Shown in pieces: positions 1 to 64,000 of a stretch of DNA of 64,000 nt. The position numbers and the translations under genes are program-made. The notes below the pieces were generated by a model, which did not search any database, had not been told where the DNA came from, and saw nothing but the letters and a program-made list of their open reading frames with translations. The stretch is taken from NCBI GenBank assembly GCA_964447405.1, contig CAYUSP010000003.1, positions 691,723 through 755,722 of the forward strand, in the 5' to 3' direction. How positions within the stretch are numbered: the first letter of the stretch is position 1; each line of letters starts with the position of its first letter. This stretch comes from an uncultured Nitrospiraceae bacterium (GTDB lineage: Bacteria > Nitrospirota > UBA9217).

Positions 1-251
1 TCCGGCGACGATCGTTTTCCGTAAAAGACCGCTTCCTTCATGGAAGGATTGTAATAGGCGTTCGTGATGTCGTCGGACAGCTTCGCAAGCAGTGATCTCG
101 CCAGGTCGGTCCGGTCCCTCTTCAGTTCCGCCTGCTCCACATTCCTGCCCGCAGTCGAGAAACTCGTATAGATCACTGTGACAATGATGGCGAGGATCGC
201 AGTCGCCAGCAGTACTTCGAGCAACGTAAATCCCTTGAAACCGAGAGGCAT
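1..251 (-). CDS. gspJ: Type II secretion minor pseudopilin (GspJ-like), N-terminal part only; the gene continues beyond the left edge
   Basis: My own translation from the ATG at 251 gives MPLGFKGFTLLEVLLATAILAIIVTVIYTSF..., a prepilin leader, G/FTLLE cleavage-methylation motif and hydrophobic helix. It follows gspI in the operon order. Confidence 0.6.
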   Translation of the reverse strand, partial: MPLGFKGFTLLEVLLATAILAIIVTVIYTSFSTAGRNVEQAELKRDRTDLARSLLAKLSDDITNAYYNPSMKEAVFYGKRSSP

Positions 252-300
252 GAAGCGTAAGGGGAAATCAGAGCACCTACAGGATTGATTACTGTTCTCC

Positions 301-332
301 ACCCCTGGCCCCTGGCCCCTGACCCCTGACCC
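301..332 (-). repeat. G-run tract on the mRNA-sense strand: GGGTCAGGGGTCAGGGGCCAGGGGCCAGGGG (5 G-runs, 3-nt loops)
   Basis: Read directly from the sequence. It lies between the gspI stop (337) and the gspJ start (251). Confidence 0.9.
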
Positions 333-336
333 TTTG

Positions 337-684
337 CTACTCATACCCCACCAGCTCTACCATTTCCTGCCGGTCCCCCTCTTTCCAGAGAACAGCAATG
401 CGCACCTCCATGATCTGGGTAAGGGGAGTGGGTGAAATCACCTTCTTCCATAGATACTCTTTGAACTCCACTTCGGGGAACTCCCCCTCATCCTCCGCAG
501 GAAGGCGCGGCCGCTTTACGATCGTGTCCGTCATCACCCGCTTCGCAAGAAGCGTGGCCGTGGTGATCCGCTCTGCTGCCAGGACGTTCTGCATGCTCCT
601 GTTTTTGAGCCCCAGCAGTGAGACCAGTACAAACGCCATGATCGAAACGGCCATCATCACTTCGAGAAGGGTGAAACCTTTCAT
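337..684 (-). CDS. gspI: Type II secretion minor pseudopilin GspI
   Basis: ORF 337..771 trimmed to the ATG at 684: MKGFTLLEVMMAVSIMAFVLVSLLG is a prepilin motif. Its ~115-aa size and operon position fit GspI. Confidence 0.75.
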   Translation of the reverse strand: MKGFTLLEVMMAVSIMAFVLVSLLGLKNRSMQNVLAAERITTATLLAKRVMTDTIVKRPRLPAEDEGEFPEVEFKEYLWKKVISPTPLTQIMEVRIAVLWKEGDRQEMVELVGYE

Positions 685-727
685 TCCTTGAGGGAAGGAT
701 TGAAATCCGGCCCGGAGACTCGGTTCT

Positions 728-759
728 CCCCATGCCCCATGACCCCTGCCCCATGACCC
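728..759 (-). repeat. G-run tract on the mRNA-sense strand: GGGTCATGGGGCAGGGGTCATGGGGCATGGGG (5 G-runs)
   Basis: Read directly from the sequence. It lies between the gspH stop (768) and the gspI start (684). Confidence 0.9.
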
Positions 760-767
760 TTGATCCA

Positions 768-1304
768 TCATCGCTCCTCTATCCGTCCTTCGCGGAGCTC
801 CGTATCCCCTGTCAGCGGCCTCACGATCAGGGTGAAAATCTTTTCATCCGCGTCCTTCAGGTAAATAAAGGTCTTCTCCACCCAGCCGTCCGGTGTGAAC
901 TGGATATAATGTTCATCGGAGTGGCTGCCCGCCCGCACATCGCTGAAAGCGGTCTGGCCGGAAAGGATTCCTTCGCTCCCCATCTCGGAGTGATATTTTC
1001 TGAACTCCACAGCCTGCTCTCCAGCCAGGCTGAGAACCTCGGCCCAATAGTGTCCGTTGGGAATATCGAACCTTAGGCGGAACACCGCTTTTTTTGCCTG
1101 TGCCTCGTCCCGCAGAAACCGTATGGTGCCAGTCAAGTGGCGCGCGCTCTGCTTGAGGTTTGCTTCTCCCATGTCCCCGAGGCGGGAGATCACGAGCGAA
1201 AGCATCACTCCCAATACGACAATAACAACCGCAAGTTCTACGAGTGTGAATCCGCGGGGGCTGTTCCGTAACCCGTGATCCCTGACCCCTGACCCTTGAC
1301 CCAT
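768..1304 (-). CDS. gspH: Type II secretion minor pseudopilin GspH
   Basis: 178-aa ORF with ...SPRGFTLVELAVVIVVLGVMLSLV, a prepilin cleavage motif. There is no alternative in-frame start between 1304 and the GFTLVE motif, so the G-rich repeat encodes part of an 18-aa leader. Confidence 0.75.
   Translation of the reverse strand: MGQGSGVRDHGLRNSPRGFTLVELAVVIVVLGVMLSLVISRLGDMGEANLKQSARHLTGTIRFLRDEAQAKKAVFRLRFDIPNGHYWAEVLSLAGEQAVEFRKYHSEMGSEGILSGQTAFSDVRAGSHSDEHYIQFTPDGWVEKTFIYLKDADEKIFTLIVRPLTGDTELREGRIEER
1272..1302 (-). repeat. G-run tract on the mRNA-sense strand: GGGTCAAGGGTCAGGGGTCAGGGATCACGGG (5 G-runs)
   Basis: Read directly from the sequence. It overlaps the gspH start codon and its first codons. 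Confidence 0.9.
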
Positions 1305-1310
1305 GGCAAG

Positions 1311-1751
1311 CTACTCTATCTTCCAGCTCTGGATATCGGCATTCTTGCCCTCGCCGCCCGGCTCGTTGTCAGCGCCGTAGGAGATGATTTCATATTCTCT
1401 GCCTTCGCTTCCCGGCGATAGATACACGTAGTCCTTGTCCCACGGGTCCTTGGGAATGCGCGCCGGCTTCAGATAGCCGCCCTCGCGCCACTTCGGCGGG
1501 ACGCGGCCTGTTTCCGGCTTCCTGATCAGGGCGTCAAACCCCTGCTCCGTGGAAGGATACGATCCATTGTCGAGTTTGTAAGCATCCAACGCGCTTTCCA
1601 GCGACCGGATCTGCACTTTTGCCGTCCCGATCTTCGCCTTTTCCTCCTGCCCCAGAATGCGGGGAAGGACCAGTCCCGCAAGCAGACCGAGGATAATGAT
1701 CACCACCATGATCTCGATGAGGGTGAAACCCTTTTGATTTCTTGTCTTCAT
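1311..1751 (-). CDS. gspG: Type II secretion major pseudopilin GspG
   Basis: ORF trimmed to the ATG at 1751, preceded by AAAGGAGA. MKTRNQKGFTLIEIMVVIIILGLLAGLVLPR plus ...DPWDKDYVYLSPG...ISYGADNEPGGEG is typical of GspG. Confidence 0.9.
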   Translation of the reverse strand: MKTRNQKGFTLIEIMVVIIILGLLAGLVLPRILGQEEKAKIGTAKVQIRSLESALDAYKLDNGSYPSTEQGFDALIRKPETGRVPPKWREGGYLKPARIPKDPWDKDYVYLSPGSEGREYEIISYGADNEPGGEGKNADIQSWKIE

Positions 1752-1841
1752 ACCGAGTCTCCTTTTACCACCTGACAATATCCGGTTTTCCTTGCCCCCT
1801 GACCCTTGCTCCTTGACCCTGATTTCCAAACCCTGCCGTTA

Positions 1842-3062
1842 TCATCTCAGCCCCGAGCTCATCTCAAGCATAGGCAGCATGATGGCGATGACAATGAAAC
1901 CGATGATCAGGCCCATCACCAGGATGATCACCGGTTCCAGGAGCGCCAGAAACCCGGTGATGCGCGTCTCCACGGTGCGGTCGAACGAATCCGAGATCTT
2001 GAGTAGCATTTTTTCGAGTTCACCGCTCTTCTCGCCCACGGCAACCATCTGCACGACCACGGGCGGGAACAGGCCGCTCCTGCGCAGCGGGTCCGCGATG
2101 GGCTCGCCTTCACGTACGTTGTCGCGGGCCTTCTGGACCGCATTCGCCAGCACGGTATTCCCCACTACATTTCTGACAATATCAAGGGCAGTCAGCGTAG
2201 GAACTCCGCTCTGGAGCAGCGTGCCCAGTGTCCGCGTGAACCGGGATACCGTGATCATGCGGATAAGCCCGCCGAACACGGGAATACGCAGCAGCCAGGC
2301 GTCAACGGCCTCTCTTCCCGCTTGCGTGCCGATATATCTCCGGAAATAGAATATCCCCAGGCCAAGCGCCAGCAGGATCGCCCACCAGTAAGAGGAGAGC
2401 AGCCGCACGATCCCAAGCAGCATGAGCGTCACGAACGGAAGCTGCTGTTTCGTGTTCTCGAACATGCCCACGACGCGCGGCATTACAAAGCTGAACACGA
2501 AGAACAGCATGCCTGCGCCGATGATCGTCATGAACGCGGGATAGGCAAGGGCCGCTGTGATCCTGCCGCGGAACCGCACCTGCTCGTCCAGAAAATCCGC
2601 CAACCGGTCAAGGGTTATCTCAAGAGTCCCGCTCGCTTCACCAGCCGAGACCATGTTGACATAGAGCGGCGAAAAGACCTGCGGATTATCCTTGAGTGCA
2701 TCCGCAAGCGATGCGCCTTCGCGTACCCTGTCGCGCACCGCGGAGAGCGCGGCCTTCAGGGCCTCGGTCTCCTCCTGGTCCACCAGCACGGTCAGAGCAT
2801 CCATCAGGGGGAGCCCCGATGACAACAGTGTCGCAAGCTGCCGCGTGGAGGTGGCCAGGTCGCCGAGACGCACCTTTCGCCTGAACACGGTGGTTGATGC
2901 CCCCCTGCGGGCAGCCTGGGCAGCGTCCCCTTCGCGGATCTCAAGAACGATGATGCCGTCTTTCTTGAGCTTCGTCCGGACGGTCTTGAGGCTTTCCCCG
3001 TCCTGGGCACCGGATATCTTCTTTCCCTGGCTGGTAACGCCTTTGTATTCGTAGACCGGCAT
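1842..3062 (-). CDS. gspF: Type II secretion inner-membrane platform protein GspF
   Basis: 406 aa. The MPVYEYKG... start and duplicated T2SSF-type domains with TM helices are typical GspF/PilC features. Confidence 0.9.
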   Translation of the reverse strand: MPVYEYKGVTSQGKKISGAQDGESLKTVRTKLKKDGIIVLEIREGDAAQAARRGASTTVFRRKVRLGDLATSTRQLATLLSSGLPLMDALTVLVDQEETEALKAALSAVRDRVREGASLADALKDNPQVFSPLYVNMVSAGEASGTLEITLDRLADFLDEQVRFRGRITAALAYPAFMTIIGAGMLFFVFSFVMPRVVGMFENTKQQLPFVTLMLLGIVRLLSSYWWAILLALGLGIFYFRRYIGTQAGREAVDAWLLRIPVFGGLIRMITVSRFTRTLGTLLQSGVPTLTALDIVRNVVGNTVLANAVQKARDNVREGEPIADPLRRSGLFPPVVVQMVAVGEKSGELEKMLLKISDSFDRTVETRITGFLALLEPVIILVMGLIIGFIVIAIMLPMLEMSSGLR

Positions 3063-3086
3063 GGTTTTAATTCAGTTGGGGGTCGC

Positions 3087-3157
3087 GAGTTCGTAGTTCG
3101 GAGATAAAGACCGAAACTGCGATTCTCACTTCCATCTCCGAACTCCAAACTCCGAAC
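3087..3157. repeat. Intercistronic hairpin element: arms GAGTTCGTAGTTCGGAGAT / ATCTCCGAACTCCAAACTCCGAAC, 28-nt loop
   Basis: The inner 11 bp (AGTTCGGAGAT/ATCTCCGAACT) pair perfectly. The arms are tandem repeats of an (A)GTTCGGA-like unit. The element starts 5 nt after the gspE stop. Confidence 0.8.
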
Positions 3158-3162
3158 TTACC

Positions 3163-4848
3163 TCACGTTTCCTTCTGCGTCACCCTCACTACTTCGTCAA
3201 CTGACGTGATGCCGGCGAGGATCTTTTCTGCGCCGTCCTGGCGGAGCGAACGCATGCCTTTTTCCATAGCCAGGGCCTTGATCATGGAAGCATCCGAGTT
3301 CTTCATAATCATCTGGCGCATCTCGTCATCCACCGTCAGGAGCTCATAGATCGCGCTCCTGCCAAAATAGCCGGTGTGGAAGCAGGCTTCGCACCCTTTT
3401 GCCCGATACACGGTGATGCCCGCGGCTCCTGTCCTGATCTCGAGTTCCGCGATCTCGCCGGCGGTCATCTGGTATGGCTCACGGCACTCTTTGCACAGCA
3501 CGCGCACGAGCCTCTGCGCAAGGATCCCCATAACCGACGAGGAAATAAGAAACGGTTCGATCTTCATATCAATCAACCGGGTCACCGCACCGGCGGAATC
3601 ATTCGTATGCAGCGTGGAGAACACCAGGTGTCCGGTGAGCGCGGCCTGGATCGCAATCTCAGCGGTCTCGGAGTCCCGGATCTCGCCCACAAGGATCACG
3701 TCCGGATCCTGACGCAAAACCGAACGGAGCCCCGCGGCAAAGGTGAGATGGATCTTGGCGTTCACCTGGATCTGCCCGATGCCCTTGAGCTGGTACTCGA
3801 CCGGGTCTTCGATGGTGATGATGTTCTTGTCCGGAGAGTTGATCTTCGAGAGCGCCGCGTACAGCGTGGTAGTCTTGCCGCTGCCAGTCGGGCCGGTAAC
3901 GAGAACAATGCCGTGGGGTCGCTCGATCATCGCATTGAACCTGGTAAGGGTATCCCCGGTGAATCCGATCTGATCGAGAGGCAGCAGGGCGCTTTCGCGG
4001 TACAGGAGGCGGAGCACGAGCCGCTCGCCGAACGCGGTGGGAACAATCGAGACACGGATGTCCACATCCTTGCCACCGATCTTGATGCGCATGCCGCCGT
4101 CCTGCGGCAGCCGCCGTTCTGCGATGTTCAGATCGGCCATGATCTTGACGCGCGAAGCGATGCTGGCCTGAAACCGCTTCTGGATCGTGAGAATGTTGTA
4201 CAGGATGCCGTCTATGCGGAACCGCGCGATCATCTCTTTTTCGAAGGGCTCGATGTGAATGTCGCTCGCGCGCTCGCGGATGGCCTGGGACAGGAGCGAA
4301 TTCACCAGCCTGATGATCGGAGCGTCGTCGGTGGCCTCCAGCAGGTCCGCGGGCTCATCGAGCTCCACCGCGAGAAAGGACAGGTCATCCTCCTCCATTT
4401 CCTGGACCGTATCCTCGGCGCGGTTCATGTCCTCGCTGTGAAGGCGGTTGATGGTGTCCAGGATCAGTTCGGACGGGGCAAGCACCAGCGATATATCGGC
4501 GTTGAAAAGGGCCCGGAGATCATCAAGCGTGGCGAGGACAAGCGGTTCGGATGTGGCGGCAACGACCGAGCCGTTCTCCCTGCGGAGCGGGACGGCGATC
4601 GCTTTTTTTGCGTAGGTGATGGGAACCTTGAGGGCCAGCTCGCGGTCGATTTCCCCGAGCTCGCCCTGGAACGGAAGGCGGAGCTGGGCGCCGAGCGCCT
4701 TCAGCACATCGGCCTCCGTCACAAAGTTTAACCGGACCAGCAGCGTACCGATCCGTCCGCCGCGCTTTTTCTGGAGTTCGAGCGCCTTTTTCAGCCGCTC
4801 CGGCGAAAGCCCGGACTCAACAAGTATCTCGCCGAGCAGGCGTCTCAC
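3163..4848 (-). CDS. gspE: Type II secretion ATPase GspE
   Basis: 561 aa. It has an N-terminal T2SE_N-type domain, a Walker A motif (GPTGSGKTTT), and a tetracysteine motif (CKEC...CEAC). Confidence 0.92.
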   Translation of the reverse strand: MRRLLGEILVESGLSPERLKKALELQKKRGGRIGTLLVRLNFVTEADVLKALGAQLRLPFQGELGEIDRELALKVPITYAKKAIAVPLRRENGSVVAATSEPLVLATLDDLRALFNADISLVLAPSELILDTINRLHSEDMNRAEDTVQEMEEDDLSFLAVELDEPADLLEATDDAPIIRLVNSLLSQAIRERASDIHIEPFEKEMIARFRIDGILYNILTIQKRFQASIASRVKIMADLNIAERRLPQDGGMRIKIGGKDVDIRVSIVPTAFGERLVLRLLYRESALLPLDQIGFTGDTLTRFNAMIERPHGIVLVTGPTGSGKTTTLYAALSKINSPDKNIITIEDPVEYQLKGIGQIQVNAKIHLTFAAGLRSVLRQDPDVILVGEIRDSETAEIAIQAALTGHLVFSTLHTNDSAGAVTRLIDMKIEPFLISSSVMGILAQRLVRVLCKECREPYQMTAGEIAELEIRTGAAGITVYRAKGCEACFHTGYFGRSAIYELLTVDDEMRQMIMKNSDASMIKALAMEKGMRSLRQDGAEKILAGITSVDEVVRVTQKET

Positions 4849-6710
4849 CGGGCGCCCTCGGCGGGTCGGCTCGACTCAGGAGTGACCGTCGTCGCGGCGG
4901 GTGCTGACTGCTGTTGGCCAGCAGCCGGCTCCTGCCCAGCCCCTGACTGTTCGCCGGTTGTAGGTTTTTTCTCGTGCGCGCCCGGGAGGCCCCGGTCCTT
5001 TTTGTCAATACGGTATTCCTTGCGGAACTCATCCAGGGATTCGTTCTTGTGCCTCGTAAGTTCGCCGGCCTCGGCGTCTCCCTTGATCACGTAGGGCGTA
5101 ATGAAAATCATGAGGTTCGTCTTCTCGATCTTGGTCGTCTTGTATTTAAAGAACCATCCCAGGATCGGGATATCGCCCAGCAGCGGCACCTTCACGGTTG
5201 ACGCTGTCGCATTGTCCCTGATCAGCCCGCCGATCACCATGGTTTCCTTGTCTTTCACTACGACGGTGGTGCTTGCCGAACGCTTGCTCGTACTCGGGCC
5301 CACCAGGTTCGGATTCAATCCGGCAGTCGCGATCACGTTGGATATCTCAAGGTTCAGCTCGAGCTTGACGTTGTCCTCCGAGGTGATCTGCGGCGTCAGT
5401 TCCATGGTCAGGCCGACGTCCTTTCGATCGATGGCGGTCAGGATGGAGCCGGCCGTTGCCGGAGTCTGGGTTTGACTGCCGATGAACGGCACATTCTCGC
5501 CGACCATGATCTTGGCCTTTTGATTGTCCGTGGTAAGGATGTTCGGCGTGGACAGCACATTCACGTCGCCGTCAGTCTGCACCGCGCGAAGGAGCGCGCC
5601 GATGTTCATGTACTCCACACCTTTAAAAGAGAAGGTACCCTTGACCGCTCCCACGGCCAGGCCATTGAAGCCCGCGAATGCGGCAGGTCCGCTGACCGTC
5701 GCGTTGGCGATGCCGCCGAAGTTCGTCCCGCCCACGGCATTCGTGCTGCTGTCGCTCAGTTGATTGACAGCGCGGAACTCGAATCCGAGTTCCCGCTGCT
5801 TTGCCAGACCCATCTCGATGATCGCTGCTTCGACATAGACCTGGCGGCGGCGAATATCAAGTTTCTGGATCACGTCCTTCATGATCTCGAAATCGCCTGG
5901 CGATGCGACAATAATCAGCGAGTTCGTTGTCTTGTCCGCAGTGATGGTGACCGCGCCTTCGAGGATCGTGGACGGTCCCGCGGGCTGCGCCGCTCCTCCC
6001 GCCGGCGGCACCGGCAGCCTGGAGACAAGCGCCTGCATCAGTTTAGCGATGTCCTCGGCGTTTGCGTTCCTCAAATAGTAGACGTTAATCTTGCCTTTCC
6101 CTTCGGGCGCCGCCACGTCCATGGCATGGATCAGGCTTTCGATCTTCCTGATGTTATGCACGGAGTCGGTAATGATGACGGAGTTCGTGGTGGGATAGGC
6201 GATCAGCGTGCCGTCTTTGGTAACGAGGGGGGAAATCGTTCGCACGATCTCCTGCGGATTGACGAAACTCATGCGGATGAGCTTGGTTACGTACCCCTCC
6301 CCGTTCATGCTGCCATCCTGCATCACCTTGAGCCCGCTCTGCCTGGCCGAGGCCGCGGGAATGATGCGGATCACCGCTCCGTCCTCAATGGCTGTAAACC
6401 CCTTGATTTCGAGCGCCGAAAGGAACACCTGGTATGCCTCGTCGGGTGAGATCTTCGTCGGCGTCATGAGCGTGATCTTGCCCACCACGCGTTCATCCAG
6501 GATGAAGTTCCTGCGCGTAAGCTCGCTCATCACTTTGATGAGGGCGTTGATGTCGATGTTGGTGAAGTTCAGGGTGATGTAATCCTCGCCGGATCTTGCC
6601 TTCTGAAGATCGGCCTGATCGGGCGGGGCAACGGGCTTCTTCTCTTCAGCGTTAGCCGCGGATATGCCCATGAGCCCCATGAGAAGCAGCAGGGCCGCTG
6701 TTCTTTTCAC
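4845..6710 (-). CDS. gspD: Type II secretion secretin GspD
   Basis: 621 aa. Signal peptide MKRTAALLLLMGLMGISAANA, N-domains and a secretin C-domain (VPLLGDIPILGWFF). It has a low-complexity Gln/Ala/Pro-rich tail. There is a 4-nt overlap with gspE. Confidence 0.92.
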   Translation of the reverse strand: MKRTAALLLLMGLMGISAANAEEKKPVAPPDQADLQKARSGEDYITLNFTNIDINALIKVMSELTRRNFILDERVVGKITLMTPTKISPDEAYQVFLSALEIKGFTAIEDGAVIRIIPAASARQSGLKVMQDGSMNGEGYVTKLIRMSFVNPQEIVRTISPLVTKDGTLIAYPTTNSVIITDSVHNIRKIESLIHAMDVAAPEGKGKINVYYLRNANAEDIAKLMQALVSRLPVPPAGGAAQPAGPSTILEGAVTITADKTTNSLIIVASPGDFEIMKDVIQKLDIRRRQVYVEAAIIEMGLAKQRELGFEFRAVNQLSDSSTNAVGGTNFGGIANATVSGPAAFAGFNGLAVGAVKGTFSFKGVEYMNIGALLRAVQTDGDVNVLSTPNILTTDNQKAKIMVGENVPFIGSQTQTPATAGSILTAIDRKDVGLTMELTPQITSEDNVKLELNLEISNVIATAGLNPNLVGPSTSKRSASTTVVVKDKETMVIGGLIRDNATASTVKVPLLGDIPILGWFFKYKTTKIEKTNLMIFITPYVIKGDAEAGELTRHKNESLDEFRKEYRIDKKDRGLPGAHEKKPTTGEQSGAGQEPAAGQQQSAPAATTVTPESSRPAEGAR

Positions 6711-6748
6711 TCGTCGCCTCCGTGATTTGAATTGTACAGGAAAATACG

Positions 6749-6829
6749 AACCGGAGAATCGGGGAATGGGGGCCTCGGAAAGGTTCTCGGGCCAATATTC
6801 CGTAGCTCCCGTTCCCCGGTTCCCCGGTT
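6749..6829. repeat. Intercistronic hairpin element: arms AACCGGAGAATCGGGGAATGGG / CCCGTTCCCCGGTTCCCCGGTT, ~37-nt loop
   Basis: 19 of 22 positions are complementary. The arms are tandem CCGGGGAA-like units. The element starts 6 nt after the gspC stop and lies before the gspD start. Confidence 0.8.
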
Positions 6830-6835
6830 TATGTG

Positions 6836-7660
6836 TTAGCGTATCTCGTAGTTCAGCGTCTGGCGCTGACCGCCGCGGATGAGGTCAATGGAGATGTACC
6901 GCTCGTTCCTGAGTCCCTGGTAAAGCTGGAAGAACTTGGAGGGATCGTCAACATCCTGCGAATTGACCCGCTGGATCACATCATTGTTCTGGATCCCGAT
7001 CTTCTCATAGATGCTGCCCGGCACGATCTCGCTGATCTTGAACCCCACGGTCTTTCCCTGCTCCATATGGGGCAGCGCACGCGCCTGCGTCAGTATCTGG
7101 CTCATGTTTTCCGTGCTCGCGATCATTTCTTTCTGGTCCACCATCCATTTGCCATCGGAGAGCTTTTTTACACCGTTTACGCCCGGCTTTGGGATGGAGA
7201 CGATCTTGGTGTCGTCGATGATCTGGATGTCGACGGTCCCGCCATCCGCTTTCTGGAGCGTGACCTTGTCGCGGATAACCTTTATGATCTGCGAACCATC
7301 AGGCAGCTTCTGGCGCGTCCGGTAAAAAGCCTGGCCCGTGCTGTCCTCAAGCACTGCGCCGGAAAAATTCGCGCCCTCCACCGTCCCGATGAGCTTGTAG
7401 GTGGTGGCTTCGATTGCTGTCGCTCCCCCGGAAGGCCCTTTTCCATCACCGAAGATCCCGCGTTCAAGGATGGAGGAATAATCGGAGAGCTCGCGCTTCG
7501 GCTCGATCGCTGGCCGTTCACGGTCCAAGGGAGCCGCGTACTTCGGAGCAGCATCAAGGCTCCTGCCGATCATCGCATCCACCGTATCAGCAAGAAAATA
7601 AGCTGAAAACGTGAGAAGAGCAATGAGAACAAGCGTATACAGTGTTTTTTCTTCTTTCAC
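6836..7660 (-). CDS. gspC: GspC-like type II secretion protein (N-terminal TM helix, C-terminal PDZ domain)
   Basis: 274 aa with a GTG start, TM segment LYTLVLIALLTFSAYFL and a PDZ-like C-terminus (GFKISEIVPGSIYEKIGIQNNDVIQRVN). It sits immediately upstream of gspD. Confidence 0.7.
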   Translation of the reverse strand: MKEEKTLYTLVLIALLTFSAYFLADTVDAMIGRSLDAAPKYAAPLDRERPAIEPKRELSDYSSILERGIFGDGKGPSGGATAIEATTYKLIGTVEGANFSGAVLEDSTGQAFYRTRQKLPDGSQIIKVIRDKVTLQKADGGTVDIQIIDDTKIVSIPKPGVNGVKKLSDGKWMVDQKEMIASTENMSQILTQARALPHMEQGKTVGFKISEIVPGSIYEKIGIQNNDVIQRVNSQDVDDPSKFFQLYQGLRNERYISIDLIRGGQRQTLNYEIR

Positions 7661-7702
7661 GACAGAAATGCCCCCCTAATGCTTCTTACCTCGTCATAAA
7701 AA

Positions 7703-7743
7703 ATTATACTCTCTGGCGGGTTTCTTGTCAATTGTTAACAATT
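7703..7743 (-). promoter_or_regulatory. Consensus sigma-70 promoter (TTGACA-17-TATAAT) for the gsp operon, with an overlapping 14-bp palindrome AATTGTTAACAATT
   Basis: On the minus strand, -35 is at 7726-7731 and -10 at 7703-7708, with a 17-nt spacer. The palindrome (7730-7743) overlaps the -35 box. The -10 box is ~45 nt upstream of the gspC start. Confidence 0.6.
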
Positions 7744-7815
7744 TGAGAGTAAAAGGTTTTTCCCTGTCCTGGCCGCTTCTGCAATGCTTTCCGAACAGCC
7801 GTCCGGTTCAATCGA

Positions 7816-8499
7816 TCATGCAATGAAGAACCCCTGGTAAAACCGCTCTGCCCGCTCACGGTAGCCGGGAAATATCCGTTCCGAGTCAATGGCAACGTCG
7901 GAAACATCGATGCCCTTCTCGTTCTTCAGCCATTCCTGCACCATGGCAGGAGTGACCTCGATGTGGAATTGGAGCGCATACACCCTGTCACGAAACAGGA
8001 AAGCCTGGTTCTGATAGAGCTCCGAAGATGCGAGGCATACAGCTCCAGCAGGAAGATCGAACGTGTCGCCATGCCATTGGAAGACCTGGGCACGGTCCCG
8101 GCCTGGTATCGTGAGAGCGGACATACCGGGATCTTTCAATCCGTCGCGCGTCAGTTCAACTTCGGACCATCCAATCTCCTTGCGAGAGCCGGGATAGACA
8201 CGGCTGCCGAGCACATGTGCGATCATCTGCGCACCAAGGCAGATTCCGAGTACATGCTTGTCCATTTTTATGGCCCGATCAATCAGCAGTGCCTCGTGTA
8301 CGAGATGGGGATAGGTAAGCATTTCGTACACCGCCATGGGTCCGCCCATGACCAGAAAATGGGAAAATTGATCGGGATCGGGGACATCATCGCCCGCGCT
8401 GAGATCAACGACCGCAAAGGGTATCCCGCGCGCAAGCAAATGCTCCGCGATCGTACCCGGCCCTTCACTGAAGATGTTCTTGATGATGAGAACCCGCAT
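7816..8499 (-). CDS. Class I glutamine amidotransferase-like protein (GMP synthase GATase-domain type)
   Basis: 227 aa. The GICLGAQ nucleophile elbow and ...QFHIE motif are typical of the type-1 GATase family. Confidence 0.75.
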   Translation of the reverse strand: MRVLIIKNIFSEGPGTIAEHLLARGIPFAVVDLSAGDDVPDPDQFSHFLVMGGPMAVYEMLTYPHLVHEALLIDRAIKMDKHVLGICLGAQMIAHVLGSRVYPGSRKEIGWSEVELTRDGLKDPGMSALTIPGRDRAQVFQWHGDTFDLPAGAVCLASSELYQNQAFLFRDRVYALQFHIEVTPAMVQEWLKNEKGIDVSDVAIDSERIFPGYRERAERFYQGFFIA

Positions 8500-8508
8500 A
8501 AAGCGCGA

Positions 8509-8676
8509 TCATCCCTTCTTTGAAAAAAATATGAATGCCATAGTAGGCCGCTTGGAGGACACGGAGGTCACAAACTGGATGCTCTCGAACACGCATCCCT
8601 TCGCCGTCCATTCGTTCAGGGTCCGTTCGATCTCTTCATCGGTCACCGTGCTGATTTCAACGACTTTATAGGACAT
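8509..8676 (-). CDS. Small hypothetical protein (55 aa), possibly DUF4177-like
   Basis: My own translation: MSYKVVEISTVTDEEIERTLNEWTAKGCVFESIQFVTSVSSKRPTMAFIFFSKKG. It is below the ORF-track cutoff. The ATG lies exactly 7 nt after a TATAAT box, and the gene is immediately upstream of the GATase gene. Confidence 0.45.
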   Translation of the reverse strand: MSYKVVEISTVTDEEIERTLNEWTAKGCVFESIQFVTSVSSKRPTMAFIFFSKKG

Positions 8677-8682
8677 GCCCGG

Positions 8683-8711
8683 ATTATAGACAAGGCGGGA
8701 TTATTTTTCAA
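8683..8711 (-). promoter_or_regulatory. Sigma-70-type promoter TTGAAA-17-TATAAT positioned for a leaderless transcript of the 55-aa ORF/GATase unit
   Basis: On the minus strand, -35 is at 8706-8711 and -10 at 8683-8688. The A of the ATG (8676) is 7 nt downstream of the -10 box. Confidence 0.5.
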
Positions 8712-8741
8712 TGATTATCGAAAAAAGCGCTTACTTTCCTG

Positions 8742-8770
8742 TTGCTAATCAGCATGAGACTCACTATAAT
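8742..8770 (+). promoter_or_regulatory. Sigma-70-type promoter TTGCTA-17-TATAAT positioned for a leaderless namZ-like transcript
   Basis: -35 is at 8742-8747 and -10 at 8765-8770. The A of the ATG at 8777 is 7 nt downstream of the -10 box. Confidence 0.5.
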
Positions 8771-8776
8771 TCGCCC

Positions 8777-9961
8777 ATGCTGGCCGACAAAAACGTTCTC
8801 TCTGGACTGGATCTCATTGACAAACAGTGGCCCCGGGACCTCAAAGGCGCGCGTGTCGGGCTCGTCGTGCATCCCGCTTCCGTGAACCGCAACCTGCAGC
8901 ACGCGGTCACAATATGCATGAGGTCGAAGCGCTTCGAGCTCACTACGCTCTTCGGCCCGCAACACGGGATCCTCGGGCAGACCCAGGACAATATGATCGA
9001 ATGGGAGGGTTTCAAAGACCAGTCCACCGGCCTCCCTGTTTACAGTTTATACGGTAAATTCCGCAAACCTCGCCCTGAGATGTTGGCGAACATTGATGTT
9101 CTGGTGGTCGACCTTCAGGATGTGGGGAGCAAATATTATACGTTCATCTGGACATTGGAACTCTGCATGCAAGCGTGCAGGAGCGCGGGCAAGGCCGTGA
9201 TTGTCCTGGACCGGCCCAATCCGATAAATGGGCAGAGCGTTGAAGGGCCGCTCCTGAATCCCGAATACGCGTCCTTTGTCGGGCTTCGTCCCCTTCCCAT
9301 CCGCCACGGCATGACCATCGGAGAGATCGGATCCTATCTCAGAAACACATTCCATGCCGGGCTGGACTACCGTGTCATCGCCATGCAGGGATGGAAGCGC
9401 GGCATGTGGTTTGAACAGACAAAACTGCCCTGGGTAATGCCCTCACCTAACATGCCGACACCCGATACGGCTCTGGTCTATCCCGGCATGTGCCTGTTCG
9501 AGGCCACGAACATCTCGGAAGGCAGGGGTACCACGCGGCCCTTCGAGATCTTCGGTGCACCGTTCATCATTGCCGAGGCTATTGTGGACGTTCTCAAAGA
9601 ATTCAAGCTGCCTGGCGTGATCTTCCGCCCCCTCTCGTTCCAGCCCACGTTCCAGAAACACGCGAACGCACTCTGCAACGGCGCTCAGATCCATGTAACG
9701 AACCGTGACAGGTTCAAACCATTCAAGACCGGAGTAGCGATCCTGAAAGCCATCCACAATACGTATCCCCGCGACTTCAAGTGGAACCAGCCTCCCTATG
9801 AATATGAAGAAGTGAACCTTCCTATCGACATCCTGGCGGGAAGCGATCGGCTGCGCAAGGACGTCGAATCATGGAAGGACATTGATGATATGGAAGCGTG
9901 GTGGAAGGAAGAAGCGAAGGCGTTTGAAAAAACAAGGAAGCAATTCTTGCTCTATAAATAG
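8777..9961 (+). CDS. namZ: DUF1343 family protein, NamZ-like exo-beta-N-acetylmuramidase candidate
   Basis: ORF 8711..9961 trimmed to the ATG at 8777. MLADKNVLSGLDLI...ARVGLVVHPASV...VVDLQDVGSKYYTF...LDRPNPING...GLRPLPIRHGMTIGE is the DUF1343/YbbC pattern. Confidence 0.75.
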   Translation: MLADKNVLSGLDLIDKQWPRDLKGARVGLVVHPASVNRNLQHAVTICMRSKRFELTTLFGPQHGILGQTQDNMIEWEGFKDQSTGLPVYSLYGKFRKPRPEMLANIDVLVVDLQDVGSKYYTFIWTLELCMQACRSAGKAVIVLDRPNPINGQSVEGPLLNPEYASFVGLRPLPIRHGMTIGEIGSYLRNTFHAGLDYRVIAMQGWKRGMWFEQTKLPWVMPSPNMPTPDTALVYPGMCLFEATNISEGRGTTRPFEIFGAPFIIAEAIVDVLKEFKLPGVIFRPLSFQPTFQKHANALCNGAQIHVTNRDRFKPFKTGVAILKAIHNTYPRDFKWNQPPYEYEEVNLPIDILAGSDRLRKDVESWKDIDDMEAWWKEEAKAFEKTRKQFLLYK

Positions 9962-9970
9962 AACCATTTC

Positions 9971-10103
9971 ACCGCAGAGGACGCAGAGGGGAAGCATGGC
10001 GAGGAAGGCAACGGCGGGCAAGGCATTAAGCTTTGTTTAAAAACCAGAAATAATTTTGAATTAAGATTTCCTTGGAGTTGATTTCCTCTGCTTCCTCTGC
10101 GGT
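9971..10103. repeat. Cargo-less hairpin element with the same terminal inverted repeats as the GxxExxY cassette
   Basis: The left arm ACCGCAGAGGACGCAGAGG (9971-9989) is identical to 12360-12378. The right arm CCTCTGCTTCCTCTGCGGT (10085-10103) matches the exact complement at 18 of 19 positions. The 95-nt interior is AT-rich and has no ORF. Confidence 0.85.
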
Positions 10104-10114
10104 AACAATTATTT

Positions 10115-12091
10115 ATGCCTGAATTCAATCTCAACATTTTCCTCCCCGCAGCTGGCCTCGGTGAACGGCTCAGACCGATCACGAACCACATTCCCAAACC
10201 GCTCCTTCCGATACTCGGCAAGCCAATCATCGAAGGCATTCTCGATAAACTCACTCTTGTCTGCAACGGCAGCATAGGGATTAACCTCCACTACAAGCCG
10301 GATATGCTACGCGAATGGGCTGTACGATCTACCTGGGCTGACCGCATATCATTCTTTCCCGAGGACCCGATCCTCGGGACCGGCGGCGCGCTTAAGAACG
10401 CGGAGTCATTTCTCTCCAGCAGGAACTTCATCGTCCACAACTCAGACATCCTCCTTGATATCAACTTCACCCGCCTGATCGAAGAGCACCTCTCTTCAGG
10501 TAATATCGCCACACTTGTATGCCACCGTTTGCCGGAGCTTGCCAACGTCGTGATCGATACACACGGCCAGGTCCTGGATGTAGAAAACCCGGGAGCATCA
10601 AAACCGGACGCATCGACCACTGCGGACAAGGTCGCCTATACCGGCGTCGCAATCTACTCACCGGACATATTGCAGTTTCTGCCATCCGGCGTTTCACATG
10701 CCACGGTCGCGTGGATAGCCGCGTCCAAGGCTGGTTTTCGAGTGCGCGCCTGGGATGTCACCGGCTCGTACTGGAACGACGTGGGAAATCCAGTGACCTA
10801 TGCACGAGGTGTACTGGACGCCCTGCGTGAAAACGGGGAAATGGTGCATGTCTCCCCTGCGGCACGATGCGGGAACATCCTGAGCGACGGTTATCTGGTG
10901 CTCGAGTCAAACGGGGAAGTACAGGACAGCTCCCGGCTCAGGAATTGTATTGTGATGCCCGGGGCAAACGTTTCCGGCAGTCATGCGGACTGCATTCTCG
11001 GTCCGGACTACGCGGTCGCACTTACGGAATCCGACATGCAGCCGTCGGTCCATGCGGCGGAAAAGAAACGCGTATTGCTGAACGATCCGCTTTTCTCGTC
11101 GCACTTTGGGATTCACGCCATGAGCAACTGCACAGCTGCAACTCCCAACTCGCCATTCTGGTCCGACGCAATCCTGATAGGACTCGGCGGCTCGGATAGG
11201 CGCTATTTCCGCGTACGGAACAATGGTAAGACCGCGGTCCTCATGGAGTGCCGGCAGGATGATCCGGACTATGATCGCCATTTGATTTACACCAGGTTCT
11301 TTAAAGAACATACCGTGCCCGTGCCTGAGCTCATTGCATCAGACACTGAGGGCAAACGTGCCCTGTTCGAGGACCTCGGAGACACATCGTTGTACTCATA
11401 CCTGAAGCTTCCGCACGCGGCTTATGCAGTCGAGGAAGTCTATCGGAAGGTGCTCGACATCCTGGTGCAGCTCCACACCAGGGTCACGAATCATGTATAC
11501 GGGTGCCCGACACTCAGTGCGCGAGTATTCGACTATGATCATTTACGGTGGGAAACAGGTTATTTTATGGAGCGGCTCGTCACCGGACTGAAAGATATCG
11601 CGGCGTTTGATCGGGCGGCACTGGACAACGAATTCCACCGGCTTGCGGAGCGGACAGCTGCGTTGCCCAAAAGCGTGATCCACCGGGATTTTCAATGCCA
11701 GAATATCATGATCACGGATGGAGACATGCCGCGCGTAATCGATTTCCAGGGCGCACGCATGGCGCCGCCAGGTTATGATGTCGCATCCATGCTGTGGGAC
11801 CCGTACCACCGGCTGGATGAAGGCGTCCGGGAGCGCCTTATTGGTTATTATGTGGCGGAAATGAAGAAATGTTCGGAAAATTTCGATGAGCAGGCTTTTT
11901 TGAACAGCCTGATCCCCTGCCGGCTTCAGAGACATATGCAGGCTTTGGGTGCATTTGGATTTTTGTCTGTGGTCAAGGGGAAAAAATATTTCCGCAAGCA
12001 CATACCCGAGGCAATGCGACTGTTGAAAGAGGAGACTATCCTGGTCAAGGAAGAATTTCCGACGCTGGCATTGCTCGCGTCAACACTCTGA
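10115..12091 (+). CDS. Fused sugar-1-phosphate nucleotidyltransferase (MurU-like) and aminoglycoside-phosphotransferase-fold sugar kinase (AmgK-like)
   Basis: A single 658-aa ORF. The N-terminus has LPAAGLGERLRPITNHIPKPLLPI (the NTP-transferase G-x-G-x-R motif). The C-terminus has HRDFQCQNIMI...VIDFQGARMAPPGYDVASML (APH/AmgK-type catalytic loop). Confidence 0.65.
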   Translation: MPEFNLNIFLPAAGLGERLRPITNHIPKPLLPILGKPIIEGILDKLTLVCNGSIGINLHYKPDMLREWAVRSTWADRISFFPEDPILGTGGALKNAESFLSSRNFIVHNSDILLDINFTRLIEEHLSSGNIATLVCHRLPELANVVIDTHGQVLDVENPGASKPDASTTADKVAYTGVAIYSPDILQFLPSGVSHATVAWIAASKAGFRVRAWDVTGSYWNDVGNPVTYARGVLDALRENGEMVHVSPAARCGNILSDGYLVLESNGEVQDSSRLRNCIVMPGANVSGSHADCILGPDYAVALTESDMQPSVHAAEKKRVLLNDPLFSSHFGIHAMSNCTAATPNSPFWSDAILIGLGGSDRRYFRVRNNGKTAVLMECRQDDPDYDRHLIYTRFFKEHTVPVPELIASDTEGKRALFEDLGDTSLYSYLKLPHAAYAVEEVYRKVLDILVQLHTRVTNHVYGCPTLSARVFDYDHLRWETGYFMERLVTGLKDIAAFDRAALDNEFHRLAERTAALPKSVIHRDFQCQNIMITDGDMPRVIDFQGARMAPPGYDVASMLWDPYHRLDEGVRERLIGYYVAEMKKCSENFDEQAFLNSLIPCRLQRHMQALGAFGFLSVVKGKKYFRKHIPEAMRLLKEETILVKEEFPTLALLASTL

Positions 12092-12334
12092 TACAATCGG
12101 CTGTGCGCCTCTATCCCTCATTGCTTTCTCCACTGCCGTGATTTGCTCGTTAAGCAACTTGCACTCTTCCTCGTATTCCGTGGTCAAATTCTGCGCTTTT
12201 TCGGCGCCGATGTGCACCGAGGTCTTCACGAAGGTGAATGAGTGCATGTCCTGCAGGTCGCACAGGTTATCCTTCAACCGCTTGAGCTCGGCTTTGAGTT
12301 CGTCGAAGGACATATCGTTATAATTCTTTGTCAT
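12080..12334 (-). CDS. Small hypothetical coiled-coil protein (84 aa)
   Basis: ORF trimmed to the ATG at 12334 (MTKNYNDMSFDELKAELKRLKDNL...). I recognise no family. It is AT-richer than its neighbours. Confidence 0.4.
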   Translation of the reverse strand: MTKNYNDMSFDELKAELKRLKDNLCDLQDMHSFTFVKTSVHIGAEKAQNLTTEYEEECKLLNEQITAVEKAMRDRGAQPIVSEC

Positions 12335-12359
12335 AACACAAACCTCAAAACCTTTTTTT

Positions 12360-12845
12360 ACCGCAGAGGACGCAGAGGAAGTCAAACCCGCTGGCCTATA
12401 ATCCGTTGGCGACTCTCTTAATGCCATCTTTCAAATGAACAACATTGAAGTTTATTAATAGCCCAAGCTTTTTATTGCTTAATTTCAGGTATGAAAGAAT
12501 TTGTGCTTCATGAATCGGCAATATTTTCTCAACTGCCTTCAATTCAACGATAACACAATTGTCAAGCATAAGGTCTATTCTATATCCGGCATCGATCTTC
12601 AAGCCATCATACAGGATCGGCAAGGCCATTTGAGAAAGCACGGTTAATCCGAGCTTTCGTAGTTCATGCAGCAAACATGCTTCATACGCGCTTTCCAGCA
12701 AACCAGGACCCAAAGCTGAATGAACTTTCATTGCAGCTTCAATAATCTTACCACTAACCCCATTTATATCCATTTATTCCAGACCTCCTGTCTATCCTGC
12801 CAGTTTTTGACCTCCTCGCCTCTCACCCTCTGCGTCCTCTGCGGT
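12360..12845 (-). mobile_element. Hairpin-bounded cassette carrying a GxxExxY gene (perfect 19-bp terminal inverted repeats)
   Basis: ACCGCAGAGGACGCAGAGG at 12360-12378 is the exact reverse complement of 12827-12845. The interior is AT-rich. The element begins 6 nt after the cca stop. Confidence 0.7.
12396..12773 (-). CDS. GxxExxY family protein (PD-(D/E)XK-like small protein)
   Basis: 125 aa. It has the motif G-L-L-E-S-A-Y in ...HSALGPGLLESAYEACLLHEL, a typical ...DLMLDNCVIVELKA... core, and an AGGAGG RBS 8 nt upstream. Confidence 0.85.
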   Translation of the reverse strand: MDINGVSGKIIEAAMKVHSALGPGLLESAYEACLLHELRKLGLTVLSQMALPILYDGLKIDAGYRIDLMLDNCVIVELKAVEKILPIHEAQILSYLKLSNKKLGLLINFNVVHLKDGIKRVANGL

Positions 12846-12851
12846 GAAAGA

Positions 12852-14270
12852 TTATCTGAATCTCTCCAGATACACCAGCGCCTCCTGCCTGGTCGCGATA
12901 ACTCCCTCTGCCTGCTTCTCCTTAATCTCCTCCAGAATCTCGCGAAACCGCGGACCCGGTGTAAGTCCAATCCCGATGAGGTCCTCACCCCTTATCAGTG
13001 GTTTCTCTTCGACCTTCAGGAATTTTGAAAAGTAGAATTCCAGGACCGCAGCCATGGTCTTCGAGGTGTCCGTAAACTTTTCCCTGGGCATGATCTCGAA
13101 TGTAGCGCGCGCGTCCGCCTGGGCAAGGAGCAGACTCTCCGGCACAGACTCTCCGAGATCGCGGCAGTAGCGGTACATGGCGTTTCTTCCCGGACCGCCT
13201 GGAGCGGAAAGATTAAACAGCCTCATGTGCTGTTTGATGACCCGGGTGACCGCTTTTTCCGTGTCTTTCGAGAGCTTCAATCGCCGGCAAATGCCCGCCG
13301 CCTTGTCCGCGCCCAGATTGTCGTGTCCATGGAACCGGACATGGCCGTCCGCATTCGTGAACGTCTCGGGCTTTGCATTATCATGGATAAGACAGGCGAA
13401 TCTGAGCGCTGCCTTTCTCGTGACCTGGTGTTCGAGCAGCTCATCGAGGTGCGCCAGTATAGCAGCTGCATGCTCTGGTGGAAGTGACTGCAGATCATCC
13501 AGTACCGCATCGATATACCCCGCTGTTTTTATGGAATGGGTCAGGACATCATGGACATGGTACCTGCCGGGAGCAAAGCCGCGGAGCGTTTCGAGTTCCG
13601 GCAGAAGCGGCGCGAGAAGACCAAGTGAATCCAGGAGCGTGAGATGCTGTTCAGCATTCCGTTCGGCAAGGATGATAAAGAGCTCATCCCGAACGCGTTC
13701 TGGAGCTGGCCGCGATATCAGGCTTGCGCGCTGCCGGATGTGCTCCGCAGTCGATGCCTCGATCGTACATCCCAACGCAGCAGCAAATCGCACTGCGCGC
13801 AAAAGACGAAGAGGGTCCTCATCCAGAACCTCCGGACTTGTCACGCGAATGACCCTGTTCTCCGCATCCTTTTTACCATGAAAGAGATCGATCAGTCCTG
13901 CAAGAGACTGATCACGCATGAACTCCCGCAGGTCAAGCGCCATGGCATTGATGGTGAAATCCCGACGGCCAAGATCGGCCTGCAGGTCAGGACCTTCGAA
14001 GTTCGTAAAATCGAACTGAAAGGAGCCATCGTTCTCATACTTCATGACGCGCGTTATCTTTCGATCTTCGTCCAGGAAAAAAAAACTGCCCTGAATCAGA
14101 TCAGCGAACGTGCGCGCCACAGCCTCCGAGCCTTCAGGCATGAGCAGGTCTATGTCCTTGAGGTCCTGTTTGCCTATCAGGAGGTCGCGGATAGCTCCGC
14201 CGACGAGATAGATGGGTTGGGGAGTTAATGAAAGCAGCTTGGCAAGATATTTCGAAGCGAGAGCATCCAT
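12852..14270 (-). CDS. cca: CCA-adding tRNA nucleotidyltransferase / poly(A) polymerase family with an HD domain
   Basis: 472 aa with YLVGGAIRDLLIG...DIDL...RRDFTINAMA (the Pol-beta nucleotidyltransferase head) and HDNAKP/HGHD (HD domain). Confidence 0.8.
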   Translation of the reverse strand: MDALASKYLAKLLSLTPQPIYLVGGAIRDLLIGKQDLKDIDLLMPEGSEAVARTFADLIQGSFFFLDEDRKITRVMKYENDGSFQFDFTNFEGPDLQADLGRRDFTINAMALDLREFMRDQSLAGLIDLFHGKKDAENRVIRVTSPEVLDEDPLRLLRAVRFAAALGCTIEASTAEHIRQRASLISRPAPERVRDELFIILAERNAEQHLTLLDSLGLLAPLLPELETLRGFAPGRYHVHDVLTHSIKTAGYIDAVLDDLQSLPPEHAAAILAHLDELLEHQVTRKAALRFACLIHDNAKPETFTNADGHVRFHGHDNLGADKAAGICRRLKLSKDTEKAVTRVIKQHMRLFNLSAPGGPGRNAMYRYCRDLGESVPESLLLAQADARATFEIMPREKFTDTSKTMAAVLEFYFSKFLKVEEKPLIRGEDLIGIGLTPGPRFREILEEIKEKQAEGVIATRQEALVYLERFR

Positions 14271-14329
14271 GGCTGATACTTATGTATAGCAGAAAAACGC
14301 ATCACTTTCAGCGCAGCATTTCTGTCAGA

Positions 14330-15025
14330 TCATTCCCCGGTCGTTGCTTCCTGAGGTTCCTCACCCGTGATCTGCCTGATGTCCTTCAGCCGTTTTTTCC
14401 TGTCTTCCCGCACAACATACCAGTCATGAATGAGCGTCTCGATCAGGCCGATCAGGAGCTTTTCCTCGCCGGAGTCGGTGTCCTGAATTGCGGCCCCCTC
14501 ACTCTCCATCCGAGCTCCGATCATGCCGCTCCTGCGCACAGACTCGATGGCCTCCCAGGTGAGCGGGTCCACCGTGCCCTTGACCTGGCGGAATTCGTCA
14601 TTGAGACTGCCGGGTTGGACCTGCCAGAAATCACGAAGCATTGCGGAGAGGCAGCGCCGCGACAGGGCTGCAGCCACTTTGGGGCTGAACTCGGCGGCAA
14701 AACAAGCTTCCTGATAATCTTCGAGAATATTATGCGGAAGGGTTGTAGGAAAAGACCGGGCTCGTGAAGGCGGAATGAGCGGCCAGGTCTTGATGTGCTT
14801 ACCCGTGTAAGACCGGTGGTGGCCCGATGTCTCAAGGGTGTGCAGCGAAGCATTCAGGGAGAACCGGCGGCATTTCGGATTGGGGCAAACCACATACTTC
14901 ACCACCAGGCGGCGCGGTCCGTCTGCGTTTTCCCCGGTGAGATCAGCAAAGCTTACCTGACGGTCCGCATCGGACACGGTCTGGTCCGTGCCACAGAACG
15001 CGCAATTCCAGAAATATTCACCCAT
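14330..15025 (-). CDS. DUF4145 domain protein with an N-terminal zinc-ribbon
   Basis: ORF trimmed to the ATG at 15025, preceded by GGGAGGGA. It has CAFCG...CPNPKC cysteine pairs followed by ...ILEDYQEACFAAEFSPKVAAALSRRCLSAMLRD, which is DUF4145-like. Confidence 0.6.
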   Translation of the reverse strand: MGEYFWNCAFCGTDQTVSDADRQVSFADLTGENADGPRRLVVKYVVCPNPKCRRFSLNASLHTLETSGHHRSYTGKHIKTWPLIPPSRARSFPTTLPHNILEDYQEACFAAEFSPKVAAALSRRCLSAMLRDFWQVQPGSLNDEFRQVKGTVDPLTWEAIESVRRSGMIGARMESEGAAIQDTDSGEEKLLIGLIETLIHDWYVVREDRKKRLKDIRQITGEEPQEATTGE

Positions 15026-15051
15026 GGCTTCCCTCCCTGATATGCATTCCC

Positions 15052-16134
15052 TTACTCCGCGAGCAGTGCCCGCAGATGCTGTTCCTCCCATTCCCTGGTG
15101 ACTACAACCTCGCCTATCTTAGTCGGCAGAACGAATTTAACTTTTCCCCCTTCTGCCTTTTTGTCGATCTGCATCGTTTCCATGAGTTCCGTCACGGACG
15201 GTTTTCGGCTGAGTGAAGACAGACTGGCCGGCAGTCCAAAGGAGGTGACGAGTTTTTCCACTCGCCCGGGGACCGACGAATCGCAGAAACCCGCTTTATG
15301 AGCAAGCCGCGACGCATAGACCATGCCGATGGCCGCAGCATGGCCATGGCGCATGGTGTAGTTCTCCGCAGTTTCAATCGCATGCCCCACGGTGTGGCCA
15401 AAGTTCAGGACCGCACGAAGCCCGCCCTCGCGCTCATCCCTGCTCACAACGTCTGCTTTGATCTCGCAGGACCGGCTGATGATATGGTTCAGTGCGTCAG
15501 CATCCAGCGAGAGGATCCTGTCGCGGTTTTGTTCGAGATATACGAAGAAGGCGCTGTCCCGGATCACTCCGTACTTGATCACTTCGGCCATTCCCGAGAG
15601 CAGCTCCTCGCGGGGAAGGGTCTTCAGCACTTCGAGGTCCATCAGCACTTTTTGTGGCTGATAAAATGCGCCGATCATGTTCTTGCCCATGCTATGGTTC
15701 ACGCCGGTTTTGCCGCCCACGCTGCTGTCCACCATGGCGAGGAGCGATGTGGGGACCTGAATAAATGGCACGCCGCGCATGAAGGTCGCGGCTGCGAAGC
15801 CGGTGAGATCGCCTATCACTCCGCCGCCCAAAGCTACGAGCGCGGAATTTCTGTCGAAGCTGTTGATCAGGAGCGCAGTGTAGATGGCATTCGCCCAATC
15901 AAGGTTCTTGTACTGCTCCCCGTCCGGCACCTCGATGGACATGACCGTGAATCCCGCGTTTTTAAGGCTGTCCGCGGCGCGTTTGCCGTACAGGCCCTTG
16001 ACCAGGGGATTCGTAACCAGGGCCATCTTTCTGCCGAGGCCCAGACCCTGCAGGCGGGCGCCGATATTGTCCAAGCTTGAACCGATCTCGATGTCATAGC
16101 TCCGGTCGCCGAGGTTGACACTAACAGTATGCAT
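15052..16134 (-). CDS. aroB: 3-dehydroquinate synthase
   Basis: 360 aa with GGGVIGDLTGFAAATFMRGVPFIQVPTSLLAMVDSSVGGKTG and the HxxGH motifs typical of AroB. Confidence 0.92.
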   Translation of the reverse strand: MHTVSVNLGDRSYDIEIGSSLDNIGARLQGLGLGRKMALVTNPLVKGLYGKRAADSLKNAGFTVMSIEVPDGEQYKNLDWANAIYTALLINSFDRNSALVALGGGVIGDLTGFAAATFMRGVPFIQVPTSLLAMVDSSVGGKTGVNHSMGKNMIGAFYQPQKVLMDLEVLKTLPREELLSGMAEVIKYGVIRDSAFFVYLEQNRDRILSLDADALNHIISRSCEIKADVVSRDEREGGLRAVLNFGHTVGHAIETAENYTMRHGHAAAIGMVYASRLAHKAGFCDSSVPGRVEKLVTSFGLPASLSSLSRKPSVTELMETMQIDKKAEGGKVKFVLPTKIGEVVVTREWEEQHLRALLAE

Positions 16135-16636
16135 ATTTAATTCTCTCTTTGATCTCTTGAATAACGTCCACCACGGACTTTTGGGACGTGTCGATGATCA
16201 CATCTGCCTGTGCGTAGAATTTTTCCCGGCTGTCGAGGAGTTCCTTGATGCGGGCCTTGGGATCAGGGGTCTGAAGCAGGGGGCGATGGGTTTCATGCTT
16301 GATCCGCTCGTAGATAACTTCGGGCCGGGCTGACAGGCAAACGACAAAGCCAGCCTTCCTGAATGCCTGCCGGTTCGTTTCCCGTATCACCGCGCCGCCG
16401 CCCGTGGACACTACCTGGCCTTCCTTCTCCATGACCTCATGAATGATCTTTTCTTCGATATCACGAAAATAGGGTTCACCGTGTGTTGAAAAAATCGAGC
16501 TAATGGTCATCCGCTGGTCTGCTTCAATGAGGAGGTCAGTGTCAACGAACTCATAACCCAGATCCTTTGCAAGCCGGGTGCCTACGCTGGTCTTGCCCAC
16601 GCCCATGAAACCAGTGAGAATGATATTATTGAACAT
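16121..16636 (-). CDS. aroK: Shikimate kinase
   Basis: 171 aa with the P-loop GFMGVGKTSVG and a ...STGGGAV... motif. It lies between aroC and aroB. Confidence 0.9.
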   Translation of the reverse strand: MFNNIILTGFMGVGKTSVGTRLAKDLGYEFVDTDLLIEADQRMTISSIFSTHGEPYFRDIEEKIIHEVMEKEGQVVSTGGGAVIRETNRQAFRKAGFVVCLSARPEVIYERIKHETHRPLLQTPDPKARIKELLDSREKFYAQADVIIDTSQKSVVDVIQEIKERIKYAYC

Positions 16637-16689
16637 ACTATTGATAAGAGGGAAACGTCGGTGAAGGATTCTATCTTACTTCTATCTTC

Positions 16690-17877
16690 TTACCTCTTCG
16701 CCTGCTCCTCTTCCCTCTCCATGCGAGCGTTCAGCTGTTTGTTGAACATATGATAGTTGCGTTTCATTTCCTCGATGCTGTCGCCGCCGAACTTGTCGAT
16801 CATGGCCGCTGCGATCTCGAAGGCAACCACTGCTTCCGCCACTACTCCTGCCGCGGGCACGGCGCAGACATCGGAGCGGTGCACGCTTGCCTTGAACGGC
16901 GTCTTGCTTACCAGATCAACGGAACGGAGCGGCTTCATCAGTGTGGGGATCGGCTTCATTGCCGCCCGAAGCGTTATGATCTCACCGTTGCTGATGCCGC
17001 CCTCGATCCCGCCCGCCAGATTGGTCTTGCGATAGAAACCGTCCTTCTTGTTCCACAATATCTCATCATGTACCTGGGATCCGGGCTTGTTGGCTGCACC
17101 GAATCCCGCACCGACCTCTACTCCCTTGATGGCCTGAATGCTCATGAGTGCGGCGGCAAGCCTGCTGTCGAGCTTCCGGTCCCAGTGCACGTGGCTGCCA
17201 AGTCCCATGGGCACACCGGTGATAAGCACCTCGAACACGCCACCCAGCGAGTCACCGGCCGCCCGTGCTTCATCGATCCGGCGCATCATGCGCTTCTCGG
17301 CCTCATGGTCAGCGCACCGCAGCTCCGATGCTTCCGCTTTTTTCCTGGTCTCTGCTGGTGCCATGGGTACCTTGGCATGGACATTCCCTATCGACAGCAC
17401 GTGGCTTATAACATCGATCCCAAATTCCTCAAGCAGCCTTTTTGCCACGGCACCTACAGCGACCCGCATGGCGGTCTCGCGTGCGCTCGACCTCTCCAGA
17501 ACGTTTCTTATGTCCGTGAATCCGTACTTCATGGCGCCGGCAAGGTCCGCATGGCCGGGACGGGGGCGGGTCACGGGGTCAGCAGAATTCAGGAACATGG
17601 GATCTGGTGACATCTTGTCGCGCCAGTTCTCCCAGTCCTTGTTGCGGACCATGAGGCCAAGAGGGCTGCCGAGCGTCTTTCCCCAGCGGACACCGGTGTA
17701 GATCTTGACCGTATCCTTTTCGATCTTCATCCGGTCACCGCGTCCGTATCCACCCTGCCTTCGGGCAAGATCACTATCTATATCCGTGACTCGTATCAGA
17801 AGGCCCGCTGGCAAGCCCTCAATAATGCCCATGAGCAGCTCGCCGTGCGATTCCCCAGCAGTCAGATAACGCAGCAT
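16690..17877 (-). CDS. aroC: Chorismate synthase
   Basis: 395 aa. The [12 protein letters not shown] start and the RPGHAD and GRSSARETA-like motifs fit AroC. Confidence 0.92.
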
Positions 17878-18105
17878 AAATTATCCCCCCTCCACAAATG
17901 GAACACTTACAGTTCAGCTTTGTTAAAGAAAAATAGCGAAAAAACCCGTAAAATCGCGCTCATCATAGCAAATTTGCAGTAGAAGTGCAATCAAAAGTAT
18001 GGTACTATTCAGCGTATTTTTTGGGTTTTTGGGGGTTTTTTCGCAATAAATTGACCTTCAAAAAATATATCCCATTACAACCGCACTCACGTTAGGATCA
18101 ATATC

Positions 18106-18549
18106 ATGGACTATAGACAGGGAACGTATGGAAGGGTTTTTATTCTCAAATTTGACGATAAAGACGATCTCCTTAAAGAAATCAAGCAATTAGCTGGTAA
18201 AGAAAAAATCCGGGCTGGTACGATAATGCTTCTGGGCGGCATGCGCTCATGCGGTGTCGTCTCCGGTCCCAGGGAACCGGTGATACCACCAGAACCAGTG
18301 TGGTTCAACTTCAATGATGGCAGAGAAGTTCTTGGCTTCGGCACGCTGTTCTGGCAGGAGAATGAGCCAATTATCCATCTGCACGGTGCAATAGGCCGCG
18401 GAAGCGAGACCGTGACCGGATGTATTCGCAAGGACTCACGCGTGTATCTGGTCGTGGAAGCAGTGATCACCGAGATCCTCGGCATAGAAGCCCGCAAAGC
18501 CACGGATGCAAATTCCGGTCTGGTAATGCTGCAATTGGGAAAATCATGA
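18106..18549 (+). CDS. PPC (DUF296) domain protein
   Basis: 147 aa. ...GRVFILKFDDKDDLLKEI...IMLLGGMRS...IHLHGAIG... is the pattern of the plants-and-prokaryotes-conserved domain. Confidence 0.6.
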   Translation: MDYRQGTYGRVFILKFDDKDDLLKEIKQLAGKEKIRAGTIMLLGGMRSCGVVSGPREPVIPPEPVWFNFNDGREVLGFGTLFWQENEPIIHLHGAIGRGSETVTGCIRKDSRVYLVVEAVITEILGIEARKATDANSGLVMLQLGKS

Positions 18550-18583
18550 GTAGTCATCCGCATCGCTTCAAGGGGCGTCAGCC

Positions 18584-19309
18584 ATGATCGCCCTGCTCTG
18601 TTCAGTCAACGCTGAAGCGGATATTCTTCTGCCGCTCATAGATGTTTCCCGATCCTCCGCAATAGGTTCCAAAATGATCGTTGAGGGGACGGTGTCTGAC
18701 CAGCAGGTGCTGCTGTGCGTGGGAGGAATGGGCAAGGTTAATGCGGGACACGCGGCAACGCTGCTGCTCGACCGGTTCGATCCGGAGGTTATCATCAGTT
18801 TCGGGATCGGGGGTGCATACCCCTCGTCAGGCGCACGCATCGGGGATATCGCCCTCGCGCAGGAAGAGATCGCCGGCGATGAAGGGGTACTGACCCTGGA
18901 CGGATTCAAGGATACGGAGTATATCGGTATTCCGCTCCTGAAAACAGCATCTGCAGTCATCTATACAACGTATCCCGCGCCAACAGCCTTGCTGAAGCAG
19001 GCGCTTCACTCATTAGTTTCCCGTCCGCATGAGGGCAATATTCATGTGGGAAAATTCGTCACCTTATCCACCTGCACCGGCACTGCATCCCGGGCCCGGG
19101 AGCTTGAAGAGCGCCATCACGGGCTCTGCGAGAACATGGAGGGAGCGGCCGTGGCCCAGGTTGCGATGCTGCATAACCTGCCGTGGCTTGAGGTGCGGGG
19201 CATATCGAACATGGTCGAGGACCGAGATCCGAAGAAATGGGACATTTCACGCGCCACGGCGGCCGTACAGAACGCGGTCCTTACCATGCTCGCCGGATGG
19301 CGGTTATGA
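18584..19309 (+). CDS. mqnB: Futalosine hydrolase (nucleosidase family)
   Basis: 241 aa with a PNP_UDP-type fold: GGMGKVNAGHAA...SFGIGGAY...CENMEGAAVAQV...RGISNMVEDRD. It is translationally coupled to mqnD. Confidence 0.75.
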   Translation: MIALLCSVNAEADILLPLIDVSRSSAIGSKMIVEGTVSDQQVLLCVGGMGKVNAGHAATLLLDRFDPEVIISFGIGGAYPSSGARIGDIALAQEEIAGDEGVLTLDGFKDTEYIGIPLLKTASAVIYTTYPAPTALLKQALHSLVSRPHEGNIHVGKFVTLSTCTGTASRARELEERHHGLCENMEGAAVAQVAMLHNLPWLEVRGISNMVEDRDPKKWDISRATAAVQNAVLTMLAGWRL

Positions 19310-20145
19310 CTGCCGTGCTCACGATAGGCTACTCGCCCTGTCCTAACGATACCTATATTTTCTACGCTCTCACCCACGGCAAAGTAAGGATTCCGAATAT
19401 CGCCTTCCGTGAACAACTTGATGACGTCGAGACGCTGAACCGCATGGCACTCGAGGGTACGCTCGACATCACCAAGATTTCCTACCACGCCCTCGGCCAT
19501 CTGCGCGAGCAATACGCCCTGCTCCGGTCCGGCAGCGCGCTTGGCCGGGGATGCGGCCCGCTCGTGGTTACAAAACCGGGAACAACGCTGGATTTGGTCA
19601 GGAAAGGTTTGATCGCCATTCCCGGCGAACTCACGACAGCCCATCTTCTCCTTCGTCTCTTCGATCCCCAGATCACGAATCTAAAGGTGATGGCCTTCGA
19701 CCGCATCATGGACGCGGTAGCGCACGGGGAAGTTTTGGCCGGGCTTATCATCCACGAGAGTCGATTCACCTATCCATTGTACAAACTCGAAAAACTTATC
19801 GACCTCGGTGAATGGTGGGAGCGGTTCTCCAACCTACCGATCCCCCTGGGCGGCATCCTGGGCAGGCGTGCGCTCGGCAAAGATGTTTTACTTCGGGTGG
19901 AAGCCGGCATCCGGGAAAGCCTGCATTATGCGAATTCACACCCCGATGAGGTGCTGTCCTATTGTAAACAGCACAGCCAGGAGATGGATGAATCCGTGAT
20001 GAAGGACCACATAGACCTGTATGTGAATGACTTCTCACTTGACCTGGGAAAGGATGGCATGGCTGCGGTGCGGAGGCTTTTTGATGAAGCCGAGGCGCGG
20101 GGAATCTTTCCCCGTTCGGACATGCCGTTGCTTGCTGGGGAGTGA
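19306..20145 (+). CDS. mqnD: 1,4-dihydroxy-6-naphthoate synthase
   Basis: ORF trimmed to the ATG at 19306, which forms an ATGA overlap with the mqnB stop. TIGYSPCPNDTYIFYAL...DDVETLN...DITKISYHA...SGSALGRGCGPLVV is the MqnD signature. Confidence 0.8.
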   Translation: MTAVLTIGYSPCPNDTYIFYALTHGKVRIPNIAFREQLDDVETLNRMALEGTLDITKISYHALGHLREQYALLRSGSALGRGCGPLVVTKPGTTLDLVRKGLIAIPGELTTAHLLLRLFDPQITNLKVMAFDRIMDAVAHGEVLAGLIIHESRFTYPLYKLEKLIDLGEWWERFSNLPIPLGGILGRRALGKDVLLRVEAGIRESLHYANSHPDEVLSYCKQHSQEMDESVMKDHIDLYVNDFSLDLGKDGMAAVRRLFDEAEARGIFPRSDMPLLAGE

Positions 20146-20246
20146 ATTTATTATGCAGGGACGCTGATGAGTATGCTATACTTTTTTCACGTTGACAGAC
20201 CGCGGAATTGCGCGATCAAACACTAAGAAGATTCGAGGGAGGCGCT

Positions 20247-20807
20247 ATGGTTGGCTGGATACTGCTTGCTGTGCTTGGCCTGGTCATTATCTGGATCATC
20301 GTGATCTATAATGGGCTCGTATCGTTACGGAACGAGGTGCAGAATGCGTGGAAGCAGATCGATGTGCAGTTGAAACGCAGGCATGATCTGATCCCGAACC
20401 TGGTGGCAGCTGTGAAAGGCGCGCTGGAATTCGAACAGGACACCCTCGAAAAAGTGATTTCAGCCCGGGCAAAGGCCGTTTCCGCGGGATCTGCCGCATC
20501 CAAAGCCGACGCTGAGAACATGCTGACCCAGGCCATCGGAAAGCTCTTTGCCGTGATGGAGAACTACCCCGCGCTCAAAAGCAACGAAAACGTCCTGCGT
20601 CTCCAGGAGGAGTTGACCTCAACCGAGAACAGGATTTCCTTCGCGCGACAGTTGTATAATGACCTCGTTGCTAATTACCGGACCAGGCTCCAGGTCTTCC
20701 CGAACAATATCATTTCGTCAATGTTCAACTTTCAGACCGAGGAATATTTTTCAGCCGAGGAGCAGGCCAAGGCCACACCGGCTGTGAATCTGAGCATAAG
20801 GAAATAG
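20247..20807 (+). CDS. lemA: LemA family protein
   Basis: ORF trimmed to the ATG at 20247, preceded by GGGAGG. It has an N-terminal TM helix and YNGLV.LRN.V..AW.QIDVQLKRRHDLIPNLV, the LemA pattern. Confidence 0.85.
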   Translation: MVGWILLAVLGLVIIWIIVIYNGLVSLRNEVQNAWKQIDVQLKRRHDLIPNLVAAVKGALEFEQDTLEKVISARAKAVSAGSAASKADAENMLTQAIGKLFAVMENYPALKSNENVLRLQEELTSTENRISFARQLYNDLVANYRTRLQVFPNNIISSMFNFQTEEYFSAEEQAKATPAVNLSIRK

Positions 20808-20810
20808 AAC

Positions 20811-20921
20811 GGACAGAAGTAAGAAGACAGACTGAACCAATATACCGCACGCTTGTATACCTTGTCTATTGTCTGACTTCTCTCTTCTGTCCTCTGTCTT
20901 CTGTCCTCTGTCTTCTGACCC
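20811..20921. repeat. Cargo-less hairpin element related to the four-helix-bundle cassette, plus tandem CTCTGTCTTCTGTC units
   Basis: The left arm GGACAGAAGTAAGAAGACAGAC (20811-20832) pairs with GTCTGACTTCTCTCTTCTGTCC (20871-20892) at 19 of 22 positions. Its first 16 nt are identical to 29288-29303. It starts 3 nt after the lemA stop. Confidence 0.8.
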
Positions 20922-20926
20922 TCACC

Positions 20927-22561
20927 ATGCCCCTTACCTTTATTGACATAGAACGGCAGAAGAGCTGGCGCATAGGAATCTTTTTCCTCGTTCTCCTCGC
21001 GTTGTACCTCGTGATAGCGGCTCTCTTTGTAACCGCCTTTTTCCCCATTCCCTGGCATGGCGCGCTGCAGTTCTGGTTGATTGTCGGACTGGCTGCGCTG
21101 TTCATTGCAGGGATTCACTTCTGGTTCTCCGCATATGACACGGTCAGGACGGTAATACAAGGCCTCGAAGGCCAGCCGCCCGATCCTCAGGACGACGTGC
21201 ATACGATGTTCCTGAACATCATACAGGAGATCCAGGTCGTGACCGGGAGCAAACGGAAGATTCAGTGCACCGTGATTCCCTCATTCTCCCTGAATGCGCT
21301 GGCGGTTGCGGATCTCAGGGGCGAGGCTGCGATAGGAATCACGGAAGGTCTGCTGTCGCGCCTTACCCGGCCCCAGCTCGAAGCGGTCATCGCGCATGAA
21401 GCGCACCACATCCTTTCAGGGGATTGCCTGGAAGCCACCGTAGCTGCAAGCCTGTTCGGCACGTATGTATCTGCCATTGAAAAAATGAGCGCGACGTCAC
21501 AGGGCCGGGCCTTTGCGTCGCCCACGCTCCTGCTGGCCTGGCTGCTGATGAAACTGAGCCAGCTCCTGAACATGTTCATTTCTCGCGAGCGCGAGTACCG
21601 GGCCGACGCCGCAGCTGTACGCATGACCAGAAACCCCATCGCGCTCGCAGAGACACTCTATATGCTGTCGCGAAGCTGGCGGGGCGCTGGTTTTATCGGC
21701 AGCGGATACGAAATGCTCTGTATCGTGAATCCCCGATCAGCGTTCATGGACGAAACCGAAGGATTCTGGGCCGACCTGCTGTCCACGCATCCTCCGCTCC
21801 GGAAAAGGATGGACATTCTGCTTTCCATGGCGCATGCGAACATCGCTGAATTGGATGCCCGTTCAGCGGGGGCAGCAGATCACAAGCCGACAAAGGTGGA
21901 ACTTCGATACTATGCCATGAATCCCCAGCAAAAGTGGCAGGGGCCGTTCACGCCGGCAGAACTCGGCGAACTGCTGTGGTTGTCGCCCCTTACCTGGGTC
22001 ACGCAGGGCAAGAATCATCCCGTGGACCGCGCTTCGAAAGAGCCTTCCCTCAACGCCATTTTCATGGCTAAACTTGCCTCGCAGGAGCGGCCTCTTTCGG
22101 ATTTTTCCTGCCCTGCCTGCAGCCAGCAGCTCGTTATAAGTTCTTATGAAGGCACTCAGATCTATCAATGCAGATTTTGTTCCGGCATTCTGGTGGATAT
22201 GATGAAAATACCCCGGATCATCGCTCGAACAAGCCGGGAGCGTCTGTGCTCGGAGAGGATCGTATCTCTTGCCAAGGCAGTCGCTTCGGCAAATCAAATG
22301 AAAGTTACGCTTCAGAAACACGCTGCGGGTGGGCATAAGGCGGTTGCGCTTCTGCCGTGCCCGAAATGCGGCAATCCCATGTTCAGGTGCTTTTACAGCC
22401 AGGCCCACCTGATTGAAATAGACCGCTGCAGTTTCTGCAGCCTCACATGGTTCGAGCAGGACGAGCTCGAAATGCTGCAATGCATGATAGAGCACAGGTT
22501 GATGCCGGATGTCACCGGGCAGGAACAGATTACTCTGCCAACTGCTGAAGCATGGATTTAA
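20927..22561 (+). CDS. M48 family zinc metallopeptidase with a C-terminal GYF_2-like domain and two zinc-ribbons
   Basis: 544 aa. It has N-terminal TM helices and HEAHHIL (HExxH). YYAMNPQQKWQGPFTPAEL is GYF_2-like. CPACS...CRFCSG and CPKCG...CSFCSLTWFEQDELE are zf-TFIIB-type ribbons. Confidence 0.75.
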   Translation: MPLTFIDIERQKSWRIGIFFLVLLALYLVIAALFVTAFFPIPWHGALQFWLIVGLAALFIAGIHFWFSAYDTVRTVIQGLEGQPPDPQDDVHTMFLNIIQEIQVVTGSKRKIQCTVIPSFSLNALAVADLRGEAAIGITEGLLSRLTRPQLEAVIAHEAHHILSGDCLEATVAASLFGTYVSAIEKMSATSQGRAFASPTLLLAWLLMKLSQLLNMFISREREYRADAAAVRMTRNPIALAETLYMLSRSWRGAGFIGSGYEMLCIVNPRSAFMDETEGFWADLLSTHPPLRKRMDILLSMAHANIAELDARSAGAADHKPTKVELRYYAMNPQQKWQGPFTPAELGELLWLSPLTWVTQGKNHPVDRASKEPSLNAIFMAKLASQERPLSDFSCPACSQQLVISSYEGTQIYQCRFCSGILVDMMKIPRIIARTSRERLCSERIVSLAKAVASANQMKVTLQKHAAGGHKAVALLPCPKCGNPMFRCFYSQAHLIEIDRCSFCSLTWFEQDELEMLQCMIEHRLMPDVTGQEQITLPTAEAWI

Positions 22562-22576
22562 AGGACGCGAACATAC

Positions 22577-23251
22577 ATGATCACGATTAAGTTATTTGCG
22601 AATCTGAAGGACAAGGCAGGAAAGAGCGAGCTGCATATAGCTGCACAACAACTCACCCTATCAGACCTTATTGAGCGGATTGCCCGGGAGCATCCCGCCC
22701 TGTCCGAAATGCTATCCTGCGGCAGGATCATTGTATCTATCAATCAGGAGCTCGCGGGCAGGGATGCACTGATCAAGGATGGCGATGAAGTTGCGCTTAT
22801 GCCGCCGTTCTCGGGAGGTGGTCCGTCAGCGGGCGTAGTCCGAATACAGAAAGAGCCTTTTTCCATAGAAGAGGAAACAACTCGGCTGAAAACCTCATCA
22901 GCGTCCATCGGAGCGATTGTGGCATTCCTCGGGACTACCCGCGATATATCCAGGAATAAAAAGGTATCCCAGCTGGAGTTCGAACACTATCCCGGCATGG
23001 CGGAAAAAATGCTTCTCGAGTTGAGAGAGCGGGCGATCAGGGATTATAGGATACTCGATGCGACGATCATACACCGCACCGGCATCATACCCGCGGGCGA
23101 CGACATCGTCCTCGTCCTCGTCGCGGCCGGGCACCGCGACGAAGCATTTGCAGCATGCCGCTTCTGCATTGATGAACTAAAGAGAACTGCGCCTATCTGG
23201 AAAAAAGAGACCACGCCGGAAGGCGAGGTGTGGGTGGAGGAACATCCATGA
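22577..23251 (+). CDS. Fused MoaD-MoaE molybdopterin synthase (small and large subunits in one ORF)
   Basis: 224 aa. The N-terminal ~81 aa form a ThiS/MoaD-type fold ending ...ALMPPFSGG. This is followed by a MoaE-like region (IGAIVAFLGTTRD...EHYPGMAEK...LVLVAAGHRDEAFAACRFCIDELKRTAPIWKKE). Confidence 0.8.
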   Translation: MITIKLFANLKDKAGKSELHIAAQQLTLSDLIERIAREHPALSEMLSCGRIIVSINQELAGRDALIKDGDEVALMPPFSGGGPSAGVVRIQKEPFSIEEETTRLKTSSASIGAIVAFLGTTRDISRNKKVSQLEFEHYPGMAEKMLLELRERAIRDYRILDATIIHRTGIIPAGDDIVLVLVAAGHRDEAFAACRFCIDELKRTAPIWKKETTPEGEVWVEEHP

Positions 23252-23372
23252 GGCAGAGGTTAGAAGATTGATGACAGGCAAACCCAATAAAGCTCTTTGG
23301 TTCAGACTGCTATCTTTAATCTCTTGTTAGTCTGTCTTCTGACAGTCTGTTCTTATCGTCTTTTGTGCTCAA

Positions 23373-23792
23373 TTATTTCTTCGCTACTTTTTTCCCGTCC
23401 CGGAGGAAGACAACGCAGGTTGTGCAGTCCGCGTCCTGCCGGCATCGGGTGGTTTCCCAGCAGGGTTTGCTCTTGTTCGTGAATGCCGTGCAGATTACCC
23501 GACGATCGTCCGGGCAGTCCCGTATCTCCCAGCAAGGTGCGTAATCAAGTAGTTTCTTGATCCCTTCAATGCTGATTTTCTTCGCATGGATCAGTTCACG
23601 GATACATCGCAGCCACTTAATATCATTTTCCGTATAGAGCCGGTTCCTGCGCTCCCGTGTCGGAAGAATGAGGCCGTGCTTTTCATAGAGGCGCAGCGTC
23701 TGTGCCGTCGTCCCGACGAGTTTGGCTGCAATACCCATGGTATAGAGCGGAGCATCCTTGTCTTTCATTGCATCGAGGCTTTCTGGTGCCAT
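23373..23792 (-). CDS. MerR family transcriptional regulator with a Cys-rich C-terminal domain
   Basis: 139 aa. The HTH is YTMGIAAKLVGTTAQTLRLYEKHGLILP. The C-terminal 45 aa contain 7 Cys, including two CWE motifs (CWEIRDCP...ICT...PCWETTRCRQDADCTTC). Confidence 0.75.
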   Translation of the reverse strand: MAPESLDAMKDKDAPLYTMGIAAKLVGTTAQTLRLYEKHGLILPTRERRNRLYTENDIKWLRCIRELIHAKKISIEGIKKLLDYAPCWEIRDCPDDRRVICTAFTNKSKPCWETTRCRQDADCTTCVVFLRDGKKVAKK

Positions 23793-23818
23793 ATGTTTTT
23801 TCTGTTCCCTTCGGATTT

Positions 23819-24535
23819 TTACCGTGGAATAAGGATTGTCATTTTATCCAGAATCAGCAGCACGCCCATGATGATCAGGATGATGCCGCTGGTGATCTTG
23901 ACTGCCTTGAAATGTTTTTTTAACACATTGAATGACGAAAGGAAGGCGCTGATGGCGATGGCCGAAAGGATGAATGGTACGCCAAGACCGAGCGAATAAA
24001 ACATGAGCAGTGTCATCCCGCTTCCCAGCGTATCGCTCGTCACGGCAAGAGCAAGGACCGATCCCAGAAAAGGCCCGGTGCATGGCGTCCAACCTGCTCC
24101 GAAGATCATACCGACGACAACCGTACCCAAATAACCTGCGGGCCGCGATTTAAGACTGAGCTTTGCTTCCTGCTGCAAAAATGGGATGTTGACGACATCC
24201 ATCACAAATACACCCATGATAATAACCAGCACTCCTCCCACAATACGAATGACATCGAGGTGCTGCGAAAGTATGCTGCCCGCAAGGCTCGCCGTGGCGC
24301 CGAGGAGCACGAAAATGATCGAGAACCCCGCCACGAATGCCAGTGAATGGAGCAGGGTAATGCTCATGTTCTTCCGGCGCGTCTCCCTGCTGACCAACTC
24401 GTCGTAACTGATCCCGGTTATATAGGAAACGTAGGAGGGGATAAGCGGCAGAATGCAGGGAGAAGCAAAAGAAATAATCCCCATGACGAGTGAGTAAAGC
24501 AGGACATACGGCGTCAAACCATGCGAAAGGTCCAT
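23819..24535 (-). CDS. ccdA: Cytochrome c biogenesis thiol-disulfide transporter CcdA (DsbD transmembrane-domain family)
   Basis: ORF trimmed to the ATG at 24535. It has multiple TM helices, with ...FASPCILPLIPSYVSYITG... and ...AGWTPCTGPFLGSVL... as the conserved Cys motifs. Confidence 0.8.
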   Translation of the reverse strand: MDLSHGLTPYVLLYSLVMGIISFASPCILPLIPSYVSYITGISYDELVSRETRRKNMSITLLHSLAFVAGFSIIFVLLGATASLAGSILSQHLDVIRIVGGVLVIIMGVFVMDVVNIPFLQQEAKLSLKSRPAGYLGTVVVGMIFGAGWTPCTGPFLGSVLALAVTSDTLGSGMTLLMFYSLGLGVPFILSAIAISAFLSSFNVLKKHFKAVKITSGIILIIMGVLLILDKMTILIPR

Positions 24536-24729
24536 GCAGGATAATCTCCCTTTAAAAACAGCAATGCATAATACCAAAGCAGGTCAAATTTAGTCAAGCA
24601 ATACTTTTGTTATTCTCGGGTTGATGTGTTCTAAAGTTCAGACTATGCCGGGTTTTTCGCTTGATATTTCTCTGTTGCCGGCACACTCGTTCCGCACGCC
24701 ATTCCCACAGACACACGGCATTTTTTTTA

Positions 24730-24758
24730 TTGACAAAGAATGGCAAGTTCACTATTCT
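24730..24758 (+). promoter_or_regulatory. Candidate sigma-70 promoter TTGACA-17-TATTCT with an upstream T-tract
   Basis: -35 is at 24730-24735 and -10 at 24753-24758. It lies ~50 nt upstream of the ATG at 24807, which has an AGGAGG RBS. Confidence 0.45.
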
Positions 24759-24806
24759 TCAGCTCGAATCAATCGCAGCAATTCTGTGCATAGGAGGATC
24801 AATTCG

Positions 24807-25433
24807 ATGTACATCGATCAACCGATACGACAGTTTATGGACAAACTGGCCAGCAAATCTCCCGAACCTGGAGGCGGCAGCGTAGCAGCGCTTACCGGAT
24901 CGCTCGGTGCGGCACTGGTAAGCATGGTCTCGAATCTCACCCTCGGTAAGGAAAAATACAAGGACGTTCAGCCTCAGATCGAACAGTTGCTCAAGGAATC
25001 GGAAAAACTGCGAACAGAAATGCAGGACCTCATCCAGAAGGACACCGAAGTATATGGCGCTCTTTCCGAAGTTTACAAGATGCCAAAGAATACTGATGCG
25101 GAAAAAGCTGCGCGCACTGCAAAGATGCAGGTGGCGTTGAAAAATGCCTGCCAGGTTCCCTTTGACATCGGGATGAAATCACTGGAAGTGGCGAAACTCG
25201 CCCGTCGCGCTGCCGATATCGGGAATGTTGGCGCGGTCAGCGACGCGGGCGTGGCCGTGCTGCTCGCCCAGGCCTGTGCGCAGAGTGCCGCGCTCAATGT
25301 CAAGATCAACGTGAACAGCATCAAGGATGATGCATACAACCAAGACACCTGGACACGCATGCAGGATGTGCTCGGCCAGGTTGCGGCTCTGGAAAAATCA
25401 GTGATGGAAACGACGTATAAGAAAATGGGCTAA
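24807..25433 (+). CDS. Cyclodeaminase/cyclohydrolase family protein (FTCD C-terminal / FchA-like methenyl-THF cyclohydrolase candidate)
   Basis: ORF trimmed to the ATG at 24807. ...FMDKLASKSPEPGGGSVAALTGSLGAALVSMVSNLTLGKEKY... is the family hallmark. Confidence 0.7.
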   Translation: MYIDQPIRQFMDKLASKSPEPGGGSVAALTGSLGAALVSMVSNLTLGKEKYKDVQPQIEQLLKESEKLRTEMQDLIQKDTEVYGALSEVYKMPKNTDAEKAARTAKMQVALKNACQVPFDIGMKSLEVAKLARRAADIGNVGAVSDAGVAVLLAQACAQSAALNVKINVNSIKDDAYNQDTWTRMQDVLGQVAALEKSVMETTYKKMG

Positions 25434-25439
25434 AATATT

Positions 25440-25547
25440 GGGTCATGTAGCATGGGTCAAGCAGCAAGGATCCAAGAGCGGGCGGTAACGATCTTGTTTG
25501 ATGGTTCTCCCCATGCTACTTGCTACAGTGCTTTTGCTACTTGACCC
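25440..25547. repeat. Hairpin element with arms built from GGGTCA(A/T)G(T/C)AGCA units
   Basis: GGGTCATGTAGCATGGGTCAAGCAGCAAGG (25440-25469) faces CCATGCTACTTGCTACAGTGCTTTTGCTACTTGACCC (25511-25547). The outer 14 bp pair at 13 of 14 positions. It starts 6 nt after the upstream stop. Confidence 0.7.
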
Positions 25548-25570
25548 TCTTCGACGAAGGAGAAGAACAC

Positions 25571-26422
25571 ATGTCAGCTAAACTATTAACCGGCAAAGAA
25601 GTTGCTCAGAAGATGGACCAGGATATCCAGAAGGATGTCCAGGAGCTCAAGACGAAGGGTTGCAATCCAGCGCTCAGGATCATGATCGTGGGCGATGCGG
25701 AAGATTCGATCTTTTACGCGAACAGCGCAAAAAAGATGGCGGAAAAGAACGGCATTGCCTGTGAAATAGAGCAGGTTGCCGGAACTACAAGTCAGGCAGA
25801 CTTTGTCAGCACGCTTAAACAGCGGAACGCGGACAAGAACATTCACGGTATCATCGTCATGCGGCCGTTCCCAAAACAGATCAGCGAAGATGTTGTAAAA
25901 CACATTCTCGCTCCGGAAAAAGATATTGACTGCTTCAATCCAGTGAACGCCGGCAAGATCATGGCCGGCGATATGACCGGCTTCCCGCCGGCAACCCCCC
26001 AGGCAGTCATGGAAATCCTGAAATTCTATCAGATCCCCATGAGCGGCAAGGAAGCGGTGGTCATCGGCCGCTCCATGGTTGTGGGCAAGCCTATGTCCAT
26101 GCTGCTGTTGGGTGAGAACGCGACAGTCACCGTATGCCACTCAAAAACGCAGGACCTTCCTGGCGTTTGCCGCAGAGCAGACATTCTTGTTGCAGCAATC
26201 GGCAAGGCAAAGATGATCACAAAGGACTATATCAAGCAGGGCGCCACGGTCATGGATGTGGGAATTAATCCGGAAGGTGATAAGTTCGTGGGTGATGTGG
26301 ACACCGAACCGGCAAAGGATGTTGCCGGAGCTATAACTCCGGTCCCCGGTGGTGTGGGCACGGTCACGACGCGTGTGCTGCTCAAGCATGTCGTTAAAGC
26401 AGCGAAACTGCAGAACCCATAA
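25571..26422 (+). CDS. folD: Bifunctional methylene-THF dehydrogenase / methenyl-THF cyclohydrolase
   Basis: ORF trimmed to the ATG at 25571, preceded by GAAGGAGAA. ...LTGKEVA...VGDAEDS..Y...GIIVMRPFP...NPVN.G...PATP.AVMEIL...VVIGRS.VVGKP...PGGVGTVTT is the FolD pattern. Confidence 0.9.
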   Translation: MSAKLLTGKEVAQKMDQDIQKDVQELKTKGCNPALRIMIVGDAEDSIFYANSAKKMAEKNGIACEIEQVAGTTSQADFVSTLKQRNADKNIHGIIVMRPFPKQISEDVVKHILAPEKDIDCFNPVNAGKIMAGDMTGFPPATPQAVMEILKFYQIPMSGKEAVVIGRSMVVGKPMSMLLLGENATVTVCHSKTQDLPGVCRRADILVAAIGKAKMITKDYIKQGATVMDVGINPEGDKFVGDVDTEPAKDVAGAITPVPGGVGTVTTRVLLKHVVKAAKLQNP

Positions 26423-26576
26423 CGAGAGATCAATGGTTTTGGCAAGAACCAAGGACAAAATAGCAGAGCAAAGCAGAAATTCAGGTTTGAAAGCTGCATA
26501 GTACGTCGAACTTATACCTGTTACCGCCATTCCGGTGAAGAGCGGAATCCGGATTCACCGTTACATCGCATAACAT

Positions 26577-26619
26577 AAAAAACCCCCGGGAGATTGCTCC
26601 CCCGGGGGTTTGTTTTTGC
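26577..26619. terminator. Bidirectional rho-independent terminator between folD (+) and the porin gene (-)
   Basis: GC-rich stem AACCCCCGGGAG/CTCCCCCGGGGGTT with a 4-nt loop. It is flanked by AAAAA upstream and TTTGTTTTT downstream, so either strand reads as a U-tract terminator. Confidence 0.75.
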
Positions 26620-26653
26620 TTCCGTATCAGCACAATTACTGTGCGAACACGAT

Positions 26654-27952
26654 TTAGAACGCCATGGTAAGCACGCCCTGGATGTTGGTTGAAGCATCCT
26701 TGCCCAGACCTGCGCCCGGGATAAGATGGCCGACAACCCAGTTCCAGGTCACGCCATCAGCAAGCTTCCAGTTCGCCTTGAGGTCGATTTCGTTTCCGAG
26801 CTCGGAAGTATCTGCACCACCAACTTCCTTCTTGTTCGCGACCTTTTCCGTGGCCTGCAGAATCCAGATATCGCCGCCAATGCTCAGGTTCTTTGTAGCT
26901 GCGAACATGGCGCCTGCATTAAGCGCTGTGGTACCGCAGAAGCCCTGGTTCTTCGCGCCGCATGCACCAGCGACCAAGAATTCATAGACCAGCGTGTAGT
27001 GAACATCCTTGTCAAGGAAGGTGACCATTTGATTGAAGTCAGGTGAGGTCGAATTGCGCTTGACGCCGGAACCGCGGGCTACGGTAAAGTTCACCGTGAG
27101 AGCATCCATCGGCACTTTGCCTTCGATTACGATCTGGTTGCCCTTGAGTTTTGCCGAGGTGGTAGCACCCTTTGCTGTGCCAGACTGCATGTCAAGTTCA
27201 GCCTTGAGATCGATCGGGCCGACTTTGCCGCCAAAATGCAAGCCGACGTTCGTGGCTTTCGTGTCATAACCGGCTGTATTGAATCCAAAGCCATTTCGAC
27301 GGTCATTCGCCTGTAAGATGTTGATACCGGCTGTGGCATCACCAAACTTGTTGGTGGCAACGAGCACATAGGCATCAATGTCATCGCTGGCATTGATCGC
27401 TCCCTCGGAGATCTTCACATCCACTACGCCAAGATGGAGTCCGCCGAAATCAGCATAGGCTACTAAGGCATCGGAACCATACTTGTTGGAACGAATGAAC
27501 CAAGCATTGCTGAGCTGAAGGAACATATGACCAGCCTTGAAAAAGACTGGCGTTCCCGGGATCGGGGTCAGGAGCCATGCTTCGCGAAGCTTGATGCGGC
27601 TTGCGGGACCAGTGGTGGCAACGTAATTGCCAGCTGTATTCGTGCCACCGGTCACTACCGTCGTGGTTCCCTGCTCTGCTTCATATCTGCCGAATGTGTC
27701 CCAGTCGTTCTCGATCGTCACTTTAGCCTTGGCATCGCCTGCCTTGGCATTAATGTCAATGCGAACTCTCTCCTGCGTGCTAACGTCTCTTGTGGCGCTC
27801 GTGTCAGCTGTTGCATCACTAAAATCCAGGTTGTTGAAATTCTTGCTTCTCAAAAATACCTGCCCGCCTATGGTAACATCCGCGGCCAGGGCCACCGTAC
27901 TGATCATAACCATCGCCAGTGCCAACAGTACTACGAAATACTTCTTCATCAT
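26654..27952 (-). CDS. Porin-like outer-membrane beta-barrel protein
   Basis: 432 aa. It has signal peptide MMKKYFVVLLALAMVMISTVALA, alternating beta-strand-like composition rich in G/T/N/A, and a C-terminal ...GVLTMAF (terminal Phe). Confidence 0.65.
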   Translation of the reverse strand: MMKKYFVVLLALAMVMISTVALAADVTIGGQVFLRSKNFNNLDFSDATADTSATRDVSTQERVRIDINAKAGDAKAKVTIENDWDTFGRYEAEQGTTTVVTGGTNTAGNYVATTGPASRIKLREAWLLTPIPGTPVFFKAGHMFLQLSNAWFIRSNKYGSDALVAYADFGGLHLGVVDVKISEGAINASDDIDAYVLVATNKFGDATAGINILQANDRRNGFGFNTAGYDTKATNVGLHFGGKVGPIDLKAELDMQSGTAKGATTSAKLKGNQIVIEGKVPMDALTVNFTVARGSGVKRNSTSPDFNQMVTFLDKDVHYTLVYEFLVAGACGAKNQGFCGTTALNAGAMFAATKNLSIGGDIWILQATEKVANKKEVGGADTSELGNEIDLKANWKLADGVTWNWVVGHLIPGAGLGKDASTNIQGVLTMAF

Positions 27953-28665
27953 TCATCCTCCCTTAACATTGATTTTGCCCCGAATTGCTCCGGAACACAA
28001 GGTAACCTCTTTTTTATCTACAACTCAAAATGATGCCGATGCATTATTGCGGTTTATTGGGACAGCACCCCCCCTTTCATCTTTGTATCAAAATTTTGAA
28101 CAAACGAAGGATAGAGACTCAAGTCCACATAGTGAGCTGATGTGCATTTCAAATTTTACTGCATTTCTTGTATTTTTTTTGCGGAATCCCTTGCTGCTGC
28201 TTTTGGGACAACTGATGTATTGCTCAACGCGAACACGTTGGCAATGGTGATATGTAGGTCTGTCAGTGGTTATCATTGATTGATAATTTCATACGAATCT
28301 GCCACTAGCACAAACAACTACAAACAACGAAATGTGAAAACCGGGGAAGACAAAACACGTGATGCAAGCATTCAATGAGCATTTGGAAGCAATTGAAGTA
28401 GGGCAAATATAACAAAGTCGCATAGTCAAGTCAAGACTTTTCTACCTCATTGAAATGGGAATAAAACATGATCAGTTGCAGATTACCGAAACTATAAACT
28501 CGCTGACTTGCTGACGTAGAAAAGATTGCCCGCGCATATAACACCATTCATTCATGAAACAGGTCCCAAAAAGTCTGACGTACCTCAGCTGCGATTTGAT
28601 CAATCAGTCGGACCTGTGGCTAACCAGTCGCCGCCAATTCCCGGGATCATCATTTCAGTTTCCCC

Positions 28666-29313
28666 TTGCCATCACAAATAACTCATGCTATAACGCTCGT
28701 CATGTCAACCTCTCCCTCCTTAGAAGAACAGATAACGATGGCGGGCCTCACATACGGACGCCGCCACGACATCGCATACCGCTCCGGCATGGTGCTCCAG
28801 GTATGCGGTGCTGCCTTGCTCGCTGTGCTGTATCCGCTCGACAGCCCGTTCTATACCATAGGCATCATGCTGTTCGAAGCCGGCGTACTGCTTTCTGCAA
28901 TCTATCTTCTCGTTTGGATGCGCCCGGTCAAGAAGATAATAGTCGGGTCGGTGATCGCAGGGCTCGTTCTTCAAGTAGTCGGTGCCTTCGCGGCCCCGGA
29001 ACAATATGCGGGTCTGGTTCTGCTCTCAGGAATCGGGCTCGTCTGCGCTGGAGCGGCTGGGATGGTCGGCAATGAGGCGTTTTGCTTTGGATACCGTGAA
29101 GGCTGGGTGCTTATGCTGGCTGGATTTCCCGTGATGGTCCTGGCAAATCTGCTGCTCAGAGAGAACCGCATTTTCAATTCGCTGGGTTTCTCCGTTATTT
29201 TTTTACTGCTGCTTTCACTTACAGGCAAGAAGCTAAGGCAGAAATTGCTTTCTTTACCCTCTACAAGCGTTTGCGGGGTGTCGGAGAGGACAGAAGTAAG
29301 AAGTAAGAAGTAA
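28666..29313 (+). CDS. Hypothetical multi-pass membrane protein (possibly DUF2301-like)
   Basis: It has 5-6 predicted TM helices and a ...GNEAFCFGYREGW... motif. The start is uncertain (alternative ATGs at codons 13 and 25). The last ~9 codons and the stop lie inside the repeat arm of the downstream cassette. Confidence 0.5.
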   Translation: MPSQITHAITLVMSTSPSLEEQITMAGLTYGRRHDIAYRSGMVLQVCGAALLAVLYPLDSPFYTIGIMLFEAGVLLSAIYLLVWMRPVKKIIVGSVIAGLVLQVVGAFAAPEQYAGLVLLSGIGLVCAGAAGMVGNEAFCFGYREGWVLMLAGFPVMVLANLLLRENRIFNSLGFSVIFLLLLSLTGKKLRQKLLSLPSTSVCGVSERTEVRSKK

Positions 29314-29736
29314 GAGAACTACCAAATATAATTCGTCCAACATGAAAAAACATAACTTCAGAAATCTAAAAATCTACCAACGAGCCATAGCATTCGCTGT
29401 GGATATTTACCAGATCAGCAGGAGTTTTCCGCAGGATGAAATTTATGGGCTGACAAGTCAGATACGACGGGCCGCAACTTCAATCCCCCTTAATATTGCC
29501 GAAGGCAGTGGCAGCACATCAGGAAAAGAGTTTAGGCGATTTCTTGAAATTGCTTTACGTTCTGATTATGAGGTATTGGCCTGTCTGGAAATATCATTAC
29601 GATTGAATTACTGCAATCATGCGGTTTTTGAAAAACTGACTCAGGAAGCAAACGAAATAGCATCCATGATAGCTGGATTCTCAAAAAGCCTATAATCTTA
29701 CTTCTTACGTCTTATCTCCTTTTTCTTTCTTCTGTC
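29288..29736 (+). mobile_element. Hairpin-bounded cassette carrying a four-helix-bundle (23S rRNA IVS-type) gene
   Basis: The left arm is GGACAGAAGTAAGAAGTAAGAAGTAAGA (29288-29315). The right arm is TCTTACTTCTTAC...CTTCTGTC (29696-29736). The inner 13 bp and outer 8 bp are complementary. The cargo is AT-rich. The stop codons of both flanking convergent genes fall in the arms. Confidence 0.65.
29342..29695 (+). CDS. Four helix bundle protein (23S rRNA-intervening-sequence protein family)
   Basis: 117 aa. ...LKIYQRAIAFAVDIYQISRSFPQDEIYGLTSQIRRAATSIPLNIAEGSGSTSGKEFRRFLEIALRS..E is the canonical pattern of this family. Confidence 0.85.
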   Translation: MKKHNFRNLKIYQRAIAFAVDIYQISRSFPQDEIYGLTSQIRRAATSIPLNIAEGSGSTSGKEFRRFLEIALRSDYEVLACLEISLRLNYCNHAVFEKLTQEANEIASMIAGFSKSL

Positions 29737-31141
29737 ACTTAAAATCTTCCTTTTTCAAACCATACCGCGCCATCTTTTCATGGAAGTTCTTGATATTGAT
29801 CCCCGCATGACCAGCCGCTTTGGTCATGTTTCCGGCATACATTTTGAGAAGCTGGGTAAAATATTCTGTTTCAAACTGCGCAACGACCTCAGTTTTGATC
29901 ATCCGAAAAGGCGGGATATCGCCTCCTCCGGGGAATGACGCGGTGAACTTTCCTGTTCCTCCCGGACGTTTCAAGTCAAGACGGCTGAGGGTGTCGCCCT
30001 TTTCCATGATCACTGCGCGTTCGATAAGATTCTCCAGTTCGCGCACGTTTCCGGGATAGGAATACCGCAGCAACGCAGTGAGCGCATCCGGTGATATAGA
30101 AGTAATCGTTTTCTGGTTTTTTTCGCAATATTTCCTGAGAAAAAATGAGGCTAAAAGCGGGACATCGTCCATCCGGTCCCGCAATGCGGGCAATTTGATC
30201 GGAACAACATTCAGCCGGTAAAAAAGGTCCTCGCGAAACAACCGTTCACCCATAGCGCGATGAAGATCCTTGTGCGTGGCGGCAATGACCCGTACATCGA
30301 CTTTTACGGGATGATTACCTCCCACGCGTTCGAACTCACGCTCCTGCAGTACGCGCAGGAGCTTCATCTGGACCGGCATGGACATTTCCCCGATCTCGTC
30401 GAGGAACAGCGTACCACCATCCGCCATCTCGAATCTACCGATGCGCTGCCGGATCGCACCGGTAAACGATCCCTTCTCGTGTCCAAACAGTTCACTTTCC
30501 AGGAGGGTCTCGGGAAGGGCTGAACAGCTCACAACGACGAATGGGCGGTCCTTTCTTCTGCTGTTATAGTGGATCGACCGGGCTATGAGCTCTTTGCCTG
30601 TGCCGCTCTCTCCGTGGATCAGCACAGTTGCATCGGTCTCGGCCACTGTACGGATGAGCTGAAATATCCCCTGCATGTGCGGATTTCTTCCCAAAAGATT
30701 GCCAAACTGATAACGCTCCTCCACCTCATGCCTGAGATTTTCCACCTCCCGGAAAAGCCTCCTGCGTTCAACAGCATTTTTTACCTGTTGGCTCAGATCC
30801 TCATATTGTATCGGTTTGGTTAAAAAGCTGTAGGCGCCCTCCTTCATTGCCTTGACAGCCATCTCTATCGTCCCGTAAGCGGTCACGACGATCACCGGAA
30901 TGTCAGTCCTGCCCGGCCCCGGGAAGGCTCCCTTGCGAAGCTTCTCGAGCAGGTCCATACCCGTGATCATCGGCATCTGCTGGTCCACGATAATGACATC
31001 GAAATCGCGGCTCTCAAGGCATCTCAATGCCGAAACGCCGTCTTCCGCCGTCTCTACTTCATAGCCTTCCCTTCTGAGGTTGGCAGACATGACCAGAAGG
31101 ATGTCGGGCTCATCGTCGACTATTAAGAGGGAGCCTTTCAT
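29735..31141 (-). CDS. Sigma-54-dependent response regulator (REC, AAA+ and Fis-type HTH domains; NtrC family)
   Basis: 468 aa. The REC domain has LLIVDDEPD...DVIIVDQQMP. It also has Walker A GESGTGKE, the sigma-54 contact ESELFGHEKGSFTGA, and a C-terminal HTH. Confidence 0.9.
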   Translation of the reverse strand: MKGSLLIVDDEPDILLVMSANLRREGYEVETAEDGVSALRCLESRDFDVIIVDQQMPMITGMDLLEKLRKGAFPGPGRTDIPVIVVTAYGTIEMAVKAMKEGAYSFLTKPIQYEDLSQQVKNAVERRRLFREVENLRHEVEERYQFGNLLGRNPHMQGIFQLIRTVAETDATVLIHGESGTGKELIARSIHYNSRRKDRPFVVVSCSALPETLLESELFGHEKGSFTGAIRQRIGRFEMADGGTLFLDEIGEMSMPVQMKLLRVLQEREFERVGGNHPVKVDVRVIAATHKDLHRAMGERLFREDLFYRLNVVPIKLPALRDRMDDVPLLASFFLRKYCEKNQKTITSISPDALTALLRYSYPGNVRELENLIERAVIMEKGDTLSRLDLKRPGGTGKFTASFPGGGDIPPFRMIKTEVVAQFETEYFTQLLKMYAGNMTKAAGHAGINIKNFHEKMARYGLKKEDFK

Positions 31142-32850
31142 AGGGGGGGGGTCTGATTGAGGACCGTGGAATATGGCTTGTCCGAATGTACTGCTTCTCC
31201 ATGTGCTCCGGGTGCACTGCTCTGCATGCCGGAACAGCAGCGTATAGGAAGCCTCACCAGGATCCGGGTGCCGCCGGACGAGGGTTGATCGATGACGATC
31301 TCACCCTCATGGCTCTTCAAGACCCTCTGGACGATGGTCAGGCCAAGCCCCGTACCTCTGACTTTGGTCGTATAAAAGGACTGGAAGACGCGCTCCCGAT
31401 CCTGCTCGGGAATTCCCGGGCCCGAATCCTGGATGCGAATTTCGACTGCCGGCCGATCCATTGCCTGCGCCGTGGAAACCCGCAGCGTCCCACCCCCGGG
31501 CATTGCTTCCGCGGCATTGCGCAGCAGATTGTGCAGCGCCTGTTCTATCTGCAGCTCATCCGCCTGCAAATGCGGAAGCCCCGGATCAAGGTCGCGCACC
31601 AGCTCGATCTTCTGGGTGCGGAGCTGCTCACCAAGAGCATCAAGCGCCTGATCAAGCACGGTATTGACCTGAAGCGTCGTGAGATTCATGCGGATCGGTT
31701 TGGAAACATAGAGGAGGTCGGAGGCCACCTGGTTAACGCGGACAGCCTGCCGTTTGATCAAGCTCGTGAACTTTTGCAGTGTTTCATCGTTTGCATATTC
31801 CGTGGACAGAAAATGCGCCGCTCCAGTGATCGCGTTCAACGGATTTCTCACTTCGTGGGCCACACGGGCGGCCATCTCTCCCAGCTCTGCGAGGCGGCGC
31901 GACTGTTCGAGCCGCTCTGCGAGCCGGACCTTTTCGGTCACGTCCTTGATGTATTCGACCACCTGAACGACCCGGTTGCCCCGGTCCAGCAGAGGAAACG
32001 AGCTGATCTCGACGACCCGGTCCTCGGCCACGCCGGCGTTTCGGGGGAGTCTCTTCGTGGTCGATGCCGGCAATCCCGTGCGAAACGTCTCCTCGGCAGG
32101 GCAGTCATTGCAGACCGTGGTCCCGAAGGAGCAGGCTTCATGGCACCGCTCGCCGGGTGTGATGCTCCGGGCGAGCAGCGACGTCATTGACTTATTCGCG
32201 GCGGTTATCCTGAAATCACTGTTAATGACCTGGATGCCGTCCGTGATGCCGTCGAACATGGCCACCAGTCTCTTGCGAGCATCGGAGATCTGGTCCTCCA
32301 TCTCCTTTTTTCGCGTAATATCCTCAAGCATGATCACCACGCCGTTTCCGACGGACCAGGCCATTTTGCCGAGGGGATAAACGCTGTAGCTCATGGTCTT
32401 TCGGGGGCCGTGCTTCGACAGCAGATCATATTCGAGGTCAATGGCGGCACCTGCGGCCCAGACCGCATCGGACAAACGCTCCCATAGTGCTCGGAGCGCA
32501 TGGTCATCGAATCCCATGATCTTGCCTATTTCCGCCATATGCTTGCCAACCACCATCACGCGCGGCAAGCCGAATAATTTTTCCGCCGCGGCATTAAAGA
32601 TCCTGATGCCGCCTTCTCCGTCAAGCGAGATGATGCCGGTGGTCACACTGTCGAGCAGGCCTCCCATGTGCAGAAGGAGTTCGTTGTTCCAGCCGGGTGC
32701 AGCCGGGATCGCGGCTCCGGAACGCGCGGGTTGACCGGCCCCACCTCCGAAAGGATCGTTGCCAAGAGGTGTCTTTTTTTCGGTTCGCATGAATGGAAAT
32801 CGCGATTTACTGGTGGGAAGTTTCCTTGTCATGTTTATCCGTCTTGTCAC
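31138..32850 (-). CDS. PAS-domain sensor histidine kinase (cytoplasmic; one PAS carries a 4-Cys motif)
   Basis: It has two PAS-like regions, HisKA (AHEVRNPLNAI) and HATPase_c (DSGPGIP...GTGLGL). The GTG start at 32850 overlaps the upstream gene by 44 nt, so ATG 32832 or 32790 may be the true start. Confidence 0.85.
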   Translation of the reverse strand: MTRRINMTRKLPTSKSRFPFMRTEKKTPLGNDPFGGGAGQPARSGAAIPAAPGWNNELLLHMGGLLDSVTTGIISLDGEGGIRIFNAAAEKLFGLPRVMVVGKHMAEIGKIMGFDDHALRALWERLSDAVWAAGAAIDLEYDLLSKHGPRKTMSYSVYPLGKMAWSVGNGVVIMLEDITRKKEMEDQISDARKRLVAMFDGITDGIQVINSDFRITAANKSMTSLLARSITPGERCHEACSFGTTVCNDCPAEETFRTGLPASTTKRLPRNAGVAEDRVVEISSFPLLDRGNRVVQVVEYIKDVTEKVRLAERLEQSRRLAELGEMAARVAHEVRNPLNAITGAAHFLSTEYANDETLQKFTSLIKRQAVRVNQVASDLLYVSKPIRMNLTTLQVNTVLDQALDALGEQLRTQKIELVRDLDPGLPHLQADELQIEQALHNLLRNAAEAMPGGGTLRVSTAQAMDRPAVEIRIQDSGPGIPEQDRERVFQSFYTTKVRGTGLGLTIVQRVLKSHEGEIVIDQPSSGGTRILVRLPIRCCSGMQSSAPGAHGEAVHSDKPYSTVLNQTPPL

Positions 32851-34357
32851 TGCCCGTCGAGTACTGATGGTAGGAATGCATGCCCAGCTTCAGCAGCCCC
32901 TTCTCGATCAGTTTCCTCGCGGAGTCGGCAACAACAGGATCGAACTGGCCGCCCGACTCCCGCTTGAGTTCAACGAACACTTCCTGGCTCGAAATAGTGC
33001 CGCGATAAGGCCGTTCGGAGATCATGGCATCGATCGTATCGGCAACATTGAGGATCCTCGCAGCGAGGGCGATCGCCTCCCCGGCAAGGCCGCGCGGGTA
33101 CCCCTTCCCGTCATACCGCTCATGATGCTGATAGATCGCATTGATGATAAACGCTGAGAAGCCTATCGGCTCAAGGATCCTGATCCCGTGTGCCGGGTGA
33201 TCCTTCATGATGTCGAATTCTTCCCTGCTGAGCCGTTCCGGTTTGCTGATGATCAATTCGCTGATCCCGATCTTGCCCACATCATGCAGGATGGCGGCGA
33301 TATGGACCTCTTCCAGCTGCGAGGGGCTCATGCCGATGTCCCGCGCGATGGCCACTGCGTATTTCGCAACATTAGTGGAGTGCCACCGCGTGTAGGGATC
33401 CTTCGCTTCCACAGCAGCCACAAGCGCCTGCACGGTGCGGAAATAATTCTCCCGCAGGTTCTCATAAAGAGCGGCGTTTTCCATGGCGGTCACCACCTGG
33501 CTGGACAGGATGAGGACGATCTGGAGGTCGCTCTCCGTGAACGATGGCCCGGAGAGCTTGCTGACGTTCAGTACGCCGAACAGTTTGTTCTTTCCCATGA
33601 GCGGGACCGACATGGAGGAGGCCGGCATGTTCTCCCGGTTAAGGGCGCTCATGACGTCCGCGTCAGGATGCTTGCCGGCCGAGATGATCAGCGGCTTCCG
33701 GTGCTTGAGTACCAGGCCGGACACTCCCTCTCCTTCATGGCGCCTGGCCTTGAGCGCGAGGTCCGTGGAAAGACCGTGGGATGCCCGGATCAGCAGCGTG
33801 CCGCTCGCCTCATCGATCAGCATGAGCGAAACACGGTCCACATGGAATTCCTGCACCAGCACCTCGGTGATGATCTTGAAGAGATGGGCGAGATCGATCT
33901 CGGTGACCAGAAGCTTGCTGATCTCGAACAGGGGAATGAGCGCCTTCAGCCTGATGTTCTCCTTTTGAAGCCGGCTGCGCTTGACTGCGCGGTCGACCGC
34001 TCCCAGCAATTCTTCCTGGGTGAATGGCTTGAGCACGAAACCATCCACGCCGCGCATCAGGGACTCGATCGCCGTGTCAAGGGTGCCATGGCCGGTGATG
34101 AAGATGGTCACGATGTCCAGCTTCATGACCTTGACCCGCTCGAACAGCTCGAGTCCGTCAATGCCCGGCATTCTGATGTCGGTAATCAGCAGGTCCGTAG
34201 CCGCATTCGCAAGCTCATCCAGCGCCGCAGCACCGTTCGATACCGTGGAAACCTGGTACCCCTCGGCCTCAAGGATCAGTTTACAAAGATCTCTGATTGC
34301 ATCTTCATCGTCAACGACAAGGATTTTCTCTCCTGCCATGCAATAACTCCTGTCCAA
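32807..34357 (-). CDS. Response regulator with REC, GAF and HD-GYP domains (putative c-di-GMP phosphodiesterase)
   Basis: 516 aa. It has a REC domain (ILVVDDEDA...LLITDIRMPGIDG), a central GAF-like region, and HDVGK...HHERYDGKGYPRGL (HD-GYP). Confidence 0.85.
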   Translation of the reverse strand: MDRSYCMAGEKILVVDDEDAIRDLCKLILEAEGYQVSTVSNGAAALDELANAATDLLITDIRMPGIDGLELFERVKVMKLDIVTIFITGHGTLDTAIESLMRGVDGFVLKPFTQEELLGAVDRAVKRSRLQKENIRLKALIPLFEISKLLVTEIDLAHLFKIITEVLVQEFHVDRVSLMLIDEASGTLLIRASHGLSTDLALKARRHEGEGVSGLVLKHRKPLIISAGKHPDADVMSALNRENMPASSMSVPLMGKNKLFGVLNVSKLSGPSFTESDLQIVLILSSQVVTAMENAALYENLRENYFRTVQALVAAVEAKDPYTRWHSTNVAKYAVAIARDIGMSPSQLEEVHIAAILHDVGKIGISELIISKPERLSREEFDIMKDHPAHGIRILEPIGFSAFIINAIYQHHERYDGKGYPRGLAGEAIALAARILNVADTIDAMISERPYRGTISSQEVFVELKRESGGQFDPVVADSARKLIEKGLLKLGMHSYHQYSTGSDKTDKHDKETSHQ

Positions 34358-34502
34358 TAATCCATTGAGTCTATCGAGTCGGGCGGGTCCATGAAGTCAC
34401 TGACACCCTTGACGTCTTAATTGCATGGCATCATGCCCTGCGCTCCTGCCTCGGACTCCCGGGTATTGCCGCTCTCTTACACAACGATCTCGAGGAACTC
34501 TC

Positions 34503-35942
34503 CTACACCGGCAGAATCACCCGAAAAGTGGAACCCTCGCCAACCTTGCTTTCAACTTCAAGCCTGCCGCCGTGATTCTGAACGATCATATAGCTGATGG
34601 AGAGCCCGAGACCGGTCCCGTCTCCATCGGCACGCGTCATGAAAAAAGGATCGAAAATCCTGTCAAGCTGCTCTTCGGGGATGCCGGTGCCTGTATCGAT
34701 GAACTCCACGGTGATATGCTCCTTCCCGGTAAAGTCCGCTGACAGCCGGCTCGTAATCAGCAGGGACCCTCCCTGCGGCATGGCGACAAATGCGTTGCTG
34801 ATGAGATTCACAAATACCTGTTTCATTTCGTCGCTGTCCATCGCCACAAGCGGCAGCCCGGCGGGACAGCTGGTGGTGATCTCTACGTTGCTGATCCGAG
34901 CCTGACCCTTGATCAGCGAAATGGTGTCCTGCACGACGCCGCAGAGGTCGGTTTTGACAAGCTGCGGAGGTTTCCGCCGGGAGAAGTCAAGCAGGCTCTT
35001 CAGAATCTCCCGGGCGCGCAGTGTTTCACGTTCTATGGTCTTTAAGTACGCTTTTTTATCTTCGGGTATGTCGTCCGCCTTCAGCAGCAGCCCGGTATAG
35101 CCCAGCACGCCGGTCAGGGGATTGTTGACTTCATAGGCGATATTAGTAGCCATCTCGCCAATCGCAGCCAGTTTTGCGCTTTGCACCAGCTGCCGCTGTG
35201 AGCGGTGAAGGTTTTGGGTCATCGCATTGAAGGCTTCGCCAAGTTCCTTGAATTCGCTTCCCTGGTCATCGCTGATCTCCACGCGCTGCTGCAAGTCGCC
35301 CCGTGCTATGAGTCGGATCGCAACGAGCAGTTTGCTGAGGCGACGTTCCAGACTATCCGCAAGGTACCATGCAATGATCACCGCAAGAAAGAATCCGAGC
35401 AAGAGGGTGAAATACAGGACGGTCCTGATCTCACGGATGGTGGTAAGGGTATCCTGGGTCTTTTGCTGCAGCCGCACATTTGCGGTAAAGGCCATACCCT
35501 GCGTCATGGTAATGAGTTCCTGCCCCAGTTCATGGGCACGTCGCTCGAACGAGGCGATTCGGGCGGGATTCGCGGACGCCGTTACCAGCCGGCTGATGGC
35601 TGCCTTGTAATCGCCGGCCATATCATGCATGCCCAGCAGACCCTGGGCAAGCTCTGGAGCATGATGACAGCCGAGACAGGAGTCCATAACGTTGTCAAGT
35701 TCCTGGACCTGTGCGATCAGCACGTCCACATCGCCGCCCCTCCGGGTCCTGTTCATATAGATATGGGATTGTACCTGCTGCAGATGGATGATAAGGCTTT
35801 CCCGCAGAATCTCGACCTGATGCAGCTGGATCAGTTTGTCCATGCGCTGCGTCGTCTTGGTGATATAGATCGCGGCGATCACGCTCCCGGTCAGGAAGAT
35901 CGCGATCAGCATGCCAAAGCCAATAAGGATTCTTTTTTTCAT
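34503..35942 (-). CDS. Membrane sensor histidine kinase with a periplasmic CXXCH (c-heme-binding) motif, HAMP, HisKA and HATPase domains
   Basis: 479 aa. TM1 spans residues 5-27 and TM2 ~175-195. CLGCH is at residues 89-93 (nt 35664-35678), between the two TMs. HAMP follows, then YEVNNPLTGV and the ATPase motifs. Confidence 0.85.
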   Translation of the reverse strand: MKKRILIGFGMLIAIFLTGSVIAAIYITKTTQRMDKLIQLHQVEILRESLIIHLQQVQSHIYMNRTRRGGDVDVLIAQVQELDNVMDSCLGCHHAPELAQGLLGMHDMAGDYKAAISRLVTASANPARIASFERRAHELGQELITMTQGMAFTANVRLQQKTQDTLTTIREIRTVLYFTLLLGFFLAVIIAWYLADSLERRLSKLLVAIRLIARGDLQQRVEISDDQGSEFKELGEAFNAMTQNLHRSQRQLVQSAKLAAIGEMATNIAYEVNNPLTGVLGYTGLLLKADDIPEDKKAYLKTIERETLRAREILKSLLDFSRRKPPQLVKTDLCGVVQDTISLIKGQARISNVEITTSCPAGLPLVAMDSDEMKQVFVNLISNAFVAMPQGGSLLITSRLSADFTGKEHITVEFIDTGTGIPEEQLDRIFDPFFMTRADGDGTGLGLSISYMIVQNHGGRLEVESKVGEGSTFRVILPV

Positions 35943-35955
35943 GGTATCATGCCGC

Positions 35956-36879
35956 TCATTCGTTCCGATAGTGATATGTTTTCAGATTGATGCCGACTTG
36001 CGATGTGATCTTGTAGAGATATTCAAAGTCCTTGTCGCTCGTCTCGATGAATCCGCGGGCACCGAATCGGCGAAGCGCGTCCCGCCCTTCTTCGTTCTTC
36101 TCCATCTCGACAAGCACCTTGACGAGCGCCTTTTTAATATCAGGATCGAGGTCACTGCGGACCGCCAAACAGTTCTGGGGTACAACGCCCGAGGCCCCAA
36201 TGATCATGAGCTCCTTCTCGATCCGGGGATTCTCCGACATCAACTGGTCGTAGATGGTATTCTTCGCGGCTCCTATGTCCGCTTCCTTGTTCAGCACCGC
36301 CAAAATCGCGGCATCATGGCTGCCGGCGAAAAAGGTCTCCCCCAGATAGGAATGAGGGTCAACAATGCCTTTCTCCCGGAAATACGCGAGCGGAAAGATA
36401 TATCCGGCGGTTGTGGCTCGCTCCACGAAAACAAAACGCTTCCCCTTCATGGAGGACTCACTGCGAATACCGCTGTCCTTGCGGACAAAGATGTACCCGT
36501 GATAAGTGGAAGTCCCGTCCATATTGACCGGCCGCGCGAGCGGTTCCACACCCAGCTGGCTGTGAGCCAGGCCATAGGTGAAACTGCCAAAAAACGCGCC
36601 GTCCATTTTTTCCGCAACAAACCGCTCAATAATGTTTCCGTAGCGGCTCAGACTGGTGAAGTTGACCGTCATGCCTATCCGGTCGGACAGATATTTTCGC
36701 AGGACCATGTAGCGTTCCCGCTGCCGAAATACATTCTGCTCGGGAATCAGCCCGATGAGAAGCTCCTGCTGCCCCAGCGTTTTCTTCTGTTCCGGGGGCG
36801 CTTTTTTATTCTCGCATGCCCCGAACGCGAGGGACACCGCTACCAGGAGGATTGTTGTCATGCGTTTATACGGTGCCAT
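35956..36879 (-). CDS. PhnD-like periplasmic substrate-binding protein (phosphonate/phosphate ABC-type SBP fold), no transporter genes adjacent
   Basis: ORF 35956..37197 trimmed to the ATG at 36879, preceded by GGGGAGA. It has a lipoprotein-like signal (ILLVAVSLAFGAC) and ...LLIGLIPEQN...GAFFGSFTYGLAH..., which is PhnD-like. Confidence 0.65.
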   Translation of the reverse strand: MAPYKRMTTILLVAVSLAFGACENKKAPPEQKKTLGQQELLIGLIPEQNVFRQRERYMVLRKYLSDRIGMTVNFTSLSRYGNIIERFVAEKMDGAFFGSFTYGLAHSQLGVEPLARPVNMDGTSTYHGYIFVRKDSGIRSESSMKGKRFVFVERATTAGYIFPLAYFREKGIVDPHSYLGETFFAGSHDAAILAVLNKEADIGAAKNTIYDQLMSENPRIEKELMIIGASGVVPQNCLAVRSDLDPDIKKALVKVLVEMEKNEEGRDALRRFGARGFIETSDKDFEYLYKITSQVGINLKTYHYRNE

Positions 36880-36898
36880 AAGTCTCCCCTCGCCGGCC

Positions 36899-38995
36899 TT
36901 ATACCGCCGCCAGCTTATACAGAGGAAGGACCACCCGGAACGTGGTTCCCTGCCCCTGCTCGCTCTGAACCTCGATGCTGCCGCCATGATTTTGCACGAT
37001 GCGATAGCTGATAGAGAGCCCCAGCCCTGTACCGTCTCCTTTCTCCTTGGTGGAGAAGAACGGCTCAAATATTTTATTCTTGTGCTCTGCCGCAATTCCC
37101 ACACCGGAGTCCCGGATAACAACGAAACATTCCTGCTCGGACGCGATATCGACGTTGATCGCGATAACTCCTCCGTGCGGCATGGCCTGGAGCGCATTGT
37201 TCAGGATATTAATGAACACCTGCTTCATTTCATTATGATCCATGTTGACGATCACCGGCGATTCAGGATAGTCCTCCTGAATCCTGACGGACGCCTGCTC
37301 GGCAATACCCTGCAGCAGCGCCACGGTCTCCCGGAGCGGCTGGGTCAGATCCCCCGGCTGCATCCATGACGGCCGCTGACGCGCGAAGTCGAGCAGATTG
37401 CGGATGATCTTGCGCACCCTGAGCGTCTCCTGCTCCATCAGCCCGAGAATCCGCTTCGGCTCATCCGGCAGGTCAAGTGTCTTGATCAAGTGGGTCGTAT
37501 ACCCAAGCACGCTCGTCAGCGGATTGTTGATCTCGTGAGCAACATTCGCCGAGAGCTCGCCGATGGCCACCATCCTCGTGGAATGGAGGAGCTGTTCCTG
37601 AGTGGCATGGAGCTCGCTCATTTTCCCCTTCAGGTCGGAATAGAGAGAGGCATTCTGCAGAGCTGCGGCAGCAAGGCTCGAAAACACGGTGAATAGCCTG
37701 AGATCATGTTTGTCGAAGTTCGTTCCGCCCTTTTTGTTGACTGCGGTGATCAACCCCGTCATAGTATTCGCTGACCACAGCGGGATGGTCATGATGCTCC
37801 TGAAGCCGAGCGATTTCATGGAGGTACTGTCGAGTCTGAAGTCAGCCAGGGCATCGGGAATCAGGAGCGGCGTGCCATAGCTTACCAGCCAGTTGTATAT
37901 GCCCCCCGCCTCGACCGGCATCTCCAGCCCCCGGATAACATGCGATCGGGAGCCGTATACTCCCAGATATTTGAGCATGCGGTCGGACCGGTCAACCACG
38001 GAAATGGCGATCGTATCGGCCCTTACGAGGTCCTCCGCTCTTGCAGCGATCTTGACCAGCAGCGCCTCCTGGTCAAGGCTTTCCATAAGGTCAAGGCCGG
38101 CGGTATGCAGCAGAAAGAGGTCCCGGTTCCCGCGAGATAGACTGGTATCGCGGGTCCGGAGCGTCAGCGCCATCTGGTTGAACGTGTGGCCGAGTTTGCT
38201 GATCTCATCAGATCCCTTGACAGGGAAAGGAGTATCCCAATCCTGCTGGCTCAACCGGTCGGCTGCCTTGCTGAGCTGAAGGATGGGCCGCGTAATGCTG
38301 ATCGCGATGATCTGGCTGAATGCCAAGCCGACCAGCAGGATCCCGATCAGCGCAACCGCGGATTTTGTTATAAATCCCGAGAATTTCTGCTCAAACCGTT
38401 GACTGGAGATGCCCGCCCGGACATACCCCACTCGGTCGGCTCCCGACATGACCGGAAGCGTAAGATCATACACGCCGTCTGCCTTGATGCGGAACACGGG
38501 TTCCGTGATGCCGCCGTCGGAATCGCAGTGAAGCGTGGTATCCTCGCGGTCCTGCAGGTTGCTGCCGGGCCTTGTATAAAAGGAGGCGCCGCTACTTAAA
38601 TATACCTCCGCGGCCGTACTGGCGATGAGCATTTTACATGCATGATTGTACACCATCAGATACCGCAGGGAATTGCCGGAATGGGACTCATCATCGGCCG
38701 CAAAAGGGGGGGCTATCTTCCGATAAATCTCGAGCAGGTTCCCTGTGGTAATATCATCAGCGGTAAGCGCCGCTATTTCTCGGGCCACATACAAAGCCCT
38801 GTCCCTGATCTCGGCATCCAGGGTCCTTTTCGCCTCCCGAAAATAGAACGCACCCACCAGCGAGGCAACCAGGATAAGAGCTACTGTCATAAAAAAAGAC
38901 ACTCTGCATCCGATGCTGCCCCACCACCAGAAGAGAGCCCTGCGCAATCTATCCGATATAACTGAGTTTTCCCCGATTGAATGCGTCTTGGCCAT
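36899..38995 (-). CDS. Membrane sensor histidine kinase (periplasmic domain, HAMP, GAF, HisKA and HATPase)
   Basis: 698 aa. It has two TM helices flanking a ~150-aa periplasmic region, HAMP (ITRPILQLSKAADRL...), a GAF-like region, AHEINNPLTSV and the ATPase motifs. Confidence 0.85.
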   Translation of the reverse strand: MAKTHSIGENSVISDRLRRALFWWWGSIGCRVSFFMTVALILVASLVGAFYFREAKRTLDAEIRDRALYVAREIAALTADDITTGNLLEIYRKIAPPFAADDESHSGNSLRYLMVYNHACKMLIASTAAEVYLSSGASFYTRPGSNLQDREDTTLHCDSDGGITEPVFRIKADGVYDLTLPVMSGADRVGYVRAGISSQRFEQKFSGFITKSAVALIGILLVGLAFSQIIAISITRPILQLSKAADRLSQQDWDTPFPVKGSDEISKLGHTFNQMALTLRTRDTSLSRGNRDLFLLHTAGLDLMESLDQEALLVKIAARAEDLVRADTIAISVVDRSDRMLKYLGVYGSRSHVIRGLEMPVEAGGIYNWLVSYGTPLLIPDALADFRLDSTSMKSLGFRSIMTIPLWSANTMTGLITAVNKKGGTNFDKHDLRLFTVFSSLAAAALQNASLYSDLKGKMSELHATQEQLLHSTRMVAIGELSANVAHEINNPLTSVLGYTTHLIKTLDLPDEPKRILGLMEQETLRVRKIIRNLLDFARQRPSWMQPGDLTQPLRETVALLQGIAEQASVRIQEDYPESPVIVNMDHNEMKQVFINILNNALQAMPHGGVIAINVDIASEQECFVVIRDSGVGIAAEHKNKIFEPFFSTKEKGDGTGLGLSISYRIVQNHGGSIEVQSEQGQGTTFRVVLPLYKLAAV

Positions 38996-39222
38996 AGGAA
39001 GCAGGAGAGTACAACTGGGTCATAGTAACATAAAAGCACAGAGGTGTAAATCCATTTAAAGACAACCGGACGACTACGAACAACAGCTTTTGTAAAGGCG
39101 GGCGTCAACGGATACTCCTGCAGTTCCTTGAGCAGAACTTCAGAAATAGCCTTGCGGACAATGGATATTCTGCGTTGCGGACGAAATACTTATGCCCCCG
39201 CAGGACGGGAAACAGCCGCGTA

Positions 39223-40029
39223 TCACTTCACCAACTCCCCATACTCTCCGGGTCGGCGCTTTTTCAAAAAGCCCCAGGTCTGCACAGCTGCTTCCCGTTC
39301 AGCAAGATCGATATCAGCCAGTACGATCGCTTCCTTGCCTCCGGCAAGATCGGAAACCGTCTCCCCCCAGGGGTCCGCGCAGAAACTCCGCCCGTAAAAG
39401 GACAGCTCCCCCTCTTTCCCCACGCGATTCACCCGGAACACGAATATGTTGTTGGTGAACGCGTTCGAGGAGACCGCACGTTCCCAAAGGGTATGGGTAT
39501 TGATCGATGCCGCGGTGGGCGCAAACACAATTTCCGCGCCCCTGAGCGCAAGGACGCGGCTGGCCTCGGGGAACAGGTTGTCCCAGCAGATCTGGACGCC
39601 GATCCTGCCCTGCGATGTCTCGTATACGGGCAGGCCTGCGTCGCCGGGCGAGAAATAGAATTGTTCACGGTATTGAGGCAGATCGGGGATGTGCAGTTTT
39701 CGGTAGGTCCCGAGATGTTTTCCGCAATCGAAGACTGCGGCGCTGTTGTAATATTTCCCGCTGGCTGATTCGAAGAATGGGACGATGATCACGGTCCCGG
39801 TCTTTTGCGAAGTATGCTGGAACCGGCCCAATGTCTCACCCAGGGGATTGATCGCCCAGGAGAAGAGGGTCTTGTCCTCCTGTTTCGGGAACCAGCGAGT
39901 GAGGAAAAGTTCGGGATAGCAGATAATCCTCGCTCCTCTCTCGGCAGCCACTTCCGCCATCTCAAGAGCGCGCTGGATGTTCCGTTCGGTTTCCGGACCG
40001 GCGCTTATCTGTATGCCCGCGATTCGCAT
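39223..40029 (-). CDS. Carbon-nitrogen hydrolase (nitrilase superfamily) protein
   Basis: 268 aa. The Glu-Lys-Cys triad contexts are present: CYPELF, YRKLHIP and GVQICWD. Confidence 0.8.
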   Translation of the reverse strand: MRIAGIQISAGPETERNIQRALEMAEVAAERGARIICYPELFLTRWFPKQEDKTLFSWAINPLGETLGRFQHTSQKTGTVIIVPFFESASGKYYNSAAVFDCGKHLGTYRKLHIPDLPQYREQFYFSPGDAGLPVYETSQGRIGVQICWDNLFPEASRVLALRGAEIVFAPTAASINTHTLWERAVSSNAFTNNIFVFRVNRVGKEGELSFYGRSFCADPWGETVSDLAGGKEAIVLADIDLAEREAAVQTWGFLKKRRPGEYGELVK

Positions 40030-40149
40030 GGTGTGCAGTCAACAACGAAGGATGCGTATGATCGCGGTTATTATTCCACCTGCCCCGTATTCACGGTTCC
40101 ACTGATAGGCTCCGGGTACAGGCTCCGCGATCCTTAATCCGCACTCAAA

Positions 40150-42786
40150 TTACTTCCCATGGCACTTTTTGTACTTCTTCCCGCTTCCGCAGGGGCAGGG
40201 ATCGTTCCGTCCCACTTTGGCTCCCGCGTGCACCGGCTGGGGGACCGAGGCTGCCGCTTCGCCGGCCCCGACGAACGTGAGATTGGCGATCTGGCGCTTC
40301 TGCTTCCGTTCGATCTCCTCGCCCTGGTCTTTGGCTGCGGCCTTGATCCGGAAGAGGTTCTCGACGGTGGTCTCGACGATGCGGAGCTTCATTTCCTCGA
40401 ACATTTCGAAGCCTTCTTTTTTATATTCGATGAGCGGGTCCTTCTGTCCGTATCCCCGGAGTCCGATGCCTTCCTTGAGGTGGTCCATGGCAAGCAGGTG
40501 GTCCTTCCACTGGTAGTCCACGGCCTGCAGCATGAAGACCTTTTCGAGGTGGCGCATGAGTTCTGGACCGGCCTGCTGCTCCTTCTCGTCATAGCTTTGC
40601 TTCAGGGCCTGCCACAATTTTTCGCGGAACTCATCGCGGGACAGGTTCTGCGGATCGATGGTGCCCATGCGGTAGGAAAACTTCGCGGCCAGCACATCGG
40701 TGAGGCCGGTGATATCCCAGGCTTCGGAATAGGCGTCTTCGGGGCAGTAGAACCCGAGCATGCCGTCGAGCATTTCCTCGGCAAGGCCGAGCATCTCATC
40801 TTTCAGATCCGTGCCGGAAAGGATCTGGCGGCGCTGTTCGTAGATCACCTTCCTCTGCTGGTTCATGACATCGTCGTACTCGAGGATGTGCTTCCGCATC
40901 TCAAAGTTGTGCGCTTCGACCTTCTTTTGCGCATTCTCAATGGCGCGCGACACCATGCGGTGTTCGATCGGCATATCCTCTTCCATGCCCAGTTTGCCCA
41001 TGAGCCCCGAGATGCGGTCCGATCCGAATATCCTGAGCAGGTCATCCTCAAGCGAAAGATAAAACCGCGACGAACCGGGGTCGCCCTGCCGGCCCGAACG
41101 GCCGCGAAGCTGGTTGTCGATCCGCCGCGCCTCATGCCGTTCCGTGCCGAGGATATGGAGCCCGCCTGCGGCGATCACTTTTTCCTTTTCAACGGCGCAA
41201 AGCTCCCTGAACTGGGCCAGCGTCTTGTCCCATTCCTCAGAGGTATATTCCTTGCCTTTGAGCGCCTGGCGCGTGAGCCCTTCGGGATTGCCTCCCAGCA
41301 CGATGTCCGTGCCGCGGCCTGCCATGTTCGTGGCGATCGTAACAGCTGCATGCCGGCCTGCCTGGGCCACGATCTCGGCCTCCATCTCGTGGTACTTGGC
41401 ATTCAGCACCGAGTGCCGGATGCCCTTCTTTTTTAGCAAGGCAGCCAGGGTCTCGGATTTGACGATGGATATGGTGCCCACGAGGACCGGCTGGCCGTTC
41501 TTGTGCAGTTCCTCGATTTCCCTGATGGCAGCCAGGAACTTGCCCTGCTCGGTCTTGTAAATGTAGTCGGCGCTGTCCTTGCGCACCATGGGGCGGTGCG
41601 TGGGAATGACCAGCACATCAAGATTGTAAATCTTCCCGAACTCCGCGGCCTCGGTCTCCGCTGTTCCGGTCATGCCCGCGAGCTTGGCATAGAGGCGGAA
41701 GTAATTCTGGAACGTGATCGAGGCAAGCGTCTGGTTCTCGTTCTCGATCTTGACGCCTTCCTTTGCCTCGATGGCCTGGTGCAGGCCGTCGCTCCAGCGC
41801 CTGCCGGGCATGAGCCTGCCGGTGAACTCGTCCACGATCATAACCTGATCGTCCTTGACCACGTAGTCCACATCGCGGCTGAACAACGCATGGGCCTTGA
41901 GCGCCTGATGCACATGATGCACGAGGTCCACGTTGGCGGGGTCGTACAGGTTCCCGGCGCCGAGCATTTTTTCGACCTTGATGTTTCCATCTTCGGTCAG
42001 GGCCGCAGTCTTGGTCTTTTCCTCGATCGTATAGTCCGTGTTCTTCTGCAGGCTCGGGATGATCCGGTTTATCTTGTAGTATTTGTCCGTGGAATCTTCC
42101 GTGGGTCCGGAGATGATCAGCGGGGTCCTGGCCTCATCGATCAGGATCGAGTCCACCTCGTCGACAATGGCGAAATTGAGCTCGCGCTGGACGTAATCAG
42201 CAAGATCGAACTTCATGTTGTCGCGAAGGTAATCGAATCCGAACTCGTTGTTTGTGCCGTAGGTCACGTCCGCGGCGTAAGCCTGCTGCCGCTGCTCGTC
42301 GGTAAGGCCGTGCACGATCACGCCGACCGTGAGACCCAGGAACGAATACACGGGCCCCATCCACTGAGCATCGCGGCGGGCGAGATAGTCGTTCACGGTC
42401 ACCACGTGAACGCCCTTTCCTGAGAGGCTGTTCAGGTACACGGGAAGCGTCGCAACCAGGGTCTTGCCTTCACCGGTCTTCATCTCAGAGATCTTGCCCT
42501 GGTGCAGGACGATGCCGCCGATGAGCTGCACATCAAAGTGGCGCATGCCCAGGGTCCGCTTGGACGCCTCGCGCACGACCGCGAACGCCTCGGGAAGCAT
42601 GTCGTCCAGCGTCTCACCGTCTTCGAGCCGCTTCCTGAACTCATCAGTTTTGGCCCGCAGCTCGGCGTCGGAAAGCCGGGCAATTCCGTCCTCCTGCGCA
42701 TTAGTCGCGTCCACCAGATGCTGAATGCGCTTTAATTCCCGCTCATTCGCGGTGCCGAACATTTTTTTCAGGATCGATCCGATCAT
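40150..42786 (-). CDS. secA: Preprotein translocase ATPase SecA
   Basis: 878 aa. It has ...[14 protein letters not shown]... (Walker A), [19 protein letters not shown], and a C-terminal zinc finger [15 protein letters not shown]. Confidence 0.95.
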
Positions 42787-42828
42787 CTAACAGTTCTCCA
42801 GCACAGCATGGTCATATGACAGCGGCTC

Positions 42829-42856
42829 ATATTATCATTTTTCGCACGGATTTCAA
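42829..42856 (-). promoter_or_regulatory. Candidate sigma-70 promoter TTGAAA-16-TAATAT upstream of secA
   Basis: On the minus strand, -35 is at 42851-42856 and -10 at 42829-42834, ~40 nt upstream of the secA ATG. Confidence 0.3.
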
Positions 42857-43064
42857 GTAAATAATCCGTTTGACCGCGTTGTTTGGCCCTTGTCTCTCGC
42901 CGCTTGATGTCGAATGTCAGACCGTACCAAGCAGTACACCGAAGGGACTCCACCTGCACCATCGGGATCAAGGGAGCAGAATCCCGTCCGTTCACTCCAT
43001 GAAGGTACCGCTCACTGCGGGTTATGCCAGTGTCAATACCATTATAGACATTGCAGGACCCGTC

Positions 43065-43093
43065 TTGACATCGTGCGCTTCATGAGATATGGT
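43065..43093 (+). promoter_or_regulatory. Candidate sigma-70 promoter TTGACA-17-TATGGT upstream of katG
   Basis: -35 is at 43065-43070 and -10 at 43088-43093. This implies a ~220-nt 5' UTR before the katG ATG. Confidence 0.4.
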
Positions 43094-43124
43094 TAGCTAT
43101 ATTTCGGATCCATTCCAGATATGA

Positions 43125-45518
<2,394 letters not shown>

Positions 45519-45601
45519 TAGAGTCAGAGCGAAGGCCTGTCACGGATTACCTGCGGTGTGATCAAGTAATACCGGCATAAGTTGTTTTCGATGCATGATC
45601 A

Positions 45602-45638
45602 GGTCCTATCATCGAGCGGATGATGGGACCTTTTTATT
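45602..45638 (+). terminator. Rho-independent terminator after katG
   Basis: The stem GGTCCTATCATC/GATGATGGGACC (one G-U pair) has a 5-nt loop and is followed by TTTTTATT. Confidence 0.8.
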
Positions 45639-45652
45639 CTGGAGATCTAACC

Positions 45653-46702
45653 ATGAGCATGATCATCGAACTTGCAGAGAACGGCCGCCTGCCGGATGCG
45701 CTAATCCGCGCCGGTATCCGGACGCTCAATCGGCAGCGACTTCGTGAAGAGCAGCGCGGCGGCATCGAGGCGCTCCGCGAGCACCAGCGCCAGTTCATCG
45801 CAATGCTGCGCTAGAGCCCCATCGCAGTCCTGACCGAGGCTGCGAACGAACAGCACTACGAGGTCCCGCCGGAGTTCTTCCTCCTCGCACTGGGGAAGAA
45901 CCGCAAGTACAGCTGCTGCTATTATCCGACTGGGATGGAGAGCCTGAACGAGGCAGAGGAGAGGATGCTCGCGCTCACCTGCGAGCGAGCGCAGCTCTCC
46001 GATGGCATGGACATCCTGGAGCTCGGCTGCGGATGGGGTTCCCTCACGCTCTGGATGGCGGAGCAGTATCCAAAGAGTCGGATCACGGCCGTGTCGAACT
46101 CCAATCCCCAACGGGAGTTCATCACAGCACTCTGCCGTGACAGGGGCATCGGGAACGTCCTGGTGGTCACGGCGGACATGAACAATTTCTGCACTGAGAA
46201 TCGCTTCGACAACGTCGTGTCGGTCGAGATGTTCGAGCACATGCGGAACTATGAACTGCTGCTCCGAAAGGTCGCTTCCTGGATGCGGCCCGGCGCAAAG
46301 CTCTTCGTCCACATCTTCTGCCACAAGGAATATGCCTACCTGTTCGAGGACGAGGGCGAGGACAACTGGATGGGGAGGCATTTTTTCAGTGGCGGCATCA
46401 TGCCATCCGACGACCTGCTGCTCTATTTCCAGGATGATGTCGCCATTGAGAACCACTGGCGCGTGGACGGGACCCACTATGAGAGGACCGCGAACCACTG
46501 GCTGCAGAACATGGACGCGCGGAAGGAAGCAGTCATGCCGGTCCTGGAGCGGACCTACGGGATGCAGGACGCCGCCCTATGGTTCCAGCGATGGAGGCTC
46601 TTCTTCATGGCCTGCGCCGAGCTGTGGGGGTTCCGCGATGGCCAGGAATGGTGGGTGGCGCACTATTTATTCAGAAAACGATCGGTCAGACAACCATCCT
46701 AA
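45653..46702 (+). pseudogene. Cyclopropane-fatty-acyl-phospholipid synthase-like SAM methyltransferase interrupted by a single in-frame TAG (codon 54)
   Basis: ORFs 45620..45814 and 45935..46702 are in the same frame. Reading through the TAG at 45812-45814 gives ...[28 protein letters not shown]...[10 protein letters not shown]..., a continuous CFA-synthase-family sequence. The ATG at 45653 has a GGAGAT RBS. Confidence 0.65.
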
Positions 46703-46782
46703 CAAAGGAGTCTTCCAGGTCCAGAAGGCTTCGGTGATCGATGGTTTCGTCCGCCAAGAGCGGAGGGACCAAGGCGAAGGGG

Positions 46783-47631
46783 CTATTGCAAAGTCCGCAG
46801 ATAGGAGATCACCGCCGCCAGATCAGCGGGTGTCAGCTTGCTGGTGGCATTTGTGACGACCTCTTCCATGGCCTTGTTGGCCACGTCGCCGTCCGGCAGT
46901 ATTCCGGTCTTCAAATACTTCGCCAGATCCTGATCGCTCCATTTTTTCAGCCGTGATGACGTCAGGTCAGGAACCTTCTTGCCGTCCGGGCCAATACCGC
47001 CTTTGAGATAGCTCTTCTTCTTGGGAGCACCAGCCAGGTTGCGAGGCGTATGACATTCGCCGCAATGCCCCACCGCCTGGACCAGATAGGCCCCGCGGTC
47101 GACAGATCCCGAACGCACGTGATCCGGAACGAACGGCCCGGGCGTGAAGAACAGCCACTGCCAGCCCCGGAGAGGGAAACGCATCCCGAAGAGCGGCCCG
47201 AGGTCATGCGGCCGGCTTGCGAGCTTGTCCGGTTTGAGTGAGCGCAGATAGGACCACAGGTCCTTCAGGTCGCTGTCACTGATCCCCGTGAATGAAGGAT
47301 ACGGGAATGCCGGGAAGTAGATCGCTCCATCGGGACGGACGCCATGGCGCATGGAACGGATGAAGTCGGATTCGCTCCAGCGACCGATTCCCCTATCGTT
47401 GTCCGGAGTGATATTCGGTCCGAAGAACGTGCCAAAGGGGGTCTTGAGCGCGCGTCCGCCTGCATAGGGTATAGCGCCTTCCCGGTCCTCGGTGTGGCAT
47501 CCCGCGCAATTGGCAATGCTTGCCAGATAGGCGCCCCGCTTCACATCCTCAACCGTTCCCGCCAGGCCATTCGATCCGGTCAGCAGCAGAACGAACAATC
47601 CGATAGCGACTGTCTGTTTCCTGTTTCCCAT
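46783..47631 (-). CDS. Dihaem c-type cytochrome (secreted)
   Basis: ORF trimmed to the ATG at 47631. It has a signal peptide and two CXXCH motifs (CAGCH, CGECH) in class-I cytochrome c-like contexts. Confidence 0.8.
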   Translation of the reverse strand: MGNRKQTVAIGLFVLLLTGSNGLAGTVEDVKRGAYLASIANCAGCHTEDREGAIPYAGGRALKTPFGTFFGPNITPDNDRGIGRWSESDFIRSMRHGVRPDGAIYFPAFPYPSFTGISDSDLKDLWSYLRSLKPDKLASRPHDLGPLFGMRFPLRGWQWLFFTPGPFVPDHVRSGSVDRGAYLVQAVGHCGECHTPRNLAGAPKKKSYLKGGIGPDGKKVPDLTSSRLKKWSDQDLAKYLKTGILPDGDVANKAMEEVVTNATSKLTPADLAAVISYLRTLQ

Positions 47632-47647
47632 ATCCACTCCATCCTGT

Positions 47648-47680
47648 GACAAAGAAGACCCCGCCCATCAGGGCGGGGCC
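47648..47680 (-). terminator. Rho-independent terminator after the cytochrome c' gene
   Basis: The minus strand reads GGCCCCGCCC-TGAT-GGGCGGGGTC followed by TTCTTTGT. Confidence 0.7.
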
Positions 47681-47700
47681 GTACCAAGCCATCAATGTCC

Positions 47701-48162
47701 CTACTGTTTCTTTTCACGGAAATTGTCGTGGCACCCGCCGCAGGTCTTGCCGAGTGCGCCGATAGCACCCTTTGTGGCGGCCTCGTCCTTACCTTTGGAT
47801 GCGGCGACCAGCTTGGCCACGGCTGCCTGCGTCTCATCCGTTGCCGCCTTAAACTTCGCCGTGTCGGAAAAGACCGCGGGGAGCGAGGCGGATTTTTCCT
47901 TTGCCGTGGCGGCATCAAAGCCGTCCCAGGGCATCTTGGCAAGCACTTCCAGGTACCCGGCATTGCGCGCGACGGTCTCCGCGTTGAAGGGGGCTTCGCC
48001 TTTCGCCATTGCGACAAGCGGGCCAAAATACTTCCCCTGCAGCGTCATGGCTGCCTGACGCTGCTTGACAAGCACCTCGGGTTTCATCTGTGAGAACGCC
48101 GTGACCGCAAGACCAGCAAACACCGCCATTGTTACGACCGAAACGAGCACCATCTTCTTCAT
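47701..48162 (-). CDS. Cytochrome c' / class II cytochrome c (four-helix bundle, C-terminal haem site)
   Basis: 153 aa. It has a signal peptide, helical composition, and a single CGGCH 10 residues from the C-terminus. Confidence 0.8.
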   Translation of the reverse strand: MKKMVLVSVVTMAVFAGLAVTAFSQMKPEVLVKQRQAAMTLQGKYFGPLVAMAKGEAPFNAETVARNAGYLEVLAKMPWDGFDAATAKEKSASLPAVFSDTAKFKAATDETQAAVAKLVAASKGKDEAATKGAIGALGKTCGGCHDNFREKKQ

Positions 48163-48413
48163 TACACACCTCCGTTGTTGGAATTACCCTGTCAGAACCG
48201 TAGCCAGGGTGTTTGATTAGATATCAAAATATACCATATTTCGAACCAGTCGGCATCCGCTTGATCGGCTCCGGATGGTCGCAAGAACTCTCCGGCTGAC
48301 AAGAGAAGATGCCAGGTTGAGCAGGAATGGTGTGCGGTGCACTACCTCTTTACGCAATGCTGACGGTTCTCTCTGATTCGTGCCATACAGTGCAGCATAT
48401 AGGTTTTTTTCTT

Positions 48414-48809
48414 CTAGAAACCGCCCATCCTCGACGCCAGCAGCGGGCAGAGCGCCATGATGGCCATGCCCAGCCCCAGCAGGTTCCCCTTCCTGATGTC
48501 AAAGTCATCCAGGATGGTCTCCCAGCGCATCTTCAGGATGAACCGGCCCACCACGACATCGAACAGCCCCATGAAGAGGGACAATGATATCCCGAGGACC
48601 AGCAACCCCCCGTCGGCCCTGATGTGCAAGAACGGCACATAGTAGTAGCAGATGAGCAGACAAAGGGCCAGCGCAGGCAGCAGCGATATCCGCTTCGCAT
48701 TCATCACTCCGACCCGCTTGTTCAGAAAGATCGTTCTGGCGATCCCGTTCAGCATTTCCGAGGCGGCGACAAGAATGAATAAACCGATTACGTGCAGGAT
48801 GAAGGTCAT
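48414..48809 (-). CDS. Hypothetical membrane protein (4 TM helices)
   Basis: ORF trimmed to the ATG at 48809, preceded by GGAAGGAA. It has hydrophobic helices, and I recognise no family. Confidence 0.5.
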   Translation of the reverse strand: MTFILHVIGLFILVAASEMLNGIARTIFLNKRVGVMNAKRISLLPALALCLLICYYYVPFLHIRADGGLLVLGISLSLFMGLFDVVVGRFILKMRWETILDDFDIRKGNLLGLGMAIMALCPLLASRMGGF

Positions 48810-48854
48810 GCGATCATTTCCTTCCGAAATAATCGAGCCAGAGGGCATCAAAGG

Positions 48855-49466
48855 TCAGGATGTTCGTGGCTTGTAACCAAGAATGGCCCAGAGCACCCAG
48901 AGCGACAGGTTCATGCCAAGGCCCAGATAGCCGTTATAGAGCGCGACGATCGTGGATGCGGCGTACACCACCATGCCGTACCGGTAGGCAATCGAGATCT
49001 TCCGCACATGGGCCGCCGAGATGCCGTGCTGCAGCAGGTCTCCGCGTACCATGCACTGCCAAATGAGATTGTAGCCGATGCTGATGAAGATGAAGGTCCC
49101 GCAATAGAATGCGGCGGCCGCGTTCAGCGCCCTGCCGTCGAGGTATTCGGCGAGCAGCGATGTGGGAAAGGGTACGAAACTGATCAGGAGCAGCAGGAAA
49201 CCGTTTGCATACAAGAAACCTGGATTGGTCCGCCGAACCATGTTGAACAAGCCATGGTGGTTGATCCACATGATCAGGATGGCAAAGAAGCTGAGCAGAA
49301 AGGCAAGGAACGACGGCCAGAGGCCGATGAGCGCCCCGGCAAGTTCCGCCGGTGAACTGTCGTGCGACATTTTTGGCACCTTGATCTCGAGGATCAAAAG
49401 CGTGATAGCGATGGCGAACACGCCGTCGCTGAAAGCTTCGACCCTGCCTGTTTCCTTTTCTTGCAT
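48855..49466 (-). CDS. TMEM175/DUF1211 family potassium channel-like protein
   Basis: ORF trimmed to the ATG at 49466. RVEAFSDGVFAIAITLLILEI is the RxxxFSD signature helix, and the protein has six TM segments. Confidence 0.75.
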   Translation of the reverse strand: MQEKETGRVEAFSDGVFAIAITLLILEIKVPKMSHDSSPAELAGALIGLWPSFLAFLLSFFAILIMWINHHGLFNMVRRTNPGFLYANGFLLLLISFVPFPTSLLAEYLDGRALNAAAAFYCGTFIFISIGYNLIWQCMVRGDLLQHGISAAHVRKISIAYRYGMVVYAASTIVALYNGYLGLGMNLSLWVLWAILGYKPRTS

Positions 49467-49546
49467 GGGATCCTCTCTTGTGATTAGCATCGTCCGTCGG
49501 TTCGTGACCCTATAAGTTCGGCAGCGACGGCCCGCCCCCGCAGGCG

Positions 49547-50038
49547 TCATTTCACGGGGACGAGGACGATATCGAACGTCCCTTTCCGGCTCCCCTCTTC
49601 GCGATACTGCTGCGTCATCAGGATATCGAATCCCGGGGCCGAGACCCGGAGATGAATGTGCGGCGGCCTGCCCGAGTACGGCGGCGGGACATGGCTCTCA
49701 AACCGGTATGCGCCTTTCCCGTCGGCAATGACCGTTGCGCGATAGGCGTCGCCATATCCGCCGTCCGGCCCGGCAAGCCACAGTTCGATGACCGCACCTT
49801 TGATCGGAGCGCAGTCCTTCGCCGAGCGGACCATGCCCTCGAGGACATACCCTTTCCCCACGCTTGCGCGCACCGGCGAGCCAGGCTCGTAATACGGACC
49901 GAGAGCATCGGGTTCCGTCGGCCTACAGGAGCCCGCATTCGCATCGAGCTGCAAGAGCAGCAGGAGTACGGCCGACAGAAAGGGCCGTAAGCCACGTCTT
50001 CTCATGGCATCCTCGGCATTGCCCGGTGTTGTCTTCAT
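49547..50038 (-). CDS. Secreted intradiol ring-cleavage dioxygenase-like protein
   Basis: It has a signal peptide, then ...GPYYEPGSP...G.VIELW.A...G.Y...RF.S..P.PY.GRPPHIH..V, a dioxygenase beta-sandwich pattern. An alternative start is at 50005. Confidence 0.65.
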   Translation of the reverse strand: MKTTPGNAEDAMRRRGLRPFLSAVLLLLLQLDANAGSCRPTEPDALGPYYEPGSPVRASVGKGYVLEGMVRSAKDCAPIKGAVIELWLAGPDGGYGDAYRATVIADGKGAYRFESHVPPPYSGRPPHIHLRVSAPGFDILMTQQYREEGSRKGTFDIVLVPVK

Positions 50039-50056
50039 GCTCGATCCTGTGACGAA

Positions 50057-50524
50057 TCATTTCTTTCCGAACTTCTCTTTCCAGATGACATCCGCCTTCT
50101 TGATGTGGCCGGGAATGTCCCTGCTCCATTTCCCATATGCCTCCTGGCTGCAGTTCAGGTACAGCTTCCCGTCCACGATCTTCCAGACCTCCGGGTCCGT
50201 TATCGCCAGCCGGGACTCGGTCATAGCCCAGGCACAATACCCGTCATACTGAGGGGCGTACTTCTCCGGACTTGCCGCGAACAGGTCCCGGTTCTCCTTG
50301 GTCGAGAAATGCCAGGTCATATCATGCCAGGGGAATGTGAATGACCCGCTGCCTTTCATTGCCTTGCCGGCTTTGAAATAAGCCACGGCGTCATATCCCT
50401 TGATCGCAACCTCATTCTGCGGCGACGCCGAAGCAGGAGAGCCTCCCAATCGGATAAGCAGCAGGAAGAGACCAGCGATGAACATCAAATACCCATAAGT
50501 CGTTCTTCTTGATCTCATATGCAT
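50057..50524 (-). CDS. YHS domain-containing protein (secreted)
   Basis: It has a signal peptide, then ...AIKGYDAVAYF...G....F...W.FS..ENRDLF...PEKYAPQYDGYCAWAM..., a YHS-type pattern. Confidence 0.65.
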   Translation of the reverse strand: MHMRSRRTTYGYLMFIAGLFLLLIRLGGSPASASPQNEVAIKGYDAVAYFKAGKAMKGSGSFTFPWHDMTWHFSTKENRDLFAASPEKYAPQYDGYCAWAMTESRLAITDPEVWKIVDGKLYLNCSQEAYGKWSRDIPGHIKKADVIWKEKFGKK

Positions 50525-50581
50525 GCACCTCCCTCATATTATTATCGATGAGCCACCCCTCTTCTCATTTTATCATTTTTT

Positions 50582-50803
50582 TCACTGGGCCCCGTGCCTG
50601 GCTACCGCAGCCTTCACCCGGCGCAGGAGCCTGCGGGCCCAGATGAACTCCGTCCCAAGGACAGCGAGACCGATTGGTATCACCACGACCGCAGGCCCGG
50701 GGAGAACGATCATCGCCACTCCGGCCAGAAGGATCGTCGCACCTACTACGAGAACGATCAGCCTCCGGGCATGCCTCACCGCTCTGTTCAGGACATCATT
50801 CAT
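50582..50803 (-). CDS. PGPGW domain small membrane protein
   Basis: ORF trimmed to the ATG at 50803. ...VVGATILLAGVAMIVLPGPAVVVIPIGLAVLGTEFIWARRLL... is the PGPGW-type two-TM pattern. Confidence 0.55.
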   Translation of the reverse strand: MNDVLNRAVRHARRLIVLVVGATILLAGVAMIVLPGPAVVVIPIGLAVLGTEFIWARRLLRRVKAAVARHGAQ

Positions 50804-50894
50804 GGCATCGCCGCCATATCCCCGTCCAGAGCATGCCCTGCACAAGAACAGCTCGCAGTTTGCCCGGACCATTGGATGCGACTGCTGGAAACAC

Positions 50895-51293
50895 TTACTT
50901 CTCTCTCCGGTAACAGTATCTTGCAGCCGCAAGCGCCAGGATGATGGCCGCAATGCCCACCAGCGTCATGCCCGCGAGCTCCTTCACATCCAGGGTAATG
51001 ACCTTGCGCGCGATGGCGATCATGGCCACGGTCAGGACCACCTCGAAGTGCACTACATTATCCTTGAGATAGGCCTTGATCGTCTCGAGCAGCTCCACGC
51101 CGATCAACACCAGCAAAAACAGCCCGAAGATGTCCAGCAGCTCATCGATCTCGAGCAGGAGGACCGGCGGAGTGATGATGTCCTTGATGATGATCCATCC
51201 CAGCTCGATGGTCGCCAGCAGAACGACGACGGCCATCAATATGACCAGCGTGGCCGTTACCGCCTTTTCGAACTTCTTCAGCAGATCAAGCAT
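50895..51293 (-). CDS. PsiE-like (phosphate-starvation-inducible E family) membrane protein
   Basis: ORF trimmed to the ATG at 51293, preceded by AGGAGG. It has four TM helices with ...LLVLIGVELLETIK.Y.......VVLTVAMIAIARKVI... Confidence 0.55.
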   Translation of the reverse strand: MLDLLKKFEKAVTATLVILMAVVVLLATIELGWIIIKDIITPPVLLLEIDELLDIFGLFLLVLIGVELLETIKAYLKDNVVHFEVVLTVAMIAIARKVITLDVKELAGMTLVGIAAIILALAAARYCYRREK

Positions 51294-53979
51294 GTTCCCT
51301 CCTTCGGCGCAGCCATTTGTCGATCTCGACGACAAAAACGACGGTAAGTGAAAGCAGACATACCCGGCCCCACTCCTGAACCGTGAGCGGCTCGGTCTTG
51401 AAGACCCACTGCAGCGCCGGCACGTAGATGAACGCGAGCTGCGCCAGGACAGACGCTGCGATGGCGAAGAGCAGCAGCGGATTGCTCAGCAGGCCGATCC
51501 GGAACACCGACAGCGTCTCGGACCGGCTGTTCCAGGTCTGGAAGAACTGGAAGAAAACCATGGTGGTCACGGCGATGGTCCGCGCCTGCTCGAGGTGCTC
51601 GCCGATGGCGAGGGCGTGGTGGAAGCTGTACACGACGCCGGCGGCGATGAGCGCTCCGACCAGCACGGTGCGCTGCACCAGCACGGCAGACATCACTCCC
51701 TCCTTCGGGTCACGCGGCGGCCGCAGGACGACGCCCGGCTCACCCGGCTCGAAGGTGAGCGCCAGCACCTGGAGCCCGTTCGTCACGAGGTTGATCCAGA
51801 GCAGCTGCGACGGCGTGTACGGCATGGGAAGCCCCAGCGCGATCGTGCCGATGATCGACAGGATCGCGGCGACGCCCGTAGGGATCAGGAAGAAGACGAC
51901 CTTCCGTATGTTGTCGAACACGATCCGGCCTTCCTCGACCGCCGCGAAGATCGTGGCGAAGTTGTCGTCAATGATTACCATGTCCGACGCCTCCTTGGCA
52001 ACATCCGTTCCGGTACGGCCCATGGCGATCCCGATATGCGCGGCCTTGAGCGCCGGCGCGTCGTTCACGCCGTCTCCCGTCATGGCCACGATCTCGCCGT
52101 GCCGGATGAGCTGCCGGGCGATGCGCAGCTTGTGGTGCGGCGCCACGCGGGCAAAGATCGACACGGTCCTGACCTTCTCGAACAGCTCGTCGTCGCCCAT
52201 CTCCTCGAGCTCCCTGCCCGTGAGCGCTGCACCGGTGCCGTCCCCGATGCCGATCATCCTCCCGATGGCGCCGGCGGTGGTGGCGTGGTCGCCGGTGATC
52301 ATGACAACGCGGATGCCCGCCTTCCGGCAGCCCTTCACCGCGTCCATAGCCTCGGGCCGCGGTGGATCGATCATGCCCTGGAGACCCGTAAGCGTGAGAT
52401 CACCCTCCACGTGCCCGTGCGTGAGCTCTTCGAGGTCCGGCGGCGCCTCCTTGTAGGCCATGGCCAGGACACGCATGCCCTCGGACGCGAACCGATGCGC
52501 TGCGTTGAGGAGCTCCTTCGCCCGGAGCGCACCGGTCAGGTGGCAGGACGTGCAGAGGTCGATGACACGCTCGGGGCCGCCCTTGACGAAGATGTACTTC
52601 CTGCCGTCGTGTCGGTGCAGCGTCGCCATGTAGCCCCGGTCGGACTCGAAAGGCACCATCGAGACGAGCGGCCAGTCCCGCTTCTCGTCCTCGGGGCGGA
52701 GGCCCGCCTTCATGGCAGAGACGATGAGCGCCCCCTCGGTCGGGTCGCCGTCGACGCGGTACGTGCCGTCCTCCTCGTAGACCTCTGATTCGTTGCAGAG
52801 CAGGCCGATCCGCAGGTTCAGGAACAGGTCCTTTCGTTCCTGCTCCGTGATGGGAAGCCACCCGTGCAGGACCTCGCCGCCAGGGTCATACCCGGTCCCG
52901 GTCACTTCGAAGACGTGCTGGCCGTCGTGGACCACCTTGACGGTCATCTCGTTCTTCGTGAGCGTGCCGGTCTTGTCGGTGCAGATGACGGTCGTGCTGC
53001 CAAGGGTCTCGACAGCCGGCAGCTTCCGGACGATGGCGTTCCGGCGCGCCATGTTCCGGACGCCCAGGGCGAGCGCGATGGTCAGCACCGCCGGAAGGCC
53101 CTCGGGGATGGTGGCGACGGCCGCGGCCACGGCAGTCATGAACATGTCCTTGACCGTTTCGCCGACCAGCAACCCGATGCCGAAGAGAAGGCACGATGCC
53201 GACAGTACCACGTACCCGATCATGGCCGAGAAGCGGTGGAACTTCTGCTGCAGCGGCGCCGGTGCTGTTTCCGCTTCCCGAATCTCGCGGGCGATGCTGC
53301 CGAGGACGGAGCGCGCGCCCGTGGCGACCACGACGCCGCGGCCGCGGCCGTTCACGACGACCGTGCCCAGGAAGGCCATGTTCCGCTGGTCCCCGGGCGG
53401 CAGGTTCGGTTCGGCAATGGCTGACACGGTCTTCTGCGCGGGCAGCGACTCGCCGGTCAGCATGGACTCGTCGGTCTTGAGCTCCAGCGCCTTCACGAGC
53501 CGGATGTCCGCCGGCACCTTGACGCCCGAGGCGAGCAGGACGATGTCGCCTGGCACCAGTTCCGCACTGTCGATCTCGTGCTCCCTGCCGTCCCTGACCA
53601 CCCGCGCCTTCGGCACCACCAGCTTCTTGAGTGCCCGGACGCTCTCCTCGGCCCGGTATTCCTGGAAGAAGCCGATCGCCGCGTTCAGGACCACGACCGT
53701 CAGAATGACGCCCGAGTCCACGACCTCCTCGAGCAGGGCGGTCACCACAGCGGCGATGAGAAGGATGTAGATCAAGGGGCTCGTGAACTGACCCGCAAGG
53801 ATCCGGAGCTTGCTGATCCGGTCCTCCTCACCGAGGCGGTTCAGGCCGTGCTCGATCAGCCGTTCGTGGACCTTTGACGACGACAGTCCCTGGTCCGACG
53901 TCGCGAGAGCATGCAGCACATCACTGCTTTCCTGCTGATAAGGCCGAAGATCGGATCGTTCAGGTGTCGTTGGTGACAT
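51286..53979 (-). CDS. P-type cation-transporting ATPase (type IIA/IIB-like, Ca2+/Mg2+ class)
   Basis: ORF trimmed to the ATG at 53979, preceded by GGGAGAC. It has a Cation_ATPase_N-type start, TGES, CTDKTGTLT, MITGDH, and GDGVNDAPALK. Confidence 0.9.
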   Translation of the reverse strand: MSPTTPERSDLRPYQQESSDVLHALATSDQGLSSSKVHERLIEHGLNRLGEEDRISKLRILAGQFTSPLIYILLIAAVVTALLEEVVDSGVILTVVVLNAAIGFFQEYRAEESVRALKKLVVPKARVVRDGREHEIDSAELVPGDIVLLASGVKVPADIRLVKALELKTDESMLTGESLPAQKTVSAIAEPNLPPGDQRNMAFLGTVVVNGRGRGVVVATGARSVLGSIAREIREAETAPAPLQQKFHRFSAMIGYVVLSASCLLFGIGLLVGETVKDMFMTAVAAAVATIPEGLPAVLTIALALGVRNMARRNAIVRKLPAVETLGSTTVICTDKTGTLTKNEMTVKVVHDGQHVFEVTGTGYDPGGEVLHGWLPITEQERKDLFLNLRIGLLCNESEVYEEDGTYRVDGDPTEGALIVSAMKAGLRPEDEKRDWPLVSMVPFESDRGYMATLHRHDGRKYIFVKGGPERVIDLCTSCHLTGALRAKELLNAAHRFASEGMRVLAMAYKEAPPDLEELTHGHVEGDLTLTGLQGMIDPPRPEAMDAVKGCRKAGIRVVMITGDHATTAGAIGRMIGIGDGTGAALTGRELEEMGDDELFEKVRTVSIFARVAPHHKLRIARQLIRHGEIVAMTGDGVNDAPALKAAHIGIAMGRTGTDVAKEASDMVIIDDNFATIFAAVEEGRIVFDNIRKVVFFLIPTGVAAILSIIGTIALGLPMPYTPSQLLWINLVTNGLQVLALTFEPGEPGVVLRPPRDPKEGVMSAVLVQRTVLVGALIAAGVVYSFHHALAIGEHLEQARTIAVTTMVFFQFFQTWNSRSETLSVFRIGLLSNPLLLFAIAASVLAQLAFIYVPALQWVFKTEPLTVQEWGRVCLLSLTVVFVVEIDKWLRRRREHA

Positions 53980-54032
53980 GGCGTCTCCCGTGGTGCAGCT
54001 GCGGAGCAAAGCACATACGTTAGCAAGTAGCG

Positions 54033-54782
54033 TTAAAAGCGTATCTCCATACCTGCCACTGCATAGTGAAACAGCGAGAATGTATATACTTCGCTATTGT
54101 CGGCACCGCCTTCCAGCACGCGGTAGCCGGCAAAGAATCTGGTCGAGCCGCTGACGTCATACATCATCGCGAAAAATACGTCCTCGGCCCTGCCTTGTGT
54201 CGAGCCGAGCGCGTCGCCGGCAACGCGGAACGTCCAGGGCTTCGTGAACCGCCAGTCAATAAGGAAATTGATCAGCGGTACGAAGCCGGTGTTCTTTTTC
54301 TCGGCCCGCAGGCCGCCCCCCTCGACCGTGATCGCCGCATCACGGACCTTGGCAGTCAATCCCACCCAGGTGTCGAGATCATCGCGAGTGACGAGATTCC
54401 TGCGCCAGGTAAAGCGATAGGAGTCGAAGCGGAATGTGGCGTCAAGGTCCGTTCCTGCCGGGAAGGTCTTTCCGGCAAAGCGGATATCCCGGTCCAAACG
54501 GCCGTGGGAACTCAAGCTGAGCGGAGAAACGACGACACCGAAGTAATCGCGCATATCACGAATGTACCCGGCTTCCAGCCGCCCGGTGAATTTGGTGTCG
54601 GTCTTAAGGTCGTCAGAGAACGAAAACCGCGTCCCGGTATCTCCCGGGATGCGGACATCATTCTTACTCGTAAATACTTCCGCAGCCTGCAGATTGAATA
54701 CATATTCCGCAGCCACCGGATCCGGCAGGCAGAGGAACCCGGTCAGAGTGATTAACAGACCTGCAATCCGTGCATTGATCAT
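54033..54782 (-). CDS. Outer-membrane beta-barrel protein, function unknown
   Basis: ORF trimmed to the ATG at 54782, preceded by AAGGAG. It has a signal peptide, an alternating beta pattern, and ends ...AVAGMEIRF. Confidence 0.55.
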   Translation of the reverse strand: MINARIAGLLITLTGFLCLPDPVAAEYVFNLQAAEVFTSKNDVRIPGDTGTRFSFSDDLKTDTKFTGRLEAGYIRDMRDYFGVVVSPLSLSSHGRLDRDIRFAGKTFPAGTDLDATFRFDSYRFTWRRNLVTRDDLDTWVGLTAKVRDAAITVEGGGLRAEKKNTGFVPLINFLIDWRFTKPWTFRVAGDALGSTQGRAEDVFFAMMYDVSGSTRFFAGYRVLEGGADNSEVYTFSLFHYAVAGMEIRF

Positions 54783-55069
54783 GGCGGACTCCTTTTTTTC
54801 TTCTCGATAAATGCTCGGTCCCAACACAGAGGAACCGAACAATATGTTTCTCAAACGCGCCAAGCGCCCGCTGCAATTACTGCACACGAAGACCTGGCAA
54901 CGCGTTCTTTTAATTGATCGACTGGCGGCCTTTGCGGACGCGCCCGGGAACCGCTTAGCTTGCTACGGTCGCAAGGCGAGACACGTCCCCCGTTTTCGCA
55001 CTGCTGTTTACTTAATTATATATGAGAATGGCGTTTCGGGAGAATGAAACCGCATATCCCGCTGCCCGT

Positions 55070-56236
55070 CTATGAGGCTCTAAGCGCCTCGACGATTTTC
55101 ATGCGGCTGGCGCGGAAGGCCGGCAGCACACCGCCCACCAAGCCCATGATCAGCGAGAAGATGAGCGACTGCACGACGATTTCCGGGGTGAGGCTGAAGG
55201 AGAATGCCAGCTCCGAAAAGGTCTGCCAGTTCACGGTCGAGATGGTGAAGAGCTGCAGAAACGACGAAATGAAAATCCCCGCAAGCCCGCCGACGAGGCC
55301 CAGCAGAAGGGACTCCACGAGGAACACGACCATGATGCTCCTCCTTCGAAACCCGAGTGCACGGAGCGTGCCGATCTCGGCGGTGCGGTTGGCCACGGCC
55401 GCGTACATGGTGATCATGGCGCCGATGACTGCGCCGAGGGAGAAGATGATCGTAAGCGTCATTCCCATGATGCTCAGAAAGGTTGCCATCATCTCGGACT
55501 GGTCGCTGTAGAATTGCTTTTCGCGTTTCGCTTCCAGAGTAAGACGCGGGTCCGTTTCGATCCGTTCCTTCAATGTTGGAAAGGCCGAGGCATCCCTCAA
55601 CCGGAAGAGCACTGATGAGTACACCGGTCTGCGAAATGCCTGCATAAGCTGGTCCGAGTCCCCCCAGATCTCGGAGCTGAAGCCCGTGGTGCCCGCGTCA
55701 AAGGTCCCGACCACGGTCCAGTCGCGCATGCCGAACCGAAGCGTCTCGCCGATACCGCCGCCCTTGAAACGCTTTGCCACGCTCTGGCCCGCGATCACCT
55801 CCAAGGATCCCGGCCTGGGCATATGCCCGTCAACCAGTTTCACCTGCGGCCGCAGCGCGAGCGATGCATCGGTGATGCCGCGGATAACCACATTCGACGG
55901 CTTGTCCGTGCCCCGCTTGGGCAGGGAAATGAGCACCACGATCTCCTTGGCCAGGAGCTGCCTGCCGTCAATGCCAACGGCGATCTCGGGCTGGGACTCG
56001 ACCACAGCGGCCTGGCTGCGGTCCACGCCGCTCTGGACCTCGGTCTGCGAAGCCTTGCGGATCACGACCACATTGTCCAACGATCCGGTCTGGACCAGCG
56101 TCTGCCTGAGCCCGGTCGCCAGCATCAAGGTTGCGGCAAACACGAAGACCACAAGCGCCATGCCCGAAGCGGTCAGCACCGTGGTGAGACGGCGGGTCCA
56201 GAGGTTCCGGAAGCTGTAGGAGAAAGGAATGGCCAT
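55070..56236 (-). CDS. ABC transporter permease, FtsX/MacB-type (second of two)
   Basis: 388 aa. It has an N-terminal TM helix, a large periplasmic MacB_PCD-like domain, and a C-terminal FtsX 3-TM bundle (...EIGTLRALGFRRRSI...). Confidence 0.85.
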   Translation of the reverse strand: MAIPFSYSFRNLWTRRLTTVLTASGMALVVFVFAATLMLATGLRQTLVQTGSLDNVVVIRKASQTEVQSGVDRSQAAVVESQPEIAVGIDGRQLLAKEIVVLISLPKRGTDKPSNVVIRGITDASLALRPQVKLVDGHMPRPGSLEVIAGQSVAKRFKGGGIGETLRFGMRDWTVVGTFDAGTTGFSSEIWGDSDQLMQAFRRPVYSSVLFRLRDASAFPTLKERIETDPRLTLEAKREKQFYSDQSEMMATFLSIMGMTLTIIFSLGAVIGAMITMYAAVANRTAEIGTLRALGFRRRSIMVVFLVESLLLGLVGGLAGIFISSFLQLFTISTVNWQTFSELAFSFSLTPEIVVQSLIFSLIMGLVGGVLPAFRASRMKIVEALRAS

Positions 56237-56264
56237 AGTTAGCGTATGAGACTAAAGATTAAAA

Positions 56265-56464
56265 AATCTTTGACACGGAAGGAGCGGATGAAAAGCGGAT
56301 ATTGGCAGATAACGCCTAAATAGGTCCGTATCCCTCAGTGTTAAGCACGTCATTCTTTTAATGTTAACAGCTTCGTTCTAGAAGCGAGGATGAACCTCGG
56401 ATTGCGATTGTTAAAATCCGCCCTTATCCGGATTTCTGATCCGCCGTGATCCGTGTCAAAGATT
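56265..56464. repeat. 200-bp element bounded by a perfect 15-bp inverted repeat AATCTTTGACACGGA / TCCGTGTCAAAGATT, inserted between the two permease genes
   Basis: The arms are at 56265-56279 and 56450-56464. The sub-terminal GCGGAT-rich imperfect repeats also pair. The interior is AT-rich and has no ORF. It begins 10 nt after the upstream permease stop. Confidence 0.8.
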
Positions 56465-56474
56465 CGACCGTGTC

Positions 56475-57632
56475 TTACACTATTCTCCTCAATCCGTCAG
56501 CGATCCTGATCGTTGCGCCGCGCCAGGTCGGGAAGACTCCTGCCACAGCACCGACGATAAATGCTGCAAGGAAATCAAGATAGATGGTCTCCGGTGTGAG
56601 ACGGAACACAGGGAAGAACGCGCCCAGTTTTTGGCCGATCCACTCTGCCGCCGGGAAACTGAGCGCCACGCCCACTACCCCGCCGGCCATGGCAATAACC
56701 AGCGACTCGCCGAAGACCACGCCTGCAACATGCCAGCCGCCGAAGCCCAGGGTCTTCAGGGTGGCGTATTCGGCAATGCGTTCCCGGGCTGTCATGGCCA
56801 TGGTGTTCGCCGCGACGACCATGATGATCACGATGACCACATAGGAGACCAGCCGGATAGCGACCACGATGGCCTCGGTCATGGACACAAAGCTCATCTG
56901 GAACGACCGTTCCGTCTCGGTTAGCGTCTCGGCAAGTGAGTTCTTGAACATGCCATCTACATAAAGCGATACTTCAGCAGCCAGGTCCGGGCTGGTTAGC
57001 CCCAGAACATAGAATCCGACCTGGTCCGCCCGCTGCGGCGCGGTTTTCCGAACCGACTCGTTTAGATAGTCCCAGTGAAAGAAGAATTGCGAGGTGTCGG
57101 TGATGCGTTCCGCACCCCGGTAAATGCCGCGCACCACGAACTCCCACTGGCCGGGAAAGATGGTGCCGCGCAGGGTCACGATGTCCCCGCCCTTCCAGCC
57201 GAAGCGCTCTGCCGTGCTCTTGCCCACGACGCAGCCTTTTCGGTCTACAAGGAAGGCCTTCCTTTCCTCGGCAGTGAGCACGTATTCCGGGTAAAGATCC
57301 AGGTAGGTCTTCGGCTCCACCGCAAAATTAGGGAAGAAGTTCTTCTCGTCGATATAGACCCCGCCGAACCAATTCCCCGAGGAAACCGTAGTAACGCCGG
57401 GAACCTGGCGGATCTTTTCCAGATATGAGGCAGGCAGGAGGAAAATCAGGGAGATGGCGTTCCTCGTCACGAGACGGGAGGCGGAGGAGGATTCCACGCC
57501 AAGGTACCACGCGGCAACAAGGGTTCGCAGGAGCCCGAAGGCCAGCACGGCAATGGCGACGCCGACAATGGTAAGCGTTGACCTGAGCTTGTGGCGGAAG
57601 GCGTTCCGGATGATGAGCTTAAGCACGAACAT
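56475..57632 (-). CDS. ABC transporter permease, FtsX/MacB-type (first of two)
   Basis: 385 aa with the same architecture as 55070..56236 (...[15 protein letters not shown]...). Confidence 0.85.
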
Positions 57633-58314
57633 CGTTCATCACGCCCTTCTCAAGGTGCCGGACCAGATGGGCCTTTTCCGCGGCCCGGGGATCATGGGTC
57701 ACCATGATGATTGTTTTGTTGAACTCCTTGTTGAGGCGAGTCATGAGTCCGAGCACATCCTCTGCCGAGACGCGATCCAGGTCTCCCGTGGGTTCGTCGG
57801 CAACAAGGATCGTCGGGTCCGTGACCACGGCGCGGGCGATCGCCACTCGCTGCTGCTGTCCGCCCGAGAGCTGGGAGGGGTAATGGTCCATGCGGTCCTG
57901 GAGGTTCACGACTGCAAGAGCCATCTCCACATGTTCGCGCCGCTCCTTCCGGGTAAGCCGGGTCAGCAGAAGCGGCAGTTCCACGTTCTCATAGGCGGTG
58001 AGCACCGGCATGAGGTTGTAGAACTGGAAGATGAAGCCGACATTGATGGCGCGCCACCCGGCAAGGTCTGTTTCGGAAAGGGTCGAAATGTCCACGCCGC
58101 CGATGATGACCGAACCGCTGTCCGCCTTGTCGATGCCCGCAAGGATGTTCAGGAGAGTGCTCTTGCCGGATCCGGATGGCCCCATGAGCGCCAGGAATTC
58201 ACCGTCGCAGATCTCGAACGTGATGTTCTCGAGCACGGGTACCGTCTGGGACCCACGCTGGTAGGATTTATTGAGGTCCTTGACAGTGACGATGTTTTGG
58301 GGGCAGCGGTCCAC
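57619..58314 (-). CDS. ABC transporter ATP-binding protein (MacB/LolD-type)
   Basis: 231 aa with [24 protein letters not shown] and [11 protein letters not shown]. Its GTG start overlaps the upstream TAG stop by 1 nt. Confidence 0.9.
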
Positions 58315-59483
58315 TATTTTTCTTTCCGCGTGACAGTCGAACCGTTCTTGAGCTTTTTCGGGGGATTCAGCACGACCTTGTCGCCCGGCATCAGGCCGCT
58401 GGCAACTTCGATTCCGTCGCCAATCTTTCCGCCGAGCGTTACCGTCGTCTCTTTGGCCTTGTCATCCTTTACCACGAACACAAGCTGCCGCCCGTTCCGG
58501 GAAACGAGGGCTGCCGGGTTCACCGCGGTCTTGGGCGCCTCCTCATTGCCAATAACAGCGCGTTCGAGGAAGGCTACGCGGGCGCTCATCTCGGGTAGGA
58601 CGCGCGGATCGACCTCCAGGAAGCGCACCTTGACCATAATCGATGCCTTGCTCCGATCGGCGGTCGGAACGATCATATGCACAACGCCGCGGAAGCGGTT
58701 GTCCGGCAGGGCATCGAGCTGGATCTCGCAAGGCTGGTCTTTCTTCACCTTGGAAAGGTTCGATTCTGAAACATCCACCTCGACCTGGAGCGAGGTCATA
58801 TCCGCGATGGTCACGACCGAAGCCTTGGCATTTGCCGCGGCTCCCAGGGGCGTAACGATGTCGCCCACATCGGCGTTCTTTGTCAGCACAACAGCGTCAA
58901 ATGGCGCCCGGATCAAGGTATACTCAACGGCGACCTGCGCCGACCGGAGAGCCGCCTCCGCGCCAGCCACCGCGGCCTGAGACCGTTTCAGGCGCGTATC
59001 AGCAACTTCAAGCTCGGACTGCGCCACATATCCCTTTTCCCGCAGTTCCTTCATGCGGCCGAAGTGCTGCTGCGCGTCGGCCAATTCGGCTTTTGCGCTG
59101 CTCACGCCCGCAACAGCCTGATCGCTTGCTGCCAGCACATCCTTGTTCTCCAGCCGGGCAATGACCGCTCCTGCACGGACCTTGCTCCCCTCCTCCACGC
59201 CGAGCCATTCCATGCGGCCAGTAGTCTTGGATGCCACGGCAGCCTTACGCTGGGCTACGATATATCCACTTGCGTTCAGAAGGGTGAAAGATTGGGAAGG
59301 GAAGACGCGGGAAACAACCGAGGTCTCAACTTCAAGAGTCGGGTTGCCTGCGATCACTACAACAGCGGACACGGCAACGGCGGCACCCAGAGCGATCAGG
59401 CCCCACCGCGGGATCTTCTGTTTTCGCTGGAAGTTCGCACCGGATTTATCAAGCTTGAGTTTTGACAAGTCGGTGTTCGTCAC
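58314..59483 (-). CDS. Efflux transporter periplasmic adaptor (HlyD/MacA family)
   Basis: 389 aa. It has an N-terminal TM helix, a lipoyl/barrel-sandwich region, a coiled-coil hairpin (AELADAQQHFGRMKEL...) and beta-barrel segments. Confidence 0.85.
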   Translation of the reverse strand: MTNTDLSKLKLDKSGANFQRKQKIPRWGLIALGAAVAVSAVVVIAGNPTLEVETSVVSRVFPSQSFTLLNASGYIVAQRKAAVASKTTGRMEWLGVEEGSKVRAGAVIARLENKDVLAASDQAVAGVSSAKAELADAQQHFGRMKELREKGYVAQSELEVADTRLKRSQAAVAGAEAALRSAQVAVEYTLIRAPFDAVVLTKNADVGDIVTPLGAAANAKASVVTIADMTSLQVEVDVSESNLSKVKKDQPCEIQLDALPDNRFRGVVHMIVPTADRSKASIMVKVRFLEVDPRVLPEMSARVAFLERAVIGNEEAPKTAVNPAALVSRNGRQLVFVVKDDKAKETTVTLGGKIGDGIEVASGLMPGDKVVLNPPKKLKNGSTVTRKEK

Positions 59484-59608
59484 GCGTGCTCCCTCGCTGT
59501 GCGATCGACTATCATATGCCCCTCATGCCCGTACGCGCGGATGTTTTCCTGCTTGCAGTACAGGCGATCCCACTTGCGGACTGAGGAATGCGATCACAGG
59601 ATATGCTG

Positions 59609-59812
59609 CTAGCCGCGGACCCGCTTGATCGTACCGTTATTGAGGAGCTGGTGAAACTGGGAAAGCAGTGCTTCTTCTTCCTTGTCGATGTGGCCGTCTT
59701 TATTCGCGTGCTCCATGATCTGGTTATATTCGTCAGGAGTGATCTCGAGATCACTGATGGCATGATTAATAAGCTCCTTCAGCCCGGTCGCGGATTTGCT
59801 CGGTTTTTCCAT
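59609..59812 (-). CDS. Small hypothetical acidic protein (67 aa)
   Basis: It has a strong promoter (next feature) and a GGGAGA RBS. I recognise no family. Confidence 0.5.
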   Translation of the reverse strand: MEKPSKSATGLKELINHAISDLEITPDEYNQIMEHANKDGHIDKEEEALLSQFHQLLNNGTIKRVRG

Positions 59813-59856
59813 GGTTGTTCTCCCTTTTGCATGTGGATTTGTTGTTGAGTTGTCGT

Positions 59857-59885
59857 AGTATACCGATGAGCCCCGTTCCTGTCAA
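59857..59885 (-). promoter_or_regulatory. Near-consensus sigma-70 promoter TTGACA-17-TATACT
   Basis: On the minus strand, -35 is at 59880-59885 and -10 at 59857-59862, ~45 nt upstream of the ATG at 59812. Confidence 0.55.
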
Positions 59886-59971
59886 CATCACGCTAACGTT
59901 CGGGAAATTGCTGCAGTTGCTTGACATGGTCTGATTCATTTGCCACGGAAATGATACACGAATTTAATTCG

Positions 59972-60715
59972 TTATCGATTTTCCGTTCCTTTGCCGGTAT
60001 ACGCAGCATAATGCAGGTCGGTCGTGTTCTTATAGCCGCGATAGAACTTTTTTGCTATGACATTCAAGAGCGGGTCGGTCAGGCCGTTTAAAAAAGCGTA
60101 ATCAACATTGTCGGCGATGTGGTGTCGCGCGTGGTGTCGTTTGGACAGAAAAACGCCGCTCCTGTTTATCACCCGAGTAATCCCTGAATCCGGAACGTGG
60201 CAGCAGTAATGAGTAACCTCCGCAAAAGAGGATACTATCCCTATATACGCCAGGGTCCAGGAAAGAAAAGGAGGGAGAATTGCGCTCTCGATCAATAAGG
60301 CTGCTGCCAGGAGATATCCCACAAGCCAGATCTTTGATCCTGATTCATTGAAGTAAACTACCGGAAGGGTTTTTTCTTTATACAGCGGGGTTCTATGGTG
60401 CAAATGGAAGGCGGCGATCAACGGCCCAACCGGAGAATCGTAGTTGCCATTATTGTCCATGTACATATGGACCAGGCCGTTGAGGAAGTCAGCTGCCAGA
60501 TAGGCCGTGAAAAACGAGAGAACCTGCAATGGCGCTCCCAGGGAAAGAGGAAGAACCAGATACAGAACTAAAAGCTGCAACGAGACAACGAGGATGGACA
60601 CTACTTTGCCGATCCCGGTATAAATGCTTTTTTGTTCATATAATTCCATGGCAGCATTAAACTGTTGCTGTTTAAGGGTCAGTACCTGGTCGTCTATCAT
60701 GGCAAGCCCTTTCAT
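59972..60715 (-). CDS. His-box membrane desaturase-like protein, candidate CarF/TMEM189 (Kua) family lipid desaturase
   Basis: It has multiple TM helices and histidine clusters (VHMYMD, FHLHHR, THYCCH, RHHARHH), and is ~250 aa. The start is uncertain (TTG 60742, ATG 60715 or ATG 60700). It looks AT-richer than its neighbours by eye. Confidence 0.5.
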   Translation of the reverse strand: MKGLAMIDDQVLTLKQQQFNAAMELYEQKSIYTGIGKVVSILVVSLQLLVLYLVLPLSLGAPLQVLSFFTAYLAADFLNGLVHMYMDNNGNYDSPVGPLIAAFHLHHRTPLYKEKTLPVVYFNESGSKIWLVGYLLAAALLIESAILPPFLSWTLAYIGIVSSFAEVTHYCCHVPDSGITRVINRSGVFLSKRHHARHHIADNVDYAFLNGLTDPLLNVIAKKFYRGYKNTTDLHYAAYTGKGTENR

Positions 60716-60753
60716 GATCGCATCACGTGATACTCGTGTCAATGCATGTTACC

Positions 60754-61728
60754 CTAGTCCATCGGGTATTGCTGAAAGAATTGCCATATGATCTGCGTTG
60801 CATCAAAGCCTTTCAGCGGATGATCTTCCGGAAGCGCTTTCATAAAGGGCCCTCCGGGCCACTCGTGTCCCCAGTTGAACACGCGGACGGTCCGCACCTC
60901 GTTCCCGTTGTTGGCATCTTTCCATGATTCTTCTACAACCATCCCGTTAAACGCGTCCTTCCAAACCGGGCCTGCAGCAGACTTGTTGGAAGCGATCCAG
61001 AAATCCTTTGCATGGGAAACCGGCCGATACTCCCGAGCGCTTTTGCGGTCGAGGGGTTTCCCCCCTTCATAGGGGACCGTCTTGTCCGCATCCCCATGCA
61101 TGATCAGGAACGGGACCGGACGCTCCGGTGCCGGCAGAGGCCACTCCAATGCGTCCTGCGACACCCTGCTGTTGATGGCGCCGGCAACCGAGGCTGCAGC
61201 TGCCAGCAAGGATGATCGTTCCGCTGCAAACCGGTAGGTCATCATGCCCCCATTCGAAAAACCCATCATGTAGATACGGCGCTTGTCGATAGCGTACTGT
61301 TTGCCAATCCCCTTGATGGCAGCCTCTATGAAGGCCACATCGTTCCAATTATCTTCAACAGCTTTGCCGCAGCAATGCCCTGCGTTCCAGTGCTGCAAAA
61401 ATCCCAGGATGCCTATGCCCTCGGGGTACATCACGATGAAGCCATCGCGATCAGCGAGCTGACTCCATCCCGACCATTTCTCCATTTCCCGTGCAGTGCT
61501 GAACGCGCCGTGCAGAACCACGACGAGAGGATAGGAACGGGAACTAGTGTACCCCGGGGGAATATGCAGCAAATAGCGACGATCATTGTTACCTGTCCGC
61601 AGAGAGAGATCATCCCCGAATGTACCGGGATCCATAGTTACGCTCCTGGTTCCTGGATAAGCGCAACCAATAAGCACGCAGATAAGCAAAATCCAGATCT
61701 GCTGGTAATGACTGAACAGAGAGGTCAT
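60754..61728 (-). CDS. Secreted alpha/beta-hydrolase esterase, PHB-depolymerase/LpqC family (lipoprotein)
   Basis: It has a lipobox (LLICVLIGC), then YPLVVVLHG...DGFIVMYPEG...WNAGHCCG...MMGFSNGGMM (nucleophile elbow GFSNG). Confidence 0.7.
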   Translation of the reverse strand: MTSLFSHYQQIWILLICVLIGCAYPGTRSVTMDPGTFGDDLSLRTGNNDRRYLLHIPPGYTSSRSYPLVVVLHGAFSTAREMEKWSGWSQLADRDGFIVMYPEGIGILGFLQHWNAGHCCGKAVEDNWNDVAFIEAAIKGIGKQYAIDKRRIYMMGFSNGGMMTYRFAAERSSLLAAAASVAGAINSRVSQDALEWPLPAPERPVPFLIMHGDADKTVPYEGGKPLDRKSAREYRPVSHAKDFWIASNKSAAGPVWKDAFNGMVVEESWKDANNGNEVRTVRVFNWGHEWPGGPFMKALPEDHPLKGFDATQIIWQFFQQYPMD

Positions 61729-62243
61729 GGTTTGACTTGCTTTACAAATCTCCCCTTATACGTGGCGCGGCCGTCGCATTTTTCGAAGATGAACTGGCAG
61801 ATCCTGGTGCCGGGATACAGAGCCAGCGGCGCATAGCCCAGGTTCACGATCTCCAGGACCTGATGGTTGGAGATGCCGGGATGCATGAAACCGGCGGTCA
61901 CGTGGACTGCAAGGCCGAAGCGCGCGAACCTGCTCCGGCCTTCGAGCCGGCCGGAGATGGTATCAGCAAGAGTGATCTTTTCCTTCGTGATGCCCAGGAC
62001 CATCTCACCGGGCTTGATCACGATGAAACTGCCATCCTTGACATGGACCGCCTTGGTGATGTCCTGAAAATCAGAATCGTTCTTAACGTGATACACTTTT
62101 GATTTTTTCTTGAAGATCCTGAAATCATTTCCGAGCGTAAGGTCGATGGAACCCGGCCCGATCTGCGTTTTGTCGAGCGGCTCGATCTTGATCAATTCAC
62201 TTTTTAATGCTTTCGCGATTTCCTTGCCGATCAGCACACTCAT
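61725..62243 (-). CDS. dcd: dCTP deaminase family protein
   Basis: 172 aa with ...IGPGSIDLTLGN.F..F... and ...GRLEGRSRFARFGLAVHVTAGFMHPG..., a dUTPase-fold Dcd pattern. Confidence 0.75.
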   Translation of the reverse strand: MSVLIGKEIAKALKSELIKIEPLDKTQIGPGSIDLTLGNDFRIFKKKSKVYHVKNDSDFQDITKAVHVKDGSFIVIKPGEMVLGITKEKITLADTISGRLEGRSRFARFGLAVHVTAGFMHPGISNHQVLEIVNLGYAPLALYPGTRICQFIFEKCDGRATYKGRFVKQVKP

Positions 62244-62270
62244 GATATCCCAGCCTTTCCACTATTTATT

Positions 62271-63023
62271 TTATACTGATATCGGTCGGATATCATGCAC
62301 ATCTATCTTCACCAGCACCGGTCCCGGTATGGGCGTGTTGCCCACGAGCAGCGGGAGTGCCCGACGCCGTGTCGGGGCTTTGATCCTGCCGAAGGTCCGA
62401 TAGTCTTCGCACAGATGCGCGGCGTGCGCCCATCCGCCAACGACTTCGGCAGTATAATCCAGCCTGCGAAGAAGGAGCTGATCATCAAAATAGAATATCT
62501 GCTTTGTGGAATGCACGGGGACGTCATCGGGGAAAGTGGCCTGGATCCGCGAAAGCCCTGACAATGCGCCCGGCAAGGGATCGAGAATTTCCGTTACGAC
62601 CCCTTTACGTGCCAGCAGGAATGGAATGGCAAGGTAACCCCAGGTGGCATAGCCTGCAAAGTAGATGAAGTCCAGGTCGTCCCAGTAAAATAGCCTGCGG
62701 AGCCCCTTGAACGCGTCTCGTGGGTTCTCCCTTCGCGAGAGTACCACGCCGTTGCTGTCAACGATCCGGACCTCTTTGATTCCGATGAGTTCGGCAGTCT
62801 GCCCCGGCTTCGGATAATCCAGAAAAGAAAACCTCGGCTCACGGATCGATGCCCTCATGAGAACCCGCTTCAGAACAGGCCGCTGCTTCGCGGTAAACAG
62901 GAAACCGCTTGCTGATATTTCCGCTTCCAGCGCTTCAAGACTGTTCCAGTACTCCAATCCGCCGTGCACTTCTATAATCTCTTTCACGATCTGTTTCGGG
63001 TCCTTCTCGATCATCGCGAGCAT
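62271..63023 (-). CDS. Hypothetical protein (250 aa)
   Basis: It is a long ORF with codon usage like its neighbours. I recognise no family. Confidence 0.5.
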   Translation of the reverse strand: MLAMIEKDPKQIVKEIIEVHGGLEYWNSLEALEAEISASGFLFTAKQRPVLKRVLMRASIREPRFSFLDYPKPGQTAELIGIKEVRIVDSNGVVLSRRENPRDAFKGLRRLFYWDDLDFIYFAGYATWGYLAIPFLLARKGVVTEILDPLPGALSGLSRIQATFPDDVPVHSTKQIFYFDDQLLLRRLDYTAEVVGGWAHAAHLCEDYRTFGRIKAPTRRRALPLLVGNTPIPGPVLVKIDVHDIRPISV

Positions 63024-63043
63024 CCCTTCTCTGTACTTCTCGA

Positions 63044-63232
63044 CTACTCATCAATATCAGTGCTCTTTTGGAAAACCTGTGTATTCACGTTGCCGGACGC
63101 CGGCCCCCCGCATTCGGGGATGTAACAGGTAACATCCACATATTCGCACTTTTCCTTGCACGAGGGGCAGATTTCCGGAGGCCTGTCATCGGTTAGTGTA
63201 TAACCGCACTTGTTGCATTTCCATGTCGTCAT
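63044..63232 (-). CDS. Rubredoxin-like zinc-ribbon protein (62 aa)
   Basis: ORF trimmed to the ATG at 63232, preceded by AAGGAG. MTTWKCNKCGY...PPEICPSCKEKCEY has two CxxC knuckles. Confidence 0.6.
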   Translation of the reverse strand: MTTWKCNKCGYTLTDDRPPEICPSCKEKCEYVDVTCYIPECGGPASGNVNTQVFQKSTDIDE

Positions 63233-63306
63233 GTCAATCTCCTTTTTACAGGCAAACACACTGGTTTCGCACACGCTGTTCGCAGTCAATCCCGCTGACC
63301 GAAATG

Positions 63307-63786
63307 TCAGACGGCCTTTCGCGAAGATCGCGTTTTGGCTTTGGAAATCCCGGAAGGCCGGAGTTTTTTCCGCTGTGTTGTCTTCGGCGCATGCCAATTG
63401 TACGGGATGGGCTGAAGCATGCTCACGCGGTTGCCCTCAGAATCAATGAATGAGACATACGGTCCTACGCCGGGTATCTCCATGGGCTCGCCCAGTACTT
63501 TACCCCCCGCCTTAATCACTTTCTTTATTGATTTCCTGATATCGTCAACAGCAATAACGATAGAGGGATACTGCGCGGGCCAATCCGGTTTATTCTGGTA
63601 AAAGCCCCCGTTGATCGCGCCAGGCTTTTTGGGGCCGCTCTCGCCGGTTTCCGTGGTAGTTGCAACAACGTAATTGCCCATCTCCTTGCCAAGCATCTTT
63701 GTTTGCCAACCGAATGTTGATTTATAAAACTTCGCCATGCGCGTTCGATTGTCGTAGGGCATCTCAAAATGAACGACAGGGTCCAT
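63307..63786 (-). CDS. VOC (glyoxalase/bleomycin-resistance fold) family protein
   Basis: 159 aa. MDPVVHFEMPYDN..R...FY...FGW......MG.Y........G...INGG......P....IVIAVDDI......I.AGG is typical of this small VOC subgroup. Confidence 0.7.
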   Translation of the reverse strand: MDPVVHFEMPYDNRTRMAKFYKSTFGWQTKMLGKEMGNYVVATTTETGESGPKKPGAINGGFYQNKPDWPAQYPSIVIAVDDIRKSIKKVIKAGGKVLGEPMEIPGVGPYVSFIDSEGNRVSMLQPIPYNWHAPKTTQRKKLRPSGISKAKTRSSRKAV

Positions 63787-63865
63787 ATCATATCCTCCTT
63801 AAGCACGAGTTGAGTGCAGCTACTATGCAGCATTATTGTTCCGATGTTCCGGTGATTGTCCCCTT

Positions 63866-63903
63866 ATGCAAAAAGGCAGGATCCATCGCGGACCCTGCCT
63901 TTG
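63866..63903 (-). terminator. Rho-independent terminator after the partial gene at the right edge
   Basis: The minus strand reads AAGGCAGGGTCC-GCGAT-GGATCCTGCCTT followed by TTTTGC. Confidence 0.7.
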
Positions 63904-63923
63904 GTGAATCATTCCCTTTGGTA

Positions 63924-64000
63924 TCAGTCGCACGAAGTCAGCGTCGTTGGATTGATCACATACCAGACATCTTTCACGCCCTGTCCATTCGTATCGCCAG
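63924..64000 (-). CDS. C-terminal 24 codons of an unidentified gene extending beyond the right edge
   Basis: My own translation: ...GDTNGQGVKDVWYVINPTTLTSCD*, with the stop at 63924-63926, followed by a terminator. Confidence 0.35.
   Translation of the reverse strand, partial: GDTNGQGVKDVWYVINPTTLTSCD

What the first reader, a model, noticed from the sequence alone, without database searches (positions are those of the whole stretch)
12360..12845. GxxExxY gene sits inside a hairpin-bounded cassette with perfect 19-bp terminal inverted repeats
ACCGCAGAGGACGCAGAGG (12360-12378) and its exact reverse complement CCTCTGCGTCCTCTGCGGT (12827-12845) bracket a 486-bp segment. The only ORF in that segment is a 125-aa GxxExxY protein with its own AGGAGG RBS.

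Each arm is itself a tandem duplication (GCAGAGGAC-GCAGAGG). The cargo is visibly AT-rich compared with the flanking GC-rich cca and murU/amgK-like genes. The outer arm starts 6 nt after the cca stop, in the same orientation as the host operon, so the cassette is probably co-transcribed and its ends can fold into a long stem.

This is the architecture of rRNA intervening sequences: stem-bounded inserts, some encoding small proteins, that RNase III removes. Here it appears in an mRNA context. I read it as a candidate portable, selfish gene cassette rather than an ordinary chromosomal gene.
Basis: partly seen in the sequence, partly recalled or inferred. Interest (0 to 1): 0.72.

Follow-up and report, generated by a model that had tools for sequence, protein, structure and literature searches.

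The report
Hairpin-bounded GxxExxY nuclease gene cassette
A small nuclease gene sits inside a long DNA hairpin whose arm sequence recurs, letter for letter, in many bacterial phyla, so it is one copy of a widespread and apparently undescribed selfish-looking gene cassette, not an ordinary chromosomal gene.

Summary
A perfect 19-nt inverted repeat (23 nt at 96%) brackets a 125-aa GxxExxY/PDDEXK_3 gene, 6 nt after the cca stop. It is not a one-off.

- The same arms form a gene-less 133-bp hairpin 2.3 kb away.
- The exact 19-mer occurs in at least 120 genome stretches from many phyla.
- In 80 sampled GxxExxY loci, arms of this class (tandem N-C-R-C-N-R-A-G-G units) are 37-fold enriched next to the gene.
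- The arms keep pairing through compensatory changes and co-diverge with the protein.
- They stay 17-18/19 identical where synonymous sites are saturated.
- Related Nitrospirota carry the full cassette, a decayed hairpin or nothing at this site.
- In close pairs the cassette is much younger than its flanks (pS 0.13 against 0.49-0.59).
- The protein keeps an intact E/D/ExK nuclease centre.
- A second cassette in the window carries a four-helix-bundle protein, the family encoded in 23S rRNA intervening sequences.

My best reading is a pan-bacterial hairpin cassette with intervening-sequence architecture and REP/RAYT-like logic, whose nuclease probably reads the arms. RNase III excision is untested, and two strand-asymmetry tests gave it no support. 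I found no description of this in the searched literature.

The parts
12827..12849 (.). Arm next to cca (the 5' arm on the sense, minus strand of the gene): TTTC-ACCGCAGAGGACGCAGAGG, two tandem 9-mer units. The core 19-mer is 12827-12845.
   Evidence: pairs with 12356-12378 in the fold
12356..12378 (.). Arm next to the 84-aa ORF (the 3' arm on the sense strand): CCTCTGCGTCCTCTGCGGT-AAAA. The core 19-mer is 12360-12378.
12396..12773 (-). Cargo gene: 125-aa GxxExxY / PDDEXK_3 nuclease-fold protein with conserved E27, D67, E77, K79.
   Evidence: families; invariant residues; model at pLDDT 87.5, weak PD-(D/E)XK fold matches to Cas4 and lambda exonuclease; pN 0.12 against saturated pS
12784..12789 (-). 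Shine-Dalgarno AGGAGG, 10 nt upstream of the ATG.
   Evidence: read
12799..12812 (.). Inner stem extension on the leader side. It pairs with 12380-12395, so the stem is about 35 bp with an internal loop.
   Evidence: fold; equivalent extended stems in related cassettes
12380..12395 (.). Inner stem extension on the trailer side, partner of 12799-12812.
9967..10107 (+). Gene-less hairpin with the same arms (9971-9989 exact; 10085-10103 with one mismatch). It fills the gap between namZ (ends 9961) and the murU/amgK fusion (starts 10115). Its first ~49 nt match the arm plus leader of GxxExxY cassettes elsewhere at 84-88%.
   Evidence: (fold -56.8 kcal/mol, z -5.6)
29284..29719 (+). Sister cassette of the same architecture. 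Arms of tandem AGAAGTA/ACAGARG units (29284-29316 / 29696-29719) bracket a 117-aa four-helix-bundle protein (29342-29695).
   Evidence: I5; TIGR02436, E 3.6e-36
20812..20912 (.). Gene-less hairpin whose arms (GGACAGAAGTAAGAAGACAGA / TCTGTCTTCTGTCC...) are related to those of the four-helix-bundle cassette.
   Evidence: I10; z -4.4

Best explanation
The segment is one resident copy of a pan-bacterial family of palindromic gene cassettes. A small PD-(D/E)XK (GxxExxY) nuclease gene sits in the loop of a long hairpin whose arms are tandem purine-rich 9-mers (N-C-R-C-N-R-A-G-G). Gene-less hairpins with the same arms are scattered in intergenic spaces.

Shown:
- Arms and gene travel and diverge together.
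- The arms are constrained both in pairing and in primary sequence.
- The unit occurs between unrelated housekeeping or defence genes in many phyla.
- It is present, decayed or absent at orthologous sites.
- In close lineages it is younger than its flanks.

Inferred:
- The nuclease recognises its own arms, most likely as DNA. It promotes copying or replacement of the cassette by recombination across the arms, which would amount to homing into hairpin-bearing or homologous sites.
- The logic would parallel REP elements and their RAYT enzyme, but with a different enzyme class.
- The hairpin makes insertion between cistrons tolerable. It sits exactly between a stop codon and the next ribosome-binding site, and as RNA it would be a substrate for RNase III, as rRNA intervening sequences are.
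For: - Association: arm clusters occur at 4.9 per kb within 200 nt of 80 sampled GxxExxY genes against 0.13 per kb further away, and 59 of 66 loci have an arm by a strict pattern. All 5 GxxExxY genes in the 120 motif-selected loci lie at the motif.
- Loop lengths are bimodal: under 200 nt, or 300-500 nt. Among the 29 pairs with loops of 250-2000 nt, 25 enclose an ORF of at least 70 aa, and 18 of those are GxxExxY.
About 4 matches would be expected by chance in 596 Gb (my arithmetic).
- Distant family members in Bacteroides, Gemmatirosa and Sphingomonas isolates carry the same arm class.
- Pairing: 93.5% of cells are paired and 141 cells show double changes against 68.9 +/- 6.8 in shuffles (0 of 500 reach it).
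- Co-divergence with the protein: Mantel rho 0.34, p 0.0005. A 5' arm differs from its own 3' arm at 1.7 positions against 3.8 for other elements' arms.
- Sequence constraint: arms are 17-18/19 identical between the window and L137/L139/L142, while pS in the gene is 0.78-0.85.
- Site polymorphism: occupied in the window, the P0002 contig, L137, L139 and L142; decayed hairpin in L133 and L134; empty in L135. Occupied lineages are not monophyletic on the cca tree. The Sphingomonas fabD|fabG junction is likewise occupied in one species and empty in another.
- Cassette younger than flanks: L139 against L144 gives pS 0.13 for the cassette against 0.59 (cca) and 0.49 (orf78). L139 against L142 gives 0.09 against 0.25 and 0.30.
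- Decay: one short hairpin still holds a GxxExxY remnant (E 2e-7).
- Nuclease: E27, D67 and K79 are invariant and E77 nearly so. Fold and profile matches point weakly to Cas4/RecB-type nucleases.
- Composition: the gene is lower in G+C than its flanks in 62 of 63 loci.
Against: - No enzyme activity, binding or transposition was observed. The link between nuclease and arms is correlation only.
- No near-identical cassette was found in unrelated flanks among the sampled loci, so recent transposition is not shown. Long vertical residence dominates.
- There is no target-site duplication.
- Gene-less hairpins far outnumber gene-bearing ones, and only 1 of 82 shows a gene remnant. The hairpins may therefore spread by a mechanism that does not involve this gene.
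- Some contigs dense in hairpins hold no GxxExxY gene within the stretch seen.
- Co-divergence of arms and protein is also what simple co-inheritance predicts.
- The low pS of the cassette in close pairs could partly reflect constraint at the nucleotide level.
Confidence: 0.5

Rival explanations
1. It is purely an RNA-level element of the intervening-sequence type. The cassette is co-transcribed with cca, the long stem is cut by RNase III, and the loop RNA (the GxxExxY mRNA) is released or degraded. The arms matter only as double-stranded RNA, and the nuclease plays no part in the biology of the arms.
For: - The perfect 23-bp stem, extendable to about 35 bp, folds well as RNA (z -4.5; short copy z -5.6).
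- No sigma-70-type promoter was found inside the cassette.
- 43 of 54 sampled cassettes are co-oriented with the upstream gene.
- Short hairpins are rare between divergent genes: 7, against 19 convergent and 58 co-directional.
- The architecture matches the Coxiella intervening sequence, which has a 28-bp terminal stem, an ORF inside, and is cut by RNase III in vitro (PMC4990558).
- A cassette of the four-helix-bundle (intervening-sequence protein) family with the same build lies in this window.
Against: - There is no strand asymmetry in stem stability or G-U content, either in cassettes (19:16, p 0.10; G-U 94 against 70) or in short hairpins in co-directional contexts (30:28, p 0.38).
- RNase III needs no particular sequence (established knowledge). 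Yet the exact 19-mer is kept across phyla and across lineages whose synonymous sites are saturated.
- The arm type tracks the protein.
- The gene is under strong purifying selection with an intact active site, unlike the decaying ORF of the Coxiella intervening sequence (PMC4990558).
- The 80% co-orientation is close to the usual same-strand rate of neighbouring bacterial genes.
Confidence: 0.25
2. It is an ordinary, long-resident accessory gene whose flanking hairpin is a local regulatory or insulating structure, for example for mRNA stability, translational coupling, or masking of the arm's Shine-Dalgarno-like units (GAGG/AAGG) by the pyrimidine arm. Under this reading it has no mobility of its own.
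For: - The cassette was probably ancestral at this site in the clade and is more conserved than cca: 82-88% against 69-73% protein identity.
- Similar gene pairs always have homologous flanks.
- The arms sit precisely between a stop codon and the next ribosome-binding site.
- In P0108 loci the purine arm directly abuts the ATG.
Against: - The same arm-gene-arm unit lies between unrelated genes in unrelated phyla: cca|orf, mod|res, radA|FAD protein, fabD|fabG.
- Orthologous sites show presence and absence.
- The cassette's pS is 3-5 times lower than that of its flanks in close pairs.
- The gene has systematically lower G+C than its flanks.
- Gene-less hairpins with the same arms occur elsewhere.
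Confidence: 0.12
3. The inverted repeat is a chance or low-complexity coincidence around an unrelated ORF.
For: None beyond the purine-rich, repetitive nature of the arms.
Against: 0.04 matches are expected against 4 observed in the window. The arms recur around GxxExxY genes in 59 of 66 loci, and the pairing shows covariation.
Confidence: 0.01

Closest known systems
23S rRNA intervening sequences that carry an ORF (Coxiella burnetii, Leptospira; S23p / four-helix-bundle protein; PMC4990558)
   Same: - A 400-500-nt insert bounded by long complementary termini, with one small ORF in the loop.
- A/T-richer than the host.
- Sporadic distribution suggesting horizontal transfer followed by vertical maintenance.
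- Short ORF-less versions exist.
- The window itself holds a cassette of that protein family with the same build.
   Different: - It lies between protein-coding genes, not in a 23S rRNA helix.
- The cargo is a PD-(D/E)XK nuclease, not a four-helix bundle.
- The arms are tandem 9-mers whose primary sequence is conserved across phyla.
- The ORF is under strong purifying selection rather than decaying.
- RNase III cleavage is not shown.
REP / REPIN elements and their RAYT transposases (PMC3116915, PMC3337134, PMC5581495, PMC3733652)
   Same: - Short palindromic intergenic repeats in many copies.
- An enzyme gene flanked by the same repeats in inverted orientation.
- Mostly vertical inheritance and long persistence.
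- Repeats and enzyme co-diverge.
- No target-site duplication.
   Different: - The enzyme is a 125-aa PD-(D/E)XK nuclease, not an HUH/Y1 transposase.
- The arms lack the GTAG/CGTC head.
- The arms are tandem 9-mers.
- The same arm sequence is shared across phyla, whereas REP families are species- or lineage-specific (PMC3686654 title and abstract; my own knowledge).
- The gene family is often multi-copy (my recollection, not tested here).
Miniature inverted-repeat elements processed as RNA, such as Neisseria Correia elements (my own knowledge, not checked in a paper here)
   Same: Elements of 100-150 bp with terminal inverted repeats, sitting in intergenic and co-transcribed positions, whose transcripts form RNase III-sensitive hairpins.
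   Different: Correia elements have TA target duplications and lineage-specific terminal repeats, and no associated nuclease gene nested in the loop.
Cas4 / RecB-type and other minimal PD-(D/E)XK nucleases, including PD-(D/E)XK homing endonucleases
   Same: The predicted fold and the E/D/ExK centre agree. The best structural matches are Cas4 SSO0001 (4ic1) and lambda exonuclease.
   Different: - The matches are weak (E about 8e-3, TM 0.4-0.5).
- There is no Fe-S cluster domain and no CRISPR context.
- No intron or intein context was found (Rfam nothing).

Membership tests
GxxExxY protein (NCBIfam TIGR04256) / Pfam PDDEXK_3 (PF13366) | Full-length match to the family profile above the curated cut-off | tested here: met
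   TIGR04256: 149.7 bits against a cut-off of 35, E 3.9e-44, covering profile positions 3-115 of 116. PF13366: 145.3 bits against 22.
GxxExxY protein / PD-(D/E)XK superfamily | The GxxExxY motif and the catalytic acidic residues and lysine (D ... E-x-K) are present | tested here: met
   G24, E27, Y30, D67 and K79 are invariant, and E77 is invariant or nearly so, in alignments of 54 and 44 members. The model has an alpha-beta nuclease-type core.
rRNA intervening sequence (IVS) | Inserted in a 23S (or 16S) rRNA helix | tested here: not met
   It lies between cca and an 84-aa ORF. There is no rRNA in the window (Rfam).
rRNA intervening sequence (IVS) | Bounded by complementary termini that form a long stem | tested here: met
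   23-nt stem at 96%, extendable to about 35 bp. For comparison, Coxiella has a 28-bp stem.
rRNA intervening sequence (IVS) | Excised from the transcript by RNase III | not testable with these tools
   Needs transcript end mapping or an in vitro assay. The indirect strand-asymmetry tests were neutral.
rRNA intervening sequence (IVS) | The ORF, when present, belongs to the S23p / four-helix-bundle family (PF05635) | tested here: not met
   The cargo here is PDDEXK_3. The separate cassette at 29284-29719 does carry such an ORF.
REP / REPIN-RAYT system | The associated enzyme is an HUH / Y1 (IS200/IS605-like) transposase | tested here: not met
   The only family hits are PDDEXK_3 and GxxExxY.
REP / REPIN-RAYT system | The enzyme gene is flanked by the repeat in inverted orientation, and gene-less copies are dispersed in the genome | tested here: met
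   The arms flank the gene. A gene-less copy lies at 9967-10107. Several genomes contribute multiple loci, and some contigs hold up to 25 arms in 12 kb. The copy number in this genome beyond 64 kb is unknown.
REP / REPIN-RAYT system | A 20-40-nt palindrome with a GTAG or CGTC head (PMC3733652) | tested here: not met
   The arms start (T)TTN-ACC and consist of tandem 9-mers.
Terminal-inverted-repeat transposon / miniature inverted-repeat element (MITE) of the DDE type | Terminal inverted repeats plus a direct target-site duplication | tested here: not met
   Terminal repeats are present, but the flanks (TCTTTC | ... | AAAAAAA) are not a direct repeat. They extend the palindrome (TTTN...NAAA) instead.
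Integron gene cassette | The ORF is followed by a single imperfect attC hairpin, with cassettes arrayed next to an integrase | tested here: not met
   The arms bracket the gene on both sides with near-perfect pairing. Copies are dispersed singly between housekeeping genes. I did not search the window for an integrase.
Homing endonuclease gene inside a group I/II intron | The host intron RNA structure surrounds the ORF | tested here: not met
   No Rfam family matched at gathering thresholds in the window, or at E<=10 in 9900-12900 apart from chance hairpin hits.

The most novel reading that the evidence does not exclude
GxxExxY nucleases and their tandem-9-mer hairpins form a previously undescribed, pan-bacterial class of persistent genetic replicators. 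In this reading a PD-(D/E)XK nuclease reads sequence-specific hairpin arms and drives copying of itself (and of gene-less hairpins) by recombination. The ORF-bearing intervening sequences of 23S rRNA, and the four-helix-bundle cassettes, would be the same kind of element landed in different places. That would give a function to a family of more than 20,000 protein clusters and explain where rRNA intervening sequences come from.
Probability: 0.35. Interest if true: 0.85.

Novelty: new variant of a known kind. Interest (0 to 1): 0.7.

Why it matters
- GxxExxY/PDDEXK_3 is a very large family: 20,952 representative clusters at E<=0.001. It is listed as function unknown (PMC3424549).
- Tying it to a specific, cross-phylum conserved hairpin gives a concrete substrate to test.
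- It links three things treated separately until now: REP-like intergenic palindromes, ORF-bearing rRNA intervening sequences, and the small 'four helix bundle' and 'GxxExxY' genes that interrupt operons such as cca, fabD-fabG, selA-selB and restriction-modification operons.
- An exact 19-mer shared by Cyanobacteria, Acidobacteriota, Planctomycetota, Bacteroidota and Nitrospirota outside any gene is unusual in itself and calls for a sequence-specific reader.
- Practically, these hairpins generate spurious ORF extensions (PQRTQR..., SASSAV...) in annotations.

Tried and rejected
- Rfam at gathering thresholds on the window, and at E<=10 on 9900-12900, returned only chance hits.
- Literature: the arm sequence as a text string gave 0 papers. 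'GxxExxY' gave 3 papers, none about this. Family and accession terms gave nothing relevant.
- Strand-asymmetry tests for an RNA stem were not significant.
- Target-site duplication: none found.
- Near-identical cassettes in unrelated flanks, as a sign of recent transposition: none among about 90 loci.
- Phage carriage: the motif occurs in 12 IMG/VR stretches but with no GxxExxY gene there. No close GxxExxY or four-helix-bundle relatives were found in viral contigs.
- Plasmid carriage: only 8 records, all typed as non-mobilizable, mostly large replicons of 0.4-1.6 Mb.
- Sequence search of solved structures gave no hit. The fold search gave only weak generic PD-(D/E)XK matches.
- The source genome could not be identified. 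The exact proteins are on record without names, and DNA look-up failed. Nitrospirota is inferred from named cca homologues.
- Co-orientation with neighbours (80% upstream, 65% downstream) was dropped as evidence because it is near the usual bacterial background.
Full report
**Observation**

The 19-mer ACCGCAGAGGACGCAGAGG lies at 12360-12378 and its exact reverse complement at 12827-12845. With the flanking TTTT/GAAA the repeat is 23 nt at 96%. Allowing 3 mismatches, the window holds 4 matches against 0.04 expected, and none of 100 shuffles reaches 4. Each arm is two tandem 9-mers.

The enclosed minus-strand ORF (12396-12773, 125 aa) is a full-length GxxExxY / PDDEXK_3 protein (TIGR04256 E 3.9e-44; PF13366 E 1.3e-42). 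AGGAGG sits 10 nt before its ATG.

On the minus strand the order is:
- cca (14270-12852);
- 6 nt;
- arm, gene, arm;
- 25 nt;
- a conserved 84-aa ORF (12334-12080).

The gene is 39% G+C in a 56% window. As RNA the segment folds with the arms paired, plus an inner extension (z -4.5).

The same arms (one mismatch) bracket a 95-nt loop at 9971-10103. This hairpin fills the gap between namZ and a murU/amgK fusion gene and folds as a hairpin (z -5.6). Read on the plus strand, it is co-oriented like the long element read on the minus strand, so each follows its own operon. Its first ~49 nt (arm plus leader) match the leaders of GxxExxY cassettes from elsewhere at 84-88%. Its loop is unique.

A second cassette of the same build lies at 29284-29719. 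Its arms are tandem AGAAGTA/ACAGARG units around a 117-aa four-helix-bundle protein (TIGR02436 E 3.6e-36). That is the family encoded in the 23S rRNA intervening sequences of Coxiella and Leptospira (PMC4990558). A gene-less hairpin with related arms lies at 20812-20912.

**Distribution of the arms**

The hosts include Cyanobacteria, Acidobacteriota, Planctomycetota, Verrucomicrobiota, Gemmatimonadota, Chloroflexota, Nitrospirota, Bacteroidota, several proteobacterial classes and one archaeon. Isolate genomes are among them, for example Calothrix NIES-2100, Oscillochloris trichoides DG6 and Hymenobacter aranciens. By my arithmetic about 4 chance matches are expected in 2 x 596 Gb.

The motif is preceded by TTT(N) and often followed by further 9-mer units. 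In these loci I counted 53 convergent pairs: 47 span 47-231 bp and 6 span 398-686 bp. All 5 GxxExxY genes present in these loci lie at the motif, in Trichlorobacter, a zetaproteobacterium, Hymenobacter, Blastocatellia and Holophagaceae.

**The converse sample**

In 80 metagenomic loci chosen only for encoding a relative of the protein (58-84% identity), almost every gene is flanked by inverted repeats of one class. The units fit N-C-R-C-N-R-A-G-G: CGCAGAGG, CACAGAGG, CACGAAGG, CACAAAGG and so on.

- Arm clusters occur at 4.9 per kb within 200 nt of the gene against 0.13 per kb beyond 400 nt.
- 59 of 66 loci with adequate flanks have an arm under a strict pattern, and most of the rest have near-variants.
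- Two layouts occur: the gene inside one long hairpin (as here), or the gene between two short hairpins.
- Over all loci, loop lengths are bimodal (under 200 nt, or 300-500 nt). Of the 29 pairs with loops of 250-2000 nt, 25 enclose an ORF of at least 70 aa, and 18 of those ORFs are GxxExxY.
- Distant family members in isolates also carry the arms: Bacteroides finegoldii (radA | gene | FAD protein), Gemmatirosa, and Sphingomonas parapaucimobilis (fabD | gene | fabG).

**Constraint on the arms**

On 83 distinct arm pairs, 93.5% of cells pair and 10 of 19 positions change on both sides. Double-change cells number 141 against 68.9 +/- 6.8 in shuffles (0 of 500), and slid registers collapse to 36-57% paired. 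The invariant positions there are partly imposed by my search pattern.

A 5' arm differs from its own 3' arm at 1.7 of 19 positions, against 3.8 for the arms of other elements. Arm distance also correlates with protein distance (Mantel rho 0.34, p 0.0005).

Between the window and the syntenic cassettes L137, L139 and L142, synonymous sites in the gene are saturated (pS 0.78-0.85) and pN is 0.12. The non-coding arms nevertheless remain 17-18/19 identical, and every change is a transition. So both the pairing and the primary sequence are constrained.

**Is the stem an RNA feature of the transcribed strand?**

I compared stem stability and G-U content on the sense and antisense strands.
- 35 cassettes gave 19:16 (p 0.10; G-U 94 against 70).
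- 58 short hairpins between co-directional genes gave 30:28 (p 0.38).

There is therefore no support for selection on one strand only. Short hairpins do avoid divergent (promoter) gaps: 7, against 19 convergent and 58 co-directional. No sigma-70-type promoter was found in the cassette. Co-orientation with the upstream gene (43 of 54) is close to the ordinary background.

**History at this locus**

cca homologues are at most 76% identical, and the named ones are Nitrospirota. Three states of the site occur:
- Full cassette: the P0002 contig (no DNA held), L137/L138, L139-L141 and L142/L143 have the order cca, arm, GxxExxY, arm, small ORF. L139 and L142 carry a duplicated 5' arm.
- Decayed hairpin: L133 and L134 have no gene, only a decayed hairpin of the CACGAAG type before the small ORF.
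- Empty: L135 and L136 have a bare 43-nt gap.

On the cca tree the occupied lineages are not monophyletic, so an ancestral cassette with later losses is the simplest reading. The GxxExxY proteins are 82-88% identical where cca is 69-73%.

In closer pairs the cassette is much younger than its flanks.
- L139 against L144: pS 0.13 for the cassette against 0.59 (cca) and 0.49 (orf78).
- L139 against L142: pS 0.09 against 0.25 and 0.30.
- Identity forms a plateau of 92-100% over the cassette, against about 78-85% outside it.

This indicates cassette-level exchange between lineages at the same site. By contrast, every highly similar gene pair has homologous flanks, so recent jumps to new sites are not seen. 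The Sphingomonas fabD|fabG junction is likewise occupied in one species and empty in another.

**The protein**

E27, Y30, D67 and K79 are invariant and E77 is invariant or nearly so. This is a complete PD-(D/E)XK centre. The model (pLDDT 87.5) gives only weak fold matches: Cas4 SSO0001, lambda exonuclease, DrdV, CinB and tRNA-splicing endonucleases (E from 8e-3). There is also a weak Cas4 profile hit and no sequence match to solved structures. The family has 20,952 representative clusters at E<=0.001, including two-domain fusions. Genes of this family have lower G+C than their flanks in 62 of 63 loci.

**Other contexts**

One GxxExxY cassette lies between the mod and res genes of a restriction-modification operon. 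There the arm overlaps the mod stop codon and abuts the ATG of the cargo gene. Four-helix-bundle cassettes between DUF2130 and cas10, between selA and selB, and after a tRNA are also bounded by purine-rich 7-mer arms. One of 82 short loops still contains a GxxExxY remnant (E 2e-7). Some IMG/VR contigs carry up to 25 arms in 12 kb without the gene.

**Interpretation**

I consider the following shown. This is one copy of a widespread arm-gene-arm unit that is inherited and exchanged as a unit. Its arms are under sequence-specific constraint, and gene-less hairpin relatives exist.

I infer, at about 0.5 confidence, that the nuclease reads its own arms, probably as DNA, and promotes copying or replacement by recombination across them. 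That is REP/RAYT-like logic with a different enzyme. The hairpin would make insertion between cistrons tolerable.

The architecture fits that rival. The cross-phylum sequence identity, the co-divergence with the protein and the absence of strand asymmetry do not.

No paper in the searchable library describes the arms or links GxxExxY to them. I recall, but could not check, that the curators' family descriptions note a resemblance in distribution between GxxExxY and the four-helix-bundle family.

**Verdict**

Noticed in passing
window 29284-29719: A second hairpin-bounded cassette. Arms of tandem AGAAGTA/ACAGARG units bracket a 117-aa four-helix-bundle protein (TIGR02436, the family encoded in 23S rRNA intervening sequences). 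It lies between a 215-aa membrane ORF and a sigma-54-type response regulator.
   Followed up: yes
window 20812-20912: A gene-less hairpin whose arms (GGACAGAAGTAAGAAGACAGA / TCTGTCTTCTGTCCTCTGTC...) resemble those of the four-helix-bundle cassette. It mirrors the pairing of the GxxExxY cassette with the hairpin at 9967-10107.
   Followed up: partly
window 3087-3152: Another short hairpin with arms built of repeats (GAGTTCGTAGTTCGGAGAT / ATCTCCGAACTCCAAACTC), possibly a third arm class. A similar GGAACTACGG tandem array flanks the cassette in L196.
   Followed up: no
L134 6425-6659 and 9096-9271: In a relative, the cca|orf gap holds an ATTCCCGCTTACGCGGGAAT-type palindrome. The murU|namZ gap holds a hairpin with arms of GTTCACGGT-type tandem units. 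The same intergenic sites are therefore colonised by different palindromic elements in different lineages.
   Followed up: no
L133 6752-8719 and 8890-9379: The murU/amgK fusion gene is called in four pieces in this relative, from either frameshifts or assembly errors. Two small ORFs resembling a toxin-antitoxin pair (my impression from the sequence, not tested) sit between it and namZ.
   Followed up: no
L139 1945-2030, L142 1970-2055: The 5' arm plus leader is tandemly duplicated, about 80 nt apart, in two syntenic cassettes but single in L144 and in the window. Arm arrays expand and contract; compare also the long (G)GACAGAGG arrays upstream of the four-helix-bundle gene in L230 and L233.
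   Followed up: partly
L224-L229 (P0108) and L230-L236 (P0360): A GxxExxY cassette sits between the mod and res genes of a restriction-modification operon. A four-helix-bundle cassette sits directly upstream of cas10. Both are small-gene insertions inside defence operons.
   Followed up: partly
L125, L127, L129, L122 (IMG/VR contigs): Very high density of arms of this class, up to 25 arm clusters in 12 kb, with no GxxExxY gene in the stretch. In some genomes the hairpins occupy nearly every intergenic gap.
   Followed up: partly
Nostocales loci such as L011, L013, L018, L019, L032, L075: In heterocystous cyanobacteria the 19-mer is nested inside a different conserved palindrome (AGGACTTACGCA ... 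TGCGTAAGTCCT). This looks like one repeat inserted within another.
   Followed up: no
arms in general: The invariant core of each purine unit (RAGG: GAGG, AAGG, GGAGG) is Shine-Dalgarno-like, and the opposite arm (CCTCT/CCTTC) resembles the anti-Shine-Dalgarno sequence. In some cassettes the purine arm abuts the ATG. Whether this matters for translation is unknown.
   Followed up: no
one search hits P0361-P0365 and others: Proteins of about 270-295 aa consist of two tandem GxxExxY domains, which would be consistent with the single-domain protein acting as a dimer.
   Followed up: no
window 12080-12334 (minus strand): An 84-aa ORF downstream of the cassette matches no family. It is conserved (58-77% identity) next to cca in every relative examined, with or without the cassette. 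It overlaps the 3' end of murU/amgK by 12 nt, convergently.
   Followed up: partly

What the first reader, a model, noticed from the sequence alone, without database searches (positions are those of the whole stretch)
20811..20921. Cargo-less relative of the four-helix-bundle cassette directly after lemA
Three nt after the lemA stop, GGACAGAAGTAAGAAGACAGAC (20811-20832) pairs at 19 of 22 positions with GTCTGACTTCTCTCTTCTGTCC (20871-20892) across a 38-nt loop.

The first 16 nt (GGACAGAAGTAAGAAG) are identical to the left arm of the four-helix-bundle cassette at 29288. The sequence just inside the arm (TGAACCAATATACC) resembles the cassette's GAACTACCAAATATAA.

The hairpin is followed by two tandem CTCTGTCTTCTGTC units that reach the M48 peptidase start region. 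This is a second full/empty pair, in the same orientation relative to the upstream gene.
Basis: seen in the sequence. Interest (0 to 1): 0.6.

Follow-up and report, generated by a model that had tools for sequence, protein, structure and literature searches.

The report
Seven-base-repeat hairpin between lemA and peptidase genes
The hairpin is real and is one of many stem-loops in this Nitrospirota genome built from tandem 7-base repeats, a known but unexplained kind of bacterial repeat that here fills the gap between two co-transcribed genes and is built like the arms around the small "four-helix-bundle" genes.

Summary
The arms 20811-20832 and 20871-20892 pair at 19 of 22 positions, and the RNA fold is -37.4 kcal/mol (z -4.5). 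The 3' arm runs on as a 7-nt tandem array to 20920. The 16-mer recurs exactly only at 29288.

The hairpin is an inverted pair of tandem heptanucleotide arrays. The window has at least five such hairpins and six strict period-7 arrays, and none at periods 5, 6 or 8-11.

In 57 orthologous lemA-M48 spacers from related Nitrospirota, a long stem (median 25 bp) starts about 2 nt after the lemA stop and ends about 9 nt before the M48 ATG. The purine-rich arm lies 5' in 56 of 57. The M48 gene lacks a Shine-Dalgarno motif in all 57, while lemA has one in all 57. The heptamer sequence itself differs between lineages.

None of about 70 orthologous spacers holds a four-helix-bundle (FHB) gene, so this is an old resident structure, not a recent cargo loss.

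FHB genes elsewhere do sit between arms of the same kind. This holds for Nitrospirota and cas or sel operons, cyanobacterial plasmids, an Azospirillum 23S rRNA intervening sequence, Coxiella in the literature, and Xanthomonas XCC0516.

Verdict: a new member of a known repeat class. "Cargo-less relative" holds for architecture and heptamer family, but not as a full/empty pair at this site. Function (RNase III processing or translational coupling) is inferred.

The parts
20247..20807 (+). lemA coding sequence (186 aa, ATG start), the upstream gene of the pair
   Evidence: 100% identical to database protein P0001, Pfam PF04011. An SD-like motif lies upstream in 57 of 57 orthologues.
20177..20182 (+). 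Putative -10 hexamer (TATACT) of the lemA-M48 operon promoter
   Evidence: Read from the sequence. Orthologous upstream spacers carry TATAAT-like boxes at the same place and show no period-7 signal. This is inferred, not tested.
20811..20832 (+). 5' arm of the hairpin: three purine-rich heptamers (GGACAGA AGTAAGA AGACAGA C)
   Evidence: It is 16 of 16 identical to 29288-29303 and 21 of 21 identical to L023 766-786.
20833..20870 (+). 38-nt loop with a small inner stem. It opens with CTGAAC, completing the motif ACAGACTGAAC that spans the end of the 5' arm and the start of the loop.
   Evidence: fold. The motif ACAGAyTGAAC is shared with the orthologous spacers L165, L166 and L186, and with two other hairpins in L220.
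20871..20892 (+). 3' arm, pairing with 20811-20832 at 19 of 22 positions
   Evidence: (I1).
20872..20920 (+). Pyrimidine-rich tandem heptamer array (TCTGTCY units, about 7 copies). It includes the 3' arm, offers alternative pairing registers, and forms the SD-less leader of the M48 gene.
   Evidence: The stretch 20889-20905 is identical to the right arm of the Azospirillum 23S IVS.
20927..22561 (+). M48 (HtpX-like) zinc metalloprotease gene, the downstream gene of the pair
   Evidence: Synteny is kept in about 70 loci. No SD-like motif in any of 57 orthologues.
29288..29318 (+). Left arm of the FHB cassette, (GTAAGAA)n. It overlaps the stop codon of the DUF2301 gene.
   Evidence: The same 16-mer sits at the orthologous site in L023 and L220.
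29342..29695 (+). Four-helix-bundle protein gene (TIGR02436 / PF05635, the 'S23p' family), the only one in the window
29696..29737 (+). Right arm of the FHB cassette (TCTTACT-type heptamers). It overlaps the stop codon of the convergent sigma-54 regulator gene.
   Evidence: The arms pair in the full-length fold (z -3.9).
23249..23355 (+). Another hairpin with CAGAAG-type arms, in the convergent moaDE/merR spacer
   Evidence: z -1.3, weak.
25440..25548 (+). Heptamer hairpin (GGGTCAW / AGCAGCA units) between the FTCD-like gene and folD
   Evidence: z -2.8.
3060..3170 (-). Heptamer hairpin (GTTCGGA units) between gspE and gspF
   Evidence: z -3.55.
16668..16700 (-). Single AGAAGTA-type heptamer array between aroC and aroK, purine-rich on the sense strand

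Best explanation
**What it is**
The lemA-M48 spacer is an inverted pair of tandem heptanucleotide arrays. This is the class known from cyanobacteria (short tandemly repeated repetitive sequences, STRR), from Xanthomonas GGGAATC pairs and from Beggiatoaceae TAACTGA arrays. In the bicistronic lemA-M48 transcript the pair folds into one long stem-loop that takes up almost the whole spacer. It is the ORF-less counterpart of the stem-loops that carry FHB ('S23p') genes in 23S rRNA intervening sequences and at operon junctions.

**How it probably works (inferred)**
- The stem of about 25-28 bp puts the lemA stop codon and the SD-less M48 start codon next to each other.
- Either the stem is cut by RNase III, as shown for S23p intervening sequences, which leaves lemA with a protected 3' end and M48 with a short pyrimidine-rich leader.
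- Or a ribosome terminating on lemA melts the base of the stem and exposes the M48 start, giving translational coupling.

**How it changes over time**
The arrays are made and renewed at the DNA level, by slippage and by copying between the arms or between loci. This is why the architecture persists while the heptamer sequence is replaced.

**Shown versus inferred**
- Shown: anatomy, periodicity, polarity, conservation of design, absence of an SD, and the link to FHB arms.
- Inferred: co-transcription, RNase III cleavage, coupling, and the DNA-level renewal mechanism.
For: **Anatomy**
-.

**Heptamer specificity**
- The window has 6 strict period-7 arrays and none at periods 5, 6 or 8-11.
- In 367 kb of related loci there are 36 period-7 arrays against 5 or fewer at other periods.

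**Conserved design in 57 orthologous spacers**
- Self-match is 0.424 at period 7 and 0.365 at period 14, against 0.26-0.29 at other periods.
- The spacer upstream of lemA, used as a control, gives 0.265.
- Median fold z is -2.3.
- The stem starts a median 2 nt after the stop and ends a median 9 nt before the ATG. It has a median 25 bp, and 46 of 57 have at least 20 bp.
- The purine-rich arm is 5' in 56 of 57.
- An SD-like motif is present before M48 in 0 of 57 and before lemA in 57 of 57.
- Three orthologues without a hairpin have 3-4 nt spacers.

**Transcription**
- No promoter-like or terminator-like site lies on the + strand of the spacer.
- A promoter-like box lies upstream of lemA.

**Sequence turnover**
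- Spacers share 9-mers only when the flanking proteins are at least 85% identical.
- Unit numbers differ among relatives, for example L145, L146 and L191.

**Link to FHB cassettes and intervening sequences**
-.
- In the Coxiella IVS, RNase III cuts inside a stem whose 5' arm is made of GACAGAT heptamers (PMC4990558).
- Inverted heptamer pairs between aligned ORFs are described in Xanthomonas (PMC4692102).
- Arrays placed just upstream of SD-less starts are described in Beggiatoaceae (PMC4679880).
Against: - No expression data exist. Co-transcription, cleavage and coupling are all untested.
- Mismatches in the stems show no excess of G-U over A-C in the sense orientation (22 versus 35). So nothing shows that selection acts on pairing of the sense RNA, and the complementarity may be purely a DNA-level product.
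- About a fifth of the orthologous spacers fold no better than shuffles, and a few lack repeats altogether.
- Neither RNase III cleavage nor coupling explains why the unit is 7 nt.
- Single arrays without a partner occur at other junctions, so pairing is not required everywhere.
Confidence: 0.55

Rival explanations
1. Neutral, self-perpetuating repeat DNA. Heptamer arrays arise and renew by slippage and template switching in any spacer that tolerates them. The hairpin has no function of its own, and its persistence at this site reflects inheritance plus continuing turnover.
For: - The heptamer sequence is replaced between lineages while nothing sequence-specific is kept.
- There is no excess of sense-strand G-U wobble pairs.
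- Arrays occur at many unrelated junctions, both paired and single.
- Some orthologues have lost the hairpin with no visible consequence for the two genes.
Against: - Polarity is strict: purine-rich arm 5' in 56 of 57.
- Geometry relative to the stop and start codons is tight.
- The downstream gene lacks an SD in every orthologue.
- The control spacer in the same loci has no period-7 signal.
A purely neutral process would not be expected to produce these together.
Confidence: 0.25
2. A decayed FHB cassette or a miniature mobile element. The hairpin is what remains after a four-helix-bundle cassette that once sat between lemA and the peptidase gene lost its gene, or it is a non-autonomous copy that transposed there.
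For: - A 16-nt (in-window) and a 21-nt (L023) exact identity with FHB cassette left arms.
- A 17-nt identity with the right arm of an FHB-bearing 23S IVS.
- Both full and empty states exist at the cassette's own orthologous site (L023 and L220 full, L232 empty).
- The FHB gene is inverted between the arms in L220, so the arms recombine.
Against: - None of about 70 orthologous lemA-M48 spacers carries an FHB gene.
- The window's hairpin shares its loop-proximal motif with the orthologues L165, L166 and L186, which points to vertical descent.
- There is no target-site duplication.
- The 38-nt loop holds no recognisable FHB remnant.
- The inner-flank similarity is not significant.
- The shared stretches are only 2-3 repeat units of a heptamer family that is common in this lineage.
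Confidence: 0.12
3. An intrinsic terminator or attenuator that ends or throttles transcription after lemA.
For: - A stable stem lies directly after a stop codon.
- Some orthologues have runs of 4-5 T after the 3' arm, for example L121, L143 and L187.
Against: - In the window there is no T-run after the stem, the stem is not G+C-rich, and the terminator scan finds nothing on the + strand.
- The M48 gene has no promoter-like site of its own in the spacer.
- The stem abuts the M48 start codon.
Confidence: 0.08

Closest known systems
Inverted pairs of GGGAATC heptamer arrays in Xanthomonas, and GGGGAYT arrays in Nostoc (Rehm et al. 2015, PMC4692102)
   Same: - Tandem 7-nt units.
- Located between aligned ORFs, within about 50 bp of the stop or start codon.
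- 70-75 convergent pairs able to form stem-loops.
- Unit number varies while the type (single or paired) is kept between related genomes.
- One such array abuts the FHB gene XCC0516.
   Different: - Different heptamer and phylum.
- Here the arms are purine- or pyrimidine-rich rather than G4-type.
- The conserved stop/stem/start geometry and the missing SD were not described there.
- That paper draws no link to FHB genes.
23S rRNA intervening sequences carrying an S23p (PF05635) ORF: Coxiella burnetii (PMC4990558), Leptospira, and Azospirillum lipoferum (L227 here)
   Same: - A long stem formed by terminal inverted repeats made of heptamers of the GACAGAN family.
- Heptamer copy number varies between strains.
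- RNase III cuts inside the stem in Coxiella.
- 17 nt are identical to the Azospirillum right arm.
   Different: - The window hairpin lies in an mRNA spacer, not in rRNA helix 45.
- Its loop is 38 nt and has no ORF.
- Cleavage has not been tested.
Cyanobacterial short tandemly repeated repetitive (STRR) sequences and Beggiatoaceae TAACTGA arrays (MacGregor 2015, PMC4679880)
   Same: - Intergenic tandem heptamers.
- A fixed orientation relative to the downstream gene.
- The arrays end a few nt before start codons that lack a canonical ribosome binding site.
   Different: - Those are almost all single direct arrays (one inverted case among 170 sets).
- Here the array is paired into a hairpin that spans the whole spacer.
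ORF-less 23S rRNA intervening sequences (Salmonella, Yersinia and Campylobacter type). This comparison rests on my own knowledge plus the citations in PMC4990558.
   Same: A stem-loop of about 100 nt that is dispensable for the host molecule and is removed by RNase III. This is the 'cargo-less' state of an IVS.
   Different: - Those lie in rRNA, not mRNA.
- Heptamer periodicity is not a described feature of them.

Membership tests
Intergenic tandem heptanucleotide arrays / inverted heptamer pairs (STRR-like) | Tandem units of exactly 7 nt, three or more copies | tested here: met
   - TRF reports period 7 with 6.6 copies at 20872-20917.
- The 5' arm holds three units.
- Strict arrays are found only at period 7 in the window.
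Intergenic tandem heptanucleotide arrays / inverted heptamer pairs (STRR-like) | Non-coding location between aligned ORFs, close to the stop and start codons | tested here: met
   3 nt after the lemA stop and 6 nt before the M48 ATG.
Intergenic tandem heptanucleotide arrays / inverted heptamer pairs (STRR-like) | Two arrays in convergent orientation able to form a stem-loop | tested here: met
   I1-I5; z -4.5.
Intergenic tandem heptanucleotide arrays / inverted heptamer pairs (STRR-like) | Many dispersed arrays in the same genome | tested here: inconclusive
   At least 5 hairpins and 5 single arrays in these 64 kb. The whole genome was not available.
Intergenic tandem heptanucleotide arrays / inverted heptamer pairs (STRR-like) | Unit number varies between related genomes while the type (paired or single) is kept | tested here: met
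   Orthologous spacers, for example L145, L146 and L191 with 3, 4 and 6 CGGATTG units. The paired type is kept across 57 loci.
S23p/FHB intervening-sequence cassette | Terminal inverted repeats forming a long stem, with heptamer units | tested here: met
   The same GACAGAN-type family is found in the Coxiella IVS, in L227 and in the cassettes of L207, L214 and L218.
S23p/FHB intervening-sequence cassette | An ORF for a PF05635/TIGR02436 protein inside the loop | tested here: not met
   The loop is 38 nt. tblastn finds the FHB protein only at 29342-29692 in the window and in none of the orthologous spacers.
S23p/FHB intervening-sequence cassette | Excision from the host RNA by RNase III | not testable with these tools
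   Needs an in vitro cleavage assay or RNA end mapping.
23S rRNA intervening sequence (any type) | Insertion in helix 25 or 45 of 23S rRNA | tested here: not met
   The window has no rRNA (Rfam). The element lies between two protein genes.
Miniature inverted-repeat transposable element (MITE) | Target-site duplication and several near-identical full-length copies | tested here: not met
   - The flanks AGAAC and CTCACC are not direct repeats.
- Only 16 nt of one arm recur in the window.
- Nothing longer than the shared arm (21 nt, in L023) turned up in the genome scan.
Intrinsic (Rho-independent) terminator | G+C-rich stem followed by a U-tract | tested here: not met
   No + strand site in the scan of 20000-22000. 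No T-run follows 20892 or 20920.

The most novel reading that the evidence does not exclude
Heptamer-array hairpins and four-helix-bundle (S23p/Avd-like) genes may form one system.

- The FHB protein would be the long-sought partner that binds the heptamer arrays, as RNA or as DNA.
- The FHB gene would be optional cargo that moves into, flips within, or is lost from the loops of such hairpins.
- Empty hairpins such as the one after lemA would be the resting state of the same element.

This reading would link two old puzzles: what bacterial heptamer repeats are for (known since about 1990), and what the ORF in 23S rRNA intervening sequences does (known since about 1993).
Probability: 0.2. Interest if true: 0.8.

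Novelty: new member of a known kind. Interest (0 to 1): 0.5.

Why it matters
- Bacterial heptamer repeats and the S23p/FHB family have each been known for decades without a known function, and I found no paper that links them.
- This locus gives a clean natural series. One gene junction keeps a stem-loop of fixed geometry and polarity across a whole clade while its sequence is replaced, and the downstream gene has no ribosome binding site.
- That makes the element's role in mRNA processing or translational coupling directly testable.
- FHB genes in five bacterial phyla, and in 23S rRNA, sit between arms of the same design, and in two of those phyla (Pseudomonadota and Nitrospirota) the arms use the same GACAGAR heptamer family. 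This points to a concrete binding experiment.

Tried and rejected
**Searches that found nothing useful**
- Rfam at gathering threshold on the whole window: no family.
- 16-mer scan of one genome per species: almost all hits are at chance level and the window's own genome is not among the representatives. Only L023 was useful.
- FHB profile scan of viral contigs: no relatives.
- Literature searches for TIGR02436, PF05635 and 'intervening sequence protein' together with repeats: no paper links FHB genes to heptamer arrays, apart from the heptamers noted in the Coxiella IVS.

**Ideas tested and not supported**
- Strand-asymmetry test for RNA-level selection: G-U versus A-C mismatches were 22 versus 35, which gives no support.
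- Terminator reading: rejected for the window.
- MITE reading: rejected, since there is no target-site duplication and no full-length copies.

**Orthologues of the FHB site**
- Four look-ups gave one empty hairpin (L232) and three rearranged or repeat-free sites (L231, L233, L234). The full/empty series there is thin.

Full report
**1. The observation**

The lemA-like gene ends with TAG at 20805-20807. Three nucleotides later GGACAGAAGTAAGAAGACAGAC (20811-20832) begins. It pairs at 19 of 22 positions with GTCTGACTTCTCTCTTCTGTCC (20871-20892) across 38 nt.

As RNA, 20800-20930 folds at -37.4 kcal/mol. Dinucleotide shuffles give -23.6 +/- 3.1, so z is -4.5 and none of 200 shuffles does as well.

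The 16-mer GGACAGAAGTAAGAAG occurs exactly twice in the window, at 20811 and 29288. With up to three mismatches there are 6 hits against 0.45 expected.

The 3' arm is the first part of a tandem array (20872-20917; period 7 with 6.6 copies, or period 14 with 2.8 copies at 96% match). The array ends 6 nt before the ATG of the M48 peptidase gene. Because it is longer than the 5' arm, several pairing registers are possible (I2-I5).

The one detail that fails is the similarity claimed just inside the arms, which is not significant (P about 0.09).

**2. Gene context**

- ORF 20247-20807 is a LemA family protein (PF04011). It is 100% identical to a database protein found on Nitrospirota-like contigs.
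- ORF 20927-22561 is an HtpX-like M48 metalloprotease.
- ORF 29342-29695 is a TIGR02436/PF05635 four-helix-bundle (FHB, 'S23p') protein. It is the only one in the window. Its nearest solved relatives are XCC0516 of Xanthomonas (PDB 2GSC) and 2RLD.
- The closest named relatives of the flanking genes are Nitrospirota/Nitrospirae metagenome-assembled genomes.

**3. It is a heptamer-repeat hairpin, one of many**

- The 5' arm reads GGACAGA-AGTAAGA-AGACAGA. The 3' side reads TCTGTCY repeated about seven times.
- A strict scan (at least 17 of 21 self-matches) finds six period-7 arrays in the window and none at periods 5, 6 or 8-11.
- Other heptamer hairpins lie at:
  - gspE|gspF (3060-3170, minus strand, z -3.55);
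  - FTCD|folD (25440-25548, z -2.8);
  - moaDE|merR (23249-23355, weak);
  - around the FHB gene (29288-29737; the arms pair in the full fold, z -3.9).
- Single arrays sit in four successive junctions of the gsp pseudopilin operon and between aroC and aroK.

**4. The orthologous spacer in relatives**

A metagenome scan with LemA returned 80 syntenic lemA-M48 loci with 71-84% LemA identity. Further loci came from exact-protein look-ups.

Spacers are mostly 75-140 nt long. Read side by side, nearly all consist of tandem heptamers followed by their reverse complement, but the heptamer differs between lineages:

| 5' heptamer / 3' heptamer | Example loci |
|---|---|
| CGGATTG / CAATCCG | L145, L146, L152, L154, L179, L191 |
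| GGGGTCA / TGACCCC | L130, L172, L188, L189, L197 |
| GGACGAN / NTCGTCC | L129, L139, L143, L193 |
| AGTGAGG / CCTCACT | L127, L149, L173 |
| CAGGAGY / RCTCCTG | L144, L161, L170, L187, L196 |
| CAGAAGN / NCTTCTG | window, L157, L163, L176 |

Measured over 57 distinct complete spacers:

- Mean self-match is 0.424 at period 7 and 0.365 at period 14, against 0.26-0.29 at all other periods.
- The spacer upstream of lemA in the same loci shows nothing at period 7 (0.265). It carries a -10-like box and a strong SD instead.
- Median fold z is -2.3, and 53% of the spacers have z below -2.
- The main helix starts a median 2 nt after the lemA stop (IQR 1-4) and ends a median 9 nt before the ATG (IQR 5-13). 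It has a median 25 bp, and 46 of 57 have at least 20 bp.
- The purine-rich arm is on the 5' side in 56 of 57.
- An SD-like motif precedes M48 in 0 of 57 and lemA in 57 of 57.
- Spacers share 9-mers mainly when the flanking proteins are at least 85% identical. Below that, about 10% of pairs share one.
- Unit numbers differ among close relatives.
- Three loci have no hairpin and a 3-4 nt spacer.
- No spacer contains an FHB gene. One (L180, 735 nt) holds a GIY-YIG ORF.
- The window's version shares the arm-to-loop motif CAGARGACAGAyTGAAC with L165, L166 and L186, which indicates vertical descent of this particular version.

**5. Relation to FHB cassettes**

*The cassette's own site.* The FHB cassette at 29288 is orthologous to one in Nitrospirae bacterium GWC2_56_14 (L023; protein 80% identical, same neighbours). 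The left arm of that cassette is 21 of 21 identical to window 20811-20831. In another relative (L220) the same site keeps the 16-mer, but the FHB gene lies inverted between the arms. In L232 the site is empty: the left arm, a 47-nt loop and the right arm, next to a relic of the regulator gene's last 13 codons.

*Other close FHB homologues.* These sit inside operon junctions between GACAGAR-type arrays and their complements:
- DUF2130|cas10 (L207);
- cas1|cas2 (L214);
- selA|selB (L218).

*More distant homologues on cyanobacterial plasmids.* These also lie between heptamer arrays, of other sequences. Four of the seven cyanobacterial loci have clearly inverted arms (L223, L228 with an 8-nt unit, L229, L230), one has direct arrays on both sides (L224), and two have an array on only one side (L225, L226).

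*23S rRNA intervening sequences.* One homologue (L227, Azospirillum lipoferum plasmid) lies inside a 23S rRNA gene (Rfam LSU, E 2e-164). Its arms are CAGAGGA/CGGAGGA units, and its right arm shares 17 nt exactly with window 20889-20905. The Coxiella 23S intervening sequence has AGAAGA plus GACAGAT repeats in its 5' arm. The unit number varies between strains, and RNase III cuts inside the stem (PMC4990558).

*Xanthomonas.* In the supplement of Rehm et al., a GGGAATC array lies between accB (XCC0517) and XCC0516 and overlaps its start. XCC0516 is the crystallised FHB protein.

So the arms of FHB cassettes are generally heptamer arrays, and the lemA hairpin belongs to the heptamer family that accompanies this FHB subfamily.

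**6.

- Right: the structure, the shared 16-mer and the kinship of design with the FHB cassette.
- Wrong or unsupported:
  - that this is a full/empty pair at this site;
  - that the inner flanks are related;
  - that the 16-mer is specific to the cassette. AGAAG-type arrays also occur at aroC|aroK and moaDE|merR here, and at two further junctions in L220.

**7. Mechanism**

*Shown.* The spacer is essentially one long stem-loop with fixed polarity. Its base abuts the stop codon of lemA and the SD-less start of M48. There is no terminator or promoter signal in the spacer.

*Inferred.*
- (a) The two genes are co-transcribed from a promoter upstream of lemA.
- (b) The stem of 25 bp or more is an RNase III substrate, as in S23p intervening sequences. 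Cleavage would leave lemA with a structured 3' end and M48 with a short pyrimidine-rich leader. Alternatively, or in addition, a ribosome terminating at the lemA stop melts the base of the stem and frees the adjacent start, giving translational coupling. The 3-4 nt spacers in the hairpin-less orthologues fit a coupled junction into which a looped-out element has been accommodated.
- (c) The arrays are generated at the DNA level by slippage and by copying between arms or loci. This would account for the turnover, the unit-number variation, the inversion of the cargo in L220, and the lack of a sense-strand G-U excess (22 versus 35).

None of this explains why the unit is 7 nt.

**8. Rivals**

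- Neutral self-renewing repeat DNA (0.25). This fits the turnover and the wobble test. It fits poorly with the polarity, the geometry and the universal absence of an SD.
- Decayed cassette or MITE (0.12). There is no FHB gene in any orthologue, no target-site duplication and no remnant in the loop.
- Terminator (0.08). There is no U-tract or G+C-rich stem here.

**9. Comparison with what is known, and novelty**

Intergenic heptamer arrays, including inverted pairs between aligned ORFs, are described in Xanthomonas and cyanobacteria (PMC4692102). Arrays abutting SD-less starts are described in Beggiatoaceae (PMC4679880). A regulatory role with an unidentified binding partner has been proposed in Nostoc (bioRxiv 10.1101/2022.06.06.494920).

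The lemA hairpin is a new member of that class, in Nitrospirota. It is not a member of the S23p-IVS family, because it has no ORF and is not in rRNA, although it is built like one.

Three points seem not to be in the literature I could search:
- the conservation of design with replacement of sequence at one orthologous junction;
- the systematic lack of an SD on the downstream gene;
- the general placement of FHB genes between heptamer arrays.

I score interest at 0.5. The bolder reading, that FHB proteins and heptamer arrays form one system, gets probability about 0.2 and would merit about 0.8 if true.

Noticed in passing
window 299-337, 728-768, 1266-1308, 1790-1820: Four successive junctions of the minus-strand gsp pseudopilin operon each carry a CAGGGGT-type heptamer array. 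The arrays are G-rich on the mRNA strand, with four or more G-tracts, so they could form G-quadruplexes. A mechanical ORF finder reads straight through them.
   Followed up: partly
window 3060-3170 (minus strand), 25440-25548, 23249-23355: Three more heptamer-repeat hairpins, each with a different heptamer: gspE|gspF (fold z -3.55), FTCD|folD (z -2.8) and moaDE|merR (z -1.3).
   Followed up: partly
window 16668-16700: A single AGAAGTA-type array between aroC and aroK, purine-rich on the sense (minus) strand. It is the same heptamer family as the FHB arms, but there is no partner array and no FHB gene.
   Followed up: no
L220 19191-19640: At the site orthologous to window 29288-29737 the arms are conserved, but the FHB gene lies on the opposite strand. 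This looks like an inversion by recombination between the inverted arms. The gene is called at only 80 aa, so it may be decaying.
   Followed up: partly
L232 2080-2190: An empty version of the FHB site: DUF2301 stop and left arm (AACAGAAGTAAG), a 47-nt loop, then the right arm. It is followed by a relic of the last 13 codons of the sigma-54 regulator gene, which has been replaced by another regulator.
   Followed up: partly
L180, 735-nt lemA-M48 spacer: In one metagenome contig the lemA-M48 spacer holds a small GIY-YIG nuclease ORF flanked by several REP-like hairpins (CCCGAAG...CTTCGGG) instead of a heptamer hairpin.
   Followed up: no
L207 versus L210, about 1850-2000: The same FHB gene and downstream cas10 are joined to different upstream genes (DUF2130 versus an LPG-synthase-like gene). 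The junction lies inside the GGACAGAG/GGGCAGAG array, which suggests the arrays are recombination breakpoints.
   Followed up: no
L224 (Pseudanabaena plasmid, cas6|cas4): This FHB gene is flanked by long direct arrays, not inverted ones: AAAAGCT about 14 times upstream and AAAAGCC about 10 times downstream. Pairing of the arms is therefore not universal.
   Followed up: no
L207, L214, L223, L224, L228: FHB genes are often inserted inside CRISPR-cas operons: cas1|cas2, cas6|cas4, cas10|cmr3 and DUF2130|cas10. The gene is in the same orientation as the cas genes.
   Followed up: no
Xanthomonas campestris XCC0516-XCC0517 (supplement file 2 of PMC4692102): The crystallised FHB protein XCC0516 (PDB 2GSC) sits next to accB, with a GGGAATC heptamer array overlapping its annotated start. 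The paper lists the gene only as 'conserved'.
   Followed up: partly
window 29297-29313 and the C-termini of DUF2301 orthologues (P0241-P0360): - GTAAGAA repeated three times places TAA in all three reading frames.
- The upstream DUF2301 gene reads into the arm, so its C-terminal tail varies between orthologues (...RGQK, ...SQNKH, ...ADDRSQRSDNRERG).
   Followed up: partly

Follow-up and report, generated by a model that had tools for sequence, protein, structure and literature searches.

A stem-bounded four-helix-bundle gene inserted between two convergent genes of a Nitrospiraceae bacterium: a probable intergenic relative of the ORF-carrying 23S rRNA intervening sequences

The origin and the function of the intervening sequences (IVSs) of 23S rRNA, and of their conserved ORF, have been a standing question since the early 1990s, and rRNA IVSs are hard to study because they are located in essential, multicopy rRNA genes. 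The Coxiella IVS contains GACAGAT heptamer repeats and is cleaved by RNase III at the first of them (PMC4990558). The four-helix-bundle family to which the ORF belongs is marked by the motif GxxRxxxSxxxNxxE, which its members conserve (Lin 2006; Zhang & Ye 2014, PMC3936711); at 50% identity, this cargo family comprises about 20,000 clusters. Heptamers have also been described in intergenic regions, as the STRR repeats of cyanobacteria, GGGAATC of Xanthomonas and TAACTGA of Beggiatoaceae, which are often directly 5' of start codons and sometimes form convergent pairs, 70–75 of them in the case of Xanthomonas GGGAATC (PMC4692102, PMC4679880). In the published Xanthomonas table, a GGGAATC array overlaps the start annotated for the crystallised four-helix-bundle homologue, XCC0516. 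Our literature search found no paper connecting non-rRNA four-helix-bundle genes with heptamer arms.

The window analysed here is a whole stretch of 64,000 nucleotides from an uncultured Nitrospiraceae bacterium, in which the first-pass annotation had pointed out a 117-aa four-helix-bundle gene (29342..29695, plus strand) inside an AT-rich cassette bounded by complementary arms; gene, coordinates and arms were all confirmed, and the GC content of the cassette is 0.40, against 0.56 in the window. The protein, of the 23S rRNA IVS protein/S23p/Avd-like type, matches PF05635 (E 1.2e-37; 128.7 bits, curated cut-off 33.8) and TIGR02436 (E 3.6e-36; 123.7 bits, cut-off 24) over its full length, and shows the family motif as R43xxxS47xxxN51xxE54, the first position being Q40 and not G. 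Sequence similarity was also found to two five-chain PDB entries, 2GSC (E 1.6e-14) and 2RLD (E 2e-7), and to PHROG 3206, 'Avd of DGR' (E 8e-6). The dN/dS of the gene against orthologues is 0.06–0.09, and the protein is under strong purifying selection. An exact look-up of the 117-aa protein returned zero matches; in L095, the public copy of the locus, the ORF is simply left uncalled. Many database members show N-terminal extensions, which may run into arms. No PADLOC model matches the four-helix-bundle protein, and scans of viral contigs with this protein and with the GxxExxY protein of a second cassette, described below, returned no relatives of either. The called neighbours of the cassette encode FolD, a 432-aa protein without Pfam hit, a DUF2301 protein, a sigma-54 regulator and a histidine kinase; no reverse transcriptase, transposase or integrase was called within 2.5 kb of it, and Rfam at gathering thresholds gave no RNA family, hence no rRNA, in the window.

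The 5' (left) arm (29285..29315, plus strand) consists of purine-rich tandem heptamers, (A)GAGGACAGA followed by three AGTAAGA units; its part from 29288 to 29315 reads GGACAGA, AGTAAGA, AGTAAGA, AGTAAGA, and pairing with the right arm reaches back to 29285. The 3' (right) arm (29696..29736, plus strand) is made of six pyrimidine-rich heptamers (TCTTACT, TCTTACG, TCTTATC, TCCTTTT, TCTTTCT and the shortened TCTGTC), and is the complement of the left arm with a 14-nt bulge, which corresponds to two heptamers extra on the right. Tandem Repeats Finder (TRF) reported period 7 in both arms, with 3.4 copies on the left and 5.4 on the right, and the inverted repeat proper, 29297-29315 versus 29696-29714, spans 19 nt at 95% complementarity. 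The annotation had given an inner 13 and an outer 8 bp; as RNA, the arms form an inner stem of 13+5 bp and an outer stem of 8+3 bp on the two sides of the bulge. The energy of this duplex, −34.3 kcal/mol, was reached by 0 of 500 shuffles (−19.9 ± 3.6 kcal/mol), and in the minimum-free-energy fold of 29270-29760 the arms are paired (z = −2.75). Heptamer arrays are thus a better description of the arms than a simple hairpin, and, since the repeats are tandem, an RNA stem would tolerate register shifts. Between the left arm and the start codon lies an AT-rich leader of 26 nt (29316..29341, plus strand) without a clear Shine-Dalgarno sequence or sigma-70-like promoter. The purine-rich-5'/pyrimidine-rich-3' polarity of the arms was considered as evidence of orientation and dropped, because an inverted repeat of the form R...rc(R) reads identically from either strand and non-purine units are common in other cassettes. 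In the window, same-sense heptamer arrays are found also beside ordinary genes, at a pseudopilin operon, so that an array of heptamers is in itself no mark of a cassette.

The module, of about 450 bp, occupies the entire gap between two convergent stop codons, both located as first annotated. Upstream is the gene of a DUF2301-type integral membrane protein (28702..29313, plus strand; 203 aa in the public call, P0121, 100% identical), whose TAA stop at 29311-29313 falls in the third AGTAAGA unit of the left arm. In fact, the arm supplies the last 8 codons (RTEVRSKK) and the stop of this ORF, which has lost its native C-terminus (...CGVS-E/D-K and stop) and reads into the arm instead. Downstream is a sigma-54-dependent response regulator gene (29735..31141, minus strand), which keeps its native stop (TGA, minus strand, 29735-29737); the arm begins directly after it, its outer 2 nt overlapping the stop. 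The annotation had spoken of a stem-bounded insert within a protein-coding region: the stem stands, while the location does not, the insert being intergenic, between the two stops of the DUF2301 and sigma-54 regulator genes, and not inside 23S rRNA at helix 9, 25 or 45.

Comparison of this junction among relatives, which had been suggested as a check, returned several states. In L123 and L128 the junction is empty, the stops being 25–45 nt apart without any heptamers; in L101 a pyrimidine array stands alone; L016, L015 and L127 carry a cassette in the same orientation and L108, L117 and L122 in the opposite one, and the copy of L105 has an internal deletion. The larger inserts at this junction in L102, L104, L106, L115 and L120 were rejected as cassettes, being ordinary genes (porin-like proteins, an MNT/HEPN pair). 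The relatives that show the junction empty and armless demonstrate that the whole unit, arms included, is an insertion filling the gap between the convergent stops. The closest orthologous loci point to Nitrospirota, and in this Nitrospirota-like lineage the insertion is old, although relatives show gains, losses, internal deletion and replacement by a cassette of the other orientation. An origin of the opposite-orientation copies by simple inversion through the arms was rejected, because L105 and L108 have flanks of 87–93% nucleotide identity while their cassettes, inverted, are only 72% identical. No target-site duplication is visible, as the sequences that border the two arms on the outside are unlike each other (left ...GTCGGA, right ACTTAA...); since no mobile-element enzyme was called within 2.5 kb either, mobility is deduced from the distribution alone.

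These junction states bear on two other explanations. It could be that a host hairpin, a bidirectional terminator between convergent genes, was there before, that the gene was inserted into its loop and that the arms are its two halves: such terminators typically sit between convergent stop codons, and the empty junctions do carry small hairpins. These are, however, short, GC-rich and unrelated to the heptamer arms; moreover, at our locus there is no T-run and no terminator match, a 16-mer of the arm is present at a second locus, and the same arm type surrounds homologues in co-directional operons and in rRNA, all of which makes this origin extremely improbable. The gene could also be an ordinary accessory gene, inherited vertically, the arrays being regulatory or post-transcriptional repeats of the host, like STRR, TAACTGA and GGGAATC, with no discrete insert at all. 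In agreement with this, at least 8 related lineages keep the cassette at this very junction, the gene is under purifying selection, the window has arrays between pseudopilin genes and ORF-less hairpins in several further intergenic regions, and heptamer repeats are reported to abound between the genes of other bacteria (PMC4679880, PMC4692102). By contrast, at empty junctions gene and arms are both missing, the GC content of the cassette departs from that of the window (0.40 against 0.56), proteins 68–82% identical to the cargo occur in unrelated contexts in several phyla, Nitrospirota, Planctomycetota and Actinomycetota among them, the arm sequence tracks the cargo family rather than the host, and complementary flanks are in 35-fold excess over control genes of the same loci; we regard it as improbable.

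The arm search in the window, also suggested by the annotation, was productive. The 16-mer GGACAGAAGTAAGAAG of the left arm, which the orthologous arms in L016 and L127 share, has one other occurrence in the window, at 20811 (0 expected by chance). It belongs to an ORF-less twin of the four-helix-bundle cassette (20810..20917, plus strand), located between a LemA gene and the next gene and composed of CGGACAGAAGTAAGAAGACAGA, a loop of about 40 nt and (TCTGTCY)n (−33.4 kcal/mol); it has the arm and the start of the leader in common with the cassette, the leader 29316..29341 being partly homologous to the start of the loop, from 20835 on. A second cassette (12361..12846, minus strand) carries a GxxExxY/PDDEXK_3 gene (12396-12773, minus) between ACCGCAGAGGACGCAGAGG and its perfect complement. 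Its arms, ACCGCAGAGGACGCAGAG, are conserved across distant genomes and flank also 74%-identical homologues in other phyla; in PADLOC, the GxxExxY protein gave marginal Cas4-like hits only. This cassette, too, has an ORF-less twin (9971..10103, plus strand), with the same arms and 5' leader and a 95-nt loop (−56.8 kcal/mol), and further ORF-less short intergenic hairpins lie at 25430-25548 and 3087-3152. The ORF-less heptamer hairpins are decayed copies of cassettes that persist, and the arms, which differ in sequence between cassettes, remain self-complementary and travel with their cargo family across phyla.

To compare the flanks of homologues with those of other genes, 120–130 nt on each side were scored for complementarity (Smith-Waterman score of at least 30) in 86 homologues from many phyla and in 300 control genes of the same loci. 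Complementary flanks were found in 46.5% of the former and in 1.3% of the latter, a 35-fold enrichment; about half of the bacterial homologues were negative with flanks of this length. Both arms showed period 7 or 14 in 29 of the 45 positive bacterial cases. At similar divergence, arms were detected in 30 of 53 bacterial homologues and in 0 of 13 archaeal ones (Fisher p = 1e-4). RNase III is not known from most archaea, and the armless archaeal homologues fit with a dependence on this enzyme. Homologues occur as single-gene inserts in a cas1/cas2 and in a DUF2130/cas10 interval, and L001 is distinguished from L008 by a breakpoint within the heptamer array. In L072 and L088 the homologues are inside the LSU (23S) rRNA, in sense orientation and with complementary tandem-heptamer arms, the copy of L072 in a complete rrn operon. 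Thus, of the general IVS-like cassette mechanism put forward by the annotation, the architecture is supported, by the flank test and by the rRNA copies with heptamer arms, while excision by RNase III and the mode of insertion are putative steps. The annotation would have been contradicted if neither other copies nor empty sites existed and relatives kept the gene here without flanking complementarity; instead there are empty sites, varied copies, an ORF-less twin and homologues with complementary flanks. As the architecture recurs across bacteria, 23S rRNA included, the inserts appear to form a single class of element, common and for the most part undescribed.

On this basis we consider it probable that the cassette is a stem-bounded single-gene unit of the same kind as the ORF-carrying 23S rRNA IVSs, lodged intergenically. 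In the unit of about 450 bp, tandem 7-nt repeats form the 5' arm and their reverse complements the 3' arm, and between the two lie a short leader and the conserved Avd-like four-helix-bundle gene. The cassette would be promoterless and transcribed by read-through from the upstream gene. Scans for sigma-70 promoters and intrinsic terminators, in and beside the cassette, gave no matches, and among homologues the upstream neighbour is co-oriented with the cassette gene in 55 cases versus 8. Read-through is no option for the six cassettes that run against both of their neighbours, nor for three in L075 that oppose a tRNA array. In the RNA the arms would zip into a stem of about 25–30 bp, which may be cut by RNase III, by analogy with rRNA IVSs, the inserts to which the experimental proof belongs; the cut would free the insert from the host transcript, and for this reason rRNA, tRNA clusters and operons would be able to bear such inserts. 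The AGTAAGA units of this copy, which have TAA in all three frames of the left arm, would also end inbound translation from both incoming strands; as a general design rule, three-frame stops were discarded, since they hold for AGTAAGA arms and fail for the CAGA-type units of close homologues. The simplest way for the cassette to reach new sites that agrees with the data would be recombinational exchange, through either its repeat arrays or the host sequences beside them.

Arms of this kind could also act at the DNA level, as inverted repeat arrays that are substrates for homologous or slipped-strand recombination (exchange, inversion, deletion), their complementarity upheld by gene conversion between arms and not by selection on RNA pairing, and the RNA stem being incidental. 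The occurrence of both orientations at one junction, with replacement between close relatives, the internal deletion of L105, the array-internal breakpoint between L001 and L008 and the arms common to the ORF-less twins all speak for such a role, and the duplex energy is alike on both strands, being −32.7 kcal/mol for the arms of the antisense transcript; with antisense pairing just as good, roles in RNA and in DNA are inseparable by this measure. On the other hand, the copies in 23S rRNA need removal at the RNA level for working ribosomes, and the Coxiella heptamers are cleaved by RNase III (PMC4990558); a purely DNA role does not predict the strong upstream co-orientation (55 versus 8), and the archaeal homologues are armless. 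Mismatches in the arms, read on the sense strand, are more often of the G.U type than of the A.C type (60 vs 39, p = 0.04), a weak hint of RNA pairing that a transcription-coupled C>T bias could also produce. We judge the DNA-level explanation to be possible, not likely; it is compatible with a stem-bounded unit of the IVS kind and does not exclude it.

If the intergenic cassettes and the rRNA IVSs are the same entity, tests of IVS biology can move to single-copy loci that the cell can do without; a genomic logic emerges for a huge family of 'hypothetical' proteins and for a second family, GxxExxY, the CRISPR-associated reports of such genes are to be re-read as insertions, and the abundant intergenic heptamer repeats of several phyla gain a candidate explanation. 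Moreover, gene callers miss or mis-start such ORFs, as in the public copy L095, where none was called, and recognition of the module would help annotation. A wider reading, which taken as a whole we find doubtful, would take ORF-bearing rRNA IVSs for no more than the conspicuous members of a vast class of bacterial elements, 'stem cassettes', whose own propagation cycle makes and homogenises the self-complementary heptamer arrays. The RNA released by RNase III might possibly be copied back to DNA, with the Avd-like protein as a cofactor of a reverse transcriptase in trans; the heptamer repeats between the genes of cyanobacteria, Xanthomonas and Beggiatoaceae, for which an explanation has long been missing, would be footprints of the element, as would those of this genome, and the reported 'association' of 23S_rRNA_IVP with cas operons mere cassette insertion.

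Compared with known systems, the ORF-less derivatives resemble MITEs, REP/BIME and Correia-type elements in being short intergenic hairpins, and share their ends with an ORF-bearing 'parent', as MITEs do. In contrast to these elements, the cassette ends are tandem arrays of variable unit and copy number instead of terminal inverted repeats of fixed sequence, a target-site duplication is missing, and the 'parent' has no transposase gene. Integron gene cassettes are single-ORF units with imperfect inverted repeats like ours, and are promoter-less with read-through expression, as is proposed here; they differ in that our unit is solitary and not arrayed, has tandem-repeat arms on both sides of the ORF, and shows no attC/attI or integrase among its neighbours. 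The Avd of diversity-generating retroelements is a homologous four-helix-bundle protein (PHROG 3206, E 8e-6), whereas the cassette gene is a solitary cargo between repeat arms with no adjacent reverse transcriptase or template/variable repeat called, as assessed on its called neighbours. The intergenic heptamers of cyanobacteria (STRR), Xanthomonas (GGGAATC) and Beggiatoaceae (TAACTGA) have the 7-nt period and intergenic position of the cassette arms; they are mostly unpaired, and the studies describing them (PMC4692102, PMC4679880) made no link to four-helix-bundle genes, GxxExxY genes or IVSs.

The closest likeness is to the ORF-bearing 23S rRNA IVSs of Coxiella burnetii and Leptospira. The location is different, between two protein-coding genes instead of in rRNA helix 45, and so is the state of the ORF, which in the cassette is under strong purifying selection, whereas that of Coxiella is reported as decaying and probably untranslated. 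Instead, the cargo family of the S23p ORF, PF05635, is common to both, and the sizes are similar (428 nt in Coxiella, PMC4990558; about 450 nt here). The Coxiella-type IVS and the cassette have complementary terminal sequences, with a stem of about 28 bp, and tandem heptamers directly upstream of the ORF, GACAGAT three times in Coxiella (PMC4990558) and GGACAGA plus three AGTAAGA in the cassette; in rRNA IVSs as in the cassette, the ORF is in sense orientation relative to the host transcript.

The ORF at 29342–29695, between the DUF2301 membrane-protein gene and the convergent sigma-54 response regulator gene, encodes a 117-aa protein which, in profile searches, matched PF05635 (23S_rRNA_IVP) over its full length (E = 1.2e-37) and TIGR02436 'four helix bundle protein' (E = 3.6e-36), and also hit a PHROG family labelled Avd of diversity-generating retroelements; the closest solved structures are XCC0516 (2GSC, E = 1.6e-14) and 2RLD, with five chains deposited in each. 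The wide distribution of PF05635 was already known, and the family comprises 19,639 clusters at 50% identity (E ≤ 1e-3); proteins 68–82% identical to the window product bear names from Nitrospirota, Brocadiales, Actinomycetota and Dissulfurispiraceae. For many members a representative search matched from their residue 30–48, so these proteins have extra N-terminal sequence that may be read from the arms. In L095 (3113–3533), the public copy of the locus, the ORF was left uncalled by the assembly's gene caller.

The sequence at 29288–29736 is as the first-pass annotation described it. The flanks, there taken as a hairpin, do hold a complementary stem, but they are more than this, both being period-7 tandem arrays: GGACAGA and three AGTAAGA units on the left (29288–29315); TCTTACT, TCTTACG, TCTTATC, TCCTTTT, TCTTTCT and TCTGTC on the right (29696–29736). 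The arms pair over 13 + 5 bp and, beyond a 14-nt bulge made by the right arm's two extra units, over 8 + 3 bp, with a duplex energy of −34.3 kcal/mol against −19.9 ± 3.6 in shuffles (0/500 as low), and the same stem closes the minimum-free-energy fold of the full 491 nt. The AT-richness noticed for the cargo was borne out (cassette 40% GC, window 56%), as were both stops: that of the DUF2301 gene is the TAA within the third AGTAAGA unit, and the regulator ends at 29735–29737, so that the module fills the entire intergenic space. The AGTAAGA units of the window copy present TAA in all three frames to both incoming strands. Scanning of the cassette for promoter-like and terminator-like sites found none, and no Rfam family matched.

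With the DUF2301 neighbour as query against public metagenomes, 30 related loci were retrieved, and the junction was read where this gene and the sigma-54 regulator remain convergent neighbours. The comparison, suggested at first pass, returned empty junctions (L123, L128; stops 25–45 nt apart, heptamers absent), a lone pyrimidine heptamer array (L101), cassettes oriented as in the window (L016, L015, L127) or oppositely (L108, L117, L122), an internally deleted cassette with codon ~47 fused to a C-terminal stub (L105), and unrelated ordinary genes (L102, L104, L106, L115, L120). Cassette-free relatives show the native DUF2301 C-terminus, ...CG-x-S/P-D/K-K followed by the stop; the window ORF extends into the arm (...SERTEVRSKK, then stop), and the regulator's native stop is kept. 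The unit is an insert, and the arms are part of it. The flanks of L105 and L108 are 87% and 93% nucleotide-identical, whereas their cassettes, mutually inverted, are only 72% identical, which rejects a simple flip and argues for replacement. Since the window, L016 and L015 can be aligned over the whole unit and the cargo has a dN/dS of 0.06–0.09, the insertion is old, vertically carried and functional, yet turning over.

In L115 (790–1750), an MNT-HEPN-type nucleotidyltransferase/HEPN gene pair replaces the cassette at the junction, with arm-like remnants adjoining the regulator's stop. In the cassette-free L097, the convergent neighbour is another gene, for a GAF- and HD-domain response regulator, whose final codons (3125–3160) are encoded by GGACAGAAGACGGAAAGCAGGAAG, resembling the purine heptamers of the arm; this may be a fossil arm.

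Close homologues are single-gene wedges inside operons, between cas1 and cas2 (L011–L014) or between DUF2130 and cas10 (L001 and related loci); each is preceded by an extended array of purine-rich heptamers (GGACAGA, GGGCAGA, AGACAGA) and followed by the complement of that array. The flank design is shared by 80 genome loci spanning many phyla, in which the units differ (AAGAGCA, AGTCAGT, GCTAAGT, TAGGGG, GGAAATA and others). Flank complementarity, at a Smith-Waterman score of at least 30, was found for 46.5% of 86 distinct genes versus 1.3% of 300 control genes taken from these loci, and two of the four control hits turned out to be further four-helix-bundle copies. Both arms had period 7 or 14 in 29 of 45 positive bacterial cases; armed homologues numbered 0/13 in archaea versus 30/53 in bacteria at similar divergence (p = 1e-4). 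The general stem-bounded cassette anticipated earlier is thus supported by flank complementarity, together with the empty junctions and the copies in rRNA.

The cassettes sampled on many contigs (L001–L014, L131–L138) lie within loci for defence, namely type III CRISPR-Cas, cas1-cas2, restriction-modification and DUF1156/DUF499, which could be a true defence-island enrichment or a sampling effect. L008 and L001 have an identical cassette and downstream cas10 and differ in the gene upstream, with a breakpoint (about 2860–2960) that falls within the heptamer array, reflecting either recombination via the array or chimeric metagenome assembly at the repeat. In Rhodopirellula maiorica (L075, 1–6000), 23 tRNA genes on one strand are interspersed with three opposite-strand four-helix-bundle cassettes, each with its own heptamer unit.

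The second stem-bounded unit of the window carries a GxxExxY / PDDEXK_3 gene (12396–12773, minus strand) flanked by ACCGCAGAGGACGCAGAGG and its perfect complement. Its 74% identical homologues in other genomes (one named Candidatus Binatia) are wedged between methyltransferase and helicase genes or between DUF1156 and DUF499, and carry the same arms, which indicates that arms travel with the cargo family. In L136/L137 (1879–2020), the simple right arm after the GxxExxY gene is replaced by an ORF-less hairpin, nested or in tandem, which consists of another complete left arm, a loop of 60 nt and a right arm. Further copies of the arms, sought as the first reading advised, occur in the window as ORF-less twins: that of the four-helix-bundle cassette (20810–20917) has in common with it the 16-mer GGACAGAAGTAAGAAG (two occurrences in the window, chance expectation 0) and the leader start, and that of the GxxExxY cassette (9971–10103) both arms and the 5' leader. 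As the twins share these ends and L105 is an internal deletion caught under way, the simplest reading of the ORF-less hairpins is that they are decayed cassettes, whose relation to the ORF-bearing copies is MITE-like. Other ORF-less intergenic heptamer hairpins lie at 3087–3152 (units GAGTTCG/CTCCGAA) and 25430–25548 (GGGTCAAGCAGCA against TGCTACTTGACCC, 7-nt units), and are present in other loci too.

Three pseudopilin-like genes with G|FTL(I/V)E leaders each have same-sense heptamer arrays upstream (CAGGGGT/CATGGGG, minus strand; 301–332, 728–768, 1271–1302, 1790–1820); being direct and unpaired, these arrays form no stem, and mechanical ORF calls take them in as N-terminal extensions. At 17933–18047, AT-rich intergenic DNA upstream of a gene that begins at 18106 contains a 21-nt inverted repeat, ATAGCGAAAAAACCCGTAAAA / TTTTGGGGGTTTTTTCGCAAT.

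For RNA processing and mobility we infer the following steps. Upstream neighbours within 400 nt are co-oriented in 55 cases against 8 (most frequent context, co-directional on both sides, 39; convergent, as in the window, 9) and, with no promoter match, cassette RNA would likely come from read-through transcription of the upstream gene. In this RNA the arms would pair into an extended double-stranded stem, whose tandem repeats would make pairing tolerant of slippage and unequal copy number, and RNase III, by analogy with rRNA intervening sequences (IVSs), may cut the stem and free the insert. Such release would explain why operons, rRNA and clusters of tRNA genes tolerate the element, and why the archaeal homologues are armless. 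Sense-strand arm mismatches were 60 G·U-type versus 39 A·C-type (p = 0.04), a weak and confounded excess, faintly suggestive of RNA-level processing. No transposase, integrase or reverse transcriptase was found among the called neighbours, nor any target-site duplication at the cassette; spread may proceed by exchange via arrays or host flanks, compatible with the L105/L108 replacement.

It was already known that rRNA IVSs carry an S23p ORF, have inverted termini and are excised by RNase III, with heptamers in Coxiella (PMC4990558), that 18 PF05635-type genes lie inside cas loci, then taken as a possible cas-associated function (PMC3936711), and that intergenic heptamer repeats abound in Xanthomonas, Nostoc and Beggiatoaceae, including 70–75 convergent pairs in Xanthomonas (PMC4692102, PMC4679880). 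XCC0516, the member of the family that has been crystallised, has its annotated start overlapped by a GGGAATC array in the published Xanthomonas repeat table. In the literature consulted, which covers few subscription journals so that a prior description is possible, no paper was found that links these facts, and none equates non-rRNA copies with a stem-bounded heptamer-arm module, describes a second cargo family of the same design or derives ORF-less heptamer hairpins from cassettes.

Two loci carry copies within 23S rRNA, sense-oriented and with heptamer arms: L072, a complete Bacillota rrn operon (gene 3919–4272 within LSU 2664–5949), and L088, an LSU fragment. In the 16S-23S spacer of L072 (2286–2441), a tRNA gene (2329–2401) lies between complementary heptamer arrays (TACTATA.../GTAAATA...), which look like a heptamer-built processing stem. 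With the same arm type inside 23S rRNA, the reading of the window feature as an IVS-type element outside rRNA, put forward at first pass, is supported for architecture and evolutionary behaviour. The Coxiella IVS has 428 nt, a 28-bp terminal stem and, directly upstream of its S23p ORF, three tandem GACAGAT plus GACAGAA, the first heptamer repeat being the RNase III cut site (PMC4990558). The two elements share the terminal stem and the heptamers 5' of a PF05635-type ORF, but the Coxiella IVS lies in 23S rRNA and the window cassette is intergenic; to judge from this anatomy and from the heptamer-armed rRNA copies, the latter is the intergenic counterpart of the former.
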